Part shown: piece by piece, positions 1 to 64,000 of the stretch
How the letters are laid out: the number at the start of each line of letters is the position of its first letter
Numbering within the stretch: the first letter of the stretch is position 1
Origin: Promethearchaeota archaeon Loki_b31
GTDB taxonomy: Archaea > Asgardarchaeota > Lokiarchaeia > Sigyniarchaeales > SOKP01
NCBI GenBank assembly: GCA_005222975.1
Contig: NJBI01000005.1
Location: forward strand, 32,001 to 96,000
Reading direction: 5' to 3'
DNA length: 64,000 nt
Notes under the pieces: model-generated
What the model saw: only the letters and a program-made list of their open reading frames with translations
Databases searched by the model: none
What the model was told of the DNA's origin: nothing
Translations under genes and position numbers: made by a program

Positions 1-67
1 CTTGAAACTCTTTCTCATAAAGTAATTCTCCTGATTCAATTTGATAAAGAAATAAAAAATAAAGCAT
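1..67 (-). CDS. 5' part of a gene running off the left edge, possibly a longin-like protein (MLYFLFLYQIESGELLYEKEFQ...)
   Basis: Manual translation: ATG at 67-65, open to the window edge. The hydrophobic strand plus 'SG-LL(Y)' pattern resembles longin-type N-termini. Confidence 0.5.
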   Translation of the reverse strand, partial: MLYFLFLYQIESGELLYEKEFQ

Positions 68-299
68 AGGTTCATCAACTAAGGTTAAATAATAATTCTT
101 TTAAATTCTCCTAAAAATAGTTATCTTTCATATAATTGTACAAGGATATTAAATTTGAGTGATAAAAATCATAATACACTATCTTTTTTTTAAATTATTA
201 AAAAAAACAAATAAGTCTTATCTTTTATTTAAATAAGGCTTAGATAATTTCTATTTTATAATAAGAACATTTTAAAAGTTAATTCGTGATTAAAATACT

Positions 300-452
300 A
301 TGAACGCGGTAGTTTGTAAAGAATGTGGGTATTCGTTTTCCGATAAAGAACCTGATAAATATTTCTGTCCTAATTGCTCCAAAGAAATGAAATTTATGAA
401 GATTGAAGCTTTCTGTGGTGCAAAACCCGGAGAACTCTATGAAAAAGATTAA
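300..452 (+). CDS. Small Zn-ribbon protein, 50 aa (MNAVVCKECGYSFSDKEPDKYFCPNCSKEMK...)
   Basis: Manual translation ATG300-TAA452 with two CxxC pairs; not in the ORF track (shorter than its entries). Confidence 0.75.
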   Translation: MNAVVCKECGYSFSDKEPDKYFCPNCSKEMKFMKIEAFCGAKPGELYEKD

Positions 453-601
453 AATAAAAAAATTTATCTGAAATTAAAATTTTTCAACGATTTGCCATTC
501 TTACTAGTTATTTTTAAGAACTAGTTGATTTTTATAGATTTTGGATATTGCCAGAAAATCTTAAGAATAAAATTATAAGTGTAACTACTTTCTTATATTC
601 T

Positions 602-1309
602 ATGACTGAAGCATTATACATGAAAGATTCCTATTTAAAGAATTGGAACGCTAAAGTTGTTTCTGTAAAAGATGATAAATATATTATCCTTGATAAAACA
701 GCTTTCTATCCTAAAGGAGGTGGCCAACCATGGGACGAGGGTTATATAATTAAAGACGGTGATAAATTTAAGGTTGTTTATGTAGGTAAATTTTCTGGGG
801 AAATTAGCCACGAAGTAGAAAAACCGGGATTAAAAAAAGGAGACTTGGTTACATGCGAAATCGATTGGGAAAGGCGATATACCTATATGCGTTATCATAC
901 TGCTTGCCATCTCGTCTCAAATCTACTATTCCGAAGAGCGAACGCTAAAATCACAGGCAACCAGATTGAATTAGATAAAGCAAGAATGGATTTCTCAATG
1001 GAGGATTATTCTCCTGAGAAATTACATACTTATGTTAATGAAGCAAATGAAATTATCCAAAAAAATCTACCTGTTACAATTGGTTATTTATCTCGAGAAG
1101 AGGTTTTACAAAAACCAGAACTAGCTAGATTAGCAATAGGATTACCGAAAAACATTAAGGAATTTCGTATTATTAAAATTGGAGATATAGACGAACAAGT
1201 AGATGGTGGAACGCATGTTAAAAATTTGAATGAAATTGGCGAAATTGAAATCATTAAAACTGTTAATAAAGGAAAAAATAATCGAAGAATGTATTTTGTT
1301 ATAAAGTAA
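602..1309 (+). CDS. alaXM: Alanyl-tRNA editing protein AlaX-M
   Basis: FYPKGGGQPWDEG, MRYHTACH (HxxxH) and DGGTHV motifs. Start moved to ATG602 (MTEALY). Confidence 0.9.
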   Translation: MTEALYMKDSYLKNWNAKVVSVKDDKYIILDKTAFYPKGGGQPWDEGYIIKDGDKFKVVYVGKFSGEISHEVEKPGLKKGDLVTCEIDWERRYTYMRYHTACHLVSNLLFRRANAKITGNQIELDKARMDFSMEDYSPEKLHTYVNEANEIIQKNLPVTIGYLSREEVLQKPELARLAIGLPKNIKEFRIIKIGDIDEQVDGGTHVKNLNEIGEIEIIKTVNKGKNNRRMYFVIK

Positions 1310-1313
1310 GAAA

Positions 1314-1859
1314 ATGATAAAAATAACTTATTTTGTTCACGGAACTACGACACAAAATGAGATGGGAGTAGCTGCGGGTTGGTTACCTGGTGATTTATCA
1401 ATTTTAGGATTAAAGCAATCAATTGAGTTAGGAAACATAGTATCAAATAAAAAATTCGAAGTAATATTTTCTTCTGATTTAAAAAGAGCTGTTGATACAG
1501 CTAATCTCGCATTTGGCAGTGAATTTCAAATAATTCAAGATAAGCGATTAAGAGAAGTTGATCTTGGTGATTTCACAAATAAACTTGTTTCTGAATTTCA
1601 ATCCAATTTTTCCGAATATATTAAAAAACCATTCCCTAATGGAGAAAGTTTTAAGGATGTTGAAACTAGGATTTCTAAGTTCTTAAGTTCCATAAGGAGA
1701 AAATATTCTGGAAAATATGTCGCTATCGTTGCTCATCGTGCACCTCAATTAGCGCTAGATGTAATTTTAAGAAGTAAAACATGGAGACAAGCGATTGCTG
1801 AAGATTGGAGGCTAACCAAATCTTGGAAACCCGGTTGGGAATACTATATTCGAGAATAG
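1314..1859 (+). CDS. Histidine phosphatase (phosphoglycerate mutase-like) family protein
   Basis: FVHG, SSDLKRA, LRE, GESF and VAH motifs. Confidence 0.85.
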   Translation: MIKITYFVHGTTTQNEMGVAAGWLPGDLSILGLKQSIELGNIVSNKKFEVIFSSDLKRAVDTANLAFGSEFQIIQDKRLREVDLGDFTNKLVSEFQSNFSEYIKKPFPNGESFKDVETRISKFLSSIRRKYSGKYVAIVAHRAPQLALDVILRSKTWRQAIAEDWRLTKSWKPGWEYYIRE

Positions 1860-1874
1860 AAAAAAATTATTTAA

Positions 1875-2316
1875 TTAAAAAAAGATTCTAAGAAAATTAT
1901 CCACCACTTCAATTGTTTGATCTTCCCTACCTGACTTAGGAAAAACCTTATTTAATAAATAAGTTTCAATTTCCATCACATCAAGACCGACTAGCTTATT
2001 TTCTGCTGTTTTTATTATGTTGTTAATAATTTTAGCAGCACTAATGATAGTTGATTGATCAAGTCCTAGAACATTTCTAAATCGAGAAGCAATAATTTCT
2101 TTTAAAGCACCAACATCTACATCAAAGGACAGATAAAAATTTGATTTCAATGTATCCTTTAGGATTTGATTTAATTTATCTAGCATTTGTGAAGTTTCTG
2201 CTTTGGGTATGAATTTAACACCGTTTCTTTCCATTTTATCATAGAACTCAACAAATTCTACAATTCTTGGATCATTTAAAGCTCGATATTTTTGATCTGG
2301 ATAATCTTGACATCCT
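1875..2316 (-). pseudogene. N-terminally truncated arginase/ureohydrolase-family gene
   Basis: YLSFDVDV and GLDVMEI motifs. The frame extends upstream (GCQDYPDQKYRALNDPRIVEF) and hits TGA near 2330, so the N-terminal half is absent. Confidence 0.6.
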
Positions 2317-2758
2317 TTTAATTGGAGTCAATAAAAGTGAAATAGAAAATGATGAATTAAGGCAATTGTCTTTTATCTCCAATAGCATTGAGGGTTTTCT
2401 AATAAGAACAATTCCTCGGAGATTTTGGTGTAGAATAAGTTCCAATACATTACAACACAATTTTTCATTTGAATTTTTAGGAAATGCAATCTTTCATCTT
2501 TATCACCAAAAATTTGGAAATTTGATCAAAGCTATGGAAATATTCTTTATCAACACATATACAGATTCAATAGGACATTTCAAAGAAATCTCTTCCGAAA
2601 TAACAGCACAATTTGCCAAGAAATGGAAAGCCAAAATCGAAGAATGGAAAAAAAGGGTTGACTGTGAATATGCTTGGGCATGCCAAATTTGCCCCTATCG
2701 AGAAAACTGCTATTATGTTAAAGAAGTTCTAATTAAGAGAGAAGAATTAGGAAAATGA
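2267..2758 (+). pseudogene. Probably N-terminally truncated CdhC/ACS-like small protein
   Basis: EGFLIRTIPRRFWCRIS...SFEFLGNAI pattern and C-terminal Cys cluster (DCEYAWACQICPYRENC). Its 5' end overlaps the opposite-strand arginase fragment. Confidence 0.5.
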
Positions 2759-2857
2759 AAAATCTTGAAAAAAAACCATTAATCCTCGCAATTATCGGAA
2801 AAGGTGGTAAAAAAAACCAAACTTTATTGTACTGATTTCATCTAATTAATCTAATAA

Positions 2858-3835
2858 TTAAATGTTAAACATGTCGTCATACATATCGTCTTCTTCTCCC
2901 TCTTCTCCCTCTTCACCCTCTTCTAGTTCAACCCCGTACCAATATTGCTCTTGCGCTTTCGTCTTTCTTTTTATTTTCTTTCGTTCTTTGTATTTTGGTT
3001 TTTCGTCATAGCGTTTAGTATAAATTTTTTCGTATTTTGCTCTTAAAGCTTCTACATCTTCAACTTGTCCTATTTTCTCTTGTAAACCATCTTCAAAGAA
3101 ATAATTTCTTTTAAATTTTTTTGCTGGAATTCCTACGTAGATATAACCATCCTCGAGTTTTTGATCTACCGTTGTTATTGAATTAGCAGCTAAGACGCTT
3201 CTTTTTCCGATATAAGTACCAGGCATGATTATTGCGTGAGATCCAATTCTAACATCGTCTTCAATAATAGTTCTCTTAATTATGAGGAGATTACCGATAA
3301 TTACACTAGATTGTACAATTGCTCCTTGACCAACAACAACGTTTTTTCCGAACGAAATAAATTCAGTATCCACCCAGCCTTCAAATAAAGAGTTTGAAAA
3401 TTTTGTCTTTACACCGAACACTTTAAAGCAAATATTGTTTAAGAAAGGAAAAGGAAATCGATGACTTAACCAAAATGGCCATCTTTTTATTATATTCCTA
3501 ATACACCAATACCGATAATCCTTATCGCTTGGATGTCTTAAAAATATGCCAACTTGTGGCTTGTGAATGACATTAACGGCCATAAATAAGATTTTGGCAA
3601 TAAAAATTGCACTAAATACAAGGGTAATATACATTGGTAGAATTACAAGAGGTAGGAAAGTATAAAAGTGAATCGGTCTACTATAATTCCACAAAAATCG
3701 CCAATAAACCCAAAATTCTAAAAAAACAGGAATAAAACTGAACCAAACAATAATTAGATAGAAAAATAAATATCTTTTCTTTACTAAAACTGTCGGTATA
3801 AATGGACCTATGCGCATAGTATTAGGAATTGACAT
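2858..3835 (-). CDS. Membrane-anchored LbH (hexapeptide) acyltransferase-like protein, unit 3 of copy A
   Basis: Two TM segments, then hexapeptide repeats (GKNVVVGQGAIV; EDDVRIGSHAIIMPG) ending GIPAK. Paralog of 8060..8986. Confidence 0.8.
   Translation of the reverse strand: MSIPNTMRIGPFIPTVLVKKRYLFFYLIIVWFSFIPVFLEFWVYWRFLWNYSRPIHFYTFLPLVILPMYITLVFSAIFIAKILFMAVNVIHKPQVGIFLRHPSDKDYRYWCIRNIIKRWPFWLSHRFPFPFLNNICFKVFGVKTKFSNSLFEGWVDTEFISFGKNVVVGQGAIVQSSVIIGNLLIIKRTIIEDDVRIGSHAIIMPGTYIGKRSVLAANSITTVDQKLEDGYIYVGIPAKKFKRNYFFEDGLQEKIGQVEDVEALRAKYEKIYTKRYDEKPKYKERKKIKRKTKAQEQYWYGVELEEGEEGEEGEEDDMYDDMFNI
2890..2923. repeat. Imperfect 9-bp tandem repeat encoding EEGEEGEEGEE
   Basis: tcttctccc tcttctccc tcttcaccc tcttc visible in the sequence. 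Confidence 0.75.
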
Positions 3836-3837
3836 TT

Positions 3838-5676
3838 CTACCCTTCATTATTTTCCGTTTTTATTAATTTCTTTTTATCCTCATCAATATTAACTTCGTG
3901 TGTCATCTCAACTTTCACTTGCTCGTCAACATCGCGCTTTATTATAATATCTCTTCTCTCTTCGGCATATTTATTTTCTTTAAGTTTAATTCCGGGAATT
4001 CCAAAATATATCCAATTTGGTTCTAAAATTTGATTATATGTAGTTGTACTGATAGCGCCCATAACCGAATCGTGTCCCATTATCGTGCCAGGCGCGATAG
4101 TGGTGTGACCACCAATCATAACATAATCGTCAAATATAACCTTTTTAATTATTAAGTATTTGCCGACTACCATTGAGGACATTATTGTTGCTCCTTGTCC
4201 AATTAAATTATTTCGCCCAAAGTTTACAAATTCGGCATCGCACCACGCATCGTTTAAATGACTCGAAAGATCCATATTTATTCCAAACCATTTAAACGCT
4301 ATTACATCTACCCAGGAAAATGGAGAATTTCTAATTAGCCAGAGGCTGATCTTTTTTAGTTCTGTTCTCAACATCCAAAACTCGTAATCTTTATCTCCAA
4401 TTTCAGCGATAAAAATACCTTCTCGCGGTTTATGTATTAAATTTACAAGAATTAAAAGCAATTTACTAAAAAATAACACTCCGAAGATGAATATGTACAA
4501 CATAGAAAAGATTGCGACTGGTAAAAACAAAATCATTATTAACCCAAAATATCGTGTACATTCATACCAATAAATCGCAACTAATAAACCGCTTAACCAG
4601 AAAATGGGAATATATACTGCCAAAAATTTAACATTTACTCTGCTAATAGCGCTACTAGTAGTAAAATCTAATGCTAGATCTTCTTTTGTAAGACTCTCTA
4701 TATCAACTGGTTCTTCTTTTTCCTGCTTAATCGTAAAATCTTCTTCAAGTTCTTCTTTAATTTTTTCTTTAGTTTTGTCTTTTTTATTTTTTGTAATAAA
4801 ATCATTAAGAGAATCGTTTCGCTCTAAGTCTTCAGGTGTCAAACCTAAATAATCCATAATTTTTTTTTTAAAAATTTTTCGCAGGGGGATTCCTACATAA
4901 TATTTCCCTCCTTTTAATACGCTGTGTTTCGTACATGAAGCTAAGGGTAATAAAAAAGAATCTTTGCCAATTTCGGTTCCTGGACCTATTTGATTCATCG
5001 CAGCGAGGGTAACGTTGTCTTTCAGCTTTATTTCGAAATAGGATATGTTCCCGAAGATGCCCTGCACTAAATGAGACGCTAACGTAGAGTTTACGCCGAT
5101 ATAACAGTTTTTCCCAACATCAATGAATTTATCTGATCCAACAGATTCTTCAATTGTGGACCCTTTTCCAATTTTGCTTGAGCGGGTAAAATTAAAAAAC
5201 CAATTGGAAAGCCAAGGGATCATTCCTTTGGTAAATACATTTTTTCCATATTTTATCATGAAACTTCTCATATGATAATAATTTGCCGTCTTACTTTGTA
5301 TGTTTCTTGGGATTATTCCATTTTTTGAAGGGGACATTTTTTCAGTAATACTCCAACACAATTTTGTTGCTAATCCAATGAATAATAGGTGTATAAGATA
5401 ACAAACTATTATTAAAAGCGGCATTAAAATCAATGAGAGGAGGGGATACAGTTCTGTGAAAAGCATAACAAAATTGCTGGTTTCTAAAAAGTATTTTCGA
5501 AAAATCATAAAAAAATATGCCATTAAGATAATACCAGGGATTATCCAAGAGGAATAGTAAATAACAGCAAATATCAATATGTAGATTTTAAATTGTATTT
5601 TCACGGTTTCTTTAATAACGGCTTCTTGAGAATCCTCTGATTCATCCAATGATTCTGGTTTTATTTTTTCAACCAT
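3838..5676 (-). CDS. Fused units 1+2 membrane LbH protein, copy A
   Basis: Two [2TM+LbH] modules joined by a charged linker. The N-half matches 9897..10847 and the C-half (DFTTSSAI...) matches 8983..9894. Confidence 0.85.
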   Translation of the reverse strand: MVEKIKPESLDESEDSQEAVIKETVKIQFKIYILIFAVIYYSSWIIPGIILMAYFFMIFRKYFLETSNFVMLFTELYPLLSLILMPLLIIVCYLIHLLFIGLATKLCWSITEKMSPSKNGIIPRNIQSKTANYYHMRSFMIKYGKNVFTKGMIPWLSNWFFNFTRSSKIGKGSTIEESVGSDKFIDVGKNCYIGVNSTLASHLVQGIFGNISYFEIKLKDNVTLAAMNQIGPGTEIGKDSFLLPLASCTKHSVLKGGKYYVGIPLRKIFKKKIMDYLGLTPEDLERNDSLNDFITKNKKDKTKEKIKEELEEDFTIKQEKEEPVDIESLTKEDLALDFTTSSAISRVNVKFLAVYIPIFWLSGLLVAIYWYECTRYFGLIMILFLPVAIFSMLYIFIFGVLFFSKLLLILVNLIHKPREGIFIAEIGDKDYEFWMLRTELKKISLWLIRNSPFSWVDVIAFKWFGINMDLSSHLNDAWCDAEFVNFGRNNLIGQGATIMSSMVVGKYLIIKKVIFDDYVMIGGHTTIAPGTIMGHDSVMGAISTTTYNQILEPNWIYFGIPGIKLKENKYAEERRDIIIKRDVDEQVKVEMTHEVNIDEDKKKLIKTENNEG

Positions 5677-5859
5677 TTTTTATCATGTGAAAAGTAATGA
5701 TAAGCTAATAGATAAATTCTTTTTATTATTTACTCAGTCAAATATTACACATTAGTAAAATAGATATGTTTTTTACTTTTTAAATTTATATTAACAACAA
5801 AACAGCCAAAACGATTAAGAGCTAACCTTAATATCACACAAACTAATAGAAAAAATAAC

Positions 5860-6258
5860 ATGAAGAATAGATGTGAAGATTGTGGAAATTGCTGTATCGA
5901 GACAGAGATGATTCTCTCTGACCAAGACATCGAAGCTATCGTTAGTAGTCATAAAACAACCTTAAGAAAAACAGATTTTGTACAAAAAAATGAAGATAAC
6001 TTTAATCAATTAAAAAATTTTAACGGACATTGCTTCTTTTTCGATGGAGAAACAAAATTATGTAAAATTTACGAGATAAGACCTCAAGGATGCCGATTTT
6101 ATCCTTTAATTTACGATTCAGATAAGAAATCATGTGTTTTTGATAGCGAATGTCCACGACCAGAACTTTTTTATCCAAATAAGAATACAGTTCGAAGAAC
6201 TTGCAAAAAGATAATAAGTTTCTTAGAGAACCAAGTAATTTTTTCTAAATTACGATAA
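5860..6258 (+). CDS. YkgJ-family (CxxCxxCC) cysteine cluster protein
   Basis: CEDCGNCC, CFFFD, CKIYEIRPQGCRFYP motifs. Confidence 0.85.
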   Translation: MKNRCEDCGNCCIETEMILSDQDIEAIVSSHKTTLRKTDFVQKNEDNFNQLKNFNGHCFFFDGETKLCKIYEIRPQGCRFYPLIYDSDKKSCVFDSECPRPELFYPNKNTVRRTCKKIISFLENQVIFSKLR

Positions 6259-7252
6259 TAGTTTTTATATAATCTCGGTTTTTCTCGTAAGAAACAAAAG
6301 CTTCTTGAATATAATTTAACGCATACTCTTTAGAAATTAATCCTTTAACCTTAACTTTTCCTGAACTTAACCCTTCAATAGCTTTATCAAAGGGACCACA
6401 TCTACTGCTGTAAATAGTAATTTCCCTGACCACAATATCGGTAAAATTAATTAGAGTTTCTAACCCGTGAGTACTTTTTATGTGGACTTTTCCACGCGTT
6501 TTACACGAAGAAACAACATCCTTTAGGGCATCTAGGTTTCCTGTAGTATCAACAACGATATCAGCTCCAATGTCTTTTGTTAATTCTCTAATTTCAGTTT
6601 GTATATCTTTTACATTCAAACGATTAATTGAATAGTGTGCGCCAAACTTTTTAGCTAAGGCAAGTTTTTTATCTGAACCGTCAATTACAATTAACTTTAA
6701 TCCTTTTAATAACGCAACTTGAGTTAGCAATAAGCCTAACTTTCCAAGACCAAAAATTGCAACAAATTTATCGTCTTTTTCTATAGGCATCATTTCAAAA
6801 GTTTGATAGGCTGCGGCTAACGGTTCGATAAAGGTAGCTTCTTCGTAAGAAATCTTTTTCGGTAATTCGTGTATCAAATAAGACTCGACAGCAATGAACT
6901 CCGCGAACGCTCCATTGATATCGATCCCTAAAGCTTTTCTAGAGATACATTGTGTAAACATGTCTCGTTTACAATAATAACATTCAAAATCAATGTTACT
7001 ATTAATTTCTGAAGTCACTCGTTTACCTAGCCAAGTGCGGGCTACATTTTTCCCTACTTCTACAATTTCACCAGCAAATTCGTGCCCTAATATGAGTGGG
7101 ATGGTAGTTGGAAGATATCCACTTACTATTGCTATATCCGTGCCACAAATTCCCACAGCTTTTACTTGGATTAAAACTTGAGAATCCTCAGGCTCAGGTT
7201 TAGACACTTCTTTAATAGCAATTTTGTGCCCATCAAATACAGCAGCTTTCAT
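6245..7252 (-). CDS. Zn-dependent medium-chain alcohol/polyol dehydrogenase
   Basis: GICGTD, LGHEFAG, EPLA and GLGKLG motifs. Start placed at MKAAVFDG (7252). Confidence 0.9.
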   Translation of the reverse strand: MKAAVFDGHKIAIKEVSKPEPEDSQVLIQVKAVGICGTDIAIVSGYLPTTIPLILGHEFAGEIVEVGKNVARTWLGKRVTSEINSNIDFECYYCKRDMFTQCISRKALGIDINGAFAEFIAVESYLIHELPKKISYEEATFIEPLAAAYQTFEMMPIEKDDKFVAIFGLGKLGLLLTQVALLKGLKLIVIDGSDKKLALAKKFGAHYSINRLNVKDIQTEIRELTKDIGADIVVDTTGNLDALKDVVSSCKTRGKVHIKSTHGLETLINFTDIVVREITIYSSRCGPFDKAIEGLSSGKVKVKGLISKEYALNYIQEAFVSYEKNRDYIKTIIVI

Positions 7253-7271
7253 GTTTTGAATCTTTTTAAGA

Positions 7272-8057
7272 TTATTGAAGATAGAACTCTGGTCTTCTAT
7301 CATTTAGTATATCATTATAACTATTAAGTTTTTTATCTCTTGTGTGGATTACATCAATTTCTATAAATTTAATATAGACTTTATCCATTGGTGCGGACGA
7401 GAGTATGTCCCCATTATAAGACGTGATTTGGCTTCCCCCCGTAAACTTAAAATCGTCTTCTCCCCTTACTTCGTTGCCAATTCTGTTAGAAGTTACAGCA
7501 AAAACGCGATTTACCAAACAATGAGTAGTCATAGCTTTTTGGCAATACGGAAGTACTAAGTTAGCGGGATGCGCAATGATATCGGCTCCAAGAAGCGTGA
7601 GCGTACGAATTGTCTCCGGAAAAAACCAATCGAAACAAATCATTATTCCGATTTTCACATTGTTTACTTCATAAATTCGTAAAGGCTTGTTTCCAGGAGA
7701 GAACCATAGGCGTTCTTTATAGTATAGATGGATTTTCCTATATGTGCCAATAACTTCATTTTTTGAAACTATCATCGCAGAATTGAATATTTCATCGCCA
7801 TCTTTCTCAATAAATCCTCCAATTACGACCCCACCTGTATCTTTTGATAATTTCTTTAGAAATTGAGCGGTTTGCCCGTTAATGTCTTCCGCTAAGGATT
7901 CAGCTTCTTTTTTAGAAATGAAAGCGTAACCTGTTGCGAAAAGTTCAGGTAATACAATTAAATCTGCTTTGGTATTGCTTAATAAAATCGTTACTTGTTC
8001 AAAGTTTTGAGTTTTTTCGCTAAAGGTTGGAGAGGTTTGAACATAACCAATTTTCAT
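7272..8057 (-). CDS. Nitrilase / carbon-nitrogen hydrolase family amidase
   Basis: LPELF, YRKIHL and ICFDWFFPE give the E-K-C triad. Confidence 0.9.
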   Translation of the reverse strand: MKIGYVQTSPTFSEKTQNFEQVTILLSNTKADLIVLPELFATGYAFISKKEAESLAEDINGQTAQFLKKLSKDTGGVVIGGFIEKDGDEIFNSAMIVSKNEVIGTYRKIHLYYKERLWFSPGNKPLRIYEVNNVKIGIMICFDWFFPETIRTLTLLGADIIAHPANLVLPYCQKAMTTHCLVNRVFAVTSNRIGNEVRGEDDFKFTGGSQITSYNGDILSSAPMDKVYIKFIEIDVIHTRDKKLNSYNDILNDRRPEFYLQ

Positions 8058-8059
8058 GA

Positions 8060-8986
8060 TTAATCCTTTTCTTCAGTTTTTTCTATAGTTATTTCTTCGG
8101 ATTTTTCTTTTCTTATGTGAATTCTTCTTTCTTTGAGAGGTATTTTTTTTTTAACTTGCCGTTTAACATATTGTTCGTCGTATTTCTTTAATAATCCGTC
8201 AAGGTCTCCAATGGTTTTAGTAAGTTTTTCGAGTGGAATGTCTTCGAAAAATCTATTTTTCTTGAATTTTTTCGCAGGACCCCCATTGTACACCCAACCT
8301 TCTTCTAGTTCTTGACCTACCATTGTAGACGACCAAGTGTTTAAAATACAGTTTTTTCCTATATGGGTGCCTGGCATAATTATTATATGTGCGCCTATTC
8401 TAACGTTTTCTTCAATGATAGTTTTTTTAATGATTAAAAAGTTTCCTATAATAACTGAAGATTGTATTATAGCGCCCTGGCCAACAACTACATTTTTACC
8501 GAACTCAATATATTCAGTATCCACCCAACCTTCAAAAAGCGAGTTAGAAAATTTTGTTTTTACACCAAATACCTTGAAACAAATATTGTCTAAAAATGGA
8601 AAGGGAAATTTATGCGCGAGCCAGGTTGGCCACTTTTTAATTGTATTTCTAAGACTCCAATATCTATAATCCTTGTCTGCGGGATCCCTTAGAAAAACGC
8701 CTTCTCTTGGTTTGTGAAAAACATTAACTATAATTAATAAAATTTTAGCAAAGAATATCGCAGCAAACACGGTTGTGATGTACATTACAATGAAAAAAAG
8801 AGGTAAAAACACGTAGAAATGAAGTGGTCTTATATCATACCACAACATTTGCCAATACCACCAAATTTCCAATATCGCAGGAAGTAGACTTATCCATATT
8901 AAAAAAATATACATAAGCAGATACTTTTTCTTAGCCAGTACGGTTGCACAAAAAGGACCTATGCGCATTGAATTCGGAACGCTCAC
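8060..8986 (-). CDS. Membrane LbH protein, unit 3 of copy B
   Basis: 2TM plus hexapeptide repeats; shares long identical stretches with 2858..3835 (FKVFGVKTKFSNSLFEGWVDTE). Confidence 0.8.
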   Translation of the reverse strand: MSVPNSMRIGPFCATVLAKKKYLLMYIFLIWISLLPAILEIWWYWQMLWYDIRPLHFYVFLPLFFIVMYITTVFAAIFFAKILLIIVNVFHKPREGVFLRDPADKDYRYWSLRNTIKKWPTWLAHKFPFPFLDNICFKVFGVKTKFSNSLFEGWVDTEYIEFGKNVVVGQGAIIQSSVIIGNFLIIKKTIIEENVRIGAHIIIMPGTHIGKNCILNTWSSTMVGQELEEGWVYNGGPAKKFKKNRFFEDIPLEKLTKTIGDLDGLLKKYDEQYVKRQVKKKIPLKERRIHIRKEKSEEITIEKTEEKD

Positions 8987-9894
8987 TTTTTAACGCCTCC
9001 CTTTTTTCTTCTAAATAAATGTTTTTTATCTTCGTCGATATTAACTTCGTGCTCTACCTCAATTTTTTCTTCTTCGTCAACATCTACTTTTTGTATAATA
9101 TCTCTTCTCATTTCAGCGTATTGATTAGGTTTTAATTTTCTAGCCGGAATACCTGAATATATCCACCCGTCTTCTAGTTTTTGATTAAGAGTGGTAACTG
9201 ATACCGCACCTAAAACAGTATCTTTTCCAAAGTGAGTTCCAGGGGCAATCGTGCTCTGCCCTCCAATAAGAGCGAAATCTTCGAAAGTTATTCTTTTAAT
9301 GATTAGATAATTACCTACTACCATTGAGCTCATTATTACTGCCCCTTGACCGATAGTTACGTTGCTTCCAAACTTAATAAATTCAGCGTCACACCAGGCA
9401 TCGTTCAAGTGGCTTGAGAAATCCATACTTACTCCAAACCAACGAAATGCTATTACATCTATCCAAGGTAAAGGCCAGTTTCTTATTAGCCACAAAACAA
9501 TCTTCTTTATTTCGGTTCTTAACCTCCAAAATTCAAAATCCGTGTCTCCCTTCTCAGTTCGGAATATTCCTTCTTTGGGAAGGTGAATTAAATTTATTAA
9601 AATTAACAGAAGCTTACTAAAAAAGAAGCAACTAATAATAAATAGAAATGTGAACGCTAACAATAAAAGTGGTAAAAATAACAATTTAATTATCCATGGT
9701 AGTTTGCTTACAGTGTAGCCGTACCAAAAAGTTGCTACAATAATACCTGAAAACCAAAAAATTGGTAAATATACTATTAAAAACTTAAGACTAACTCTGT
9801 TTATAGCAGAACTTGTAGTAAAATCAATATTAAAGTCAGAGTCATCATCTATGTTTTCAGGACCTTTATTTTCATCTTCTATAGTTTCAGCCAT
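8983..9894 (-). CDS. Membrane LbH protein, unit 2 of copy B
   Basis: DFTTSSAI and SSHLNDAWCDAEF are shared with the C-half of 3838..5676. Confidence 0.8.
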   Translation of the reverse strand: MAETIEDENKGPENIDDDSDFNIDFTTSSAINRVSLKFLIVYLPIFWFSGIIVATFWYGYTVSKLPWIIKLLFLPLLLLAFTFLFIISCFFFSKLLLILINLIHLPKEGIFRTEKGDTDFEFWRLRTEIKKIVLWLIRNWPLPWIDVIAFRWFGVSMDFSSHLNDAWCDAEFIKFGSNVTIGQGAVIMSSMVVGNYLIIKRITFEDFALIGGQSTIAPGTHFGKDTVLGAVSVTTLNQKLEDGWIYSGIPARKLKPNQYAEMRRDIIQKVDVDEEEKIEVEHEVNIDEDKKHLFRRKKGGVKK

Positions 9895-9896
9895 TT

Positions 9897-10847
9897 TTAT
9901 CTCACGCCTTTATTTTTTATTTTTTTTTCATTTTTTTCAGCTTCTTTTTTTATCCTCTCTAACTTTGCGTTTTCTTGCTTAACTCTTAAGTCTTCAGCCT
10001 GAACTAAATTATCTTCGTTAACCTTTAAATAATCCATAATTTTCTTTTTAAATATTCTACGCAAAGGCAAGCCAAAGTAGTAATTATTTCCTTTTAACAA
10101 ATTATGCTTAGTTGCTGCTGCCATTGGCAATAGATAGGAATTATCTCTTAGGTCGCAACCAGGGGCAATGTTATTAAAACCCCCTAAAGTAACATTTTCT
10201 CCTAGCTTTATTTCAAAGTACACAATATTTCCGAAAATCCCCTCAACAAAATGGCTAGAGAGTGCCGAATTAACGCCAATATAGCAGTTTTTTCCGATGT
10301 TTACATTTCTATCCGTAACTACTGATTCTTCGAGCGTAGAACCCTTTTTAATTACGCTGGTTCCTACAAAATTAAAAAACCAATTTGCTAACCAAGGAAA
10401 TATTCCTTTCATGAAAGCATTTTTTCCGTATTTAATCATAAAGGATCTTATATGGTATAAATTAGCAGTTTTAGAAGGGATGTTTCTTGGAATAATGCCA
10501 TCTTTACTAGGTGAAATTTTTTCCGTATATCTCCAGATAATTCGCGAGATCAAACCTACTAAAAATAAGTGGATCAAATAGCTCACAATAAGAACTAACG
10601 GTAAGGCTAAAAAAGATAGTAAAGAATCAAGGTTCGTAAAGACAACAAACAGGTTATCTACCCTTAAAAAGAGTGGGATAAAAACTAATAAGACATACGC
10701 CATAAAAACAATTCCCGGTATTAAATATGAACAATAGTATATAACAAAAAAGATACTCAAATACCAATGGAATTGGAGTTTAATTTTTTCTTTAGCAACT
10801 TCACCATCAGAGTCACTCATATCAGGCGGTTCAATTTCGTCTAACAT
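9897..10847 (-). CDS. Membrane LbH protein, unit 1 of copy B
   Basis: GIIPRNI, RSFMIKYGKN and GKNCYIGVNS..SH.V.GIFGNI are shared with the N-half of 3838..5676. Confidence 0.8.
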   Translation of the reverse strand: MLDEIEPPDMSDSDGEVAKEKIKLQFHWYLSIFFVIYYCSYLIPGIVFMAYVLLVFIPLFLRVDNLFVVFTNLDSLLSFLALPLVLIVSYLIHLFLVGLISRIIWRYTEKISPSKDGIIPRNIPSKTANLYHIRSFMIKYGKNAFMKGIFPWLANWFFNFVGTSVIKKGSTLEESVVTDRNVNIGKNCYIGVNSALSSHFVEGIFGNIVYFEIKLGENVTLGGFNNIAPGCDLRDNSYLLPMAAATKHNLLKGNNYYFGLPLRRIFKKKIMDYLKVNEDNLVQAEDLRVKQENAKLERIKKEAEKNEKKIKNKGVR

Positions 10848-11296
10848 TTTTTACTACACCAATATTATCGTTAAAATAGATTGTTTTTAGTATTTGAACT
10901 TTCTAAATCAAATTTAATATTATTAATATTAATAATATAGTAATCAATTTCAATTTTTTTTTTTAAATATGCTAACCAATAAAAAGATATTAATAATGAA
11001 GGTTTCTATAAGTTATAAAAACCGACATAAATATATTAGAAAACCATAAGAGATGTAATATAGATAAGTCGTTAAAAATTTAAACTAATTGGGTAATTGA
11101 ATAGTAGATGTAGAATTAAAAGAAATATGCAAGATTTTAACAGATTCATCAATCGCTTAATAAGATTGAATCAATAATTTTATATTATATTATAACTTAA
11201 ATTAAAAATTAGGTTAAGGCAATTAAAATTTAGATATTTTTAATAACGCCGATAAAATTAATGTATTAACCATTATCGCAATTAAGGAGTAAAATA

Positions 11297-14200
11297 ATGT
11301 CTGAAAATTCGTTTTCATTAGTAGATTTGTATCCAAAATATGTAATAAACTCGAAAGGAGAAAAGAAAAAATTCGAAGTTACTAACATAGCAAAAGTATT
11401 AAACAAAGAAACTGGTCTTGATATGCACATTGCGGAAAAAGTTACAGAAGATGTAGTTCGAATAATTATTGGTCTAGGAGTTGATGAGATCACTACTAAT
11501 TACATTAGAGAATTAGTATGTGTCGAGCTAACCCAACGAGGTTTAAATAAATACCGAAATCTATTCGCCCGAGCTATCAATTTGGAAAACATATCTTTCA
11601 CGTTAGACGACAATTTTATTGCTAAATTTATAGGGAAACAACCTGATTGGGGGCCTTTAGGGCACATCACATACAAAAGAACTTACGCCAGAGTTGTAGA
11701 AGGAGAGAACAGAAAAGAAGAATTCTGGGAAACGATCAAAAGAGTTGTCGAAGGTTGTTATTCAATCCAAAAAGAGCACTGCATTAAGTTAAGTTTACCT
11801 TGGACCGATGCTAAAGCTCAGAATTCTGCTCAAATAATGTATGAAAAAATCTGGAATTTTAAGTTTTTACCTCCAGGAAGAGGTCTTTGGATGATGGGGA
11901 CCGAATTTATCGCACGTCACGGTTCCATGTCGCTTAATAACTGTGGTTTTGCCTCTACCGACGATATTAACTTAAAATACTCGAAAGCGTTTCAATTTGT
12001 GATGGATGCGCTAATGTTGGGTGTGGGGGTAGGTTTTGATACGAAAGGAGCGGGTAAAATTACAATTAAAAAACCTATAGAAGATCATTTTACTTTTCAA
12101 ATACCCGATAGTAGAGAAGGTTGGGTGGAAGCACTTAAACTTGTTATAGAAGCGTATTTTTTAGGTAAGCGAATTCCAAAGTTTGATTTTAGCTTAATCA
12201 GGTCTGCAGGTCAGCCAATTAGAGGCTTTGGAGGGATTGCCAGCGGTCCAGACCCTTTAAAGGATATGTTGATGAATATTCAAAAGATTTTAGAAGCTCG
12301 AATTGGTCAATCAATAAGTTCACTTGACATTTTGGATATTATGAATCTCATTGGAAAATGCGTCGTCGCTGGAAATGTTAGGCGTAGTGCTGAGATTGCA
12401 TTAGGGGAAGCCACCGATTTAGAGTTTATAAAGTGCAAACAAGACAAAGAAAAACTTTATTCGCATAGATGGGCAAGCAATAACAGTATATTTGCAAAAA
12501 AAGGATTAGACTATTCTTTCATAGCAGATCAGATTTCCGTGAATGGAGAACCGGGAATTCTTTGGTTAGAAAACGCAAAAGCGTATTCTCGAATGGGAAA
12601 CCCACCAGACCATAAAGATAAGAAAGCTGCGGGCGTGAACCCTTGCATTACAGGTGATACATTGATTGCTGTCGCTGATGGTAGGAATGCTGTAGCAATA
12701 AAACTATTGGCAGAAGAAGGAAACGATGTTCCTGTGTACTGTAAAGATGATAAAGGATTAACAGTAATAAGAATGATGAGAAATCCAAGAATTACAGGCT
12801 ATAATGAGAAAATATATGAAGTAAAATTGGATGATGATAGTATAATAAAATGCACAGGAAATCATAAGTTTATTTTAAGGAATAAAACATCTAAAGAAGC
12901 TAGAGAATTAAGAAATGGAGATAGTCTAATGATAACGCCAAAATGGCAGACAACTTGGGCAGAGATAATGGGAGAAGAAAAGAAGAAAAGATCAATTTAT
13001 TGGATGTTAAATAATGGAATGAAAAATACTTTCGAACATTCATTTATTTATGAACAATTTAATAAATGTAAAATTCCCAGTGGGTATGTTCTCCATCATA
13101 AAGACAAGGATGGTTTGAATAATAGAAAAAGTAATTTAGAACTTATGCTAAAGGATGATCATGATTCTTTACACGATATATCAGGTGATAAAAATCCTAT
13201 GCGTATTTGGTATCCCCATGCTACTCCTGAAGAAAAACAACAATATCATCAAAGGATGTCGAAAGCTACTTCCGGTACCAAAAACCCAAGATATTCTGGA
13301 ATCTCTAATGAGCAAATTTATAATGAGATGATTTCCTATATCAAAAGAACAAATGAACCATTAACTATTCCCGCTTGGAAAGAATATTCAAAAGAAATAG
13401 GATTAATATCTTCTTTTACTGAATTTCGTGGTTCATTATTGAATTTCATTAAAAGAGCGAATATTGAATCTGGATTTGAACATTTAGATAACCCAGCTCT
13501 AATGAGAGAATATAAAAAATATATTAATTTACTGAAAGAAAGCGATCTTGAGTTAATTTTTGAAGATGGTATGTTTGTTGTAAAATATTGTGCATTATGT
13601 AGAAGGGAATTTAAAGTAAAATATGGCAGACGAGAGCAAGCTTATTGTTCACATAAATGTGCTAATAAAATAGCTGCAATTAAGGCAGGCGCAGCGATGA
13701 AAAATAAAGGAAAAAGAAATCAACAAGAAGCTAGAAGAAAATTATGTCAATTATTTGCTCAATATATTTATGAACAAAATGAGGTTCCTCAGTTAGCTGA
13801 TTTCTTAAAGTTTATTAAAGAAAATGGAATCAACGATTTTAGAACTGCTGGAATCTATAAAGGTTATCAATATGTAATGGATAAGATCACTGAGAAATAT
13901 GTTTGTCAAAGAATCTCTGTTCGCTCATTAAGTAAACATCAGTATAGGCAACAAATGGCACTAAAACTAAAAGACTGTGGTCTATCTTATAACCATAAAG
14001 TTGTATCAGTTAATTATATTGGGGAAACTACAGTTTATAACGGCACAGTCGATGATTTCCATAATTATGGAATTATTCTAACTGAAAAAGAAACTAAATC
14101 AGGTAGACCAAAACTTGAAATGATTTTTACTGCGAATTGCGGAGAACAAACACTAGAGTCATTCGAGCTTTGTTGTTTGGTTGAAACCTTCCCTTCAAGG

Positions 14201-15025
14201 CATGAATCATACGAAGAGTATCAAAACACTCTAAAGTACGCTTATTTGTATGCCAAATCTGTTACGCTCGTAAATACGCATTGGCAAGAAACTAACGCAG
14301 TGATGCTTAAGAATAGGCGAATGGGAATTTCACAAACAGGAATAATTGAAGCTTTTGTGAAATATGGGAGAAGGACTATATTAGACTGGTGCGATAAAGG
14401 CTATAAATATTTACGAGAATTGGACGAGGAATATTCTGATTGGTTGTGCGTCCCAAAATCGATAAAAATTACTACGGTTAAACCGAGCGGAACCGTTAGC
14501 TTACTTCCGGGAGTCACTCCTGGAATTCATTATCCTCATTCAGAATACTATATTAGAAGAATTCGCATTTCGAAGAATTCTGATTTGATAGAACCCATTA
14601 AAAACGCGGGTTATCGCATAGAGGACGATTCTTATTCTCCTAATACTATTGTAGTCGAATTTCCCGTCCACGAACAATTATTTGAACGTTCCAAGGACGA
14701 TGTTTCCATATGGGAACAAGCGGAAAATGCCGCAGACTATCAAAAATATTGGTCCGACAACCAAGTATCAATTACGATTACATTTAAGCAAGACGAGGCA
14801 AAACAGATTAAACACGTGCTGGAGTGCTTTGAAGATAAGCTAAAAAGCGTGAGTTTTTTACCGATTAAAGAACACGGTTACAAACAAGCTCCTTACGAAG
14901 AAATCACAAAAGAAAAATTCGAGGAAATGGTTTCAAAACTTAAACCTTTAGATTTGGATAAAACAAAAGATAGAGCAATAGGAAGTAAGTTTTGTGATTC
15001 GGAGGCTTGTGAAATTAAGCTTTAA
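11297..15025 (+). CDS. nrdJ: Adenosylcobalamin-dependent (class II) ribonucleotide reductase with N-terminal ATP-cone and an intein
   Basis: KRTYAR, PPGRGLW, NNC, GNVRRSAEI, NP|CGEQ, TTVKPSGT and C-terminal CDSEAC motifs. Confidence 0.93.
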   Translation: MSENSFSLVDLYPKYVINSKGEKKKFEVTNIAKVLNKETGLDMHIAEKVTEDVVRIIIGLGVDEITTNYIRELVCVELTQRGLNKYRNLFARAINLENISFTLDDNFIAKFIGKQPDWGPLGHITYKRTYARVVEGENRKEEFWETIKRVVEGCYSIQKEHCIKLSLPWTDAKAQNSAQIMYEKIWNFKFLPPGRGLWMMGTEFIARHGSMSLNNCGFASTDDINLKYSKAFQFVMDALMLGVGVGFDTKGAGKITIKKPIEDHFTFQIPDSREGWVEALKLVIEAYFLGKRIPKFDFSLIRSAGQPIRGFGGIASGPDPLKDMLMNIQKILEARIGQSISSLDILDIMNLIGKCVVAGNVRRSAEIALGEATDLEFIKCKQDKEKLYSHRWASNNSIFAKKGLDYSFIADQISVNGEPGILWLENAKAYSRMGNPPDHKDKKAAGVNPCITGDTLIAVADGRNAVAIKLLAEEGNDVPVYCKDDKGLTVIRMMRNPRITGYNEKIYEVKLDDDSIIKCTGNHKFILRNKTSKEARELRNGDSLMITPKWQTTWAEIMGEEKKKRSIYWMLNNGMKNTFEHSFIYEQFNKCKIPSGYVLHHKDKDGLNNRKSNLELMLKDDHDSLHDISGDKNPMRIWYPHATPEEKQQYHQRMSKATSGTKNPRYSGISNEQIYNEMISYIKRTNEPLTIPAWKEYSKEIGLISSFTEFRGSLLNFIKRANIESGFEHLDNPALMREYKKYINLLKESDLELIFEDGMFVVKYCALCRREFKVKYGRREQAYCSHKCANKIAAIKAGAAMKNKGKRNQQEARRKLCQLFAQYIYEQNEVPQLADFLKFIKENGINDFRTAGIYKGYQYVMDKITEKYVCQRISVRSLSKHQYRQQMALKLKDCGLSYNHKVVSVNYIGETTVYNGTVDDFHNYGIILTEKETKSGRPKLEMIFTANCGEQTLESFELCCLVETFPSRHESYEEYQNTLKYAYLYAKSVTLVNTHWQETNAVMLKNRRMGISQTGIIEAFVKYGRRTILDWCDKGYKYLRELDEEYSDWLCVPKSIKITTVKPSGTVSLLPGVTPGIHYPHSEYYIRRIRISKNSDLIEPIKNAGYRIEDDSYSPNTIVVEFPVHEQLFERSKDDVSIWEQAENAADYQKYWSDNQVSITITFKQDEAKQIKHVLECFEDKLKSVSFLPIKEHGYKQAPYEEITKEKFEEMVSKLKPLDLDKTKDRAIGSKFCDSEACEIKL
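12644..14137 (+). mobile_element. Intein (498 aa) with HNH homing endonuclease, in the NrdJ NPCxE active-site motif
   Basis: Starts CITGDTLIAV after GVNP; block B CTGNHKF; HHKDKDGLNNRKSNL; block F VYNGTVDDFHNY; ends TAN followed by +1 Cys. Confidence 0.92.
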
Positions 15026-15240
15026 ATTAGTATTTAGCTAATTATAATATCTTTTATCTTTTCTTAATGTATATCTTGCCTAAAAATTGTCAACTTAAAA
15101 CAATAAAATTATTAACTTCAAACAATATTTGTATAACTAATAAAATTCTTAAGAAAAAATGTCTTATTAAGAAAAAATTAAAAGCTATCTAAGAAATTTA
15201 ATTTTATTACAAGAATAAAATAATGGAAGAGTGAATAAGT

Positions 15241-16149
15241 ATGGAAAATGATCCTGAAGAAGATAAAAAAAAGAGAAAGGAAAGAGCGAAGGCAAGGGCT
15301 GCTCCTACGAAAAAAAAAGTAGCTAAACCAAAAAAAGGTGAGGAAGTTCAAAAACCTAGGGGAAAAATTGTTTATAAAAAGATAAAAGTCAATTTTTGGA
15401 GAACTCGTTTGCACGACGAGGAATTGGGCATACATCAACAACTCAAATATACCGCAAAAACACGTTGGTTTTCTAAAAACTTCGATATCGAAGGTGTAAT
15501 TGAAATAGACGACCAAAAGAAAAATATCATTGCTTTTAATAAGGAGCAATGGGAAGAGAGCCCGATAGAGGAGAAGAGACTCGTGTGCCGTTATTTTACG
15601 ATTATGGAAGAAACTATGGCATCAACGGCTAAAGGTGGTAATTTTAAAGGGGGAATAGAGTTAAGCATAGCTCATTCTCTCATTCAGAGTTTTGAAATTA
15701 AGCACCCCGGACCGGTTTTTTACGCACAAATTCCAGGAGTAAAAAGTTTAATTCGATTCGTAAGAGGATGGCGATTCATCGGTTCACGTTGGACCTTCCC
15801 CCTCTTACCTGAAGAAAAAGGCGATAAGCTCCAGATGGTTTTAGCAAAAGGAGTTGTCGGTCCCGGGAGGAACTATAAATTTTTAATCGGAAAGAAAATA
15901 ATTGCGAGAATAGATGGGCATCCTATACAAAAAGAATATATTCTTGAAATCTTCGATGAAGATTACGCAAAAGACAAAACTTTTGTTCGCTATATGATAC
16001 TTTTTGGCTTGGCTTGTAACTTTATGGACGAGGCTAAAAAAATAGTTAAAAGATTGTATAAAAAGATGAAATCAACAGGTACTACAGATTATAAGATACC
16101 CAAAACTGAACTTGACCTTTTCCGCAACCCCAGAATGATGAGAAGGTAA
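15241..16149 (+). CDS. Hypothetical protein with basic N-terminus, possibly Tubby/LURP-one/scramblase-like fold
   Basis: Long ORF with beta-rich repeats followed by a C-terminal hydrophobic helix. The fold assignment is inference only. Confidence 0.6.
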   Translation: MENDPEEDKKKRKERAKARAAPTKKKVAKPKKGEEVQKPRGKIVYKKIKVNFWRTRLHDEELGIHQQLKYTAKTRWFSKNFDIEGVIEIDDQKKNIIAFNKEQWEESPIEEKRLVCRYFTIMEETMASTAKGGNFKGGIELSIAHSLIQSFEIKHPGPVFYAQIPGVKSLIRFVRGWRFIGSRWTFPLLPEEKGDKLQMVLAKGVVGPGRNYKFLIGKKIIARIDGHPIQKEYILEIFDEDYAKDKTFVRYMILFGLACNFMDEAKKIVKRLYKKMKSTGTTDYKIPKTELDLFRNPRMMRR

Positions 16150-16310
16150 AATTTACATATAATAAACTTTTTTATTTTTTCTAATTTTTTTTAAAAAGAC
16201 TTTTACAAGAAGATCTACAATTTAATACTTACTTAAAAACTAATAAGAATTAATAAAAAATTAAGAAAAAAAATAGGAAAGAATCTTTTTTATTTTTTTA
16301 AATTTTGAGT

Positions 16311-17081
16311 TTAGCTCAACATTTTGCGTTTCCAAGACTTGTAGGCTCTAGTTTCCTTTCCTCGATAAATCGCTTTTTTTCCAGTTTGTTTTTCGTAGAT
16401 TTTATGAAGACTTTCGTCGTCTTCTCCCTTTAATTCTTCTCTTCTAATTTCGTCTTCGATTTCGTCTTCTTCTTCTATTCTTTTAACGCGTTTGAGGACG
16501 ATAAAGACTCCATGATTCCAAATAGCAAACCCCAAATAGACAAGCATCACAATAACAAATAACATTAATCCAACAAACAAAACCCAATCTCCAGGGTTGA
16601 AATGCGTTATAATGTAATACCAAAAGTCCCTAACTAAGTCTACGAAAAATGTAGGAACTATTACGACAAATAATGTTATGAGAAATAGATAAACACTAAT
16701 TAGTGTTACTGCTATTAAGAGTCTTAGCGTTGTGTAGTCTTCGTACTTCTTGGCTAATATTCTATCCTTGAAGAGTCTCTGGCATAATCTAAGTATACCT
16801 CCTCGAAATAAAGTATAAAATAGGACGAGCAAAAACATATGTAATACGATAATCCCCACGATAATTAAAGCGGCGGCACCAGGACCCCAACCTGCTACTA
16901 TTTCCCATCTACCCGATTCTATTAACCATCCAATAATCGTTAACCAAATGCCTAAAATCGTGATTGCTGAAGAAACTATAATTGAGTAATAAATCGCTTT
17001 AGCAATGCGTAAATCCCAGGTTGAATACTCGTCTAAGGGATTAGCCGCTCTCGTTGGTTCTCTTCTTGGTTTTCTAGGCAT
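16311..17081 (-). CDS. Hypothetical integral membrane protein (about 4 TM) with charged C-tail
   Basis: Four hydrophobic stretches. Confidence 0.75.
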   Translation of the reverse strand: MPRKPRREPTRAANPLDEYSTWDLRIAKAIYYSIIVSSAITILGIWLTIIGWLIESGRWEIVAGWGPGAAALIIVGIIVLHMFLLVLFYTLFRGGILRLCQRLFKDRILAKKYEDYTTLRLLIAVTLISVYLFLITLFVVIVPTFFVDLVRDFWYYIITHFNPGDWVLFVGLMLFVIVMLVYLGFAIWNHGVFIVLKRVKRIEEEDEIEDEIRREELKGEDDESLHKIYEKQTGKKAIYRGKETRAYKSWKRKMLS

Positions 17082-17216
17082 AATTTTTTCACTCTCAAAT
17101 ATTTTAAATTAGATTTTCAAATTTTTATTATTATATTATATGTATTTTAATTTATTTGAATGTTTTCTATTTAATTATTAAATAATAAGTGATTGATAAG
17201 ATTCTAAAAATTAAAA

Positions 17217-17663
17217 TTAATAAGGTGTTTTTAGTGAAGAATGGCAATATGGACATTTGACAGCGTCGGGTTTTATATCTTCTCCGCAGTAGGGACAAAA
17301 TGTCTGATCTTCTTTTTTCTTATCGGTTATTTCCGATGGCGCTTCTTCTTCCTCCTCTTCGGCTCTCTTTTTAGCTTCTATTTTTTTTCCAGCCTTTTTG
17401 AGAACCCTTTCTTTTGTGGTAAGTGGCTCCGTTTCTTCCTCAGGTTTTTTATGTGGTTTTCTTGAAAATTCTACTTTTGCTCGACAAGTAGGACAATAAA
17501 CCTTCTTCTTATTCATGTAGTAAAAGGCAAATACAATACCCGCGATCCCTATTGTTGCAATCGTTACCATCACCCATATTATTTTTTGAAATGTTTCTAT
17601 TGGCTTTCTTACGGCGTGATCGATTTCTTTATCGCAAACTTTACAGTAAATGTACTTTGTCAT
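17217..17663 (-). CDS. LITAF-like Zn/membrane domain plus C-terminal Zn-ribbon protein
   Basis: CKVC-hydrophobic segment-YCPTC, then CPYC...CPYC. Confidence 0.7.
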   Translation of the reverse strand: MTKYIYCKVCDKEIDHAVRKPIETFQKIIWVMVTIATIGIAGIVFAFYYMNKKKVYCPTCRAKVEFSRKPHKKPEEETEPLTTKERVLKKAGKKIEAKKRAEEEEEEAPSEITDKKKEDQTFCPYCGEDIKPDAVKCPYCHSSLKTPY

Positions 17664-17848
17664 AATTTTCCACTTATTAATTAAACTATATTAATTTTAA
17701 TAATAGATTAGTTTAATTAAAAAAATTTCCATTATTTTAAGAAGTTCGTTATTTCTTGATTTGAAAAATTATTGCTTTAGTCCTTAATAAAAACTTTTTA
17801 CGCATATATCATTTTAATAGTTATATACTCGTACAGATTTTAAAAAAT

Positions 17849-19180
17849 ATGGAAAAGAATTTATTTTACATAGAAACTTACGGATGTACGTCAAATAAGG
17901 CGGATTCCAACATTATTTCTAATGTTTTATTTAAATCGGGATACACTGAAACAACGCTTGAAGGCGCTGAATTCGTAATTATTAATACATGTGCCGTAAA
18001 GCAACAAACCGAAAATAAAATAAAATCTCGTCTGAAAGAATTGTATAACACATACAAAAAAGAAACAAATAAGTATTTCATCATCGCGGGCTGTTTGCCA
18101 CATATAGCACCAAATTATATTGATGTGGTCAAAAAGATAATCCCAAACTTTTCTGCCATTATTGACTTAGAAAATTTAAACGATCTTCCTTTAATATTTC
18201 AAGATATTAAATCCGGAAAAACTAATCTAGTTTTTAAGTCCAAAAGTTCGATTGATAAATCAACATTTTTGATCGAACACCCTAAAGAAAAAGTTACTGG
18301 AATTTTACCGATTTCGGAAGGATGTTTAGGTTCTTGTACTTATTGCTGCGTAAAAAACGCCAGGGGTCGATTAAATTGCTATAATCCGATAAATATCGTA
18401 GAGAACGTAACACATCAGTTAAAACAAGGAATTAAGCAAATATACTTAACATCTCAGGATTGTAGTACTTACATGTATAATAACACGAGATTAGTCGATT
18501 TAGTTCGAGAAATTGTGCATTTGGATTACAAGTTCTTCTTAAGAATTGGAATGCTAAATCCAAGGTTTATTGTTGATAATTTTGATCAATTAATTTCTAT
18601 ATTCAAATTTGATAAAGTGTACCAATTCTTACATATCCCCATTCAATCTGGAAGCGATCCTGTTCTCAAAAAAATGAATCGTACTTATTTAATTTCAGAT
18701 ATAGCAGAAAAACTCAAGATTTTGAGGAAAGAATTTCCATACATAACCATCTCGACAGATATAATATGTGGGTTTCCTGAAGAGACTGAAGATGATTTTA
18801 CGAAAACAATAGGCTTAATAAAATGGCTGAATCCAGAAATCCTCAACATTTCAAAATTTACTCCACGACCTGGAACAAAAGCTAAAAATATGGAACAAGT
18901 GAATAGTAAGATTATAAAAAAACGGTCCACAATACTTTCTAATGTCTTCCGCGAATCCTTGAGTAAAATAAATACTAACTGGAAAAATTGGGAGGGTGAG
19001 GTTTTAGTCTTACATGAAGGACTTAAACCAAATCAGGTTTTTGGCAGAAATTTTGCTTATAAAAATGTATTTATAGATAATTATGATGACGACATTGGTT
19101 CATTTGTTAATGTTAAAATAGAAAAAGTTGAAGGTTTTAACCTATTTGGAAAAATCGGGAGTAAAAACTCTTTTCGTTAG
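17849..19180 (+). CDS. tRNA t6A37 methylthiotransferase (archaeal MtaB/CDKAL1-like radical SAM)
   Basis: ETYGC/NTC UPF0004 domain, CLGSCTYC motif, LHIPIQSGS and TRAM-like end. Confidence 0.88.
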   Translation: MEKNLFYIETYGCTSNKADSNIISNVLFKSGYTETTLEGAEFVIINTCAVKQQTENKIKSRLKELYNTYKKETNKYFIIAGCLPHIAPNYIDVVKKIIPNFSAIIDLENLNDLPLIFQDIKSGKTNLVFKSKSSIDKSTFLIEHPKEKVTGILPISEGCLGSCTYCCVKNARGRLNCYNPINIVENVTHQLKQGIKQIYLTSQDCSTYMYNNTRLVDLVREIVHLDYKFFLRIGMLNPRFIVDNFDQLISIFKFDKVYQFLHIPIQSGSDPVLKKMNRTYLISDIAEKLKILRKEFPYITISTDIICGFPEETEDDFTKTIGLIKWLNPEILNISKFTPRPGTKAKNMEQVNSKIIKKRSTILSNVFRESLSKINTNWKNWEGEVLVLHEGLKPNQVFGRNFAYKNVFIDNYDDDIGSFVNVKIEKVEGFNLFGKIGSKNSFR

Positions 19181-19995
19181 TGATGTTTTATTTAATTTGA
19201 GTAGTTTCGCCTCAAAAGGTTCGCAATAATCGTGGTCTACCCATATACGCGTTCTACCTTCAGATAATGCTTTTTTGATAACACTCCAATTTGGATCCTT
19301 TAATTCCTCTGGATTAAGAAGAAGTTCAGTCCAACGTGTTGCCCATTCTTTAAGGGGATTGTGAATATCGGTTCCTGTCGATAAAAATATCGGTCTTGGT
19401 AATTGATTGTTTTCTTTAAGCCTTTCTAACCAGTGAACTGTTTTGGGGTCGTACCACCGCATTTCGTTATTGATTTCAAACCCATCCACGCCCCATTCTA
19501 AAAGTTGCTGCCTTGTAGGATGAGTATATTTTCCTTTTCGAAGCTTGGTTGGTCCATTGTCCATGTAATGTGATCTACTTGAACAATTGCGCCCATTTCC
19601 TTTGCTCTCTTTATAGCAGACTTAATTTGATCATCAGTTGGATTAAATTTAATTTTCCCTGGGAAGTCCTCAATACCTAAAAAATTGAGATGGATACGGA
19701 GGGTAGTCCACTCGAATCCGGGAATAATAACAATTTCAGGATATTTATCTTGGAGTTCTAAAATGTACTTATTGTTTTTACCAGTATTGTGATCAGTTAG
19801 AACAAAAGCGTTAAATCCATTTGCTATATGCCACATAATACATTGTTCTGGAGTCATCCAACCATCGCTGGCTGTTGAATGCGCGTGAGTATCAAGAAAG
19901 AAGCCCTTTTCCGGTAAAATATCTGATTTTCTTTTATAATCAAACACATAATCGGGAATTTTACCTTTCAAATTCGAATAAATACCTTGCTTCAT
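19142..19995 (-). pseudogene. PHP-domain phosphoesterase, frameshifted near 19545
   Basis: DTHAHSTASDG, TDHN and FEWT..IH lie in ORF 19498..19995; DGFE and GTDIH lie in ORF 19142..19564. One extra base at CCAAG would join them. Confidence 0.8.
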
Positions 19996-20111
19996 GTGAT
20001 AGAAATATGTATTAAATTGATTAAATTCTTTTTGTAACTAAAAGGAGTTTAAAAAAAGGTTTATAAATGCTATTTTAAACCTTATTTCATTAAAAAAATT
20101 ATTAATATAAT

Positions 20112-20999
20112 TTATTTAAACCCGTTTTTTTCTAAAAATGCTGTTAATCTGGCACGGTGAAACTTCAAACCAAGCTCGTCGGGGTTCATTCCAAAAGATA
20201 AAGCGAATAACTCAGTTAAATATAGGATTGGTATCTTAAATTCGTTATTAGATTGAGTTCCTGCTTTCTTTTGGTTGGTATCCATTTGTTGGAAACAAGC
20301 AGGGCAAATAACGACAAATACATCAGCCCCAGCTTTTACTGCGCTAGAAAATTTATTTGCTAACAGTTGCATCGATGGCGCTTCTTCAGCGTTACCAACG
20401 CCAGACCCACAACAGAGCATCTCTTCGACGTAATCTATTGGTGTCGCTCCTGTCGCAGCTACTAGTTCTCTTAATTTCACAGGTTCCATTGGGTCGTCAG
20501 TTTGAACAATTTCAGAAGGTCTATTATAGTGACATCCTGTGTGGCACGCAACTTTTAACCCTGAAAAATCGTGAGTAACAAATTCTTTTATTTTCTCGGG
20601 ACCGTAATCGTGTAAGACCTCTACAAAATGCTTTACGTTAATTGAACCCTTGAATTCTTTTCCAATTCCTTTTAAAATTTTGTTTATCTTTTCCTTTTCG
20701 TGTTCGTTGTTGTTTAACTCTACATTCACAAGTTTAAGGGTTTGAAAACAACCATTACATAGTGAAACGATATCTTTTCCTTCGGCTTCGGCAAGCGTTA
20801 GGTTACGAGCACCCATTGCCAACCAACTTGTATGGTCAACTGAATTAAAACCAACTGGATCGGGACAACACGCAAAAGCAGCGTCGGAAGTTTTTATTCC
20901 TAGTTTATCAAATACTTTACGGGCGCTAGCTTCTATGAACGGAATTCTGTTGCCAATAGTGCAACCAGGAAACAGTTTATATTCTTCAACTTTTGCCAT
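20112..20999 (-). CDS. hdrB: Heterodisulfide reductase subunit B (copy 1)
   Basis: Two CCG-domain motifs (PGC..CCP..CNGC; HTGCH..CCG..CPAC). Confidence 0.92.
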   Translation of the reverse strand: MAKVEEYKLFPGCTIGNRIPFIEASARKVFDKLGIKTSDAAFACCPDPVGFNSVDHTSWLAMGARNLTLAEAEGKDIVSLCNGCFQTLKLVNVELNNNEHEKEKINKILKGIGKEFKGSINVKHFVEVLHDYGPEKIKEFVTHDFSGLKVACHTGCHYNRPSEIVQTDDPMEPVKLRELVAATGATPIDYVEEMLCCGSGVGNAEEAPSMQLLANKFSSAVKAGADVFVVICPACFQQMDTNQKKAGTQSNNEFKIPILYLTELFALSFGMNPDELGLKFHRARLTAFLEKNGFK

Positions 21000-21015
21000 A
21001 ATAAATTCTCTTTTC

Positions 21016-21513
21016 TTATTTATTTATAATTTTATTTAATTTAGTTTCATTTAATATTGTTTTGACTTCTTCAATGTTTGGTGTTTCAACTTTAGGAAGT
21101 CCTAATTGTTCTCTTCTTCTTTCAATTGCGGGTTGAGGTGGGATTGCTTTGCCACTATCGTAAATTGCTGAAGCTTGAATCGTATAGTATTCCGGTCCTT
21201 CACCCATAGCAATTGACATATTTTTTAGTACAGTAAAAACGCCAGTTAATTCAATTTTTTGAGGACATATCTCGTCACATGTGTCGCACATAGTGCAACC
21301 CCATATATTAAAACTATCGTCCCCTCCAAATATGTTTCCTCTCAATCCCAGAAAAGAATTTAAGATTAAATTTCGAGGGTTATATCTATTTGGTGCGAGA
21401 TCCGCAACCGGACAAACATCTGTGCAACGATTGCATTGATAGCAATATTTTAAAGCGTCGTGAATGTGAGCATCCATTATCCTCTTTTTTAATTCGTAAT
21501 CAATCATTACCAT
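21016..21513 (-). CDS. hdrC: Heterodisulfide reductase subunit C (copy 1)
   Basis: CYQCNRCTDVCP and WGCTMCDTCDEICP; adjacent to hdrB. Confidence 0.9.
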   Translation of the reverse strand: MVMIDYELKKRIMDAHIHDALKYCYQCNRCTDVCPVADLAPNRYNPRNLILNSFLGLRGNIFGGDDSFNIWGCTMCDTCDEICPQKIELTGVFTVLKNMSIAMGEGPEYYTIQASAIYDSGKAIPPQPAIERRREQLGLPKVETPNIEEVKTILNETKLNKIINK

Positions 21514-22916
21514 TATTCTTCTTCCTCAATTTTATCGTGATATTTATGACCTAAAACGCTATCTGCTAAAGTAAATCTATTAAACAATCCTGCTGGATCT
21601 TTTATCGCTATCGTTACCTCGTCGACATCGCGGTCGGCACAGAGAGAACCTAAAGCACTAATAAATTTTAGACCTTGATCTTCTACTCCCACTGGAGGGC
21701 CATAACATCCTAAGCAAGGTGCGTTCCCTTTATTTGGACAAATTGCACCGCAACCGGCTTGTGTTACAGGTCCCAAACATATATAACCTTGCTCTAAAAA
21801 ACATGTATCCATGGAGGGTAATCCTTCATAGTCTCTTTTCAATTCAGTTGGAACTTTATCAGCGACTTCTCTATCGCAATGGCTACAAACCGTTTTAGAA
21901 CTGAACTTAAAATACGGATCGTTCTTTAATAGGAACAATGAAGTTCCAACGATTTCATCGATAGTATTAGTCCCAGTTGGATTGACATCTAAAATTAGTT
22001 TTGGACCTTTCTCAGTTTCAATTTCCTTTACTTTGAAACTGTCGGGTTCGTAAGCTAATCGCTGCAATAAATCTCCCCTAAAATAAAAGTTGGTAATATT
22101 TGACGCGCCTAAGTACAGATTAAGAAAATGCTGTAAACTAGCTCCTGTTTCAGCGTCTAATTCTTCCACACCATCTAATATCTGTTTTAATTGCTTAGAC
22201 TTCTCACCCGGTTTATTTGTGGGCTTAAAGCAACCAAAACATATATCTCCTTCGTGGGGGCACATTAATTCGCATCCTGCAGCTGTAATTGGTCCATAAC
22301 ACAATTTACCCTTATCTAGAAAACAGCCTTCTTTGAAAAGGTCGCAATTTTCGCATACACACTTATTCTTGTCAAGAGAACTTGGGCCCTCGCCCACTAA
22401 TGTAAACAAATATGTTATCGCAGCTACTATGTTATCCGTCGTTGGTGGGCATCCAGGGATAAATACATCTACATCAATTATATCTTTTACGTTAACAATA
22501 AATTCCTCAATTCCAGGTACATGTTGGTCTGGCTCCTTTGGATTTTCATCAGTAATAGATTCGGTTTCCATAAATTTTCTTTTTGTTAATTCGTCTTTAT
22601 CAAACAAATTTGCTAAACCTGCTACGCTTCCATAACAAGCGCAAGTCCCAAAAGCAACTATTATACTGCATTTCTTTCTCATCAATTTAATATTGGCTGT
22701 ATCTTGTTTAGTTCTAGCTATACCTTCTAAGAATCCAACAACAATACTTCCATCTTTCCTTGCTTTCAATGAATCGTGCTTGAAATCAACTACAGCCGGC
22801 CAATAGACGATATCTAAATTAGGCAGAATATTGAGTAGTCCTAGATGGGCGTTCAATAAACTCTGATGACAACCCCAACACGAACTTAACTGCATAAACG
22901 CAACGGATACAGGCAT
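21513..22916 (-). CDS. mvhG: MvhG-like [NiFe]-hydrogenase small subunit with duplicated C-terminal FeS domain
   Basis: SSCWGC, FGTCACYG and PGCPP motifs, then two copies of CxxC..CFL..C.GP.T.AGC...CP...C.GC. Confidence 0.8.
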   Translation of the reverse strand: MPVSVAFMQLSSCWGCHQSLLNAHLGLLNILPNLDIVYWPAVVDFKHDSLKARKDGSIVVGFLEGIARTKQDTANIKLMRKKCSIIVAFGTCACYGSVAGLANLFDKDELTKRKFMETESITDENPKEPDQHVPGIEEFIVNVKDIIDVDVFIPGCPPTTDNIVAAITYLFTLVGEGPSSLDKNKCVCENCDLFKEGCFLDKGKLCYGPITAAGCELMCPHEGDICFGCFKPTNKPGEKSKQLKQILDGVEELDAETGASLQHFLNLYLGASNITNFYFRGDLLQRLAYEPDSFKVKEIETEKGPKLILDVNPTGTNTIDEIVGTSLFLLKNDPYFKFSSKTVCSHCDREVADKVPTELKRDYEGLPSMDTCFLEQGYICLGPVTQAGCGAICPNKGNAPCLGCYGPPVGVEDQGLKFISALGSLCADRDVDEVTIAIKDPAGLFNRFTLADSVLGHKYHDKIEEEE

Positions 22917-23112
22917 TCTTATAATTTCCTCAATACAATCATATATCTTATTTTATATATTAATTATATTGGTTTAATGCAAAATTTATTAAAAAATTTG
23001 GTAAATCAAATTTTAGTTTAATCTCTTTTATTTACTTCTGAAATTAGAAGAAATCTTTTTCTAATACATGTATTAAAAGAAAACCCAAAAGATGTTTTTT
23101 TTTCAGTTATTA

Positions 23113-24696
23113 CTAAAATGTATATTTTTTTCCTTTTTCAGGCAAAATTACTTTTCCAGATAATCCAAATTCTTGAAACGTTTCGGGATGTTCCGTATGT
23201 ACTGGTATTATATTTTCGGCATCAATTTTTTGAAGAAAATCTATTAAGTCATCTACGTTGCAATGCCCTGATGAATGAACTGTTTTAGTTTTTGATATTC
23301 CGAATCTTTGTAGCCACATATCTAACTTTTCTTCTTTTATGATCATCTCGTCATTAAATGGGTCAGTAACAGAGTTTAGAAATAAAGTTTTACCAGGTTT
23401 CTGATCTAAATCGATTAATTCGCTCAGCATAAAATAATCAAGATAGAGTAAATATTTTTCAGGTTCTTTTTTAACATCCTTGTATGTAACATAGTTACCA
23501 ATTTTAAGGATATCTTTTTGATATCCTTTATAATCTGCGGATTCGAATTTGCCCCAACCTTTTCGTGGTAGATATATAACGAAGTTTTTATCACTAAAAT
23601 CAGGAAGATCATAATTGTCATAATATTGTTTTATAATACTTTCTTCCATATTATCAAGTCTCATTCTAAAGCAATCGATTAAGTGAAATATTTTGGGGGT
23701 AATCGCGAATCTTCGATTGAACTTTTTTGCAAGTGAATAATATAATAAAATTCTATCGAGACTTCTAGAAGGACATCTCACAAGAATTAACCCCGGATGA
23801 CTCCTAATAGTTTCTCTTGAGTGAACTTCTACATCGCTTTCAGATTGTTCATCACTACGATATTTGCCTTTCCTAAAATCTTCAATATTCGGAACTCTTG
23901 TACCTTCAGTAATAATTGCTATTGGATTGGATTCACAAGCTTGTTTAATAAAATCATTTACCCAAACACTATGAGATCCATGCCGTCTAAAATCGCCTGT
24001 GTAAATGACACTTCTCCCATCGCACTCAATAATATAGGAACAAGCACCTGGAATTGAATGGTCTGTTTGAAACTGAGTGATATTGATCTCGCCTTGAGAC
24101 GATTTAAATGACAAAGGTATGCCTTCTTTTATAATCTTAATTGGTCTCTTAATTTCTGATTGATTGTAATCCGGTTTGGTCGCTCTCTTATATTCAATTT
24201 CACTATCCTTACGTTGTCTTTTCTTTGGTACGATTTTAAAAATTTCATAAAAATTTAAAACTTCATGTATGAGAGGGTCAATTGAAGTGCTTGTAAGATG
24301 TTCGATTATCGTATTTGATATCCAGTTCATATAGATTGGTGTTTTTTGTTTGAGAAAACATATGAATTTGTAGTGGTCCATATGTGCGTGCGTAAGAAAA
24401 AAGGCATCAACAATATTTTCATTAGTAGTAATAATTTTATATGGTTCTGAATTCAAAATATCCGAAAATGGAGTAATTAGATCGTTTCGGTATAATTTAT
24501 TAATGGAGGGTATAAGACCTAAGTACAAATAATCAATAATTCCATTTAATTTGCGTGGATTTAGGAATTCTGAAAAATATTTTTGATTTTCACTAAAAGA
24601 AAGACCAAAGTCAAAGAGAAACTTTTTATCTCCAATATTAATGAAGATTTTATTTCCTCCAATTTCTTTAATTCCACCAAAAATTTCAAGATTCAT
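23113..24696 (-). CDS. Metallo-beta-lactamase / beta-CASP (RNase J-like) nuclease
   Basis: GGIKEIGGN, THAHMDH, DHSIPG, YTGDFR, HSSGH and PVHTE motifs. Confidence 0.85.
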   Translation of the reverse strand: MNLEIFGGIKEIGGNKIFINIGDKKFLFDFGLSFSENQKYFSEFLNPRKLNGIIDYLYLGLIPSINKLYRNDLITPFSDILNSEPYKIITTNENIVDAFFLTHAHMDHYKFICFLKQKTPIYMNWISNTIIEHLTSTSIDPLIHEVLNFYEIFKIVPKKRQRKDSEIEYKRATKPDYNQSEIKRPIKIIKEGIPLSFKSSQGEINITQFQTDHSIPGACSYIIECDGRSVIYTGDFRRHGSHSVWVNDFIKQACESNPIAIITEGTRVPNIEDFRKGKYRSDEQSESDVEVHSRETIRSHPGLILVRCPSRSLDRILLYYSLAKKFNRRFAITPKIFHLIDCFRMRLDNMEESIIKQYYDNYDLPDFSDKNFVIYLPRKGWGKFESADYKGYQKDILKIGNYVTYKDVKKEPEKYLLYLDYFMLSELIDLDQKPGKTLFLNSVTDPFNDEMIIKEEKLDMWLQRFGISKTKTVHSSGHCNVDDLIDFLQKIDAENIIPVHTEHPETFQEFGLSGKVILPEKGKKYTF

Positions 24697-24929
24697 TTTT
24701 ACATTATGGATAAATCAATTGTAGATATAAATATAATAACCCTAAATAGAATCATAAAACAATTGAGATATAAACCTTTACTTTATGATTTCATTTAATA
24801 TTAATTAGATTCTTTTGTATAATTAAACAGAGAATTTTTTTTAAATCTTTTTTGTTTTTCCATTATTGAATTAACTAAATATAATATTAAAATTACTAAA
24901 TTTAATAAAAAAATAAAAGAAAGGATTAT

Positions 24930-25532
24930 TTAATCGAAATTCGTTCCACATTAGTTGCAGAAATTGGCTTTAATAGGCAATTTCTCGCCACAGTTTGGGC
25001 AGAATTTGCTATCAAGGTTTTCCATGATAGAATCATTGCTTTTTGTTTTTTATGTAGAGACTTATTTTTCCCCTTTCTTAGGTTTCTTTATTTTGTATCG
25101 ACCAATAACAGCAAGGATAGTTCCAGTAAACGCAAACCCTGAATTGTATGTAAACAAGCTGTACATTTGATCCAAAATTGTTTGAACGGCAGAACTGACG
25201 GCAATACCCGAGTATCCCAAGATCCAAATACCTACGTAAAAGACTAACCCTAACATTCCAAAACTCGTGGCAACCGTAATGATAATTCTACCTAATCCAA
25301 TTTGGTTTATCATTATCAAGATAGCTCCTACGATAACAGAATATCCCCCAAAAAAAGCAATGTACTCTAAAACAATTAGTATTACGGAAACCAATGGCAT
25401 AAATTCTGGACTAATATACGAAGATACAAGATCAGCCAAATAGACCTAAAACTCGGCGCTCCCAATTGCTGAACCTATAATCATTAAAATCCCACCAAGA
25501 AAACACAATAAAATCCATATTAAATTTTTCAT
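24930..25532 (-). pseudogene. Membrane protein with C-terminal Zn-ribbon, interrupted by four in-frame stops
   Basis: One frame from ATG25532 (MKNLIWILLCFLGG) to TAA24930 (FCPNCG...FCN*CGTNFD). Stops at 25446 (TAG), 25062, 25050 and 24951 (TAA). Confidence 0.75.
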
Positions 25533-25610
25533 TAATCCCACTTTTTTAAAAAAATTTTTTTATTTAGATATCAATAAGATAAAAATTAAAGTTTGAGTTT
25601 TTATATCACA

Positions 25611-26420
25611 CTAAATTTTAATTCTTTTGGGGTGAGTATAAATATTCATCGTACCACCCCTGACAAAGCCAATTAAAGTAATTCCATAGGAAAAAGCTAA
25701 TCTTATGCCAGATTCAATAGCGGCAGATAGTGAAGCAACAATAGGTATTTGCGCTCTTACAGCTTTCAGAACCGAGTCACCCGTTAACCTACCGGTTGAG
25801 GTTAAAATTTTATTGTTGAACGATTCTCCTTTCAATAGCATATACCCAATAACTTTATCTATTGCGTTGTGCCTTCCTATATCTTCTTTGACAGTTATTA
25901 GGTTTCCCTTCATATCAAAGATTGCAGCTCCGTGACAACCGCCTGTCTCTCTAAATAGTTTTGTTTCTTGTTGCATCTTAACGATAGTCGAAAAAATCAC
26001 TTCTTGGCTTATTGTCTCTTGTTTTTTAAGATCAAATGTTGCATTGGTCTCCTTCAATTTCTCTTTAATTAAATTGCGCCAAGGCGAGGGAATTCCACAT
26101 GTAGTATCAATCACTCTACTAACGGGATTCACGTCTAAAATTTTTGAACTGAAATTTATAGTCTCTACTAAGTCAACGTAAACCCGTTCTTCTATATTAT
26201 CAATCTTGATAGCTTTAATATCTTCTATACAATTTATGATTCCTATAGAATACAAGAATCCTGTAGCCAAATCCTTTATGTCTTTATTTAAACATATTAT
26301 ATTCACTAAAGGTTCTGAATTTACAATAATATCGATTGGGCTCTCTATTAGAACTACATCTATCTCTTCGATTCTTTGATCCTTGCGAATTCTAGTAATA
26401 TTTACCTTTCTTTGAAACAT
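25611..26420 (-). CDS. fdhD: Formate dehydrogenase accessory sulfurtransferase FdhD
   Basis: TTCG, TGGCHGAA, EDIGRHNAIDK and TGR motifs. Confidence 0.92.
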   Translation of the reverse strand: MFQRKVNITRIRKDQRIEEIDVVLIESPIDIIVNSEPLVNIICLNKDIKDLATGFLYSIGIINCIEDIKAIKIDNIEERVYVDLVETINFSSKILDVNPVSRVIDTTCGIPSPWRNLIKEKLKETNATFDLKKQETISQEVIFSTIVKMQQETKLFRETGGCHGAAIFDMKGNLITVKEDIGRHNAIDKVIGYMLLKGESFNNKILTSTGRLTGDSVLKAVRAQIPIVASLSAAIESGIRLAFSYGITLIGFVRGGTMNIYTHPKRIKI

Positions 26421-26680
26421 CTACCATTCCCTTTTCTTGATTAAGTTAATATTTAAAGAAGGTTTAAATATATTTTAATTACTTAGCTAATAAAATAAAC
26501 TTCTATTTATTATAAATCTATTACATAGCAATTTTAAACGATTTAGATTGATTGAAATGGATTATAATACTTTCGAGCAAATTTCGAATACTTTAGAATT
26601 AAAAAAATGTTGACAACAATAATAAGGAAAAATTGACTCTTACCTTTGATTTAAATATTACAAACTCCTTATAAAACTAG

Positions 26681-27124
26681 ATGAAGAGACCTATATATAA
26701 AACCATATCCTTTCAAGAGTTGAAACAAGGTACGAATGATGTTTTTAAGCAATATGATGAAATTCAATTAGCATATCTTTATGGCTCATATGCTAACGCA
26801 ACTCAAACGGAATTTAGTGATATTGATATAGGAATTGTTTTAACAGAAAGTTTTAAAGAATCTGCTTTATACTTTGCTGAATTAAGCGTGAAGATTGAAA
26901 AAAGTTTAAATTTCCAAATTAATATAGATTTAAGAATTTTAAATGAAGCAACACCTCGATTTTTATTTCAAGTAATCAAAAATAATAAAATTCTATATTG
27001 CAAGAATAAAACTTTTATGTATGAGTTTGAACTTAAGGTTATGTATGAGTATCAAGATATTAAACCAATGTTAGACATGTACGATAAGATTTCAGTAATG
27101 GAGGTATTTAATGATGAAAATTGA
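26681..27124 (+). CDS. MNT minimal nucleotidyltransferase antitoxin (MntA-like)
   Basis: YLYGSYA...SDIDIG (GS-x10-DxD). Confidence 0.88.
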   Translation: MKRPIYKTISFQELKQGTNDVFKQYDEIQLAYLYGSYANATQTEFSDIDIGIVLTESFKESALYFAELSVKIEKSLNFQINIDLRILNEATPRFLFQVIKNNKILYCKNKTFMYEFELKVMYEYQDIKPMLDMYDKISVMEVFNDEN

Positions 27125-27554
27125 TCGTGATGTTCTTTTAACTAGATTTAAAAAAATGGACAATTTAATTCAAAATTTAAAAGAAATAAAGAAAAAACCC
27201 AAAGATGAATTCCTCTCTAATTACCTCCTTTATTTAAGCACTCAAAGAGCCTTAGAAATGTGTATTAATATTTGTATCGATGTCGGAAATCATATTCTTT
27301 CAATGAATAAGAACGGGAAACCAGAAACTTATGGTGATATTTTTACTGAGTTATCGAAACTAGGTTTAATAGACAAAGAATTGAAAGAAATTCTTATAAA
27401 AATGGTAAAGTTCCGTAACCTATTAGGTCATTTGTATATGGAAATAAGCAATGAAAAAATATATGAAATTCTCCAAGAAAATCTTGATGATTTCAATCTT
27501 TTTAAAAAAGAGATATATTCGAAATTTAAAGAACAACTATTAAATGAAAAGTAA
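27111..27554 (+). CDS. HEPN/DUF86 RNase toxin (HepT-like)
   Basis: FRNLLGHLY (R-x4-H-x-Y); overlaps the MNT gene. Confidence 0.9.
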   Translation: MMKIDRDVLLTRFKKMDNLIQNLKEIKKKPKDEFLSNYLLYLSTQRALEMCINICIDVGNHILSMNKNGKPETYGDIFTELSKLGLIDKELKEILIKMVKFRNLLGHLYMEISNEKIYEILQENLDDFNLFKKEIYSKFKEQLLNEK

Positions 27555-27587
27555 AAATATATTAAAAGTAATTAGAAACGATAATTT

Positions 27588-28436
27588 TTAAACGGCTATA
27601 AATAACCTGCCATTGACACCTATATTAAGTTCCCCTGTCTTTTTACTAATAGCAGAATGGTTTTTCTTTACAGAATGGTCTCCACTGTACTCAATAAATT
27701 TCCCGGATATTTTTTCACCATTGAATAGTTCAATTTCTTTAACTTCCCCAATTTTTATAAATGATGGAAGTACGGGGGTTTTTCCCTTAATCACTATAGT
27801 TCCTTTTATTTGGTCCGCTCCAACGCAGCGGTCTGCATCGCCTTCAACTATGATAGTCGCACCATGCGAATGAAGCCCTAAAAATGCTGCTGCTCCGCCA
27901 CAATATAAAGTAGGGAATCTTTTAGCAACTATAGAACCGTTTGCCCATATCATTGATTCGCTACCAACTTTGCCTTTAACTCGAATCACACCATTTCTCA
28001 TTCCCTGCCAAAATCCTCTATATGCAGAGCCAGTATAATGACCAGAATCTCCATTGATCTCAAGTTCACCACCTTTAAGCATAGCTCCAGCCCAATCGTC
28101 TGCATTTCCATTAACTACAATTTTCCCCCCCGACATGTTATTTCCTACGTGCATACCGACATCACTATTAATCACGATTTCTCCTCCCTTCATTTTTTCG
28201 CCAATACGCTTTACGTTAGATATATCGCCATCTATAATAATTTTAGTGTCAGCAACTTCAGCTGATTTTCCAGAAACATCAAAAAAATTACCAATAGTCG
28301 TTAGTTCTTTAGCGTAATATAACGGTAATTTCTTAATATCGCTTAGAGTCTTCCCAGCGAAATTATCTGGTGTGATACTATCTGCTTCTAAAGGAAAATC
28401 TAGTTTCTTTTTTATTTTTAACTTAATATCAGCCAA
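27588..28436 (-). CDS. fwdC: Formylmethanofuran dehydrogenase subunit C
   Basis: PLEADSITPD, GxG beta-helix repeats and GSAYRG..GM. Confidence 0.9.
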   Translation of the reverse strand: MADIKLKIKKKLDFPLEADSITPDNFAGKTLSDIKKLPLYYAKELTTIGNFFDVSGKSAEVADTKIIIDGDISNVKRIGEKMKGGEIVINSDVGMHVGNNMSGGKIVVNGNADDWAGAMLKGGELEINGDSGHYTGSAYRGFWQGMRNGVIRVKGKVGSESMIWANGSIVAKRFPTLYCGGAAAFLGLHSHGATIIVEGDADRCVGADQIKGTIVIKGKTPVLPSFIKIGEVKEIELFNGEKISGKFIEYSGDHSVKKNHSAISKKTGELNIGVNGRLFIAV

Positions 28437-28439
28437 ACT

Positions 28440-29774
28440 TTATTCACCCATCTTTTCTTTCACATTTTCTATTAATCTTTCTAATATTTCTTTGTCAGAC
28501 AAACATTCTCCCGGTGGTTCCTTTACTTTCCTCAATCTTAAAGGAACTTTATCCATACGGTAAGCAGTTCCTTCGCACTCAATACCGGCAAACGCTGCAG
28601 GTAAAATTACGTCGGCAAATGCAGATGTTGGGGTTTCATGCGGTTCTATTGAAATTAAGGGATGTTTGAATAAATTTCTTACTGATGCTGCGGGAAAATT
28701 ACTTGCTGGATCAGAGGCTACAATTAATGTAGCGTCTATTTCGTCTCTCATTAGAAGATCGACAGAAGAGAATTCTCCAGGATTATAACGCGGATATCCT
28801 CTTGAAAAATCAATAGAATACGCGTAGCCTGTATTCCAAGTAAAAACTTGGTTTGCTCCAGCGACATTGTAATGCCCTCGCATGGGAGTCAAAAGAAATT
28901 TAGTATGGTCGTTCAGCTCCCTAACTAAGCATATTGCTGTGTCAACGTTGCGATGATGTGCTAATGTTTGCGTTAACCCCATACCGAAGAAAATTACTCC
29001 AAACTTACACGATTTTAATATTTTCACTAGTTCTTTCATTTTTTCTATTGGAACGCCAGCAACTTCTTTTACGTCTAGCTCTGTACCTCTTACCATTGCT
29101 CTAATTGCATTTAATAGTTCGTAATCCTCGTTAGGATTTATTTTGATGTATAAGTCTGCAATTTGGGCAGTGTGAGTATTTCTCGGGTCTACAACTACAA
29201 TAAATCTATCGTTTCTACCATCAGTTCTAAAATAACCCCTCACAAAATTGCTGTATCTACTTAAATGTCGAGGGTGAGCATGAACTGGATTAGACCCCCA
29301 AAAAATTACTAAATCGGCTCTATTTTTATATTCTCCTAAAGTGGACGATGGCGCACCAACATCTTGTATTGCTAATAAGCTAGGACCGTGACAAACCGAA
29401 GCTGTATTATCTAAAAGAGCGTTTAATATTTCAGCTAACTCAACGCCTTTACTTTGAGCTTCACATTCAGTGCTGGAGAATCCATACAATAGAGGTCTTT
29501 TGGCATTAATTAATATCTCGGCAGATTTATCAAGTGCTTCGTCCCATGAAACTTCTTTAAATTCTCCTTTCTTTTTAATTAAAGGTTTCATATAACGATG
29601 CTCGCTATTTGAGGATAAGAATTTTTTACTGCCAATTTGGCAAGCGTTTCTCACTTCAACAACTTTATTTTCTTTAACATCCAGATCTATTTCAAGGTCA
29701 TCACAAAAAGTTCCACAAAATGGACAAGGAACATCACATATCGTCTTAAGCTTTCTTTCTACCATTCTTTTCAC
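28440..29774 (-). CDS. fwdB: Formylmethanofuran dehydrogenase subunit B (Cys form)
   Basis: CPFCGTFCDD, SVCHGPS, HAHPRHLSRY and PMRGHYNV. The true start may be ATG29765. Confidence 0.93.
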   Translation of the reverse strand: MKRMVERKLKTICDVPCPFCGTFCDDLEIDLDVKENKVVEVRNACQIGSKKFLSSNSEHRYMKPLIKKKGEFKEVSWDEALDKSAEILINAKRPLLYGFSSTECEAQSKGVELAEILNALLDNTASVCHGPSLLAIQDVGAPSSTLGEYKNRADLVIFWGSNPVHAHPRHLSRYSNFVRGYFRTDGRNDRFIVVVDPRNTHTAQIADLYIKINPNEDYELLNAIRAMVRGTELDVKEVAGVPIEKMKELVKILKSCKFGVIFFGMGLTQTLAHHRNVDTAICLVRELNDHTKFLLTPMRGHYNVAGANQVFTWNTGYAYSIDFSRGYPRYNPGEFSSVDLLMRDEIDATLIVASDPASNFPAASVRNLFKHPLISIEPHETPTSAFADVILPAAFAGIECEGTAYRMDKVPLRLRKVKEPPGECLSDKEILERLIENVKEKMGE

Positions 29775-29778
29775 TCCT

Positions 29779-30174
29779 CTAAGCCTCTTTCAATTTTCCT
29801 ATTAATTCCAAAGCATCTAATACCTTTCCGCTTTTAATAACTTCAACCTTTGCTTTCATCCCTTTATATGTTGGAGTGCCACACCCTTGTGAATCGGGAT
29901 TCACAAGTTGATTAGCCCATGGACCCATCGGAACGAATAATATCCCGGGATGAGGTCCCTCTTCTGAAATTGTAGAATAGACTATAACCTCTCCAAAATC
30001 AGTTGTAATTTTAACAGGAGTTCCAACAAGGCAATCTAGTTTTTTAAAATCGTTTCTATCGAAAGCACAGATACCCGCAGCTCGGACATTTTCCTTTGTT
30101 ACTTTTCCACCTTCAAGAGCTACTCCTTGGTTAATCGTTCGACCAGTTAATAAAATTAAATTTTCTAAACTCAT
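29779..30174 (-). CDS. fwdD: Formylmethanofuran dehydrogenase subunit D
   Basis: LTGRTINQG, PMGPWAN and GTPTYKG motifs. Confidence 0.9.
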   Translation of the reverse strand: MSLENLILLTGRTINQGVALEGGKVTKENVRAAGICAFDRNDFKKLDCLVGTPVKITTDFGEVIVYSTISEEGPHPGILFVPMGPWANQLVNPDSQGCGTPTYKGMKAKVEVIKSGKVLDALELIGKLKEA

Positions 30175-30176
30175 TT

Positions 30177-30887
30177 TTAAGAGCCCTCCTTTTTACTCCA
30201 TCTTAATGTTTTCAATCTTTCTAACAATGGTGGCCAAAACAATTTGCTAAATTCACCAGAAGTTTTCACTTCGGTAATTTCAAGCTGCAACGCTCCCGTT
30301 GGACAAGCATTATCGCACGCTCCGCAAGCCACGCAGGCATCTTGGTCGACAACTTCTACATTTTTAGACATTTCCCAACCGTGCTCAGGTCTTTTAGCTA
30401 TTTTAATAGTTCCTGAGGGGCACACTTCAGCGCACGATCCACATCCCTTAGCACATTCTTCGTCAATAACATTCACAGTTGCTTTAGCGTATTGTTTTAC
30501 TATTCTATCGTTATTTAACTTTTTCGCTTCAAATTCAATTTTAGGAACTACTTTTTGAGCAACAATAGGGATATCTACTAAATTAATTATTTCTCCGTCT
30601 TTTTTTAGCGTCAATGCGCCAAATGGGCACATAATTACGCAAGTGCCACAAAAAACACATTTATGAGGGTCGTATATTTCTGATACTATATCTTCGGTTG
30701 TTGGAAATCGACGTGATGCTCCAACAGGTCCTCTGGAAATAGCTTCTTTGGGACATACTCGGGCGCAAGTTCCACAACCTACGCATTTGGATCTATTTAA
30801 AATAAGTTCTAAACTTTCTGTTAAAAATTGAACTTTTACATGTTCCTCTTCTTGAGTTAAAGTTCTAGATATTTTAGGAAACGACAT
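30177..30887 (-). CDS. Polyferredoxin with four [4Fe-4S] motifs, FwdF-like
   Basis: Four CxxCxxCxxxCP-type motifs, within the fwd operon. Confidence 0.8.
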   Translation of the reverse strand: MSFPKISRTLTQEEEHVKVQFLTESLELILNRSKCVGCGTCARVCPKEAISRGPVGASRRFPTTEDIVSEIYDPHKCVFCGTCVIMCPFGALTLKKDGEIINLVDIPIVAQKVVPKIEFEAKKLNNDRIVKQYAKATVNVIDEECAKGCGSCAEVCPSGTIKIAKRPEHGWEMSKNVEVVDQDACVACGACDNACPTGALQLEITEVKTSGEFSKLFWPPLLERLKTLRWSKKEGS

Positions 30888-30890
30888 TTT

Positions 30891-31148
30891 TTAAACTCCC
30901 TCCATAACTTCAATTCTGATTGCAACTTGAGGACACATTTTTACGCATACTCCACAGCCGTCGCAATTAATTTTTCTTTCTTCATTGTAAATAGGTACCG
31001 CAATTCCGTTTTTAACTAGTATAACTGCATTTTCCTTGTTCAAATAACTTTGTTTCCTCAACTGGTTAAAATTAATTGGACAACTTACAACGCACGCATT
31101 GCACCCAGTGCAAGTGTTTCTATTTATTTTTAATTCGTAAATTTGCAT
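30891..31148 (-). CDS. 2x[4Fe-4S] ferredoxin (FwdG/H-like)
   Basis: CTGCNACVVSCP and CDGCGVCVKMCP. Confidence 0.85.
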   Translation of the reverse strand: MQIYELKINRNTCTGCNACVVSCPINFNQLRKQSYLNKENAVILVKNGIAVPIYNEERKINCDGCGVCVKMCPQVAIRIEVMEGV

Positions 31149-31152
31149 AGTT

Positions 31153-31575
31153 TTATGCCTCCTTTTTCATAGGATTAGGTCCTAATTCTTTTAATTCATG
31201 GACAAATTCTTCGACAATTTCGGTCAGCTCTGCACCTTCAGAAGCCGAAACGAACGTGTACTTAACTCGTTTAGGGTTAATACCGAATTGTTTTAGATAT
31301 AGATGAAGCATTGGAATTTTTCTCATTGTTTTTAAGTTTCCCTCAACATAATGACAGTCGCCTACATGACAATGAGACACTAATACGCCATCTGCCCCAT
31401 TTCTTAGTGCGTCCAAGATAAAATGTGGTTCTACTCTTCCTCCGCACATTACGCGCATAATCCTTAGATTTGCGGGTCGCTGCATGCGAGATGTTCCAGC
31501 TTGGTCAGCGCCAGCGTATGTACACCAGTTACAACATATACCTAAAATGAATGGATTAAATTCGCTTTCGGTCAT
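31153..31575 (-). CDS. mvhD: MvhD [2Fe-2S] Hdr-adaptor subunit
   Basis: CNWCTYAGADQAG, RVMCGGRV, GDCHY and SASEG motifs. Confidence 0.92.
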   Translation of the reverse strand: MTESEFNPFILGICCNWCTYAGADQAGTSRMQRPANLRIMRVMCGGRVEPHFILDALRNGADGVLVSHCHVGDCHYVEGNLKTMRKIPMLHLYLKQFGINPKRVKYTFVSASEGAELTEIVEEFVHELKELGPNPMKKEA

Positions 31576-31755
31576 TGTTATTCAATAATATAATTTTTAG
31601 GATAAATCAGTTAATAAGTTTATAGTCTATAAAAATTATGATATAAAATTAATTTTTAAAAAGTATATTATTTTAAAAAATTTAGTATAAGACTTTTTAA
31701 AGTTGTTAAATAAATAATAATATTCAAAAAAGTCAAAAGGAAATTATAAATCTAA

Positions 31756-32736
31756 ATGGTAGATTCAATAATCTCTAAATTGCTCAATTCTGACGAACCT
31801 TCGATAAGGTATAAAGTTTTAGTAAAAATTTTAGGCGAAAATCCTAACTCTAAAGAAATTGAAGACCTTCAGCATCAAATAAAAATATCTCGTCGGGTAC
31901 AATCATTACTCTCTGAGAGGGATTCTGATGGAAGGATTCCGTTTCATCCTTATAGAAAATGGTACGGTGCTCATTGGGTATTGACCAGCTTAGCAGAGCT
32001 TCATTATCCTTCTGGAGACAAAACCCTTATCCCCTTAAGAGAACAGATCTATGAGTGGCTATTTTCAAAGAAACAATTAAACGATTTTAAAAATATTGAT
32101 GGAAGAGTTAGAATCCATGCTTCTATGGAGGGCAATGCAATTTATTCTCTTCTTTCTCTTGGTATAGCTGATAATAGAACAGACGAGTTAGTCAATCGTT
32201 TACTGATGTATCAGTGGCAAGATGGTGGATGGAACTGTGATAAAAAACCTAAGGCTATGAAATCTTCATTTATGGAAAGTCTTATTCCTTTAAGAGCAAT
32301 GATTTATTATGCTAAAATGAAAAAAAATAGTGATGCTAAGAATGCTAGTATAAAAGCTTCAGATATTTTTTTAAAAAGGAAGCTATTTAAAAGTCAAAAA
32401 AATGGTGAAATAATAAAGGAGGATTTTATAACATTACATTATCCTTGTTACTGGCACTATGATATCCTTTTTGGCCTGAAAGTTTTGGCAGAAGGTGGCT
32501 TTATCACCGATCCTCGTTGCAAAGATGCGTTAGATTTATTAGAATCAAAAAAACTACCTGATGGTGGCTTTCCAGCCGAAAAAAAATATTATATAGCTAC
32601 AGATCAGTTTAAATCTGGTCGTTCTCTTGTTAATTGGGGTGGAACAAGCAAGAAAAGAATAAACGAGTTTATAACAACAGATGCTCTTTTTGTATTAAAA
32701 AAAGCAAGGTGTTTCAAATCGCTTTTAAATAATTAA
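31756..32736 (+). CDS. Prenyltransferase/squalene-cyclase-repeat (alpha/alpha toroid) protein of unknown function
   Basis: QWQDGGWNC and PDGGF QW-like repeats, YPCYWHYDIL. Confidence 0.7.
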   Translation: MVDSIISKLLNSDEPSIRYKVLVKILGENPNSKEIEDLQHQIKISRRVQSLLSERDSDGRIPFHPYRKWYGAHWVLTSLAELHYPSGDKTLIPLREQIYEWLFSKKQLNDFKNIDGRVRIHASMEGNAIYSLLSLGIADNRTDELVNRLLMYQWQDGGWNCDKKPKAMKSSFMESLIPLRAMIYYAKMKKNSDAKNASIKASDIFLKRKLFKSQKNGEIIKEDFITLHYPCYWHYDILFGLKVLAEGGFITDPRCKDALDLLESKKLPDGGFPAEKKYYIATDQFKSGRSLVNWGGTSKKRINEFITTDALFVLKKARCFKSLLNN

Positions 32737-32752
32737 AGAAAAGATAGTCTTA

Positions 32753-33574
32753 TTAAAAAAATTTCAAATGAACTATTTTTGATGCTTTTATTCGCTCAGA
32801 TTTCTTAATCATAGCTATCGACTTTTTATCCCAATTAGGATTTATTTTTGTTCTAGCCCAAATTGTATACCAATCATATACTTGAATCTTAGGCGACCAC
32901 TTTGGAAAAATTTTTGTTGGATTGCCAACTCCAAAGTGAAACCTCAATTCTTTTTCACCAGCTTTTTTGGCTCTCAGGTTGACAACTTTATTAGCAAGTT
33001 TAGAGGTCGTATCAAAAATCATTTCTGCTCTTGGGAATCGTTTCGCCATTTCAATAATTAAAGATGATATTTCATCTTCTTTAAAATAATAAACAAAACC
33101 ACCAGCAATGAAAAAGATTCCATTGTTTAGGTCATATTCAATTTCATCGAACCAAGAATAATCGAGGGCAGATTTTGAAATGAATTTATTTCTTTCGGAT
33201 TCAGATAAGAGGGTTTTACGGAATGAGATAGCTGAAGGCAAATCTAAATCATACCACTTGATTGTGCCATTATCAACTCTATAAAAAGTAGTGTCTAATC
33301 CGGCTCCAATATTAACGATTATAGCAGATGGATAGTTTTCAATAAATTCTTTAACCGCTATATCAAAATTTTTAGCTCTTGCCATTAATCCTAATCCACG
33401 CCATTCACCAAGATAATTTTTGATATTTGAGAAATCATAATCCACATTTTTAATGATATCTATAGCTTTTAAATCGTTTAATAATTCAGGATATAACTGA
33501 CTATACTTCGCTCGAGCCCATAATGGCCCTAACATTGTTTCCTCTACTTTTTCATCAAAAATCGTATCAGTCAT
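32753..33574 (-). CDS. SAM-dependent methyltransferase, leucine-carboxyl-methyltransferase/TcmP-like
   Basis: ETMLGPLWARA, VNIGAGLDT and WYDLDLP motifs. Confidence 0.85.
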   Translation of the reverse strand: MTDTIFDEKVEETMLGPLWARAKYSQLYPELLNDLKAIDIIKNVDYDFSNIKNYLGEWRGLGLMARAKNFDIAVKEFIENYPSAIIVNIGAGLDTTFYRVDNGTIKWYDLDLPSAISFRKTLLSESERNKFISKSALDYSWFDEIEYDLNNGIFFIAGGFVYYFKEDEISSLIIEMAKRFPRAEMIFDTTSKLANKVVNLRAKKAGEKELRFHFGVGNPTKIFPKWSPKIQVYDWYTIWARTKINPNWDKKSIAMIKKSERIKASKIVHLKFF

Positions 33575-33576
33575 TT

Positions 33577-34575
33577 CTAATCTTTACTCTCGAGTTGCTT
33601 TTTAAGTTCTTCTTTTTCTCCTTCTAATTTCTCAATTTGTCTGTCTTTCTTTTTCATTTTTAATTCTTGGATGGTAATGCCTTGTAAACTGAGTAATTTT
33701 TTAATTAGTATATATGAAGCGAAAGAAATCCCAAACAGGTAAAAGAGATTTATCGTCCAGATGAATGGTGCAATCGAAGTATAAAATGGTAAATTTATAA
33801 ATGGTGCTATTAGTGCAAAGATTCCTATTATCGCAATTGCAATCATAAGTACATATCTTTCATATTCTTTACGTTCAGATCTAAAAAAGACATATAATCT
33901 TAACCAGTAAAATATACACAAAAAAGCTAATGGGGTAAAGATTAAAGAGCCAATAGCTATCACCAATAAAAAATTTATTGCGAACTTGATTCTCCATGAT
34001 TCAAGTAAATCCTTTACAGTTAGCTGATCTTGTTTTTGAACCTTTGCATAATCACCCTTAAGAGTGAAAAACTTTTTCTTAACTTTTCTTGCGGCCCCCT
34101 TTGCTCCATTTTTGAATGTCGAGAATTTACTTAATTCTATTCCTTTATAGAATTTATCTTTCATCAATGGAAAAAGATAAAGCGTTAGAAGCAGAGATAG
34201 GATTCCGTAGAAGTACATTAAAATATCAATTACTAACCAAAACCCTCCTGGAGAGAATAGAGTATTTCGAAAATAACTTGAAATAATCAAGTAAATTGCA
34301 TAACCAATAAAAACAAACGGAACGACAATTTGTATAGTAATTACAATATTAGTTCCTCTTTTATCCAATTTTTCACTAGCTCCATCTAAAAGAATTAAAA
34401 ATCCATTCGCAATACTAAGAATCAATCCAAACCCTGATAGAAATTTAACAGCATAGAAGAATATAATTGCTGTTAGATTTAGGGTAATATTCCCAAAAAT
34501 CATTAAAATCAACATTAAAACGAAAGATATCGATAACCCTAAAATAAAAAAAATTCTTAAATTTTTTTCTTTCAT
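33577..34575 (-). CDS. Hypothetical polytopic membrane protein
   Basis: About 7 hydrophobic segments and a coiled C-tail. Confidence 0.75.
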   Translation of the reverse strand: MKEKNLRIFFILGLSISFVLMLILMIFGNITLNLTAIIFFYAVKFLSGFGLILSIANGFLILLDGASEKLDKRGTNIVITIQIVVPFVFIGYAIYLIISSYFRNTLFSPGGFWLVIDILMYFYGILSLLLTLYLFPLMKDKFYKGIELSKFSTFKNGAKGAARKVKKKFFTLKGDYAKVQKQDQLTVKDLLESWRIKFAINFLLVIAIGSLIFTPLAFLCIFYWLRLYVFFRSERKEYERYVLMIAIAIIGIFALIAPFINLPFYTSIAPFIWTINLFYLFGISFASYILIKKLLSLQGITIQELKMKKKDRQIEKLEGEKEELKKQLESKD

Positions 34576-34767
34576 TATAGGCTATAATAAGAGTATAGGA
34601 TTAATAATCTTTAGTATGGATCTAAAGCTAATTAAAAATTCAATTCAATTGCTTTTTAATGATATCAAGAGATTATAAGACATATATTTAAATAATATTC
34701 GAGAACAGTTACTTTTATATGTATTTCTTAAATCAATAATCAAACATAATTTGAGGTAAATTTCATA

Positions 34768-36429
34768 GTGGTTAATGATGTCTTTACATTTTTAGTTGGA
34801 GGAAAGGCGGGAGAAGGCGTAAAGAAAGCAGGATCAGTGGCAGCTCATATATTTTCTAGTATGGGACAGCGTGTATTTCAAATGGACGATTATATGAGCC
34901 TAATTAGAGGAGGACACAATTTTTCTATAGTTAGTACTTCCACTAGATGGATTACTAGCCATTACATGAAAGCGGATCTTCTTGTTAACTTTGATAAGCG
35001 AAGTTGTGAAACTCACATTAACGATGTTGCTGATTGTGGAGTTATTATCTATAACTCAGACGAACAAAAAGATGTTAATGGTGTTGGAATTCCATTCAGT
35101 TCAGAAGCTGAAAAATATCCCATGAAAAGCCTGATGTACGGTGTAGGGGCTGTAGCAATTTTAGCATCAGCAATAGGATTCAAAAAAGAGCAAATGAATC
35201 AATGTATTAAGAATCAATATCCAAGAGGTATCGAAGATAACATTAAATTTGCAAATACCATCTACGATATGGTAAAAGGCGGGTGTCAAGGTAAATTTTT
35301 ATTAAGTAAAGGAGAAAAAGAAAGACCAATTATTACAGGTAACGAAGCAATAAGTCTGGGAGCTATAGCTGGCGGTTTAGATACATATTTTGGATATCCT
35401 ATGACGCCAGCATCTTCAATATTACACTTTTTAGCAAAGCAAGCAGAAAACTTTGGGTTAGCAGTCGTTCATGCTGAAAGCGAACTTGCTGTAATTAACA
35501 TGGCTATTGGTTCCGCGTTTACTGGGGCAAGATCAATGGTTGGAACCAGTGGCGGAGGTTTCGCGCTTATGACCGAAGGCATTTCCCTAGCAGGGATTAC
35601 TGAAGCTCCTATTCTCATAGTCTTATCACAAAGACCAGGACCTGCTACAGGGGTACCTACTTATACCGAACAAGCTGATCTAAGTTTTGCTCTTTCTGCT
35701 GGTCACGGTGACTTTTTGCGTATAATAGCATCTCCTGGAACGATAGAAGAAGCTTATTATTTAACTGCGGAAATGCTAGATCTTGTCTGGAAGTTTCAAA
35801 CACCAGGAATTCTGCTCACGGAGAAACATTTATCAGAATGTAGCATGACAATTGATATTGATGTAGATAAGGCAAAATGGGCAAAACCTAAAATGCATCA
35901 AGGGGAAAATTATAAAAGATATCATGACGCTGAAGATGGAATTTCTCCAATGCTATTTCCACCGTCGAAAGAAGTAATTAAGTGGAATAGCTACGAACAC
36001 GATGAATTTGGCGTAACGACTGAGAATGCCGAGATGATAGCAAAAATGCATGATAAGAGAAATAAAAAACTTAAAGCACTTGTAGAATATTTAAAGAGTC
36101 AATATACTGTTAATATTATTCGAGGAGAGATGACCACTAATCTTTTTGCGTATGGTTCGACTTACATGAGCGTTTTAGAAGCTCTTAGGTATGGGGGATT
36201 AAACCCTACAATCGTTCAACCAATATATTTGAACCCATTACCAATATGGGAATTAGAGGAATTTAGAAATCAAGACAATGTAGTAATTGAACAAAGCTCT
36301 ACAGGACAATTTACAGCTCTTTTAAAAGAAAAAGCAGAGTTAAAAATAAGAAGTACGATTAAAAAGTATGATGGACGCCCATTTGATCCAATTGAATTAT
36401 CAAAAAAGATTAAGGAGGTGCTGTATTAA
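34768..36429 (+). CDS. korA: 2-oxoacid:ferredoxin oxidoreductase alpha subunit (gamma-alpha fused)
   Basis: GGKAGEG, IRGGHN, GYPMTPAS, TSGGGF and RPGPATGVPT motifs. Confidence 0.9.
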   Translation: MVNDVFTFLVGGKAGEGVKKAGSVAAHIFSSMGQRVFQMDDYMSLIRGGHNFSIVSTSTRWITSHYMKADLLVNFDKRSCETHINDVADCGVIIYNSDEQKDVNGVGIPFSSEAEKYPMKSLMYGVGAVAILASAIGFKKEQMNQCIKNQYPRGIEDNIKFANTIYDMVKGGCQGKFLLSKGEKERPIITGNEAISLGAIAGGLDTYFGYPMTPASSILHFLAKQAENFGLAVVHAESELAVINMAIGSAFTGARSMVGTSGGGFALMTEGISLAGITEAPILIVLSQRPGPATGVPTYTEQADLSFALSAGHGDFLRIIASPGTIEEAYYLTAEMLDLVWKFQTPGILLTEKHLSECSMTIDIDVDKAKWAKPKMHQGENYKRYHDAEDGISPMLFPPSKEVIKWNSYEHDEFGVTTENAEMIAKMHDKRNKKLKALVEYLKSQYTVNIIRGEMTTNLFAYGSTYMSVLEALRYGGLNPTIVQPIYLNPLPIWELEEFRNQDNVVIEQSSTGQFTALLKEKAELKIRSTIKKYDGRPFDPIELSKKIKEVLY

Positions 36430-36430
36430 T

Positions 36431-37270
36431 ATGAATAATCTTAAAACATACGCCGAAATTACTTGGTGCAAAGGGTGTGGAAATTTTGGAATCTTTACAG
36501 CTTTAAGAAACGCCATTCCAAAACTAGAAGAAAAAGGAATCAAAAGGGAGGATATTGTAATGACGGCGGGTATAGGATGCCACGCAAAAATCTTCGATTA
36601 TTTAAACCTGAGCGGTCTTTATTCATTGCATGGGAGAGAAATAGCCACTGCCTCTGGGTTCAAGCTTTCTAATCCTAATCTAAAAGTACTAACTTTTTCT
36701 GGTGATGGAAGTGGATTAGGAGAAGGTTTAGCCCATACTCTTTTTGCTGCAAAACGTAACATGGATATCAACATGATATTGCATAATAATGGAGTTTATG
36801 CATTAACGACAGGTCAGTTTTCTCCTTTAACTCAAGAGGGTTGGAAAGGTCCAACAACTCCAAAGGGAAGTTTTGAAATCCCCTTTAATCCAATTTCCTT
36901 ACTCATTGAAGTAGGTGCAACATTTGTAGCGAGATGTTATGCAGGTGATATTAACCACTTGACTGAAACTCTAATCAGAGGTATAGAGCATGAAGGTTTT
37001 TCATTCATCGAAATTTTACAGCCTGCTATGCCTTATCATAAATGGGAAGAATATCGTAGTGAGATTGAATTTCTTGATAAAGAACCAAAGACAAAAGAAG
37101 AAGCTTTAACTGTCGCGAGGAATTCACATAGGTTTACTTTAGGAGTTTTTCATCAAGCTAGCAGACAAGTATATCATAAAGGCTTATATGAAGACCATAA
37201 CCCAATTATAAACAAACTGTCGAGGGATGCACGATTAGATAAAATCCGTAAAATTTTAGGATTTAAATAG
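36431..37270 (+). CDS. korB: 2-oxoacid:ferredoxin oxidoreductase beta subunit
   Basis: TWCKGCGNF, GIGC, LHGR and GDG...NNGVYALTTGQ. Start moved to ATG36431. Confidence 0.9.
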   Translation: MNNLKTYAEITWCKGCGNFGIFTALRNAIPKLEEKGIKREDIVMTAGIGCHAKIFDYLNLSGLYSLHGREIATASGFKLSNPNLKVLTFSGDGSGLGEGLAHTLFAAKRNMDINMILHNNGVYALTTGQFSPLTQEGWKGPTTPKGSFEIPFNPISLLIEVGATFVARCYAGDINHLTETLIRGIEHEGFSFIEILQPAMPYHKWEEYRSEIEFLDKEPKTKEEALTVARNSHRFTLGVFHQASRQVYHKGLYEDHNPIINKLSRDARLDKIRKILGFK

Positions 37271-37505
37271 TTTTTAGGTCAATTATTTGATGTTTGCTTG
37301 GGGTAAATATCCATTCGTTTTTACATTTTTTAGAACAAAAATAGTATTTTGCTGGTTCTTGAGTGATATTTATAAAGACAAATTTGTAAGGTCTATCATA
37401 ATTATTCTGATACAGTTTTAAATGTTTTCCACACAATTCACAATTTTTTTTCAAGATGATCATACTTCCATTTATTTCGCCTGCGGAATCTTTAAATAAT
37501 TTCAT
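37263..37505 (-). CDS. Small TRASH/MYM-like Zn-binding protein
   Basis: CELC ... YFCSKKC motifs. Confidence 0.6.
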   Translation of the reverse strand: MKLFKDSAGEINGSMIILKKNCELCGKHLKLYQNNYDRPYKFVFINITQEPAKYYFCSKKCKNEWIFTPSKHQIIDLKTI

Positions 37506-37641
37506 TTTTTTAATTTTCTAATATTTTCCTTTTTATCTTCTTAATGGTATTATAGTTTACCTATAAAATTATTGTTTCTCTATATAATAGATAAAAAGAT
37601 AATATGAGAAAATAACAATAATGAAAGAAAATGTTAAAACA

Positions 37642-39000
37642 TTATTCTAAATCGGTTCGACCTATTGCTCTAAATGGCAAAGCGCTATTAAACTCTTCGT
37701 AATCGAAAAGTCTTCTTCCATCTACAAGGTTCGGAGTTTTCATTTGCTTCTTGAAATCGTCTGGCATAAGTTTTTTAAACTCGTCCCACTCCGTAATTAT
37801 TATTGCACACTCAGAATTTTTTAAAGCTTCTTCAATTGACTCGGCATATTTTATTTTATCTCCCATTTCCATTTCAGCATTTTTATTTGCTTTAGGATCA
37901 TATCCGATGATATCAGTTATACCTCTTTTTCTTAATTCATTAACAACCCTAATACTAGCAGCTTCCCGCATATCGTCCGTACCTGGCTTGAAAGCAAGAC
38001 CTAATAAGGCTACTTTTTTACCAGCTAATTTTCCTGCCAATTGTTCAGCCATATCAACGATGTGGATTGCTTGATCGTCGTTAATGCCTAAAACTGCTTC
38101 CAATAATCTTGAAGTATATCCTTTTGATTTAGACCACGCTTTTATTGCGTTCACATCTTTATGAAAACAAGAACCTCCAAAACCCACTCCAGCATTTAAA
38201 AATCGAGAATTTAATCTGTAATCGAGCCCTACTCCTTTCATAACTTGGGCTATATCTACATTTGGTACTAACTCAGCAAAATTCGCGAATTCATTAGCAT
38301 AGCTGATTTTAGTAGATAAAAGGCAGTTGTTTCCGTATTTAACTAATTCAGCGCTTTCTAGATTTATTCTTAATATAGGGCAATTTTGTAAGTGGTCACC
38401 ATAGAAATATTCGTAAAACTCTTGAAGCATGGCGCCACTCTTCTTGTCAATCTCACCTATTACGATCCTATCTGGGCGAAGCGTATCTTCAATCGAACGA
38501 CCCTCCGCTAAAAATTCGGGTTGCATGCATAAGCCAAAATCTTTTCCTGGAACCTTTCCAGATACTTCAGTAATTATTTTTCCTACCAGATTCCTCGTAG
38601 TACCGGGAACTACGGTAGATCTTACAACAACTAAATGATATTTATCCTTTTGCTTTAGAGCCTCTCCTATTTCCCTAGCTGTACTCTCAATATAGCCTAA
38701 GTCTATGCTTTTATCTTCTCGCATGGGAGTACCTTGAGTAATCATAGAAATATCCGTTTCGAGTACCGCTTTTACGGGATTCAGCAAGCACTGTAATAGT
38801 TCTGGTTTATTAGCTTTAATATCGTCCATCATTTCTTGTAAATCCGCTTCGTAAAATGGTGCCTTTCCATCATTAATCATTTTAGCCTTCTTTTCATTAT
38901 GAGTGGATGCTAAGACTTGTATGTCTTTCCCAGCGAAACATGCAGCACTACATAAACCGATAAATCCAGTCCCTAAAATCGAAACGCTATACTTATACAT
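37642..39000 (-). CDS. UDP-glucose/GDP-mannose dehydrogenase family protein
   Basis: GTGFIG, RSTVVPGT, PEFLAEG, GFGGSCF and FKPGTDDMRE motifs. Confidence 0.92.
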   Translation of the reverse strand: MYKYSVSILGTGFIGLCSAACFAGKDIQVLASTHNEKKAKMINDGKAPFYEADLQEMMDDIKANKPELLQCLLNPVKAVLETDISMITQGTPMREDKSIDLGYIESTAREIGEALKQKDKYHLVVVRSTVVPGTTRNLVGKIITEVSGKVPGKDFGLCMQPEFLAEGRSIEDTLRPDRIVIGEIDKKSGAMLQEFYEYFYGDHLQNCPILRINLESAELVKYGNNCLLSTKISYANEFANFAELVPNVDIAQVMKGVGLDYRLNSRFLNAGVGFGGSCFHKDVNAIKAWSKSKGYTSRLLEAVLGINDDQAIHIVDMAEQLAGKLAGKKVALLGLAFKPGTDDMREAASIRVVNELRKRGITDIIGYDPKANKNAEMEMGDKIKYAESIEEALKNSECAIIITEWDEFKKLMPDDFKKQMKTPNLVDGRRLFDYEEFNSALPFRAIGRTDLE

Positions 39001-39209
39001 TTTCGTTACTCTTATTAAATTAAATTCTTTTAATTATCAATTTTGGATATTGTTAAAACTTTTTGCAATTCTACAAATAAATTTATAATATAATGAAATG
39101 TATTAAATTTATGATCTCTTCCAATGAAAGTTGGAAGTATGGGAATTCTTTGGGTAGAATTCAAAATTCATATATAAAATATTAACAAAAAAATAAGGTA
39201 AATGATAAA

Positions 39210-40496
39210 ATGAACGATTTGAGAAAAAAATTGAAAATTCCAGACGACGCATTAAAAGTAATAAACGATTTCTTATTGGACGAAAAAAATCCACTGATAA
39301 ACGATCTTTTAGATATAGTAGATAAATATGGCGGAATAGAGGAGATTAATAGAAAGGCAGAAGAAGCCAGTAAATTAGAAAACTTACTCGAAAAATTAAA
39401 AAAGAAAAAGCCAGAATATGTTAAGGATATTGAGTGGTTGATTTCTCAACGCGGCAATAATTCTTTTATTAGCATAGTAGATTATAGAAAAAAGATTTTA
39501 GGCGATAAAGCGTCTGAAATGACTTTCGACGAAGACTTTGCTATAACATTAGAACTTTCTGCGTGTCAATACTTCCCTTTCTTGATGGATATGGTAAGAG
39601 ACGCCGTTAAAAATCAAAAAATAGTACCTGGTAGAATCATTCGCGTAAGATACATGAAAGAACAGGAAGAAGACGGGGATTTACTAGCTATGGCAGCGGC
39701 AATGCAAATTATTGGTTCGACTTGGGTCGAAACTCTTGACACAAAGGGAACTGCCCCTGGTCCAGATGGTATGCCTGTAAATGTACATCTTGGTGGTCCC
39801 GAAACTATTACTGGCTATTTTGGAGGTGTTGGACAACCAAACAATTTTGCGTTAAAATGGGTTGATGAATATCTTTATTATTATACTAACTACGGCATTA
39901 AACAGGTTCTTAATGTGAATCCAGGCACTGTTTTATTAGGTTATTTTATCCATAAACTTGGTATCAACAACGAATTTAAAATTAGTGTATACATGGGTAA
40001 TGATAACCCGTATTCTTGTCTTTGGACATTATTGACCGCTAAATTGTTTGCACGGGAGGATGGAACTAGTCCCTTGATTGGCTTTAACCTTGCCAATTCA
40101 GTTAATAATGAAACTATTGAAGTAACTGCCTATATTAGAAAAGAATTTGGGTTTGAAGATGTAGTACGAATAGAACACCATATAACTGAAACATGGAAAA
40201 GTATTGTAAGGCAGCCTTATGATCGTCGAGACGAATTAATGGAATTAGCTAAGAAAGTGAAGAATGTAAGTGCGAAACATGAGGGAGCAAATGTTGATGT
40301 TGACGAAAAACGGGATCATCCTACAGATATCCTTGAATATTTCATGACTAAGGAGGATATTGAAGAAGCGGGAATATGGGAAGCATTACGCATAAACCTT
40401 CTCGACCGATACGAAGCTATTAATACTACAGCTGAAGCTCTAACCAAAAAGGGACTAACATTTATAGCTGCTAAGAATTTACATCATCGGGAATAA
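39210..40496 (+). CDS. Enzyme-like hypothetical protein (428 aa)
   Basis: Long ORF with Gly/His-rich motif-like segments (VETLDTKGT, NVHLGGPETITGYFGG, RIEHH, SAKHEG); 19 bp upstream of the dapA-fae fusion. Confidence 0.75.
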   Translation: MNDLRKKLKIPDDALKVINDFLLDEKNPLINDLLDIVDKYGGIEEINRKAEEASKLENLLEKLKKKKPEYVKDIEWLISQRGNNSFISIVDYRKKILGDKASEMTFDEDFAITLELSACQYFPFLMDMVRDAVKNQKIVPGRIIRVRYMKEQEEDGDLLAMAAAMQIIGSTWVETLDTKGTAPGPDGMPVNVHLGGPETITGYFGGVGQPNNFALKWVDEYLYYYTNYGIKQVLNVNPGTVLLGYFIHKLGINNEFKISVYMGNDNPYSCLWTLLTAKLFAREDGTSPLIGFNLANSVNNETIEVTAYIRKEFGFEDVVRIEHHITETWKSIVRQPYDRRDELMELAKKVKNVSAKHEGANVDVDEKRDHPTDILEYFMTKEDIEEAGIWEALRINLLDRYEAINTTAEALTKKGLTFIAAKNLHHRE

Positions 40497-40515
40497 TAAA
40501 TAGAGGTTAATTTAA

Positions 40516-42006
40516 ATGGGAAAATTTGATTTTAGACCAACAGGAGTTATGCCAGCATTAGTAACTCCTTTTAATAAAGAAGACGAATCAATTAACGAAG
40601 AAAACCTTAGAAATTTAGTAAACCATCTTATAGATCAAGGAGTTACGGGACTTGTTCCCGTAGGGACGACTGGAGAGTTCGTTAACATGACTTTTGAAGA
40701 ACGCTTGAGAGTCATCGAAATAGTCGTCGACGAGACGAATGGTAGGGTTCCTGTAATTGCTGGAACTGGAGAAACGGGAACAAATTTGGTAATCGATGCC
40801 ACTAAAGCTGCAACGGACATCGGTGCAGATGCGGCTATAATTGTAACGCCTTATTATCTCAAACCTAAGGCAAAAGGGTTGTACGACCATTATTTTACGA
40901 TAGCAGAAAAAACCGATATACCCTTGGTGTTGTATAATATTCCCGTCTGTACGGGGGTAGAACTGCCTTGGACTGTTGTAGAAGATCTAGTTGATATAGA
41001 TAATTTCGTCGCGATAAAGGATTCTAGCGGTGACTACAAATATTTCTCTGCGTTATTAGAGAAAGTGAGCGATAAAATCTCCGTTCTAATAGGGTGGGAC
41101 GAAAATGTATTGGGTGCTTTAGCTGGTGGCGCTGCGGGTTGTATACTTGGTTCTGCTAATGTTATTCCTAAGGTATGGCTCGAACTTTACGACCATGTAA
41201 AAAATAATCGCTTAATTGAAGCACAAACTCTACAAAAGAAAGTGCAAAAGCTAGCTCGAATGTTAATCAATTCTGGAGCTCTAGGCGCCAAAGAGTGTTT
41301 GAATTTGATGGGCATTCCAGTAGGCACAACAAGACGCCCGATCATTTTAGGAGACGCTCTTTCCTACGAACTCCAAGACGAATTTAGAGTTGAACTTGAA
41401 AAGTTAGGATATATCGAAAAGAAAGAAATTAAGTTCGAGATTGATGATAAAGAACTAACGAGTCGTTTTTACGCAGTGGGTGTTACACCTGACAAAATTT
41501 CTGATTTCAGCTTAAAAGTCGGAGAATCGCTTGTTGGCAGTAGAGCGGAGTTAGCACATATTGATCTTTTAATAGGAAATAAAAAGGGCCCCGTAGGTGA
41601 CGCTTACGCTCGTGCTTTAACTCATCCAGCTAAAGGGCGTGAAGGGTTACAGGTAATTCTCGAACCAAACATGCAAGTCAAACCTGCGACTATTATGATC
41701 CCTACAGTTAAAATCACTTCGCTTCGCCACGCAAGTTTGACTTATGGACCTGCTCAAGCAGCAGTAGCAAAAGCGGTAATGAAATGCGTAGAGGATGGCA
41801 TTCTTCCTAAAGAAGCAGCAGAGGATATATTAATAATTGTAAATGTATTTGTACATCCTAGCGCTAGCGCTCGAAAACGGGTATTTATTAATAACTATAA
41901 AGCTACAAGAAACGCCATTCGAAAGGCAATGGAAGGGTTACCAACGGTAGATGACGCTATTCAAAACGCTGAAAATGCACGTCATCCCTTCAGGAACGAT
42001 CCGTAA
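40516..42006 (+). CDS. DHDPS/NAL-family aldolase fused to formaldehyde-activating enzyme (Fae)
   Basis: N-part: GTTGE, PYY, LYNIP, IKDSSGD. C-part from about 41515: GESLVG..ELAHIDLLIG, KPAT, GPAQAAVAKAV, FVHP, NYKAT..AI.KAM. Confidence 0.9.
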   Translation: MGKFDFRPTGVMPALVTPFNKEDESINEENLRNLVNHLIDQGVTGLVPVGTTGEFVNMTFEERLRVIEIVVDETNGRVPVIAGTGETGTNLVIDATKAATDIGADAAIIVTPYYLKPKAKGLYDHYFTIAEKTDIPLVLYNIPVCTGVELPWTVVEDLVDIDNFVAIKDSSGDYKYFSALLEKVSDKISVLIGWDENVLGALAGGAAGCILGSANVIPKVWLELYDHVKNNRLIEAQTLQKKVQKLARMLINSGALGAKECLNLMGIPVGTTRRPIILGDALSYELQDEFRVELEKLGYIEKKEIKFEIDDKELTSRFYAVGVTPDKISDFSLKVGESLVGSRAELAHIDLLIGNKKGPVGDAYARALTHPAKGREGLQVILEPNMQVKPATIMIPTVKITSLRHASLTYGPAQAAVAKAVMKCVEDGILPKEAAEDILIIVNVFVHPSASARKRVFINNYKATRNAIRKAMEGLPTVDDAIQNAENARHPFRNDP

Positions 42007-42272
42007 TTAGAATTTTAAAAATAAATAATTTATTTTTTTATATTTCTTTATCTTTTCCACTAAAAATAGTCCTAAACTTTTTTTTTTCCATACCTTAACT
42101 CACAATGATATTAAATTTATATTTTATTAATTTTCGAATTTTGTAATTCTATTAATATAAAAGAATGTATTTAAAACTTTTATAATTGATAATCTGAACA
42201 TTGAAATTCTTTTCATAAAATTCTATAATAATAATAAAAATAAAATCCAAAATCTTCAAGAGGAGAATCATT

Positions 42273-42752
42273 ATGAACGAGAAAAAAGTAGAATTAAAGG
42301 TTGGAGAAACTGCTCCCGAATTTTGTCTTCCAGATAAAGATAACAAGGAAGTATGTCTAAAAGATTTCAAAGGTAAATATGTTATCGTATATTTTTATCC
42401 TAAAGATAATACTCCCGGCTGCACAATTGAGGCAATAGGTTTTACAGGGATTTTGCCCGAATTTCAAAAGCTAAACGCGGAAGTTATTGGTATAAGCCCT
42501 GATAGTCCCGAATCTCACGCTAAATTTATTGAAAAAAAGAATTTGAAAGTTATTTTGTTAAGTGATTTGGATAAAGAAGTATTAAAAAAATATGGAGCAT
42601 GGGGATCAAAAGCTTATCGAGGTAAGACTTATTTGGGAGTTACTCGAAGTACTTATTTAGTAAATCCGGAAGGTAAAATTTCTTATATGTGGCCAAAAGT
42701 TAGAGTGAAAGGACATGTTGAAGAAGTTAAAGATATTTTAGCGGGTTTATAA
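42273..42752 (+). CDS. bcp: Peroxiredoxin, BCP/PrxQ type
   Basis: YFYPKDNTPGCT motif. Confidence 0.92.
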   Translation: MNEKKVELKVGETAPEFCLPDKDNKEVCLKDFKGKYVIVYFYPKDNTPGCTIEAIGFTGILPEFQKLNAEVIGISPDSPESHAKFIEKKNLKVILLSDLDKEVLKKYGAWGSKAYRGKTYLGVTRSTYLVNPEGKISYMWPKVRVKGHVEEVKDILAGL

Positions 42753-42818
42753 ATAAAACCTTTAAAACATCTAAACATATTAAAATTAATTAAAATTAAA
42801 AGAGAATTAAGAATTTAC

Positions 42819-43259
42819 ATGATTGATAGAAAATTCATTGGCTACGAATTTACACCAAAAGAAATGGCTATTACTCGTTGGCGAATCTCTCAATTTGCTA
42901 ACGCGATAAGGGAATCGAACTCAATTTATTACGACGTCAATGAAGCCAAAAATCAAGGTTTTAAAGACATACCTGTTCCTACTACTTTTTACACGAGGAT
43001 GACCTTCTCAGATAATAACTTTTTTTCAACTTTGGGGATAGATTTTAGAAAATTATTAGATGGTGGCAGAGAAATTAAGTATTACTCTCAATGTTGTGCC
43101 GGAGATACCATTATATATCAAACCAAAGTCGAAAATATTGTTGAAAAGGAAGGAAAAAGAGGTAAAATGGATTTAATAACGGTGGTCACAAGTGGAAAAA
43201 ACAAGGATACTGGAGAAAAGGTTTTTGATTTAATCATTTCATTAATCGTGTTCCATTAA
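42819..43259 (+). CDS. MaoC-like hotdog dehydratase, N-terminal/HadA type
   Basis: QFANAI...IYYD..A...GF..IPVPTTF pattern. Confidence 0.8.
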   Translation: MIDRKFIGYEFTPKEMAITRWRISQFANAIRESNSIYYDVNEAKNQGFKDIPVPTTFYTRMTFSDNNFFSTLGIDFRKLLDGGREIKYYSQCCAGDTIIYQTKVENIVEKEGKRGKMDLITVVTSGKNKDTGEKVFDLIISLIVFH

Positions 43260-43280
43260 ATTTAAAAGGTGATTTGAAAA

Positions 43281-43712
43281 TTGGATAAAGAAGATTTGTT
43301 TTTTGAAGATATTTCAACGGGAATGGAATTACCTACATCAAAAAGGGGACCAATTGTTCGACAACAATTAATAGATTACGCATCAGCATCTGGAGATTAT
43401 AATAAAATTCATTACGACGAGGGGTTTGCGAAAATAGCTAAACTACCTGGATGTATCGCCCATGGAATGCTTGTTATGTCAATAGTCGGGTCCCACATTA
43501 CTGATTGGGCAAAGGGAGGGGTGTTAAAAGACTTCAAAATAAGGTTTGCTGGTATGACAAATGAGAACGATACTTTAATGTTAAAAGGAAAAGTATTGAA
43601 AAAATACTCTGAAAACGGCGAAAATCTGGTCGAAATTAGCGTTCTAAGCGAAACTCAAGACGAAAGAATTACAACGCAAGGTTCCGCAGTTATAGCCCTA
43701 AAAACAAAGTAA
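43281..43712 (+). CDS. MaoC-family (R)-hydratase, HadB type
   Basis: YASASGDYNKIH and IAHGML motifs. Confidence 0.88.
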   Translation: MDKEDLFFEDISTGMELPTSKRGPIVRQQLIDYASASGDYNKIHYDEGFAKIAKLPGCIAHGMLVMSIVGSHITDWAKGGVLKDFKIRFAGMTNENDTLMLKGKVLKKYSENGENLVEISVLSETQDERITTQGSAVIALKTK

Positions 43713-43917
43713 TTTTTATTTTTTCCTAATAATTTTTTTATGAATTATTTATGTTCCAAATCAAAGAGTTATAACTCAAAATAATTCATTTAGAAAGTTA
43801 ATATCTAATAAGGCGTATATTGATATTCTTTAAATATTTCTTAATTAATTAGGTTTCAATCATAAATGAAATCTTCAAATTTAAGGTTTTAAAATGTTTT
43901 TTTAAAGGTGTTGAAAT

Positions 43918-44487
43918 ATGGATGTAAAAATTGCGATTGAAAAAAGAAGAGCATATAGATCTCTTGAACTCGTTGAGATTTCCGACGAACTAATAGAAGA
44001 TTTAGCCGGATCGGCGCGATTAGCGCCATCTTGTTTTAATAAACAGCCATGGAGATATGTATTTGTTCGCGATAAAGAGCAACTAGAAAAACTTCACAAG
44101 TCATTATCAATAACTAATAAGTGGGTAGAATTAGGTTCGTTAATTATCGCTGTGTTTAGCGAAGTTAAAAATGATTGCGTTATCAAAGAGAGGCAATATT
44201 ATCTTTTCGATACGGGTTTAGCGAGCGCTTTTATAATGCTTCGCGCTACAGAATTAGGTCTTGTTGCGCACCCTATCGCGGGTTTTAATGAAGATGCGGC
44301 GAAGAGAGTGCTTGGCATTCCAGAGCACATGCGATTAATTTCCTTAATAGTAATTGGTAAACATTCTAAAGAATTTAAAGAAGAATTAACCGATATTCAA
44401 AAATCCAAAGAGGATCCAAGACCAGAAAGAAAGCAATTTAAAGAATTCGTTTTCATAGATGAATTTACCAAACCGTTTAACAAGTAA
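43918..44487 (+). CDS. Nitroreductase family protein
   Basis: RRAYR and APSCFNKQPW motifs. Confidence 0.9.
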   Translation: MDVKIAIEKRRAYRSLELVEISDELIEDLAGSARLAPSCFNKQPWRYVFVRDKEQLEKLHKSLSITNKWVELGSLIIAVFSEVKNDCVIKERQYYLFDTGLASAFIMLRATELGLVAHPIAGFNEDAAKRVLGIPEHMRLISLIVIGKHSKEFKEELTDIQKSKEDPRPERKQFKEFVFIDEFTKPFNK

Positions 44488-44493
44488 TAAAAG

Positions 44494-46623
44494 GTGAAAA
44501 TCATAGAAGAAAACAAAAAACAAAAAGATGAGCATCAACTTAATAGAAAATTCAATAAATTAATAACTGAAAAAAGCCCTTATTTGCTGCAACACGCTGA
44601 GAATCCAGTAGATTGGTATCCTTGGGGAGAAGAGGCTTTTGAAAAAGCAAAGATGGAAGATAAACCGATATTTCTTTCAGTTGGCTACTCTACTTGCCAT
44701 TGGTGCCATGTAATGGCACACGAATCTTTTGACGACCCTACTGTTGCTAAATTTATGAACGATGTTTTTGTATCTATTAAAGTCGACCGGGAAGAACGAC
44801 CGGACATCGATAAAATATATATGACAGTCTGCCAAATTATGACTAATTCCGGGGGTTGGCCACTAACGATTCTAATGACTCCAGATAAAAAACCTTTCTT
44901 TGCTGGCACATATTTTCCCAAAGAAAGCCGTTTTGGAAGAATTGGCTTAATTGATTTAATCAATCGCGTGAATGATTTGTGGAAAAACGAAAGAAAGGAG
45001 TTGTTAGCATCGAGCGAAAAAATAACATTTGCATTACAAGACATCAACATTGAGTCTCCAGGAAGAAGTCTTGAAGAAAAAGTTATAGAAAACGCTTATT
45101 CTCGGTTAAGTATGCGATTTGACGAAAAGAGAGGTGGCTTTGGCAGCGCACCAAAATTTCCTTCTCCTCATAACTTATTATTCTTATTAAGATATTGGAA
45201 AAGAACAGAAGATAAAAACGCTTTAGATATGGTTGAAAGCACTCTTAAGGCTATGAGGCGAGGCGGTATTTATGATCAAATTGGTTTTGGATTTCATCGC
45301 TATTCTACTGATGTTAACTGGTTAGTACCTCATTTCGAGAAGATGCTGTATGATCAGGCCCTATTAGCGCTCAGCTATATAGAAACTTATCAAGCGACTG
45401 GAAATATTGAGTATGGAGACACTGCTAAAGAGATTTTTACATATGTTTTGCGAGATATGAGTTCTCCTGAAGGAGGATTCTATTCGGCCGAAGATGCGGA
45501 TAGCGAAGGAGAAGAGGGAAAATTTTATGTTTGGACTAAAGAAGAAATTGAAAATATCTTAGAAAAAGAGGATGCTGAGCTAATAGAAAGTATTTATAAT
45601 GTTGAAACTAACGGTAATTATTTAGATGAAGCTACTAGAGCGAAGACTGGCAAAAATATTCTTCATTTGAAGGTTGGTCTATCTGAGCTCGCTAACCCTC
45701 AAGACGAAAGTTTTCATAGTTCTATAGAATCTATGAGACAAAAGCTTTTCAATTCGCGAGAAACCCGAATTAAACCTCATCGGGACGATAAAATATTAAC
45801 TGATTGGAATGGATTAATGATTGCCGCGTTAGCTAAAGGTGGTTTCGTATTGAATGAAGGAAAATACATTAAAGCCGCGAAAAAAGCCGTAACTTTCATC
45901 CTTAAAGATTTAAGGAGGTCAGATGGGCGTCTTTTACATAGGTATCGCGACAGGACTGCTGAAATTGATGCTTATGTAGACGATTATTCGTTTCTTATCT
46001 GGGGTTTAATTAATTTATATGAGGCTACTTTTGACACATTTTACCTAAAAACGGCAATAGATTTAACTGAAGACCAAATAAATCATTTTTGGGACTCGTT
46101 TATAGGGGGGTTCTTCTTTACTGCGGAAGACGGAGAAAAATTGTTAGCCCGTCAGAAAGAGATTTATGACGGTGCTATTCCTTCTGGAAACTCTGTTGCG
46201 ATGTTGAACCTACTCAAATTAGCTCAACTAACAGGAAATCAAGATTACGAGAAAAAAGCAGATCTCATCAGTCGAGTTTTTGCTGAAAACGTTCGAAAGT
46301 CGCCCGTAGCACACAATTTCCTTTTGACAGCCGTAGATTACGCCGTTGGACCGACTTATTCTCTTGTTATTGCAGGAGACACAGGCAATGAAGATACTAA
46401 TGATATGTTGTCTGAAATAAAGAAACATTTTTTGCCTAATAAGTCGTTAATCTTTCGACCCACAGAAAAAACAAGTCCAGAAATAGATGAGTTTTCTAAT
46501 TTCGTTCAATATTTTAACAAATTCGACGGAAAAGCTACTGCGTATGTATGCATTAATAAAACTTGTAAGACACCAACAAATGATGTGAATAAAGCTTTAG
46601 AATATTTGAGTTCAAAAGGATAA
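44494..46623 (+). CDS. YyaL/SPATA20-like thioredoxin + six-hairpin glycosidase-like protein
   Basis: [21 protein letters not shown] and [11 protein letters not shown] motifs. Confidence 0.92.
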
Positions 46624-46698
46624 CCAATTTGGAATAAAAAGAGTGAGATATTATTTCAACTTTTTCAAAAGTAGGGACCTAAAAAAAAGATTTAGAGC

Positions 46699-47067
46699 TT
46701 ATTTTATTTTTGACGAGACGAGTTTTTCCATTTCATTAATTGATGCTACTTTATCCATCTCTTCTTGCGTTATCAATAACTTTAGAGTACCGTTCTTTAT
46801 AAGATAAGCAGAAGGATATTTAGCATCTTGAATGTCATACTTATTCAAAAATTCGTCCTTATGCAGAAATTCAGTCTCTATGTTTAATGTGTCAAGAAAA
46901 GATTTCCATTCTTTCTTCATACCGAAGGGGCTGAATGTTTGGGCACAAAGATTACATTTATAAGTACTTGGTCTTAAAGCCTTATGCCAGAAATCTTTTA
47001 CAGTATTTATCATTCCCGAATCTGCATTATAAATAAAAACCAACTTTTCTATGTTATTTTCGCTCAT
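46699..47067 (-). CDS. Small hypothetical protein
   Basis: FIYNADSG...CNLC motif. Start at MSENN (47067). Confidence 0.7.
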   Translation of the reverse strand: MSENNIEKLVFIYNADSGMINTVKDFWHKALRPSTYKCNLCAQTFSPFGMKKEWKSFLDTLNIETEFLHKDEFLNKYDIQDAKYPSAYLIKNGTLKLLITQEEMDKVASINEMEKLVSSKIK

Positions 47068-47204
47068 TATAATTACCCGTGATAAACAAAACCTATCTAA
47101 ATAATTAGAAATCAACTGAAAATTTTAATCTGTTCCTTATTATTCATAAATTTTAGTGATAAATTGAAATAATTTATTTGAATTATGTTGAGATTTTTTT
47201 CCTT

Positions 47205-47591
47205 TTATTTATCAATAAACATTTCTCTTATCTTTTCCATTCTTTTTCTATTAACTCCCATGTCGCTGTGACCTGACCTTGCGCGAGAACGAAACTGGAT
47301 AATCTTTTCACTATCATCAAAAAGAAATTCCACATCATCGACAAACTTGAATGTAGCTGTTCGAACTTCGGCATGAATGTAATTTTCCGTATTTGTTATT
47401 ATCTTGGTTCTTTTCAATGAGTTTAAGATTTTAATTATTTTTTCTTTCGCTTCACTCATCGTCCCAGAATAACTAATAGGACTTATTTTGTGTTTAGCGT
47501 CTGTAGCTTGAGTAGAGACGCAGTTTGGTGTATTTGGACACGGATAAAACTTTCCATCGACTATACCAACTGGTTTTTGTGTTTTTACCAT
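47205..47591 (-). CDS. DUF1499 family protein
   Basis: CPNTPNCVSTQ, FVDDVEF and SRARSGHSDMGVNRKR motifs. Confidence 0.88.
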   Translation of the reverse strand: MVKTQKPVGIVDGKFYPCPNTPNCVSTQATDAKHKISPISYSGTMSEAKEKIIKILNSLKRTKIITNTENYIHAEVRTATFKFVDDVEFLFDDSEKIIQFRSRARSGHSDMGVNRKRMEKIREMFIDK

Positions 47592-47725
47592 TATTTAACC
47601 ACCATCATTAATATACTTAATAAAATAAGATAAAAATAGGTTTAAATTAATTCTGGTTTTAGATTAAAAAGAAACAAGATATATAGCTTAAAGTAATAAT
47701 CAAAAATCTCGATCTATATTATATT

Positions 47726-49036
47726 TTAAACGCTTAAAATTTCCTTAATGAGTTCAATTATTCTTTCTTTATCAAAAATAGCAGTATTCCCAATTTCTTT
47801 AAAATTTAAAATTTGATCATGGTAATGTTCTTCAAAATGATTTAAAAAATATGCTAACCTCTCTTTTAAACTCTGACTGGCAGGTCTTGAGAGAAATAGT
47901 GCTAATTTAATGTGTTCTCCATAGACAGCATGAATATAGAAACCTTTGTAATTAATTTCATTCATTGATGTAGTTCCGCCTATTTCTGAAACAAATGAAT
48001 CCATTGCTGATAAGAATCCAGAAACTAATTCTTTATCCATTGGAATTTCCTCGCTGGAATGCGCTATCATAGCTAAACCAGAAGTCTTTTCAATAATCAG
48101 TAGTGTTCTAAACAAGTCTTTATATTTTGGCTTTGCGCTTACAGCGTGTTCTTCCATAATTAATTTTTCCTTTGGAAAAAGCTCAAACATTACAAAATAT
48201 TTCGGATTGTACGACTCGTTTTCTTTGAAATAATACTCAGAAATTTTAGCTAACTGTGAAGGTGTTCTTATTGGTTCGTGAGGTAATTTCTTGATATATT
48301 CGTCTCGAATTGAGGAATCATGATTTTTTGATTTTTTACCTTTAATAATTCCTAAGATTTTTTGGTGAATTGGATCAATTACATACATCCACACATTCAA
48401 ATTTATCATATCACTCTTGATTCTTTCATAACCGATATTGCAAACTCCTCGAGGCGTTGTCACAAAAACCGACCATATAGCTACTTTTGACGCTTCGTTA
48501 ATTAGGTAAAAAGTTTCTTTATAGTTCTCTTCTGTCATTTCTGCTCCTGTTCTTACAAATACGGCCTCAGTTCTCAGAAAAGGCTTTTTCTTAATTAAGT
48601 ATAAATCTAACGAAAAATCTTTGATATCAGCCGTATTGAATACAGAAATTCCATAGTCAGCACAGTAATCAGCAAACGCATCGATAAGTTCTTGTTTAGA
48701 TATGAAATCAAACCTTGTTAAATAATCGCTTAATTTTTCATCGGTAATTATAAAATTTCCAATGTATTCAATGGGACTCTTAAATTGTTTTTTAAGCGTT
48801 GGACTTTTTTGATATTGTTTATAAAAATGAATACTAATGTGATCAAGTATTTCGAGTTTTGATAAATTTTGTTCTTCTGGAAGTGGAATGTTGTGTCTGT
48901 TCATAAATCCGTAAATTTCTTTAAACCGACTTCTAACAATAAGACAATTTAGACATATAATTCCCCTCTTACCTTCGCTATCACTTCTTATAATCTTTAA
49001 AAATTCTTCTGCTTCAGTTAATTTTTCAGAACTCAT
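47726..49036 (-). CDS. Asgard-type protein with C-terminal longin-like domain
   Basis: C-terminal LLIIEKTSGL...LVSGFLSAMDSFVSEI...INYKGF...LKERL..F...F pattern. Confidence 0.7.
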   Translation of the reverse strand: MSSEKLTEAEEFLKIIRSDSEGKRGIICLNCLIVRSRFKEIYGFMNRHNIPLPEEQNLSKLEILDHISIHFYKQYQKSPTLKKQFKSPIEYIGNFIITDEKLSDYLTRFDFISKQELIDAFADYCADYGISVFNTADIKDFSLDLYLIKKKPFLRTEAVFVRTGAEMTEENYKETFYLINEASKVAIWSVFVTTPRGVCNIGYERIKSDMINLNVWMYVIDPIHQKILGIIKGKKSKNHDSSIRDEYIKKLPHEPIRTPSQLAKISEYYFKENESYNPKYFVMFELFPKEKLIMEEHAVSAKPKYKDLFRTLLIIEKTSGLAMIAHSSEEIPMDKELVSGFLSAMDSFVSEIGGTTSMNEINYKGFYIHAVYGEHIKLALFLSRPASQSLKERLAYFLNHFEEHYHDQILNFKEIGNTAIFDKERIIELIKEILSV

Positions 49037-49206
49037 TAGTGATATATTATCTTTTGAGTTTTAAAATATTTTTATAATAATCTAAAAATAGCAGAAATAG
49101 TGAATTAGTTGTCGAAATGTTTTTTTAAGCGTCTATGATTTCTTTTATTAGATAAATTATTTAAACCAAAAGAAACATTGTATTAAATTTAAAAGTAAAT
49201 TGGGGA

Positions 49207-49836
49207 CTATGAATTAAAGATTTTGTATGCGTCTCTCAACCTTAATAGCGCTGTAAGGAATACTAAAGCTGTAAAAATCCACAAAATAATCAAACGCCAT
49301 GGGATTAAGACAATTAACGCTAATAAAAAAAAAAATGTTTCAGATCGCTCCATCAATCCACTTTGATATGTGATTACTTTTGAATTACTTTCTAAATTGT
49401 CTCTTTTAATAATTCCTCCTACAACAAGAAACATAGAGATACACAAAACGATGGCAGCTAAAGAAAACAAACCCGGCCAAATTAGATTCGTAGGGTCTGT
49501 TGTTACTATCGCAATTATTATGGAAATCTCGACGAGCCGATCGCAAAATATATCTAATATCCCTCCAAAAATAGTAGGACCCTCTAATCTTGCTATAGAG
49601 CCATCAAGTGTATCAATAAAAAAAGAAACGGTCATAACAATTGCGGAGCATACCATAAATGATATTGTTAATGCAAAGAATATACCACTAAGGTATATCA
49701 AAAATGAGCTTACTAAACCAAAAACCAACCCAAGAATAGTAAGTTGATTAGCAGATATCTTCCCAAAAAAGACTTTCTTTACAAATTTCTCGTATGCTTC
49801 TTTAAATTTCGTTTTAGAGAGCCAACTATCAATCAT
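49207..49836 (-). CDS. CDP-alcohol phosphatidyltransferase
   Basis: DTLDGSIAR...GGILDIFCDR signature. Confidence 0.9.
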   Translation of the reverse strand: MIDSWLSKTKFKEAYEKFVKKVFFGKISANQLTILGLVFGLVSSFLIYLSGIFFALTISFMVCSAIVMTVSFFIDTLDGSIARLEGPTIFGGILDIFCDRLVEISIIIAIVTTDPTNLIWPGLFSLAAIVLCISMFLVVGGIIKRDNLESNSKVITYQSGLMERSETFFFLLALIVLIPWRLIILWIFTALVFLTALLRLRDAYKIFNS

Positions 49837-49928
49837 AAATAAATTAATGTTTTTTGTATGTTTTTTAGTCTACTAATACAATGTTTTTTATCTAAATAAA
49901 AATTGCATTAAAAACGAGTTGTAATTAT

Positions 49929-50534
49929 TCAGATCACTACATTAAATTTTTTTAATTCTTTGCGTAAATCCGTATGAGGGCGGTTCCAAATAGTACTTAT
50001 ACCTAGCTTTTTTGCTGGCTTCAAAAAAAACAAGATATCGTCGATAAATAAACTCTCTTCTGGAATTAATTGGTAGCGTCTAAGTAAAGATTCGTATATC
50101 ACTTTATCTGGTTTAATAACTTTTTCTTCTCCAGAAATTATTTGACCGTCGAATATCGTAAAAAAATCGAATTTTTCTTTTACAAATATAAACGCTTCCT
50201 TAATGTAATTTGACAAAATATAGGTTTTATATCCTGACTTGCTTAAATCCAATAAAATATTAATATTTTCCTCAATTGGAGTAAGCATTTCCATCCAATG
50301 ATTAAAAAATAGCGAAATAAGCTCTTTTTCTTCAGGATATTTAGATATAAAAATAATCTCCGCGTTTTCTAACGACTCTAAACCTCTATCTAAATCTAAC
50401 CACAATTTACTACGGGTGATCTTTGGAACGAATTGCTTAATGTATTCTTTATCGCTCGTAAACTGTAATAAAAATTCTTCGGGTTTGAATCTCAGTAGAA
50501 CGTTTCCTAAATCGAAAATAATGTTCTTTATCAT
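49929..50534 (-). CDS. HAD-family phosphatase
   Basis: FDLGNV, LSN, KP and FIDD motifs. Confidence 0.9.
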   Translation of the reverse strand: MIKNIIFDLGNVLLRFKPEEFLLQFTSDKEYIKQFVPKITRSKLWLDLDRGLESLENAEIIFISKYPEEKELISLFFNHWMEMLTPIEENINILLDLSKSGYKTYILSNYIKEAFIFVKEKFDFFTIFDGQIISGEEKVIKPDKVIYESLLRRYQLIPEESLFIDDILFFLKPAKKLGISTIWNRPHTDLRKELKKFNVVI

Positions 50535-50597
50535 ATCTCAACAAATAAAAGTAGTAAGAATAAAAAAATTTTAACTAAATATTATTAATATTTAGAA

Positions 50598-52616
50598 TTA
50601 TTTTCCTCCATTTTCAATGGGAGGTTGTTTTACTGCAAAATTAATTATCGAATTGAGTTGAATATCAGTAAAATGATTTTGAACCATGGCTCCGGAAGGG
50701 CATGCGGACACGCAAGTTCCACATCCTTTACATAGAGCTGAGTTCACAACAGCAATCTTTTTAAATTCATCAAAATCTATAGCGCTAAATGGGCATAGGG
50801 ATTGACAAGTTCTACAGCCTGAACATAAGTGATCCAATACAACGGAATAATACGGTTCAATTTCGACTTCTCCTTGGGCCATTAACGCTGATGCGCTTGA
50901 AGCAGCTCCTTTTGCTTGAGCTACCGCGTCAGGGATATCTTTCGGTCCTTGAGCGACTCCTGCAATAAAAATACCCTCGGTTAAGGTATCTACGGGTCTA
51001 AGTTTTGGATGAGCTTCCATAAAGAATCCATCTTCGGATCGCTGAACGCTTAATAATGAAGCCACTTTGTCTGCGTCTGCCATAGCTTCTAACCCAACAG
51101 ATAAAACAAACATATCGACTGTTAACTCTATTGGAGTTTGCATTAAAGTGTCTTCAGCTCTAATTACAATGTTATGCTCTTTATCTTCCCAAACTTCAGC
51201 AATTCGTCCTCTAATATAATTTATTCCGTAGTTTTCTGCAGCAGATTCGTAAAATTCTTCGTATCCCCTACCAAATGCCCGTATATCCATGTAAAATATA
51301 TATACATCACTTTCTGGATGTTTCTCTTTATATTGTCTCGCTTGTTTTGTGGCGTACATGCAACAAACTCTAGAACAATATTTATTTCCACCTTCTCTAA
51401 AGTTTCTGCTTCCAACACATTGGAGAAAGGCAATGCTGTGCGGGGCTTTGAGATCTGAAGGTCGAACTGGCTTTCCTAATACAGGTCCATATGAACTTAA
51501 TAACCGTTCCATCTGAAACGCTGTGATAACATTAGGGTATCTACCATATCCGTATTGCTTGAGTGGAGTTGGGTCGTAAGGATCCCATCCTGTAGCAATA
51601 ATTATAGTGCCTACCTTTACCTTAAGATACTCTGGCTTATCATCGTATCTAATTGCGTCTGGTTCACAAACATCAGGACGTGCACAAATCCCGCATTGGA
51701 TACAATTCTCCATATCAATAGTGTATTCTCCTGGTACCGCTTGTGGAAATGGAATATATATAGCTTTTCTAGGGGCTAATCCAAGTTCAAATTCATTACC
51801 AACTGATACTGGGCAAGGCTCAACGCAAGCACCGCACCCTGTACAAGCTTCTTGATCGACGTAATGTGGTTTTTTCATTATGGTAACTTCAAAATTACCA
51901 ACATAACCTGCGACATCTACAACCTCCGAATAAGTAAGAAGTTCGATATTTTTTTCTCGGGCAACATCAACCATCCGTGGGGTGATGATACAAGCCGAAC
52001 AGTCCATAGTTGGGAATGTTTTATCAAGTTGGGCCATATGGCCACCAATAGTCGGAGTTCTTTCGACAAGATAAACTTTATATCCTTCTTTGGCTAAATC
52101 TATAGCGGAATTCATTCCAGCGATCCCCGCTCCAATAATTAAGCATGAAGGTTCTACACTTACTTTTTGAACTTCTAAAGGTAATAACATCCTTGCTTTC
52201 GCAACTGCCATTCTGATATGGTCTTGAGCAATTATATAGGCACCTTCAGAGTCATTCATGTTTACCCAAGTAGCGTGTTCACGTATGTTTGCCATTTCGA
52301 ATAAAAATTGATTCAACCCAGCTTCCTTGCAGACTAACCTAAACGTTGGTTCGTGCATTCTAGGGGAACATGCAGCAACAACTACACGATTGATTAAACC
52401 CGCTTCAATATCCTCTTTAATAGTATTTTGACCGTTATCTGAACACATAAATTTATATTCGCGTGCTAACACCACATCGGGAAGACTTAATGCGTAGTCC
52501 TTAAGTGCGTATACATCAACCACACCAGCAATATTAATACCGCAATGGCATACATAAACTCCAATTTTTGGTCTCGTTTTTCTCGTAACCTTTATTTTCT
52601 TTTCACTTTCCGTCAT
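50598..52616 (-). CDS. hdrA: Heterodisulfide reductase subunit A (Cys form)
   Basis: CHCGINI, ACSPRMHE, GAGIAG, DKTFPTMDCSACI, CSRVCC and a C-terminal ferredoxin. Confidence 0.95.
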   Translation of the reverse strand: MTESEKKIKVTRKTRPKIGVYVCHCGINIAGVVDVYALKDYALSLPDVVLAREYKFMCSDNGQNTIKEDIEAGLINRVVVAACSPRMHEPTFRLVCKEAGLNQFLFEMANIREHATWVNMNDSEGAYIIAQDHIRMAVAKARMLLPLEVQKVSVEPSCLIIGAGIAGMNSAIDLAKEGYKVYLVERTPTIGGHMAQLDKTFPTMDCSACIITPRMVDVAREKNIELLTYSEVVDVAGYVGNFEVTIMKKPHYVDQEACTGCGACVEPCPVSVGNEFELGLAPRKAIYIPFPQAVPGEYTIDMENCIQCGICARPDVCEPDAIRYDDKPEYLKVKVGTIIIATGWDPYDPTPLKQYGYGRYPNVITAFQMERLLSSYGPVLGKPVRPSDLKAPHSIAFLQCVGSRNFREGGNKYCSRVCCMYATKQARQYKEKHPESDVYIFYMDIRAFGRGYEEFYESAAENYGINYIRGRIAEVWEDKEHNIVIRAEDTLMQTPIELTVDMFVLSVGLEAMADADKVASLLSVQRSEDGFFMEAHPKLRPVDTLTEGIFIAGVAQGPKDIPDAVAQAKGAASSASALMAQGEVEIEPYYSVVLDHLCSGCRTCQSLCPFSAIDFDEFKKIAVVNSALCKGCGTCVSACPSGAMVQNHFTDIQLNSIINFAVKQPPIENGGK

Positions 52617-52628
52617 TTTTCATCCCTC

Positions 52629-53579
52629 CTAAATTAATTGCTCCTTTACCATATCTAAAAAAGGTTGTATGGAAATAAATGGGCTCACGCCTTTTAGATC
52701 GTGGTTCTTTATGAGTCCAAGTCTACTAGGATCCATTCCCATGGCGACGCCTAGCAACTGCGTAATATAAATTACAGGAATATGGAATTGTTCTCCAATT
52801 ATATCTTTATAGAAATTGTTAACTTCGAGCTGCCCTAGATCTAATTGAAGATGGCAGAAGGGGCAGCAATTTACTATGATATCTGCGCCAGCTTCCCTCA
52901 TGTTAACCAGTTTCTCACGCGTAAAATCGGCTGCGACTTCTTTCACGGCTGTTCTGACGGCTCCACCAGCACCACAGCACATAAACTTTTCCTTATATTC
53001 AATACTAGTTGCCCCAGTAAGCTCAACTATCTCGTCAAGGAAAGTGGGATTCTCATATTCTCCATCCCATGGACGCTTATCGCTAGGTTTAACGATGTGA
53101 CATCCATAATGCACTGCAACTTTTAAATCTTTAAATTTATGCTTAATAAAACCTCTAATGTATTCTTTCCCCATATCTAAGTATAAAGCTTGAATGACGT
53201 GTTTTGGCTCAAAATTACCTTTATATTCTTTCCCTATTTTAGCAAGGAGTTTGTTTATGTGTTTTTTTTCTTCCTTGTCATGTTCTAAGTCCCACCAAGC
53301 GTCGCGTAGCGTGCCGTAACACCCATTACACCCTGTTATTAGACTTACGCCCAACTCTTCAGCTATTGCTATATTACGAGCAGCAATAACGAGCCAAGTA
53401 GGAATATGAAACCCCCTAAATACTCCAGGGGCAGGACAACACGACGCTCCAAGCATGTCCAACAGTTCTGCTCCTAGTTCTTCGAAAACATCGCGTATAC
53501 TACGTTCTATCATTGGATATCTATTTGGAATAACGCATCCTAAAAAAAAAGCGTATCTCCAATCTTTTTGTTCGCTCAC
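52629..53579 (-). CDS. hdrB: Heterodisulfide reductase subunit B (copy 2)
   Basis: FLGC, SCCPAPG, CNGC, HYGCH, CCGAGG and CPFC motifs. Confidence 0.93.
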   Translation of the reverse strand: MSEQKDWRYAFFLGCVIPNRYPMIERSIRDVFEELGAELLDMLGASCCPAPGVFRGFHIPTWLVIAARNIAIAEELGVSLITGCNGCYGTLRDAWWDLEHDKEEKKHINKLLAKIGKEYKGNFEPKHVIQALYLDMGKEYIRGFIKHKFKDLKVAVHYGCHIVKPSDKRPWDGEYENPTFLDEIVELTGATSIEYKEKFMCCGAGGAVRTAVKEVAADFTREKLVNMREAGADIIVNCCPFCHLQLDLGQLEVNNFYKDIIGEQFHIPVIYITQLLGVAMGMDPSRLGLIKNHDLKGVSPFISIQPFLDMVKEQLI

Positions 53580-53580
53580 T

Positions 53581-54195
53581 TTACTTACCCTCCTTTTCCT
53601 TTTCTTTTTTTTCTTCTACTAACTTTCTTTTATCCTTTAATTTTTTCGCGTTATCCAGTAAAGCTCTGAAACCTACTTCTTTCATTAAGGTTTGACATTC
53701 TTTCACGGCTTCTGGATAGGAATGAACTGTGGGAGGTAGTGGTGGTAATCCATAAGATTCACGTAAATCTCTCCATTTTTTGTTGTTTTCACCATTAGCA
53801 GGTACTCCATGACCTGTTTCATAAAAAACATTACTAGCCAAACCAAAATGAGAGTCTAAAATATAGCCTTCTTCAACAGCAATGTTTCTAAGTTTTATAA
53901 TCATATCGGTTACAGGTATGTCTCGTGGGCATCGCTCATAGCAGTAATAACAAGTACTACAAAGCCAAATGTCAATATCACTTAATACCGACTCATCTCC
54001 CGTTAACGCGCGCCTGAGCACAGAACGTGTTCGATATGCTGTGCGCCGTCCAGATGGGCAAGAGCCTGTGCAAGTTCCACAATTAATACACGCTCTAAGC
54101 TTCTCTAAACCTGCATCAACAAACTTTTGAGCAATTTTAGAGCTCGTGCCTTTATAAACCTTGCGCTTGATATATTTTTCTATATTATCGCTCAT
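53581..54195 (-). CDS. hdrC: Heterodisulfide reductase subunit C (copy 2)
   Basis: CINCGTCTGSCPSG and WLCSTCYYCYERCPR. Confidence 0.92.
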   Translation of the reverse strand: MSDNIEKYIKRKVYKGTSSKIAQKFVDAGLEKLRACINCGTCTGSCPSGRRTAYRTRSVLRRALTGDESVLSDIDIWLCSTCYYCYERCPRDIPVTDMIIKLRNIAVEEGYILDSHFGLASNVFYETGHGVPANGENNKKWRDLRESYGLPPLPPTVHSYPEAVKECQTLMKEVGFRALLDNAKKLKDKRKLVEEKKEKEKEGK

Positions 54196-54244
54196 TATAA
54201 ATACAAGTCTCTTCTAAAGTTTTAAAATTGATAAGTAATTGCGT

Positions 54245-54300
54245 AAAAAAGTACAGATTTTACTTTTTTGATTGTTTGATCAAACAATTTTAATTTATAA
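54245..54300 (-). promoter_or_regulatory. Putative hdrCBA promoter: TATA-like element with an adjacent 18-bp palindrome and a second inverted repeat
   Basis: ATTGTTTGATCAAACAAT at 54271-54288; AAAAAAGTA-7nt-TACTTTTTT at 54245-54269; TTATAAA on the minus strand at 54298-54292 region. Confidence 0.5.
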
Positions 54301-54596
54301 TATTAAGAAGTGAAAAGAACTTTTTAATAAAAAATTTGTTATTGAATTTGGTAATTAAAATGAGAGTATTAATTAATTGCAATATCTAAATGTTTTTTAA
54401 GTGGAATAATTCGCAAGAATATTATGTTAATTCGATAAAATTTACCTTTTTTTGTTTAACTTTTTAAAAAAAACTTAGAATTTTTTCAGTGAAAACCTAC
54501 TAAACGCTTTCGACAGAATTGTAAAAAGATTTAAAAAGAAAACTTGTTATATTAAATTTAGAGCGATTAAATTATTTTTTAGAGAGAGGTCGAATT

Positions 54597-54860
54597 TTGA
54601 AGGAAGAACCAATTGTAGGTCAACCAACCGCGAACGGAATAAGCGATGGTTCTGAAAAGATTAATAAAATTATTGAAGTAAGTAAGATCATGAATAACAT
54701 GGAAAAGTCCGAAGAAGAAAAAGAAAAAATCATTGAAATTCTTAGAGAAGAGATAAATTTAATAAAACAAATAAATCAAAAAATTATCAAAGAAAAAGAT
54801 AAAACGATAGAACAACTTAAAAGAAGGCTAAAAAAGGAAACGAACTTCGCGTTCTTATGA
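54597..54860 (+). CDS. Small coiled-coil hypothetical protein
   Basis: 87-aa E/K/I-rich ORF with purine-rich GAGGT upstream. Confidence 0.55.
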   Translation: MKEEPIVGQPTANGISDGSEKINKIIEVSKIMNNMEKSEEEKEKIIEILREEINLIKQINQKIIKEKDKTIEQLKRRLKKETNFAFL

Positions 54861-54863
54861 TTT

Positions 54864-55343
54864 TTACTGAATTTTATCTTCTTTTAAACCACCTAAGAGT
54901 TTTTCAGCTTCAATATTTGTTGGGTCAATTTTTAAGACTTCAGCAAAACATTGCATTGCTTTCTTAAAATCACCTAACGACTTGAATAATCGCCCTAAAT
55001 TAAACCAAGTAGCACTATCCTGCGGGTCTATTTTAATGGCTTCTTCATAGCTCAAAATCGAATCTTGAGAATTACCTAATTTTTCATACGCTACTCCTAA
55101 ATTATACTACGCCCAATTATCCAAAGAATCGATACTCACTGCTTTTTTACCGCGTTCTCGTTCTTTGTCGAAATTTTCTAACTTTTCATAAGCAACTCCC
55201 ATGTTACTCCAAGAAACGCTACTTGACGGGTTAATTTTGACTGCTCTTTCAAAGCACTCTATTGCCTTTAGGTAATCTCCTGCTTTAAAATATTTCATTC
55301 CTAATTCGGACCAATACAAGGCATTTTTTTTGTCTTTTGTCAA
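54864..55343 (-). pseudogene. TPR-repeat protein with an internal TAG at 55107-55109
   Basis: The two ORFs are in the same frame; reading through gives DNWA*YNLGVAYEKLG, where the TPR consensus has W. Confidence 0.8.
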
Positions 55344-55355
55344 TTTATTTCAGCT

Positions 55356-55580
55356 TTATTTTTTCTTAGATAATTCGTTCAAGTATTCTTTCTGTTTTTC
55401 ATCAGGTAAGAAAACCAATTCTTTTTTAACTTCTTTTAATTCGTCTTTTGATAGGTTTAAATCCATCAATTGTTCTCTAACATCTTTAGGTATTACAGTG
55501 AAAATCTTTTGGAAATACCTTTTTACTACATCTAATGTTTCAAATCCCCTTTCTTTACCATTGTTACTAATGAGTACCAC
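55356..55580 (-). CDS. Small helical hypothetical protein
   Basis: 74-aa ORF co-oriented and tightly spaced with the TPR gene. Confidence 0.6.
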   Translation of the reverse strand: MVLISNNGKERGFETLDVVKRYFQKIFTVIPKDVREQLMDLNLSKDELKEVKKELVFLPDEKQKEYLNELSKKK

Positions 55581-55676
55581 CTATAGTTTTTTGATAAAAA
55601 CAATATTTTGTTTTTCTCAATTCTATTTAATAAAGTAAGAAAGGGACTGTTAATAAGAGATATGGGGTCCAATAGT

Positions 55677-58541
55677 TTAATTTTTTTCTATTGGTAAAGA
55701 AAAGAAAAAAGTACTTCCTTTGTTCCGGCCTTCTGATTCCACCCATATTTTCCCGTCGTGAAGGTCAATTAATTCTTTCGAAATGTATAAACCTAATCCT
55801 GTCCCTTCGATGCCTACGTCCCATCCTTGGCCGTATCTTTCAATTTTACCAAACTGCGTAAAAAGTTGCGCTATTTCTTTTTTAGTTAATCCAATGCCGG
55901 TGTCTTTTATCGAAATTATATAATGATTGTTTTTTTGATGAGAATCAATTGTAATTGTACCCCCAATAGGAGTATACTTTATTGCATTTATCAATAAATT
56001 GGTGATAACTTCGTAAATTTTCTCTTTATCAAAATTTGTATATATATTATTCTTTATGTTTAGTTTAACCTTCTGTTCTCTTAATTTTGCCGTACCTTGT
56101 AATTGCTTAACACAATATTTGATTAAAAATGTAAGATTCTCTTTTTTTTTTTTTAATTTCAACAACCCTTGATCTAATTGGGAACTATCGACAAGTGCGT
56201 TAATGAAATCCTCAAGACGCTTACTACCGCTCTTGATTTCTTCTAAAATCGAAATAACATCGCTGTCCAACTTATTTGAGTGTAGTTTTAACAATAATTC
56301 GGTGAATCCTTTAATAGAAATTAAAGGCGTTTTTAACTCATGCGAAGTTCTTGAAAACAAATCACTTTTTAATTTATTTATTTCGCTCAACATTCGGTTT
56401 TGTTCTTCCAAATGATGTTGAGATTCCCACCTTCTTTGCTCTATTTCGAGAGCATCGCATATTAAAAATAGCACTAATTTATTTTGATTGGTAATAGTTG
56501 GATTTTGTTGAAATAAAACGCAGAGTAAACTATTTAAATCATTTCCAGATAGGATTAATTTACCATAACAAGCTTCGATACCGTTTTCAATTATATAACG
56601 ATCAGATTTGGCATACTTCGTTTTATGGATGTCAAAGAATTCTTGAGTAAAGTCGTGATTTTCTTTAAATAATTCGCTTATAAACAAATCTCTCGTAAAT
56701 TCTTCCGAAGTATACATTGTGATGACTCCTTTACTATTCATTACCCTATATTGCTCTTTTTCTTCATGATCGCTTTTAGTGATGTATAATACAATATCAC
56801 CATTAAGTTGTTTTAAGCAAGTTTTTAGCAATAATTCAATATTTTGTTGAATGTCCGTTGTGTAGTTTAAAAAATTAATATTTAACTCTAAAATCAATTT
56901 TTCGTACATTTTTTTTTCAGTGACATCTTCTAACCATAATCTAAAGCTAATTAGATTGTCTTTATCGTCGTATTGATTTAATCTTTTTCCTTGTAACCAT
57001 TTTATTATTCCTTTTTTATTTAAAATTCTAAATTCGATCTCCTTTCCTTCTTCTGAATTTAATAATTTTAACAGATCGTCTGGATGAATTATTTCATCCA
57101 TCAATTTTTTGTTGACATAGTCAACATCTTGATACCCAATAAATTCTAATAATTTTGGATTAATGTAAGAAACGCTATTGTTTTCCAGTTCTATTTCTAA
57201 AATACCAATTGTTGATGTCTCTAATAAATCCTTATATTTTTCTTCTGATTCTTTAATCATTTTTTCAGCTAATTCTTTTTCAGTAATATCCTCTACTGTA
57301 AAAATTATATTCTCGATTTCTCCGTTATTCTTTAATAAAGGCGTACCATTGATAGAAAGTAGAATATTTTCATTCGTAAATGACTTAAAAGTTGCATGAT
57401 AATCAAATATTGGTTTTTTCGTTTTCATAATAATCTGAAAAGGTAGCTCATTCTTAGGAATAAGTTTGCCTTCTGAGTTTAAAAATTTAAATTTTGTGGT
57501 TATAAATGTTTTTTTTAATAATTCTTCTTTAGGATAATGTAAGACTTTTTCGGCTTGAGAATTAACATATATAATATGCCCGTTTGTATCAACAGATAAG
57601 ATCCCCGCGGGAGAGGTTTCCATAATTCGTTCTAATCTATCATGTTGTTTACGCAAATTCTCTTCAGCGTTCTTCCGTTCGGTAATATCTTCAAAGGTAA
57701 TTAAAAGTCCTGCAACATTTCCATCAGAGTTTAACAAAGGAATTCTATTTACGTCTATCCAAATCTTTTCTCCGTTTCTGAGGATCCAAAATTCATTAGT
57801 ATGAAAAACAACTTTATTAGATTCGATAACTTTCCTTTCTTGTTCTTTGTTAAATTGTATTTGATTCTTATCTAAAAGCAATTCTTCGTCAGTTTTACCT
57901 ATAATGTTTTCAGGGTGTTCAATCCCAATTAATTTTGCGTAATTATCGTTACATCCGAGATAACTCAGATCAATATCCTTCCATATAATATATTGTGGGA
58001 TATTTTCTATTACCATCTGTAGCATTTCATAGCTGCTCTGCAAAGCTTCCTCATATTTTTTAGGATTAAATAATTTCCAAAAGCGTATTTCTGGGATAGT
58101 TTCTGTTATCTTTTTAAATCTATCTTCAGTTTCTCTTAAATTTACTTCAATTTTTTTTTGTTTTGAAATATCTTTCAAAATAATTAAGATTTTCTCGTTT
58201 TTATCCTCGTCCGTAAATTTTCTTGCTTTTATTTCCGCCCAAATTATTTCATCCTTCGTTGAAAATAACTTTGTTTCTTGAAAATTACCAAAAGTGTCGA
58301 TCCCCTTTTTTAAAAATTTTACTGCTTTTTTTTTATCTTCCGAAAATAGTATTTTTAGGAAAGAATTTCCGACTAAATCGCTTTCAGCATATCCTAATTT
58401 TTCCAATAACGGGCAATTGTTAATTAGCTCAATTCTGAAATCTTCTGTTTGATCAATAATCATAACCAAATCGTTAACAATTTCCATAAATATTTGAAAT
58501 TGAGTCTTAACATTTTCGCGCTTGTTATCGTCGGAAATCAT
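55677..58541 (-). CDS. Cytoplasmic multi-PAS sensor histidine kinase
   Basis: About four PAS/PAC repeats (DITERK), SHELKTPL, NAIKYT and DTGIG/GTGLGL boxes. Confidence 0.93.
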   Translation of the reverse strand: MISDDNKRENVKTQFQIFMEIVNDLVMIIDQTEDFRIELINNCPLLEKLGYAESDLVGNSFLKILFSEDKKKAVKFLKKGIDTFGNFQETKLFSTKDEIIWAEIKARKFTDEDKNEKILIILKDISKQKKIEVNLRETEDRFKKITETIPEIRFWKLFNPKKYEEALQSSYEMLQMVIENIPQYIIWKDIDLSYLGCNDNYAKLIGIEHPENIIGKTDEELLLDKNQIQFNKEQERKVIESNKVVFHTNEFWILRNGEKIWIDVNRIPLLNSDGNVAGLLITFEDITERKNAEENLRKQHDRLERIMETSPAGILSVDTNGHIIYVNSQAEKVLHYPKEELLKKTFITTKFKFLNSEGKLIPKNELPFQIIMKTKKPIFDYHATFKSFTNENILLSINGTPLLKNNGEIENIIFTVEDITEKELAEKMIKESEEKYKDLLETSTIGILEIELENNSVSYINPKLLEFIGYQDVDYVNKKLMDEIIHPDDLLKLLNSEEGKEIEFRILNKKGIIKWLQGKRLNQYDDKDNLISFRLWLEDVTEKKMYEKLILELNINFLNYTTDIQQNIELLLKTCLKQLNGDIVLYITKSDHEEKEQYRVMNSKGVITMYTSEEFTRDLFISELFKENHDFTQEFFDIHKTKYAKSDRYIIENGIEACYGKLILSGNDLNSLLCVLFQQNPTITNQNKLVLFLICDALEIEQRRWESQHHLEEQNRMLSEINKLKSDLFSRTSHELKTPLISIKGFTELLLKLHSNKLDSDVISILEEIKSGSKRLEDFINALVDSSQLDQGLLKLKKKKENLTFLIKYCVKQLQGTAKLREQKVKLNIKNNIYTNFDKEKIYEVITNLLINAIKYTPIGGTITIDSHQKNNHYIISIKDTGIGLTKKEIAQLFTQFGKIERYGQGWDVGIEGTGLGLYISKELIDLHDGKIWVESEGRNKGSTFFFSLPIEKN

Positions 58542-58737
58542 TCGTATTCCTCCACCTCTAAGAACAAATTTTTTTATAATCTCTAAATTTGGTGATTACT
58601 CTTCAAATACTAGTGAAAATTTCTTTTATTTATATATTAGTATAATTTTAGGTTTTTTTCGTAATCATTAAACATACAATTAAGATAAATTTCATTTTTA
58701 AAATTAGAGAGTAGAAAAGATTATGAGTTTTGATTAT

Positions 58738-60600
58738 TCAATAACTATTAGCCCAACTAATATCGAGTTCATCCAATTTTATTTTTGAAGGAACGCCATT
58801 TTTGTCCCAGCCCATCATTTCGTAGTAGATTTTTTTGGCTTCACTAAAATTTTTTAAATCGATAGATGTTTCAGCTAGAGCTCCTGAAGTGTGAGGTTGG
58901 AAAAATCTATCTGGTAAACGATCGTCATCACTCGTAAATCCTTCTCTTAAGTTAAATATTCGAGTCATATTCATAATTCGCTCACCTACTTTCATCAATT
59001 CGAAAGTTGAGGTATTCCAACCGGTAACTGCTCTAACTATTTCTGTTTGCTCAAATGGGTTCCACGGCACAAAATAACACATTACGAGAGCATTAACTAA
59101 AGCACCCCAATTCATCTGATATATTAAGGCTCGAACCTTTTTTGCGCTCAAATCATCAAGGCGGAGTGGTGTTAAAATTCCAAACGTATTAAAATTAGCA
59201 ATCGAACCTTCATTTGCAATAACTGTATCGTGGAGATTATGCATGTGTTCTGCTCCTGTTGGTGAAATCGTGTACCCTAGTCCCAATCCTTGCTTTAAGG
59301 GTGGTTCGTGCATCGGAAGTTCTTGACCCTTCACATGGATGGCGAATTCTTGCGCTCCGTTTTGAATTTTTTCAGCGGCTCTTTTTACACCCTCAGCCAA
59401 AATATTTCCTAAACCTTCTCGCTTAGCAATTATTTCAATCATTTGAATCATGGCTTTGGAATTACCAAACTTTAAAACTATCCCTCCAGTATCGGACTCA
59501 TTTAATATATTGTTTTCAAAGCACTCCATGGCAAAACTAATGCTCATACCAGTGGAGATCGTATCAATTGAGTACTTATTACAAAGTTCATTAGCCTTAC
59601 ACACTGCTTTAAGGTCATAAATCCCACAATTAGAGCCGAAAGCAGCAAGTGTCTCGTATTCTGGACCACCATATTCTGGATCTACGACCCACGGTTCTTT
59701 AATTTGTACGACCTTTTTGCATTTAATTGGACACGCAAAACAAGTTTCCATTTTTAGATCAATTTCTTCTTTGTTAATTTGTGGGTCTAGAGTCTTAGCA
59801 CTACCAATTCCTCCTGCTTTAAAATTGCGAGTCGGAAGGTTCCCCATAGAGGCAAACATTTCCATTACACCTCCACCAGTTCCATGTGAGAAATACTCTT
59901 TATAATATTTCAAGTAGTCATTACTATAGGAATTCCTTAATTCTCTTAACTTTTCCTTGTTAGCCACTTTAAGTCTCTTATTACCTCTTACAACTACGGC
60001 TTTAAGGTTTTTAGAACCCATGACGGCTCCCATACCCGTTCGACCCGCAGCGCTACGAAGATCGTTTATCACACAAGCATATCGCACCAAATTCTCGCCT
60101 CCTGAGCCAATTTGACTTATATGCACAAGCTTATCGTCTAATTCTTTTGTTATTATTTTTTGAGCTTCACCGGTTGTTTTTCCCCAGATATGGCCAGCGT
60201 CTCTTATTTCTACATTTCCATTTTTTATCCAAATAAAAATTGGTTTTTTTGCTTTTCCTTCAATGACTATTGCATCGAAACCAGCTCTTTTCAACTCTGG
60301 CCCCCAATATCCCCCCACTTCAGATTCACCAAATCCATTTGTTAAGGGTGATTTTGCACCGACGCTATTTCTTCCCGCTCCCGCAATAGATACGCCCGTT
60401 ATAGGACCTGTAGCAAAAATTAACTTGTTTTCGGGACCAAGAGGATCTATGTTAGGTTTTAATTCTTTTAGAAGATAATACGCAACAAAACCCTCTCCAC
60501 CAATATATTTCCTATAGAATATTTCTTCGGGATGTTCTATGCTAATCTTATCATTTGATAAATTAACCCTTAATATTTTGCCACTATAGCCAAATTCCAT
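58738..60600 (-). CDS. aor: Tungsten-containing aldehyde:ferredoxin oxidoreductase family enzyme
   Basis: KSPLT, AAGRTGMGAVMGSKNLKA, CFACPIKC, EYET and DTIS motifs. Confidence 0.92.
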   Translation of the reverse strand: MEFGYSGKILRVNLSNDKISIEHPEEIFYRKYIGGEGFVAYYLLKELKPNIDPLGPENKLIFATGPITGVSIAGAGRNSVGAKSPLTNGFGESEVGGYWGPELKRAGFDAIVIEGKAKKPIFIWIKNGNVEIRDAGHIWGKTTGEAQKIITKELDDKLVHISQIGSGGENLVRYACVINDLRSAAGRTGMGAVMGSKNLKAVVVRGNKRLKVANKEKLRELRNSYSNDYLKYYKEYFSHGTGGGVMEMFASMGNLPTRNFKAGGIGSAKTLDPQINKEEIDLKMETCFACPIKCKKVVQIKEPWVVDPEYGGPEYETLAAFGSNCGIYDLKAVCKANELCNKYSIDTISTGMSISFAMECFENNILNESDTGGIVLKFGNSKAMIQMIEIIAKREGLGNILAEGVKRAAEKIQNGAQEFAIHVKGQELPMHEPPLKQGLGLGYTISPTGAEHMHNLHDTVIANEGSIANFNTFGILTPLRLDDLSAKKVRALIYQMNWGALVNALVMCYFVPWNPFEQTEIVRAVTGWNTSTFELMKVGERIMNMTRIFNLREGFTSDDDRLPDRFFQPHTSGALAETSIDLKNFSEAKKIYYEMMGWDKNGVPSKIKLDELDISWANSY

Positions 60601-60737
60601 CTTTAAACCTCTATTTAATAAAATTTTGATTATTCTAAAAATTTATTATTTATAAACATAAATTATTTGATAATAACAGATTTTTTAGTTAAGTATGAAT
60701 ATTTAAATTTCCAAAAAAAAATGGGAGGGATAACTTA

Positions 60738-61583
60738 ATGGAAACGGATGATTTTTTTAAATGCTTATCTTGTGGCAAAAAGTTGGGTTTAAAATCAATA
60801 AATGGAGGGACCCAGTGCCCAGATTGTTTGTTAAAATTAGAATTTAAAACGGAAGATTTGGATTACAGAGAAATTAACAAGTATCTTCAAGGTATTTTAA
60901 ATTTTTTTGTTTCAGATGTGAATGCTGCGTTTAATAAAGATCCCGCTGCACGCACCTTAATTGAAGTATTAACAAGTTATCCTGGGATTAAAGCTATATT
61001 ACTATATCGCATAGCGCATTTTTTTTGGAAATTAGGACTACCATACATACCTAGATATATTTCCGGTATCGCACGAGATCTAACGGCCGTAGAAATTCAT
61101 CCAGGAGCAGAAATTGGCAGCGACTTCTTTATAGACCACGGAGCAGGAGTAGTTATAGGGGAAACAGCTGAAGTTGGAAATAATGTAACAATTTACGCAG
61201 GCGTAGTTTTAGGTGGTACTAATTTGGAACAAAAAAAAAGACACCCCACTTTAGGTGATAATGTTGTTGTTGGTACTGGCGCAAAAATTTTAGGACCTAT
61301 TACTCTTGGAGATAACGTGAGAGTTGGGGCGAATTCCGTGGTTGTTAACGATGTACCTTCAAATTGCGTAGTCGTAGGGGTTCCTGCGAAAATTGTTTCG
61401 AAAAAAGGAGAAAAAATCGAAAAAATTGATTTGCGCCACGGTGACCTTCCCGACCCAATTTCAATCGCTATCTCGAGTTTAAATAAAAGAATCAAAGAAT
61501 TAGAGAAATATTTTCCTCATAGTTCGAAACCTACAGAAGACAATATCGAAATATTTTACGGAGAAAATGGTAGTGGAATATAA
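60738..61583 (+). CDS. cysE: Serine O-acetyltransferase with N-terminal Zn-ribbon
   Basis: DPAA, EIHPGA, FIDHG and KRHPTLGD; N-terminal CLSC..CPDC. Confidence 0.92.
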   Translation: METDDFFKCLSCGKKLGLKSINGGTQCPDCLLKLEFKTEDLDYREINKYLQGILNFFVSDVNAAFNKDPAARTLIEVLTSYPGIKAILLYRIAHFFWKLGLPYIPRYISGIARDLTAVEIHPGAEIGSDFFIDHGAGVVIGETAEVGNNVTIYAGVVLGGTNLEQKKRHPTLGDNVVVGTGAKILGPITLGDNVRVGANSVVVNDVPSNCVVVGVPAKIVSKKGEKIEKIDLRHGDLPDPISIAISSLNKRIKELEKYFPHSSKPTEDNIEIFYGENGSGI

Positions 61584-61628
61584 AGTAGAAATTCTTTTTA
61601 ATGATTGTAAAATAAAAAGGTGAATTTA

Positions 61629-62558
61629 ATGGCAAATTATTATAATAATATAGTTGAAGCAATTGGGAAAACGCCCTTAGTGAAATTAAACAGAATCACT
61701 GGAAGTGTTAAGCCAAATGTATTTGTAAAATTGGAGTCTCTTAATCCTGGGGGTAGCGTTAAAGATAGAATTGGAATGAACATGATACAGAAAGCAGAAG
61801 AGGAAGGTCTTATTGATAAAGATACAACCATAGTAGAGCCTACTTCTGGAAATACGGGCATTGGTTTAGCCCTCGTGTGTGCGTCAAAAGGATATAAAAT
61901 AATTTTAGTAATGCCAGAAAGCGTAACTATTGAGAGAGTCCAAATTCTTAAAGCTTATGGTGCTGAAGTGGTTTTAACACCAAAAGAAGGTGGTATGAAA
62001 GGATCAATTTCAAAAGCGGAAGAAATAGCTAAAGAAAAAGGAAAAATTTTCATCCCTCAGCAATTTAAAAACCTAGCAAACCCAGATATACACCGAAAAA
62101 CTACGGCATTAGAGATATTTAACGATTTAGCTGGTCAAGTGGATGGGTTTGTTGCTGGAATAGGAACTGGAGGAACAATAACAGGAGTCGGTGAGGTATT
62201 AAAAGATAGGGTTGGGGCGAGAATGAAGGTTTACGCAGTAGAACCTAAAGATTCTGCGATCCTATCAGGTGGGAAACCAGGGCCTCATAAAATTCAGGGT
62301 ATAGGGGCGGGTTTTATCCCCGAAGTGCTAAATATCAAAATTTACGACAGAATTATAACAGTTGACTACAAAGATGCCAGCGAGACGGCTAGAAAATTAG
62401 CTAGAATGGAGGGAATATTCGTTGGAATTTCAGCAGGAGCTTGCACATGGGCAGCAATTCACGAAGCTTCAAAAGATTTCGTAGAAGGAGAAAATGTCGT
62501 GGCACTCTTACCTGACGGAGGAGAAAAATATCTCTCAACAGAATTGTATCAGTTTTAG
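61629..62558 (+). CDS. cysK: Cysteine synthase A (O-acetylserine sulfhydrylase)
   Basis: NPGGSVKDR, PTSGNTG, GTGGT and HKIQGIG motifs. Confidence 0.95.
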   Translation: MANYYNNIVEAIGKTPLVKLNRITGSVKPNVFVKLESLNPGGSVKDRIGMNMIQKAEEEGLIDKDTTIVEPTSGNTGIGLALVCASKGYKIILVMPESVTIERVQILKAYGAEVVLTPKEGGMKGSISKAEEIAKEKGKIFIPQQFKNLANPDIHRKTTALEIFNDLAGQVDGFVAGIGTGGTITGVGEVLKDRVGARMKVYAVEPKDSAILSGGKPGPHKIQGIGAGFIPEVLNIKIYDRIITVDYKDASETARKLARMEGIFVGISAGACTWAAIHEASKDFVEGENVVALLPDGGEKYLSTELYQF

Positions 62559-62605
62559 GCAAAAAAACTAAATAAATATATAAAAGTAGTTAAAGATTTT
62601 TCATA

Positions 62606-63502
62606 CTATTTTATTTGTGCTGTTTCTATCAACAAAATATCGTAAATTCTTTTCCAATATTCTTCGATGTTCCAATTCAATTTATTTTTAATCTTATCAG
62701 ATAAATCAGTAAATACATCTTTAATCTTTAAAGTGTGAAAATAGTTAATTAATGGAGCGATAATTGCAATCATATATTGTTTTTCTCCAAATCTTTCTTC
62801 TTTATCAGGATACGAATCAAAAAAAAGATAACCACGACTATTTAAATTTTCTATATTTAATAAAACACCTTCAGCCTTAGTGATTTTGTCGTGACCATAA
62901 ATAGAAGTTGCTACCGTAAACAATTGATTTGAAATGTCGTTTAAGGACATGGAAAAATCTTTTTCTTCAGGGTAATAACAATTTAATTCGGGGCCAAACT
63001 TGTCGTCCCAAAAGGTTAGGAATAAACATATAAATTCTCCTTGGTCACTAGTAGCTAGCATCTTCATTTCGATATTCATAGTTGAAAAGACTTCGTCGAT
63101 TTTGTTGTTTAAAGCGTTTACTCTGTTAATACGGGCAATTCTACCAGATAATATAGCTAACAAGTCTTTCTCGTCAAAAGGTTTTGTTAAATAATCGTCT
63201 ACTCCTAGCAACTTTCCAAGCCTAATATCTTTAGGAGTAGTGCGAGCGGAAAGAAACACGAAAGGAATTCGATTCCATCGTGGTTCGTTGGATATCTCTT
63301 TAAAAAATTCATAACCATCCATTTCAGGCATCATTATATCGCTAATGATAATATCAGGAACCTGTTCAAGTTCCGAAAGAACTTTTAGAGCTACTTTTCC
63401 GTTTTTCGCTGTAACTGATTCATAGTTGTTCGATTCTAACATTAAATTTAAATTGTACAACAAATCAACATTATCCTCGACAACAAGAATTAGAGGTTTC
63501 AA
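62606..63502 (-). CDS. Response regulator receiver fused to a uDENN/longin-like C-terminal domain
   Basis: VVED, SDIMMPEMDG, LSA and KPF motifs; C-part CLFLTFWDDKFGPELNCYYPEE. Confidence 0.8.
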   Translation of the reverse strand: MKPLILVVEDNVDLLYNLNLMLESNNYESVTAKNGKVALKVLSELEQVPDIIISDIMMPEMDGYEFFKEISNEPRWNRIPFVFLSARTTPKDIRLGKLLGVDDYLTKPFDEKDLLAILSGRIARINRVNALNNKIDEVFSTMNIEMKMLATSDQGEFICLFLTFWDDKFGPELNCYYPEEKDFSMSLNDISNQLFTVATSIYGHDKITKAEGVLLNIENLNSRGYLFFDSYPDKEERFGEKQYMIAIIAPLINYFHTLKIKDVFTDLSDKIKNKLNWNIEEYWKRIYDILLIETAQIK

Positions 63503-63566
63503 ATCAAATCTAACTGAATTTGTGTTTTTTTAATTATCTATTAGAATTGAATAAGGAGAAATTAGC

Positions 63567-64000
63567 TTATATTCTTTTTTCAATTATCGGAAGAAAAATA
63601 GAAAAAGTTGATCCTTTACCATAATCGCTTTGAGCCCATACTTCGCCACCATGAAGTTTTAATAGCTCTTTCGCTATAGATAATCCTAAACCCGTACCAG
63701 GAATATCGCTTACTTGTTCAGATCTAAAAAATCTTTCAAAAATAGATGGTAAATCTTCTTCCAAAATTCCTACTCCATAGTCTTTAATCTGAAATAAAAC
63801 ACCGTCTTTTTCATCTATGTTGTATTTCCCCTTGTAATAATTAATAGCTCTAATGTCTATTTTATTACTCTCCTTTGAATATTTCATGGCGTTATCGATA
63901 AAAATACGAAATATTTGGTCAATTTTTGTTGAATCCCCATATAATTTAATATTTTTATCTATCTCTACGCTAAAAGTAATATTTTTCGCATTTCCAATAG
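63567..64000 (-). CDS. Histidine kinase C-terminal HATPase domain (partial, starts beyond the window)
   Basis: DQIFRIFIDNAMKYS, DYGVGI, FERFFR and GTGLGL motifs. Confidence 0.9.
   Translation of the reverse strand, partial: IGNAKNITFSVEIDKNIKLYGDSTKIDQIFRIFIDNAMKYSKESNKIDIRAINYYKGKYNIDEKDGVLFQIKDYGVGILEEDLPSIFERFFRSEQVSDIPGTGLGLSIAKELLKLHGGEVWAQSDYGKGSTFSIFLPIIEKRI

Follow-up and report, generated by a model that had tools for sequence, protein, structure and literature searches.

Among the described systems, the epsilon-poly-L-lysine synthetase Pls and the delta-poly-L-ornithine synthetase PosA (terminal domain TIGR02353), which link diamino acids into polymers by isopeptide bonds, resemble the proteins analysed here by a repeat composed of a pair of transmembrane (TM) helices, a helical linker and a left-handed beta-helix (LbH), by the presence of three such units per enzyme and by a histidine found in one unit of the three. 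Their C-terminal domain has been modelled as a pseudo-trimer standing over six helices (PMC10522769); that work gives a model only, and no solved structure of a Pls-type terminal domain was found. A and T domains are fused to this module in Pls and PosA, whereas the Asgard genes are separate or partly fused and devoid of them. YvoF (NF058585, heptaprenylglyceryl/archaeol O-acetyltransferase of Bacillus and Halobacteria) is a membrane-associated LbH acetyl-CoA transferase of the MAT/GAT branch which acetylates archaeal-type ether lipids (PMC9179154); it differs in being a single-gene product of about 170 aa with no space for a TM hairpin. Bacterial triple-unit proteins free of A and T domains (e.g. 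in Elusimicrobiota, P0131-P0139) carry three TM+LbH units, mostly with the histidine in the middle unit only, but on a single chain and within a clade of their own (SH-aLRT 97). LbH heterotrimers with one or zero active sites and a structural role also exist (PMC8290278), as does a membrane LbH heterotrimer with one of three interfaces active, the gamma-carbonic anhydrase of plant mitochondrial complex I (PMC8290278). The latter is however a zinc enzyme or scaffold without TM hairpins, whose zinc-ligand histidines are absent from the Asgard units; identity with it was rejected, the type consensus showing no His triad and the NF050158 matches being weak. An earlier note on this DNA knew of no such system in archaea. 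Our literature searches likewise found no description of the family in archaea. As the bacterial triples show, A/T-free triple units are not confined to that domain.

All coordinates refer to the window, i.e. the whole 64,000-nt stretch analysed (contig NJBI01000005.1, positions 32,001-96,000, forward strand) of Promethearchaeota archaeon Loki_b31. Five minus-strand genes, all found where the earlier note had placed them, encode six units made of a TM hairpin, a linker and an LbH, arranged in two 1-2-3 sets termed A and B (Table 1). Every unit contains a pair of hydrophobic segments and a hexapeptide region and ends in G-x-P, and adjacent genes of a set are separated by 2 bp or overlap by 4 bp. 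Each unit is, as previously claimed, closer to its counterpart in the other set (57% identity for type 1, 63% for type 2 and 63% for type 3) than to its neighbours, types 2 and 3 being 36-41% identical to each other and type 1 about 21-26% identical to either (full length). Misassembly as the source of the two sets was rejected, because the same arrangement in two sets is also present in related genomes. Six further units are located on other contigs of the same genome, namely a 3-1 fusion with a type 2 (C82), a pair (C17) and a single unit (C64).

Table 1. Features of the two sets and of their neighbours, in window coordinates.
Feature	Position	Strand	Remarks
Set B type 1 subunit	9897..10847	-	316 aa; TM hairpin + helical linker + LbH
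Set B type 1 residues	codon 10253-10251	-	putative catalytic His199; plus conserved Y-H-x-R linker motif
Set B type 2 subunit	8983..9894	-	303 aa; Ser replaces catalytic His
Set B type 3 subunit	8060..8986	-	308 aa; GTG start; without catalytic His
Carbon-nitrogen hydrolase (nitrilase/amidase family)	7272..8057	-	2 bp downstream of set B
Zn-dependent medium-chain dehydrogenase	6245..7303	-	between sets; start probably 17 codons later; link to sets unproven
YkgJ-type CxxCxxCC protein	5860..6258	+	divergent from set A; recurring neighbour, link unproven
Set A type 1-type 2 natural fusion	3838..5676	-	612 aa; putative catalytic His202, codon 5073-5071
Set A type 3 subunit	2858..3835	-	325 aa; acidic C-terminal tail

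Pfam Hexapep matches combined with the C-terminal G-x-P assign the units to the LbH hexapeptide superfamily. The best AF2 monomer model reached a pLDDT of 88, four of the five models remaining at 62-66. The nearest solved folds retrieved with Foldseek were the maltose and galactoside O-acetyltransferases (MAT/GAT), and sequence and fold searches of the PDB returned soluble LbH proteins only. The catalytic-loop histidine of the MAT/GAT branch is found in type 1 only: in a tally where units were typed by similarity, independently of this residue, it is present in 32/32 type 1 units, 0/35 type 2 and 0/36 type 3 (0/71 for the last two together). It lies within the motif S-H-x-V-E-G-I-F-G and, from the alignment and from general knowledge of GAT/MAT enzymes, we take it to be the catalytic residue. 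At the positions occupied by L-P in type 1, type 2 retains G-G and G-A-x-S motifs; it also has the invariant residues D165, W167 and Q183 (set B type 2), and may supply the acyl-CoA-binding face opposite the His loop of type 1. In the 1:2:3 complex model, the loop of type 3 rests against residues 160-164 and 191 of type 1; the pseudo-symmetry then predicts that the His loop of type 1 faces type 2. Type 3 is the third subunit and probably a structural one.

There is good support for a heterotrimer of 1:1:1 composition and a single active site, in agreement with the earlier proposal of three distinct subunits. In addition to the type-specific histidine, natural fusions follow a single cyclic order, observed as 1-2 (n=135), 3-1 (n=8) and, in Promethearchaeota, 3-1-2 triples such as P0121 (797 aa, His pattern -H-); the opposite order was absent among the fusions found. 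The 1:2:3 complex model scored 0.81 versus 0.22 for the best control, in a comparison that covered the 1:2:3 complex and its controls and was benchmarked on a mark attained by 58/80 solved and 2/110 mismatched pairs, and this pass may mirror resemblance to solved LbH trimers, close cousins passing as well. The runs, in which CoA was included outside the score, share at least 84% of contacts with a partner pLDDT of at least 78. The 1:1:1 composition is not universal, because some genomes contain extra 1-2 fusions that lack a type 3 next to them, and in a sister family the complete genomes display pairs instead of triads.

Units occurring singly in other genomes, which the earlier note had counted against a three-subunit system, were indeed found in one other Asgard family (f9), where the unit is single in 35 of the 37 genomes with a full-length copy. 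The histidine is conserved in 32/32 of these relatives, which are presumed to be homotrimers and suggest that one unit can work alone. The single-gene relatives are about 20-30% identical to the Lokiarchaeia units. A geranylgeranyl-reductase-family (GGR) gene, the best-conserved neighbour of any relative, adjoins the f9 unit in 30/30 loci (29 scored head-to-head), an association that reflects one or two ancestral events and not 30. Relatives of a further family (f24) lie beside GGR in 2 loci and UbiA prenyltransferase in 8, and also beside a class V aminotransferase. A blastn comparison of one Asgard locus with plasmids gave no match. YvoF was the top match for the set A 1-2 fusion and, among NCBIfam models, for the one f9 relative tested, with at most 58 bits versus a cut-off of 300 and through the LbH region alone.

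The resemblance to a Pls condensation module put forward in the earlier note holds over the whole unit, both by profile matches of the units to the C1, C2 and C3 repeats (iE to 6e-24) and by fold, with an Atlas TM of 0.75. TIGR02353 scores were nevertheless 37-46 bits per protein versus a curated cut-off of 423 bits, and 0/151 Asgard genomes exceeded this cut-off. The five open reading frames consist of TM+LbH units and are free of A and T domains, as had been noted. The histidine is restricted to C3 in 48/58 long Pls triples; it is the only residue of the Pls C3 motif Q-T-H-L-F-E-D-R common to type 1. Descent from a split Pls is not supported by the trees (quick LG+G4 reconstructions of divergent sequences with no firm root), in which Pls C1-C3 form their own clade (SH-aLRT 98) and grouping of Loki types 2 and 3 with Pls C1/C2 is rejected (AU p=0.008); forcing type 1 with Pls C3 is not rejected, yet not favoured (p=0.13). 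These results indicate that the His-less Loki subunits arose independently of Pls C1/C2. The one-His-per-three layout has evolved at least three times and, for that reason, does not indicate polymerisation.

We propose that each set constitutes one membrane-embedded LbH acyltransferase with a single copy of every subunit (1, 2 and 3), in which six membrane helices would lie under three beta-helices in a manner resembling the modelled Pls/PosA domain. A single working site would lie between the His loop of subunit 1 and the CoA-binding face of subunit 2, and the two remaining interfaces would be degenerate. We regard this single-site acyl-CoA transferase architecture as highly probable. The enzyme would use acetyl-CoA or a longer acyl-CoA of the cytoplasm as donor, and the histidine would act as general base in the acylation of a membrane lipid hydroxyl, as in YvoF, the acceptor being probably an isoprenoid ether lipid or a related prenyl lipid. 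This full reading as an acyl-CoA-dependent O-acyltransferase with a lipid acceptor, i.e. a membrane-embedded counterpart of YvoF, is given a probability of about 0.55 and is the best available. The system is no split Pls, and probably no polymerase either. In Lokiarchaeia, it may derive from a single-gene homotrimer, still kept by other Asgards, that was duplicated and whose copies divided the labour, in parallel with the layout of Pls. No lipid-synthesis genes were seen beside the sets in the window or, in the neighbour survey, at other Lokiarchaeia sets, whose neighbours are variable.

The same heterotrimer could also transfer the acyl group from acyl-CoA to a lipid-linked or surface glycan or to an amine (amino-lipid, polyamine or protein N-acylation), with the carbon-nitrogen hydrolase acting as deacylase. 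Sugar O-/N-acetyltransferases (WcaF, HpsU, NeuD/PglB) are found among the LbH relatives, Pls forms amides, the aminotransferase accompanies f24 units and the bacterial triples have glycosyltransferases, nucleotide-sugar genes or pairs of EamA genes as neighbours. GMC oxidoreductase, SDR and acyl-CoA ligase genes also lie next to these triples. The hydrolase itself is kept beside set B in 9 loci; its functional link is uncertain because this conservation is mainly within one genus. As the neighbour survey found no glycosylation cluster around the Lokiarchaeia sets, and the best-conserved neighbour of any relative belongs to the GGR family, glycan or amine acylation is considered unlikely, lipid acylation being favoured among the outcomes which the earlier note had listed for a donor supplied in trans. 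It is also unlikely that the family couples fatty acyl chains taken from acyl-CoA to the isoprenoid lipids of archaea (storage lipids or ester/ether hybrids), or that it polymerises CoA thioesters free of any carrier; if true, the single-gene homotrimer would provide a minimal and tractable model of the Pls condensation domain.

A stand-alone Pls-like polymerase, which would use aminoacyl- or hydroxyacyl-thioesters provided in trans to make a polyamide or a polyester, would accord with the whole-unit homology, with the one-His layout and with about 18 acyl-CoA-ligase-like genes of the genome that could provide hydroxyacyl-CoA, but is very improbable in view of the recurrent origin of that layout, the absence of the C3 motif beyond its histidine, the separate grouping of the His-less units and the lack of the required partners. 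The genome, which is 92% complete, yielded no PP-binding domain (PCP/ACP), no PPTase/ACPS and no NRPS A domain above its cut-off, which goes against a carrier protein in trans and against both the co-occurring free-standing domains and the carrier- or adenylation-fed polyamide of the earlier note. In the family, PPTase domains were detected in 9/71 genomes versus units in 68/68. The PPTase domains of these relatives are sporadic and mostly within ORFs of about 3500 aa. With regard to an aminoacyl-tRNA donor, an AlaX-type editing gene is located near the sets (548-1309), but we know of no LbH enzyme using tRNA.

Within Asgards, the series from a single gene to a His/His-less pair, a 1:2:3 triad and a triple fusion suggests that each trimer has one His site, and these small A/T-free proteins offer material for testing the one-His-site model of the Pls-type terminal domain. 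Units were present in every genome of the Lokiarchaeia family searched, often in several sets, and complete single-contig genomes of the order contain 5-7 of them, which suggests a core, unannotated membrane activity of eukaryote-related archaea. Ether-lipid acylation, if true and especially with fatty acids, would bear on the lipid-divide question.

The ORF check of the window confirmed the five ORFs coding for six units that had been noted earlier. In each unit, a pair of hydrophobic segments is followed by a P-x-E/K-G linker, a helical stretch containing a conserved Arg, the hexapeptide coils of a left-handed beta-helix (LbH) and a terminal G-x-P. Counterparts of the same type in the two sets share 57-63% identity; the values are 36-41% between types 2 and 3 and about 21-26% between type 1 and either of them. 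Inside the sets the genes are translationally coupled, the intergenic gaps being +2 or -4 bp. Six more units are encoded elsewhere in this genome.

Location and content of the features discussed (C, contig; L, locus; G, genome; P, protein cluster; f9 and f24, other Asgard families)
Feature	Location	Strand	Content
Set B	window 8060-10847	-	B1, B2, B3 (types 1, 2, 3)
Set A	window 2858-5676	-	1-2 fusion (A1-2) and type 3 (A3)
Further units	C82, same genome		3-1 fusion + type 2
Further units	C17, same genome		unit pair
Further unit	C64, same genome		lone unit
Lone C64 unit, surroundings	L073:3311-7228		His-bearing; near glycerophosphodiester phosphodiesterase genes
Unit matching it	L076 (G213)		adjoins glycerophosphodiester phosphodiesterase gene, near glycerol-3-phosphate oxidase cluster
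715-aa protein	L099:2905-5052		no family match; immediately upstream of each of the two 3-1-2 triple-fusion genes
f9 units	L107-L136
f24 units	L142-L165
Bacterial A/T-free triples	L100-L104		P0131, P0132, P0139, P0133
Open frames of ~3500 aa	L095-L098, G225 C19, G094, G246, G109, G213, G207		PPTase (ACPS) domain; several Lokiarchaeia genomes
Ribonucleotide reductase	window 11297-15025	+	class II (B12); intein bearing HNH endonuclease; divergent from set B
Relic-like ORFs	window 1875-2758		two short ORFs
PlsC-type acyltransferase	G000 (this genome) C61:64188-65366		two-domain (PF01553)

GAT/MAT-type LbH acetyltransferases have their active site between two subunits and use as general base a His on the loop that exits the beta-helix. 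This His is present in 32 of 32 type 1 units and absent from all type 2 (0/35) and type 3 (0/36) units. Fusions among the matches listed are of the forms 1-2 (at least 135), 3-1 (at least 8) and 3-1-2 (two clusters with at least 6 sequences between them, their last unit being type-2-like in the tree); none of these matches runs against the cyclic order, rare exceptions being possible. A 1:2:3 complex model scored 0.81 versus 0.22 for the best control, passing a mark that 58 of 80 solved pairs and 2 of 110 mismatched pairs attained; at least 84% of the contacts agree between runs, and the partners have pLDDT values of 78 or more. The model may have passed because it resembles solved LbH trimers. 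The complex model, the cyclic fusions and the restriction of the His to type 1 together speak for the heterotrimer proposed in the earlier note as the probable assembly. In the model, the type 3 loop packs on residues 160-164 and 191 of type 1; by pseudo-symmetry, the type 1 His loop would hence pack on type 2. Type 2 displays invariant D165, W167 and Q183 and retains G-G / G-A-x-S motifs at positions occupied by L-P in type 1. We infer that a single site is functional and that it lies at the 1/2 interface, a location in keeping with how common 1-2 fusions are and with the extra 1-2 fusions devoid of their own type 3 gene.

The units had also been likened to C1-C3 of polylysine synthetase (Pls) and to related NRPS terminal domains (TIGR02353, the Pls/PosA family). 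An NCBIfam search returned TIGR02353 as the top match for three of the five proteins and as the second for the fusion, with no match to it for B1. The Asgard-unit profile picks up C1, C2 and C3 of Pls-family proteins alike, across both TM and LbH parts (iE to 6e-24), and among 1.84 billion representatives searched, Pls-type proteins make up a large share of the 150 best matches. The best AF2 model, that of type 1 (pLDDT 88, versus 62-66 for the other four), predicts a beta-helix joined through two linker helices to a long helical hairpin. It aligns with a predicted Pls/PosA structure at TM 0.75, its closest solved structures being maltose and galactoside O-acetyltransferases. The PosA terminal domain has been modelled as three beta-helices over six bent helices (PMC10522769). 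The structural analogy is upheld. Homology is likewise retained, but not membership of the curated family: the units share the TM + LbH repeat, yet the four matching proteins score 37-46 bits against a cut-off of 423, which is passed in none of 151 Asgard genomes. In Pls-type proteins the catalytic-loop His is usually confined to C3 (48 of 58 long triples).

A tree of 168 units places Pls C1-C3 together with related NRPS-terminal units in a separate clade (SH-aLRT 98) and bacterial triples lacking adenylation/thiolation (A/T) domains in another (SH-aLRT 97), with Loki types 2 and 3 nested among His-bearing Asgard units. The AU test rejects a grouping of types 2/3 with Pls C1/C2 (p=0.008); a grouping of type 1 with Pls C3 is not rejected (p=0.13). 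The series from single unit to pair, triad and triple fusion suggests a division of labour within Lokiarchaeia that is parallel to Pls without descent from it. Units were found in 68/68 genomes of the host's family and 7/7 of its sister family, where complete genomes display His/His-less pairs; close homologues are mostly labeled Promethearchaeota/Lokiarchaeota. Exactly one full-length f9 unit, about 45-65% identical across genera, is present in 35 of the 37 genomes having any, and the His is kept in 32 of 32 examined. On these counts, the f9 unit would be a homotrimer. This single-copy gene is a good minimal target for assays.

The supply of the donor by a free carrier, one of the options envisaged earlier, was not borne out. 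No PP-binding domain, PPTase or over-cutoff NRPS A domain was found in the 92% complete genome, and a PPTase domain was detected in only 9 of 71 genomes of the host's family, which makes it unlikely that a protein-bound donor is supplied in trans. The genome carries some 18 genes resembling AMP-forming ligases. Acyl-CoA, usual for LbH transferases of this branch, is the predicted donor by default. The PPTase-bearing frames listed in the table are possibly type I FAS/PKS-like megasynthases.

The gene surroundings of the Lokiarchaeia sets vary; genes for YkgJ, a C-N hydrolase, a Zn dehydrogenase and an AlaX-type protein recur only in close kin. A geranylgeranyl-reductase-family gene adjoins the f9 unit in 30 of 30 loci (29 scored head-to-head) and stands head-to-head with a unit in two f24 loci, counts that reflect one or two ancestral events rather than independent cases. 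Elsewhere in f24, one or two TM+LbH genes cluster with genes for a UbiA prenyltransferase, an MFS transporter and a class V aminotransferase, and could belong to an unrecognised prenyl-lipid pathway. The top NCBIfam match of one f9 unit is YvoF, an enzyme that acetylates ether lipids of archaeal type in both Bacillus and Haloferax (PMC9179154); Bacillus YvoF loads an acetyl carrier lipid (PMC12345273). The bacterial A/T-free triples, single-chain proteins, have genes for glycosyltransferase, GMC oxidoreductase, SDR, acyl-CoA ligase or EamA as neighbours, and one is fused to an SDR. The context of these relatives, rather than of this locus, the YvoF match and a membrane-embedded site favour a lipid as the predicted acceptor.

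The system is a member of the LbH acyltransferase superfamily, belonging neither to TIGR02353 nor to YvoF, and by analogy would function as an acyl-CoA transferase of the MAT/GAT/YvoF type seated on a membrane bundle like that of Pls. Literature searches retrieved no paper on such a system.

A third PF01553 gene lies near the two-domain PlsC-type gene of this archaeal genome. The relic-like ORFs include one of 119 aa, which by eye resembles an arginase-family C-terminus with no Pfam match, and a fragment of 163 aa that weakly matches CdhC/acetyl-CoA synthase beta. A ribonucleotide reductase gene is also found upstream of the sets in two relatives.

Follow-up and report, generated by a model that had tools for sequence, protein, structure and literature searches.

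A conserved, mislabelled aldolase–Fae fusion of Asgard archaea and its proposed role in 4-hydroxy-2-oxobutanoate chemistry

The window analysed here, a 64,000-nucleotide stretch of the genome of Promethearchaeota archaeon Loki_b31, contains a gene in which a DHDPS-like class I aldolase is joined to a Fae domain (Table 1). This fusion is conserved and is mislabelled in databases. From its residues and gene context we propose, at a probability of about 0.55, that the protein interconverts HOB (4-hydroxy-2-oxobutanoate) with pyruvate and methylene-H4MPT, in either direction; we lean roughly 60:40 towards cleavage, which would feed the H4MPT C1 branch. Judged by comparative genomics, the fusion would vary the aldolase-plus-Fae design, probably on a new substrate, and would form part of an undescribed pathway. 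A literature search whose coverage excluded most subscription journals returned no description of a DapA–Fae fusion or of a natural HOB pathway. The main clue to the role of the fusion is the gene next to it, P428, on which the first-pass annotation was silent.

Table 1. Features of the fusion locus, in window coordinates
Feature	Position	Strand	Remarks
P428, orphan 428-aa TIM-barrel protein	39210..40496	+	19 bp upstream of the fusion
Shine-Dalgarno-like AGAGGT	40502..40507	+	inside the 19-nt P428–fusion gap, 8 nt before the fusion ATG
DHDPS-like class I aldolase::Fae fusion gene	40516..42006	+	single ORF, 496 aa
Aldolase barrel, aa 8–277	40537..41346	+	Pfam DHDPS, E 3e-74
Inter-domain linker, aa 304–331	41425..41508	+	AlphaFold low confidence, pLDDT < 50
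Fae domain, aa 335–492	41518..41991	+	Pfam Fae, E 7e-58, 158/159 profile positions

The reading of aldolase and Fae as a single gene, made in the first-pass annotation, is borne out by the open reading frame, the Pfam matches to DHDPS and Fae, the homologs, and an AlphaFold model in which a low-confidence linker connects two folded domains. In fold comparison, the barrel superimposes on DHDPS structures with an rmsd of ~1.7 Å. Both domains are present in 120 of 120 homologs among the matches listed (84–98% identity), and 79 fusion loci were found in genomes; the fusion is thus not an assembly artefact. Named homologs belong to Promethearchaeota (Lokiarchaeia) and carry the database label 4-hydroxy-tetrahydrodipicolinate synthase. 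The Schiff-base Lys, Tyr, and Fae His motifs recognized earlier lie at K168 (IKDS), Y140 (LYNIP), and H348 (AHID), respectively. Against the Fae equivalog TIGR03126 the protein scores 192 bits (cut-off 118) over profile positions 2–160 of 160, and its Fae domain possesses H348 (codon 41557–41559), an EPN motif (residues 383–385), and an RHPF tail. H348 aligns with the His of the AHID motif in M. extorquens Fae (1y5y), which is the catalytic His22. The score against the Fae-Hps model NF009833 is 159 bits (cut-off 274), with the Fae part alone matching and no C-terminal Hps domain. The G+C content is 41% for the fusion gene, 36% for the P428 gene, and 33% for the window; a promoter and terminator scan gave results at chance level.

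The barrel displays the hallmarks of the DHDPS/NAL class I aldolase superfamily, comprising a TIM barrel, a GxxGE loop, a Schiff-base Lys, and a catalytic Tyr; HBPA is another DHDPS-family aldolase. Retained residues are T51/T52, Y114, Y140 (codon 40933–40935), and K168 (codon 41017–41019), and in an alignment of 233 close homologs G50-TTGE, T51, T52, Y140, K168, and H348 are invariant. Residues 193–196 form a G-x-D-E motif, with E196 invariant, which we take to resemble the polyol-binding motifs of NAL-type enzymes. In the column of DapA Arg138, the residue that binds aspartate semialdehyde (DapA residue roles from PMC3188589), the fusion carries C145 (codon 40948–40950), where 3pud and 2yxg have YNVPGRTG and YNVPSRTA. 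The fusion family has C, V, L, T, or Y in this column, and Arg occurs in 0 of 287 aligned fusion sequences. The Arg-to-Cys change, taken earlier as a pointer to another substrate, identifies no substrate by itself.

The fusion was found in 125 of 251 Asgard genomes in a distribution survey, with presence called at a best E ≤ 1e-60, a threshold at which a few fragments may be mis-scored. Genome counts here include related genomes and are not phylogenetically independent, so that p-values computed from them overstate independence, and the group names of coded families are our own assignments from named records. Mch, a marker of the H4MPT pathway, is present in 121 of these 125 genomes and in the host genome (G000), in agreement with the tie to H4MPT claimed earlier. 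The more specific link to Fwd is a conjecture: fwd genes are absent from the conserved neighbours within 6 kb. Elsewhere in the window, fwdD-like, polyferredoxin, and mvhD genes occupy 29779–31575 (−), ~9 kb from the fusion, and a UDP-glucose dehydrogenase gene at 37642–39000 (−) typically lies divergent to this locus, an arrangement confined to Lokiarchaeia, with no functional link seen. A separate Fae-Hps-type gene is encoded on contig C96 of G000, so the fusion is unneeded for the Fae-Hps role.

P428 adjoins the fusion in 73 of the 75 assessable loci and lies ~1.5 kb away in the remaining two; within the window's family, both are present in 37 cases and neither in 15, with three discordant. 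No match to P428 was found among Pfam, NCBIfam, or PDB sequences, fold searches returned generic TIM barrels without a specific match (best Z 12), its top Foldseek rows are weak class II aldolase hits (E ~1e-3, rmsd ~9), and its Atlas features were uninformative. In fusion-bearing lineages that lack P428, a 315-residue barrel often labelled as a U32 peptidase, P315, is encoded near or directly upstream of the fusion, and one or other of the two barrels is found in 119 of the 125 fusion genomes. P428 and P315 are mutually exclusive (140 versus 29 genomes, overlap 0), and within one Asgard family they swap at the same syntenic slot (locus L209:8559–9869 versus L260:6065–6997 and L261:5969–6925). 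Their alignment is weak (hhalign E 0.001, probability 20%). As for the U32 label, P315 falls below the Pfam cut-off (E 0.077) and its Atlas clusters are 17–23% U32, while P428 has no Pfam match to U32 and a TM of 0.44 to U32 models. The P428 family is a highly conserved orphan of at least 8,000 clusters without annotation, for which the fusion gives a testable handle.

Other genomic contexts of P428 provide a second line of evidence. Among 40 P428 genomes without Mch, homoserine dehydrogenase (HSDH) is present in 33 and the fusion in two; in the loci read from genomes without H4MPT, P428 shares an operon with an aminotransferase, HSDH, and AOR, a module that may link HOB, homoserine, ASA, and aspartate. 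Aspartate kinase is missing from four genomes with this operon. Bacillota and other anaerobic bacteria instead pair P428 with a PanB paralog that forms its own clade (SH-aLRT 99) and adjoins FolD, Fhs, or Acs (acetyl-CoA-synthase) genes in some loci; a second panB match is present in the genomes concerned, and this paralog may be the folate version of the C1 transfer proposed for the fusion. Acting on pyruvate, PanB-type chemistry would yield HOB, which is also the keto acid that corresponds to homoserine; the three modules would thus converge at HOB. A proteobacterial P428 operon encodes an Ldh_2 reductase, an iron ADH, and, in Polaromonas, an aldehyde dehydrogenase, which may offer a parallel route; it also encodes a canonical DapA. 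The non-fusion neighbours of P428 are largely fermentative genes, including those for POR, acyl-CoA ligase, AOR, and amino-acid dehydrogenase. In a single 4.36-Mb contig without Mch (G213; L197:6778–9104), a divergent stand-alone DHDPS-like gene precedes P428 in place of the fusion.

P315 likewise occurs away from the fusion. A fragment of it lies directly upstream of dmpF/dmpG on a plasmid of Mycobacterium sp. SMC-4 (L266:7986–10407), and in Streptomyces and Thermomicrobium the gene is found downstream of galactonate-dehydratase-like genes. Together, these contexts suggest that the P428/P315 barrel family may act on 4-hydroxy-2-oxo acids generally. The Mycobacterium locus also encodes an APC permease, an aminobutyraldehyde dehydrogenase, and a P450, and is possibly a cyclic-amine degradation cluster.

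We propose that the fusion would act as an H4MPT-dependent pyruvate hydroxymethyltransferase of two modules. The barrel would hold HOB on K168 through a Schiff base and cleave it to pyruvate and formaldehyde, the formaldehyde would pass, perhaps by channelling, to the tethered Fae domain, and Fae would condense it with H4MPT to yield methylene-H4MPT, a capture that would pull the uphill cleavage and limit free formaldehyde; the overall reaction would be reversible. P428 may in turn generate HOB through elimination and water addition at C3–C4 of a 4-substituted 2-oxobutanoate derived from amino-acid breakdown, with the methionine keto acid as a candidate substrate. Methionine gamma-lyase-like genes lent this candidate no support, as they show no anti-correlation with P428 and co-occur with it in many genomes; the distribution of the PF01837 homocysteine enzyme follows lineage.

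HOB had been named as a possible substrate in the first-pass annotation, and this assignment, though still one by inference, gains independent support from the other contexts of P428. It rests on the invariance of the pyruvate Schiff-base residues among the close homologs together with the absence of Arg138; on the association of the fusion with H4MPT, the near-constant presence of P428 or P315, and the alternative HSDH and PanB modules; and on the P315 fragment that precedes dmpF/dmpG, genes for an aldolase and an aldehyde-capturing partner. Previous work has proposed that Fae-Hps captures the formaldehyde released by Hps (PMC5241800), and aldol additions of 2-oxo acids to formaldehyde by PanB, and of pyruvate to small aldehydes by HBPA, have been described in vitro (PMC10127515). 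Several observations count against this reading: the G-x-D-E motif, since HOB has no obvious need of polyol-type binding; the lack of a specific fold match for P428; the proximity of P315 to galactonate-dehydratase-like genes, which indicates that the barrel family is not HOB-specific; the canonical DapA of the proteobacterial operon, which is without an assigned place there; and the missing anti-correlation between P428 and methionine gamma-lyase-like genes. More tentatively, and with somewhat less than even confidence, we suggest a natural C4/C1 pathway, undescribed and widespread in Asgard archaea, Bathyarchaeia, and anaerobic bacteria, in which P428 would make or use HOB and the modules would swap according to C1 carrier: aldolase–Fae for H4MPT, the PanB paralog for THF, and aminotransferase, HSDH, and AOR where there is no carrier. 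The fusion would then be a natural pterin-coupled HOB aldolase, catalyzing the step that is central to the engineered homoserine cycle.

The same HOB chemistry could also run for biosynthesis, with pyruvate and methylene-H4MPT giving HOB, then homoserine, and then threonine via a ThrC-like paralog, in replacement of the aspartate route; this direction takes the minor share of the probability assigned above and is in itself rather unlikely. HSDH is present in 19 of the 125 fusion genomes compared with 77 of 126 without the fusion (12 of 39 compared with 14 of 16 in the window's family), a ThrC-like gene of ~500 residues stands beside P428 in six of the nine Thorarchaeia-family genomes checked, and G000 retains a ThrC-like paralog, all as this direction would predict. 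However, the operon threonine synthase of the window's family tracks HSDH (24 with both, 27 with neither, four discordant) and is missing from 25 of the 27 genomes that carry the fusion and lack HSDH, including G000. Moreover, G000 has neither a ThrB above cut-off nor a trans-sulfuration enzyme, and thus no clear biosynthetic sink for homoserine. We favour cleavage on account of these losses and of the fermentative neighbours of P428. Simple replacement of HSDH to feed a normal thr operon was considered and rejected: the anti-correlation is real, yet the operon thrC is also lost. Within the Thorarchaeia family, ThrC-like and ECF S-component genes lie beside P428 (L201:5718–9246); on contig C38 of G000 (L225:5813–7694), a ThrC-like gene is paired with a similar-looking 209-aa membrane protein, away from P428; and a thr operon in another member of the Lokiarchaeia (G207; L230:5797–6405) has ThrH (homoserine phosphotransferase) and not ThrB.

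Other assignments would keep some of this chemistry and change the substrate or the catalyst. The fusion might give formaldehyde to, or take it from, another 2-oxo acid, for example 3-methyl-HOB, a 2-oxo-tetronate (hydroxypyruvate plus formaldehyde), or ketopantoate. This reading is unlikely but draws on the native role of the PanB partner as a 3,3-dimethyl enzyme, on the conserved D195/E196, which could hold an extra hydroxyl, and on the occurrence of P315 in sugar-acid clusters; against it, the HSDH of the alternative module points to an unbranched C4 skeleton, and a housekeeping panB in G000 and most fusion genomes covers ketopantoate synthesis. The last observation also led us to reject the fusion as a ketopantoate synthase replacing PanB. 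It is improbable, too, that P428 or P315 is itself the formaldehyde-releasing aldolase, with the Fae domain capturing the product and the DHDPS-like barrel catalyzing another step or a different aldol cleavage. The class II aldolase hits of P428, the aminotransferase–HSDH–AOR operon, which encodes no other aldolase, and one tandem fusion pair kept despite loss of the Schiff-base Lys from both copies are in keeping with this arrangement. Yet the PanB paralog needs no second C–C enzyme and is nevertheless paired with P428, K168, Y140, and T52 are invariant in the close homologs, and the genome of the Lys-less pair (GCA_003560875.1, a 1.0-Mb bin) has no P428 match, which fits a relic.

Finally, going by the database label, the fusion would be a genuine DapA to which Fae is attached incidentally. 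This label arises because the protein narrowly passes the NCBIfam dapA cut-off (TIGR00674, 233 versus 206 bits); in addition, its best PDB matches are DHDPS and it is the sole DHDPS-family gene found in G000. We nonetheless consider a DapA function very unlikely. Besides the family-wide absence of Arg138, fusions form one clade (SH-aLRT 97) apart from canonical DapA in an aldolase tree built by a quick method only, in which two further rows within the clade look like truncated fusions. A relative (G147) carries both the fusion and a separate canonical dapA (YNVPGRT, 325 bits) beside dapB, no lysC (aspartate kinase), asd, or dapB was found in the single-contig fusion genome G023, and G000 (92% completeness) has no dapB or asd match. 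The same evidence supports the earlier view that the enzyme is not DapA. Scores for related NCBIfam families were all below cut-off: NanA (156/382 and 181/281), the HpaI-like TIGR02313 (190/397), KdgD (106/374), and archaeal KDG aldolase (107/390).

Among the known systems closest to the fusion, Fae-Hps (NF009833) of methanogens and other archaea is likewise a formaldehyde-handling aldolase fused to Fae; here, however, the aldolase is a DHDPS-family Schiff-base enzyme, whereas Hps is metal-dependent, and Fae is C-terminal. With DapA (TIGR00674) it has in common the fold (TM 0.95 by target), the GxxGE loop, equivalents of Thr44/Tyr107/Tyr133/Lys161, and ~40% identity, but it lacks Arg138, is joined to Fae, belongs to its own clade, and has no dapB or asd context. 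The net reaction proposed for the fusion is of the same type as that of PanB, and by analogy SHMT, in which CH2OH passes from a 2-oxo acid to a pterin or back, and a PanB paralog takes the fusion's place beside P428 in folate-using bacteria; fold and mechanism are unrelated, PanB employing a metal enolate and THF and the fusion a Schiff base, a separate Fae site, and H4MPT. DmpG/DmpF (4-hydroxy-2-oxovalerate aldolase and acylating acetaldehyde dehydrogenase), for which channelling is known, similarly combines an aldolase with an aldehyde-capturing partner, but uses a class II aldolase, acetaldehyde and CoA, and two proteins. In the engineered homoserine cycle, the promiscuous E. coli RhmA condenses pyruvate and formaldehyde to HOB, which is then transaminated to homoserine; unlike the fusion, this cycle uses free formaldehyde and no Fae. 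Its HOB aldolase step has been presented as synthetic, and HOB has been called a non-native metabolite (PMC8879981).

With half of the sampled Asgard genomes carrying the fusion, a C1 route may be missed in abundant sediment archaea. If HOB is handled, the fusion would give nature's own dedicated enzyme for a step that synthetic methylotrophy has until now taken from promiscuous aldolases, and would link amino-acid carbon to the H4MPT branch in non-methanogens. Lysine synthesis may in turn be over-called, since fusion homologs carry the DapA label in databases.

The fusion occurs as a tandem pair in Thorarchaeia and in several further lineages, among them a cluster that contains an Anaerolineae member. 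Type A retains the EPN motif but has neither the His nor the tail, whereas type B retains both of these and lacks EPN, and the two are sister groups in the quick tree; the single gene of the window combines both motif sets. The active site of Fae lies between subunits. The pattern fits a duplication after which the Fae site was divided between the copies, and the complementary half-motifs (His plus RHPF tail versus EPN), which recur at L081:8528–11479, L085, L086, L206, L207, and L215, suggest that the paralogs may form an obligate heteromer. The Lys-less pair (L083/L084:8544–11449), in which both barrels have also lost the GTTGE loop, lies beside a RibD_C gene and may be a Fae-only relic.
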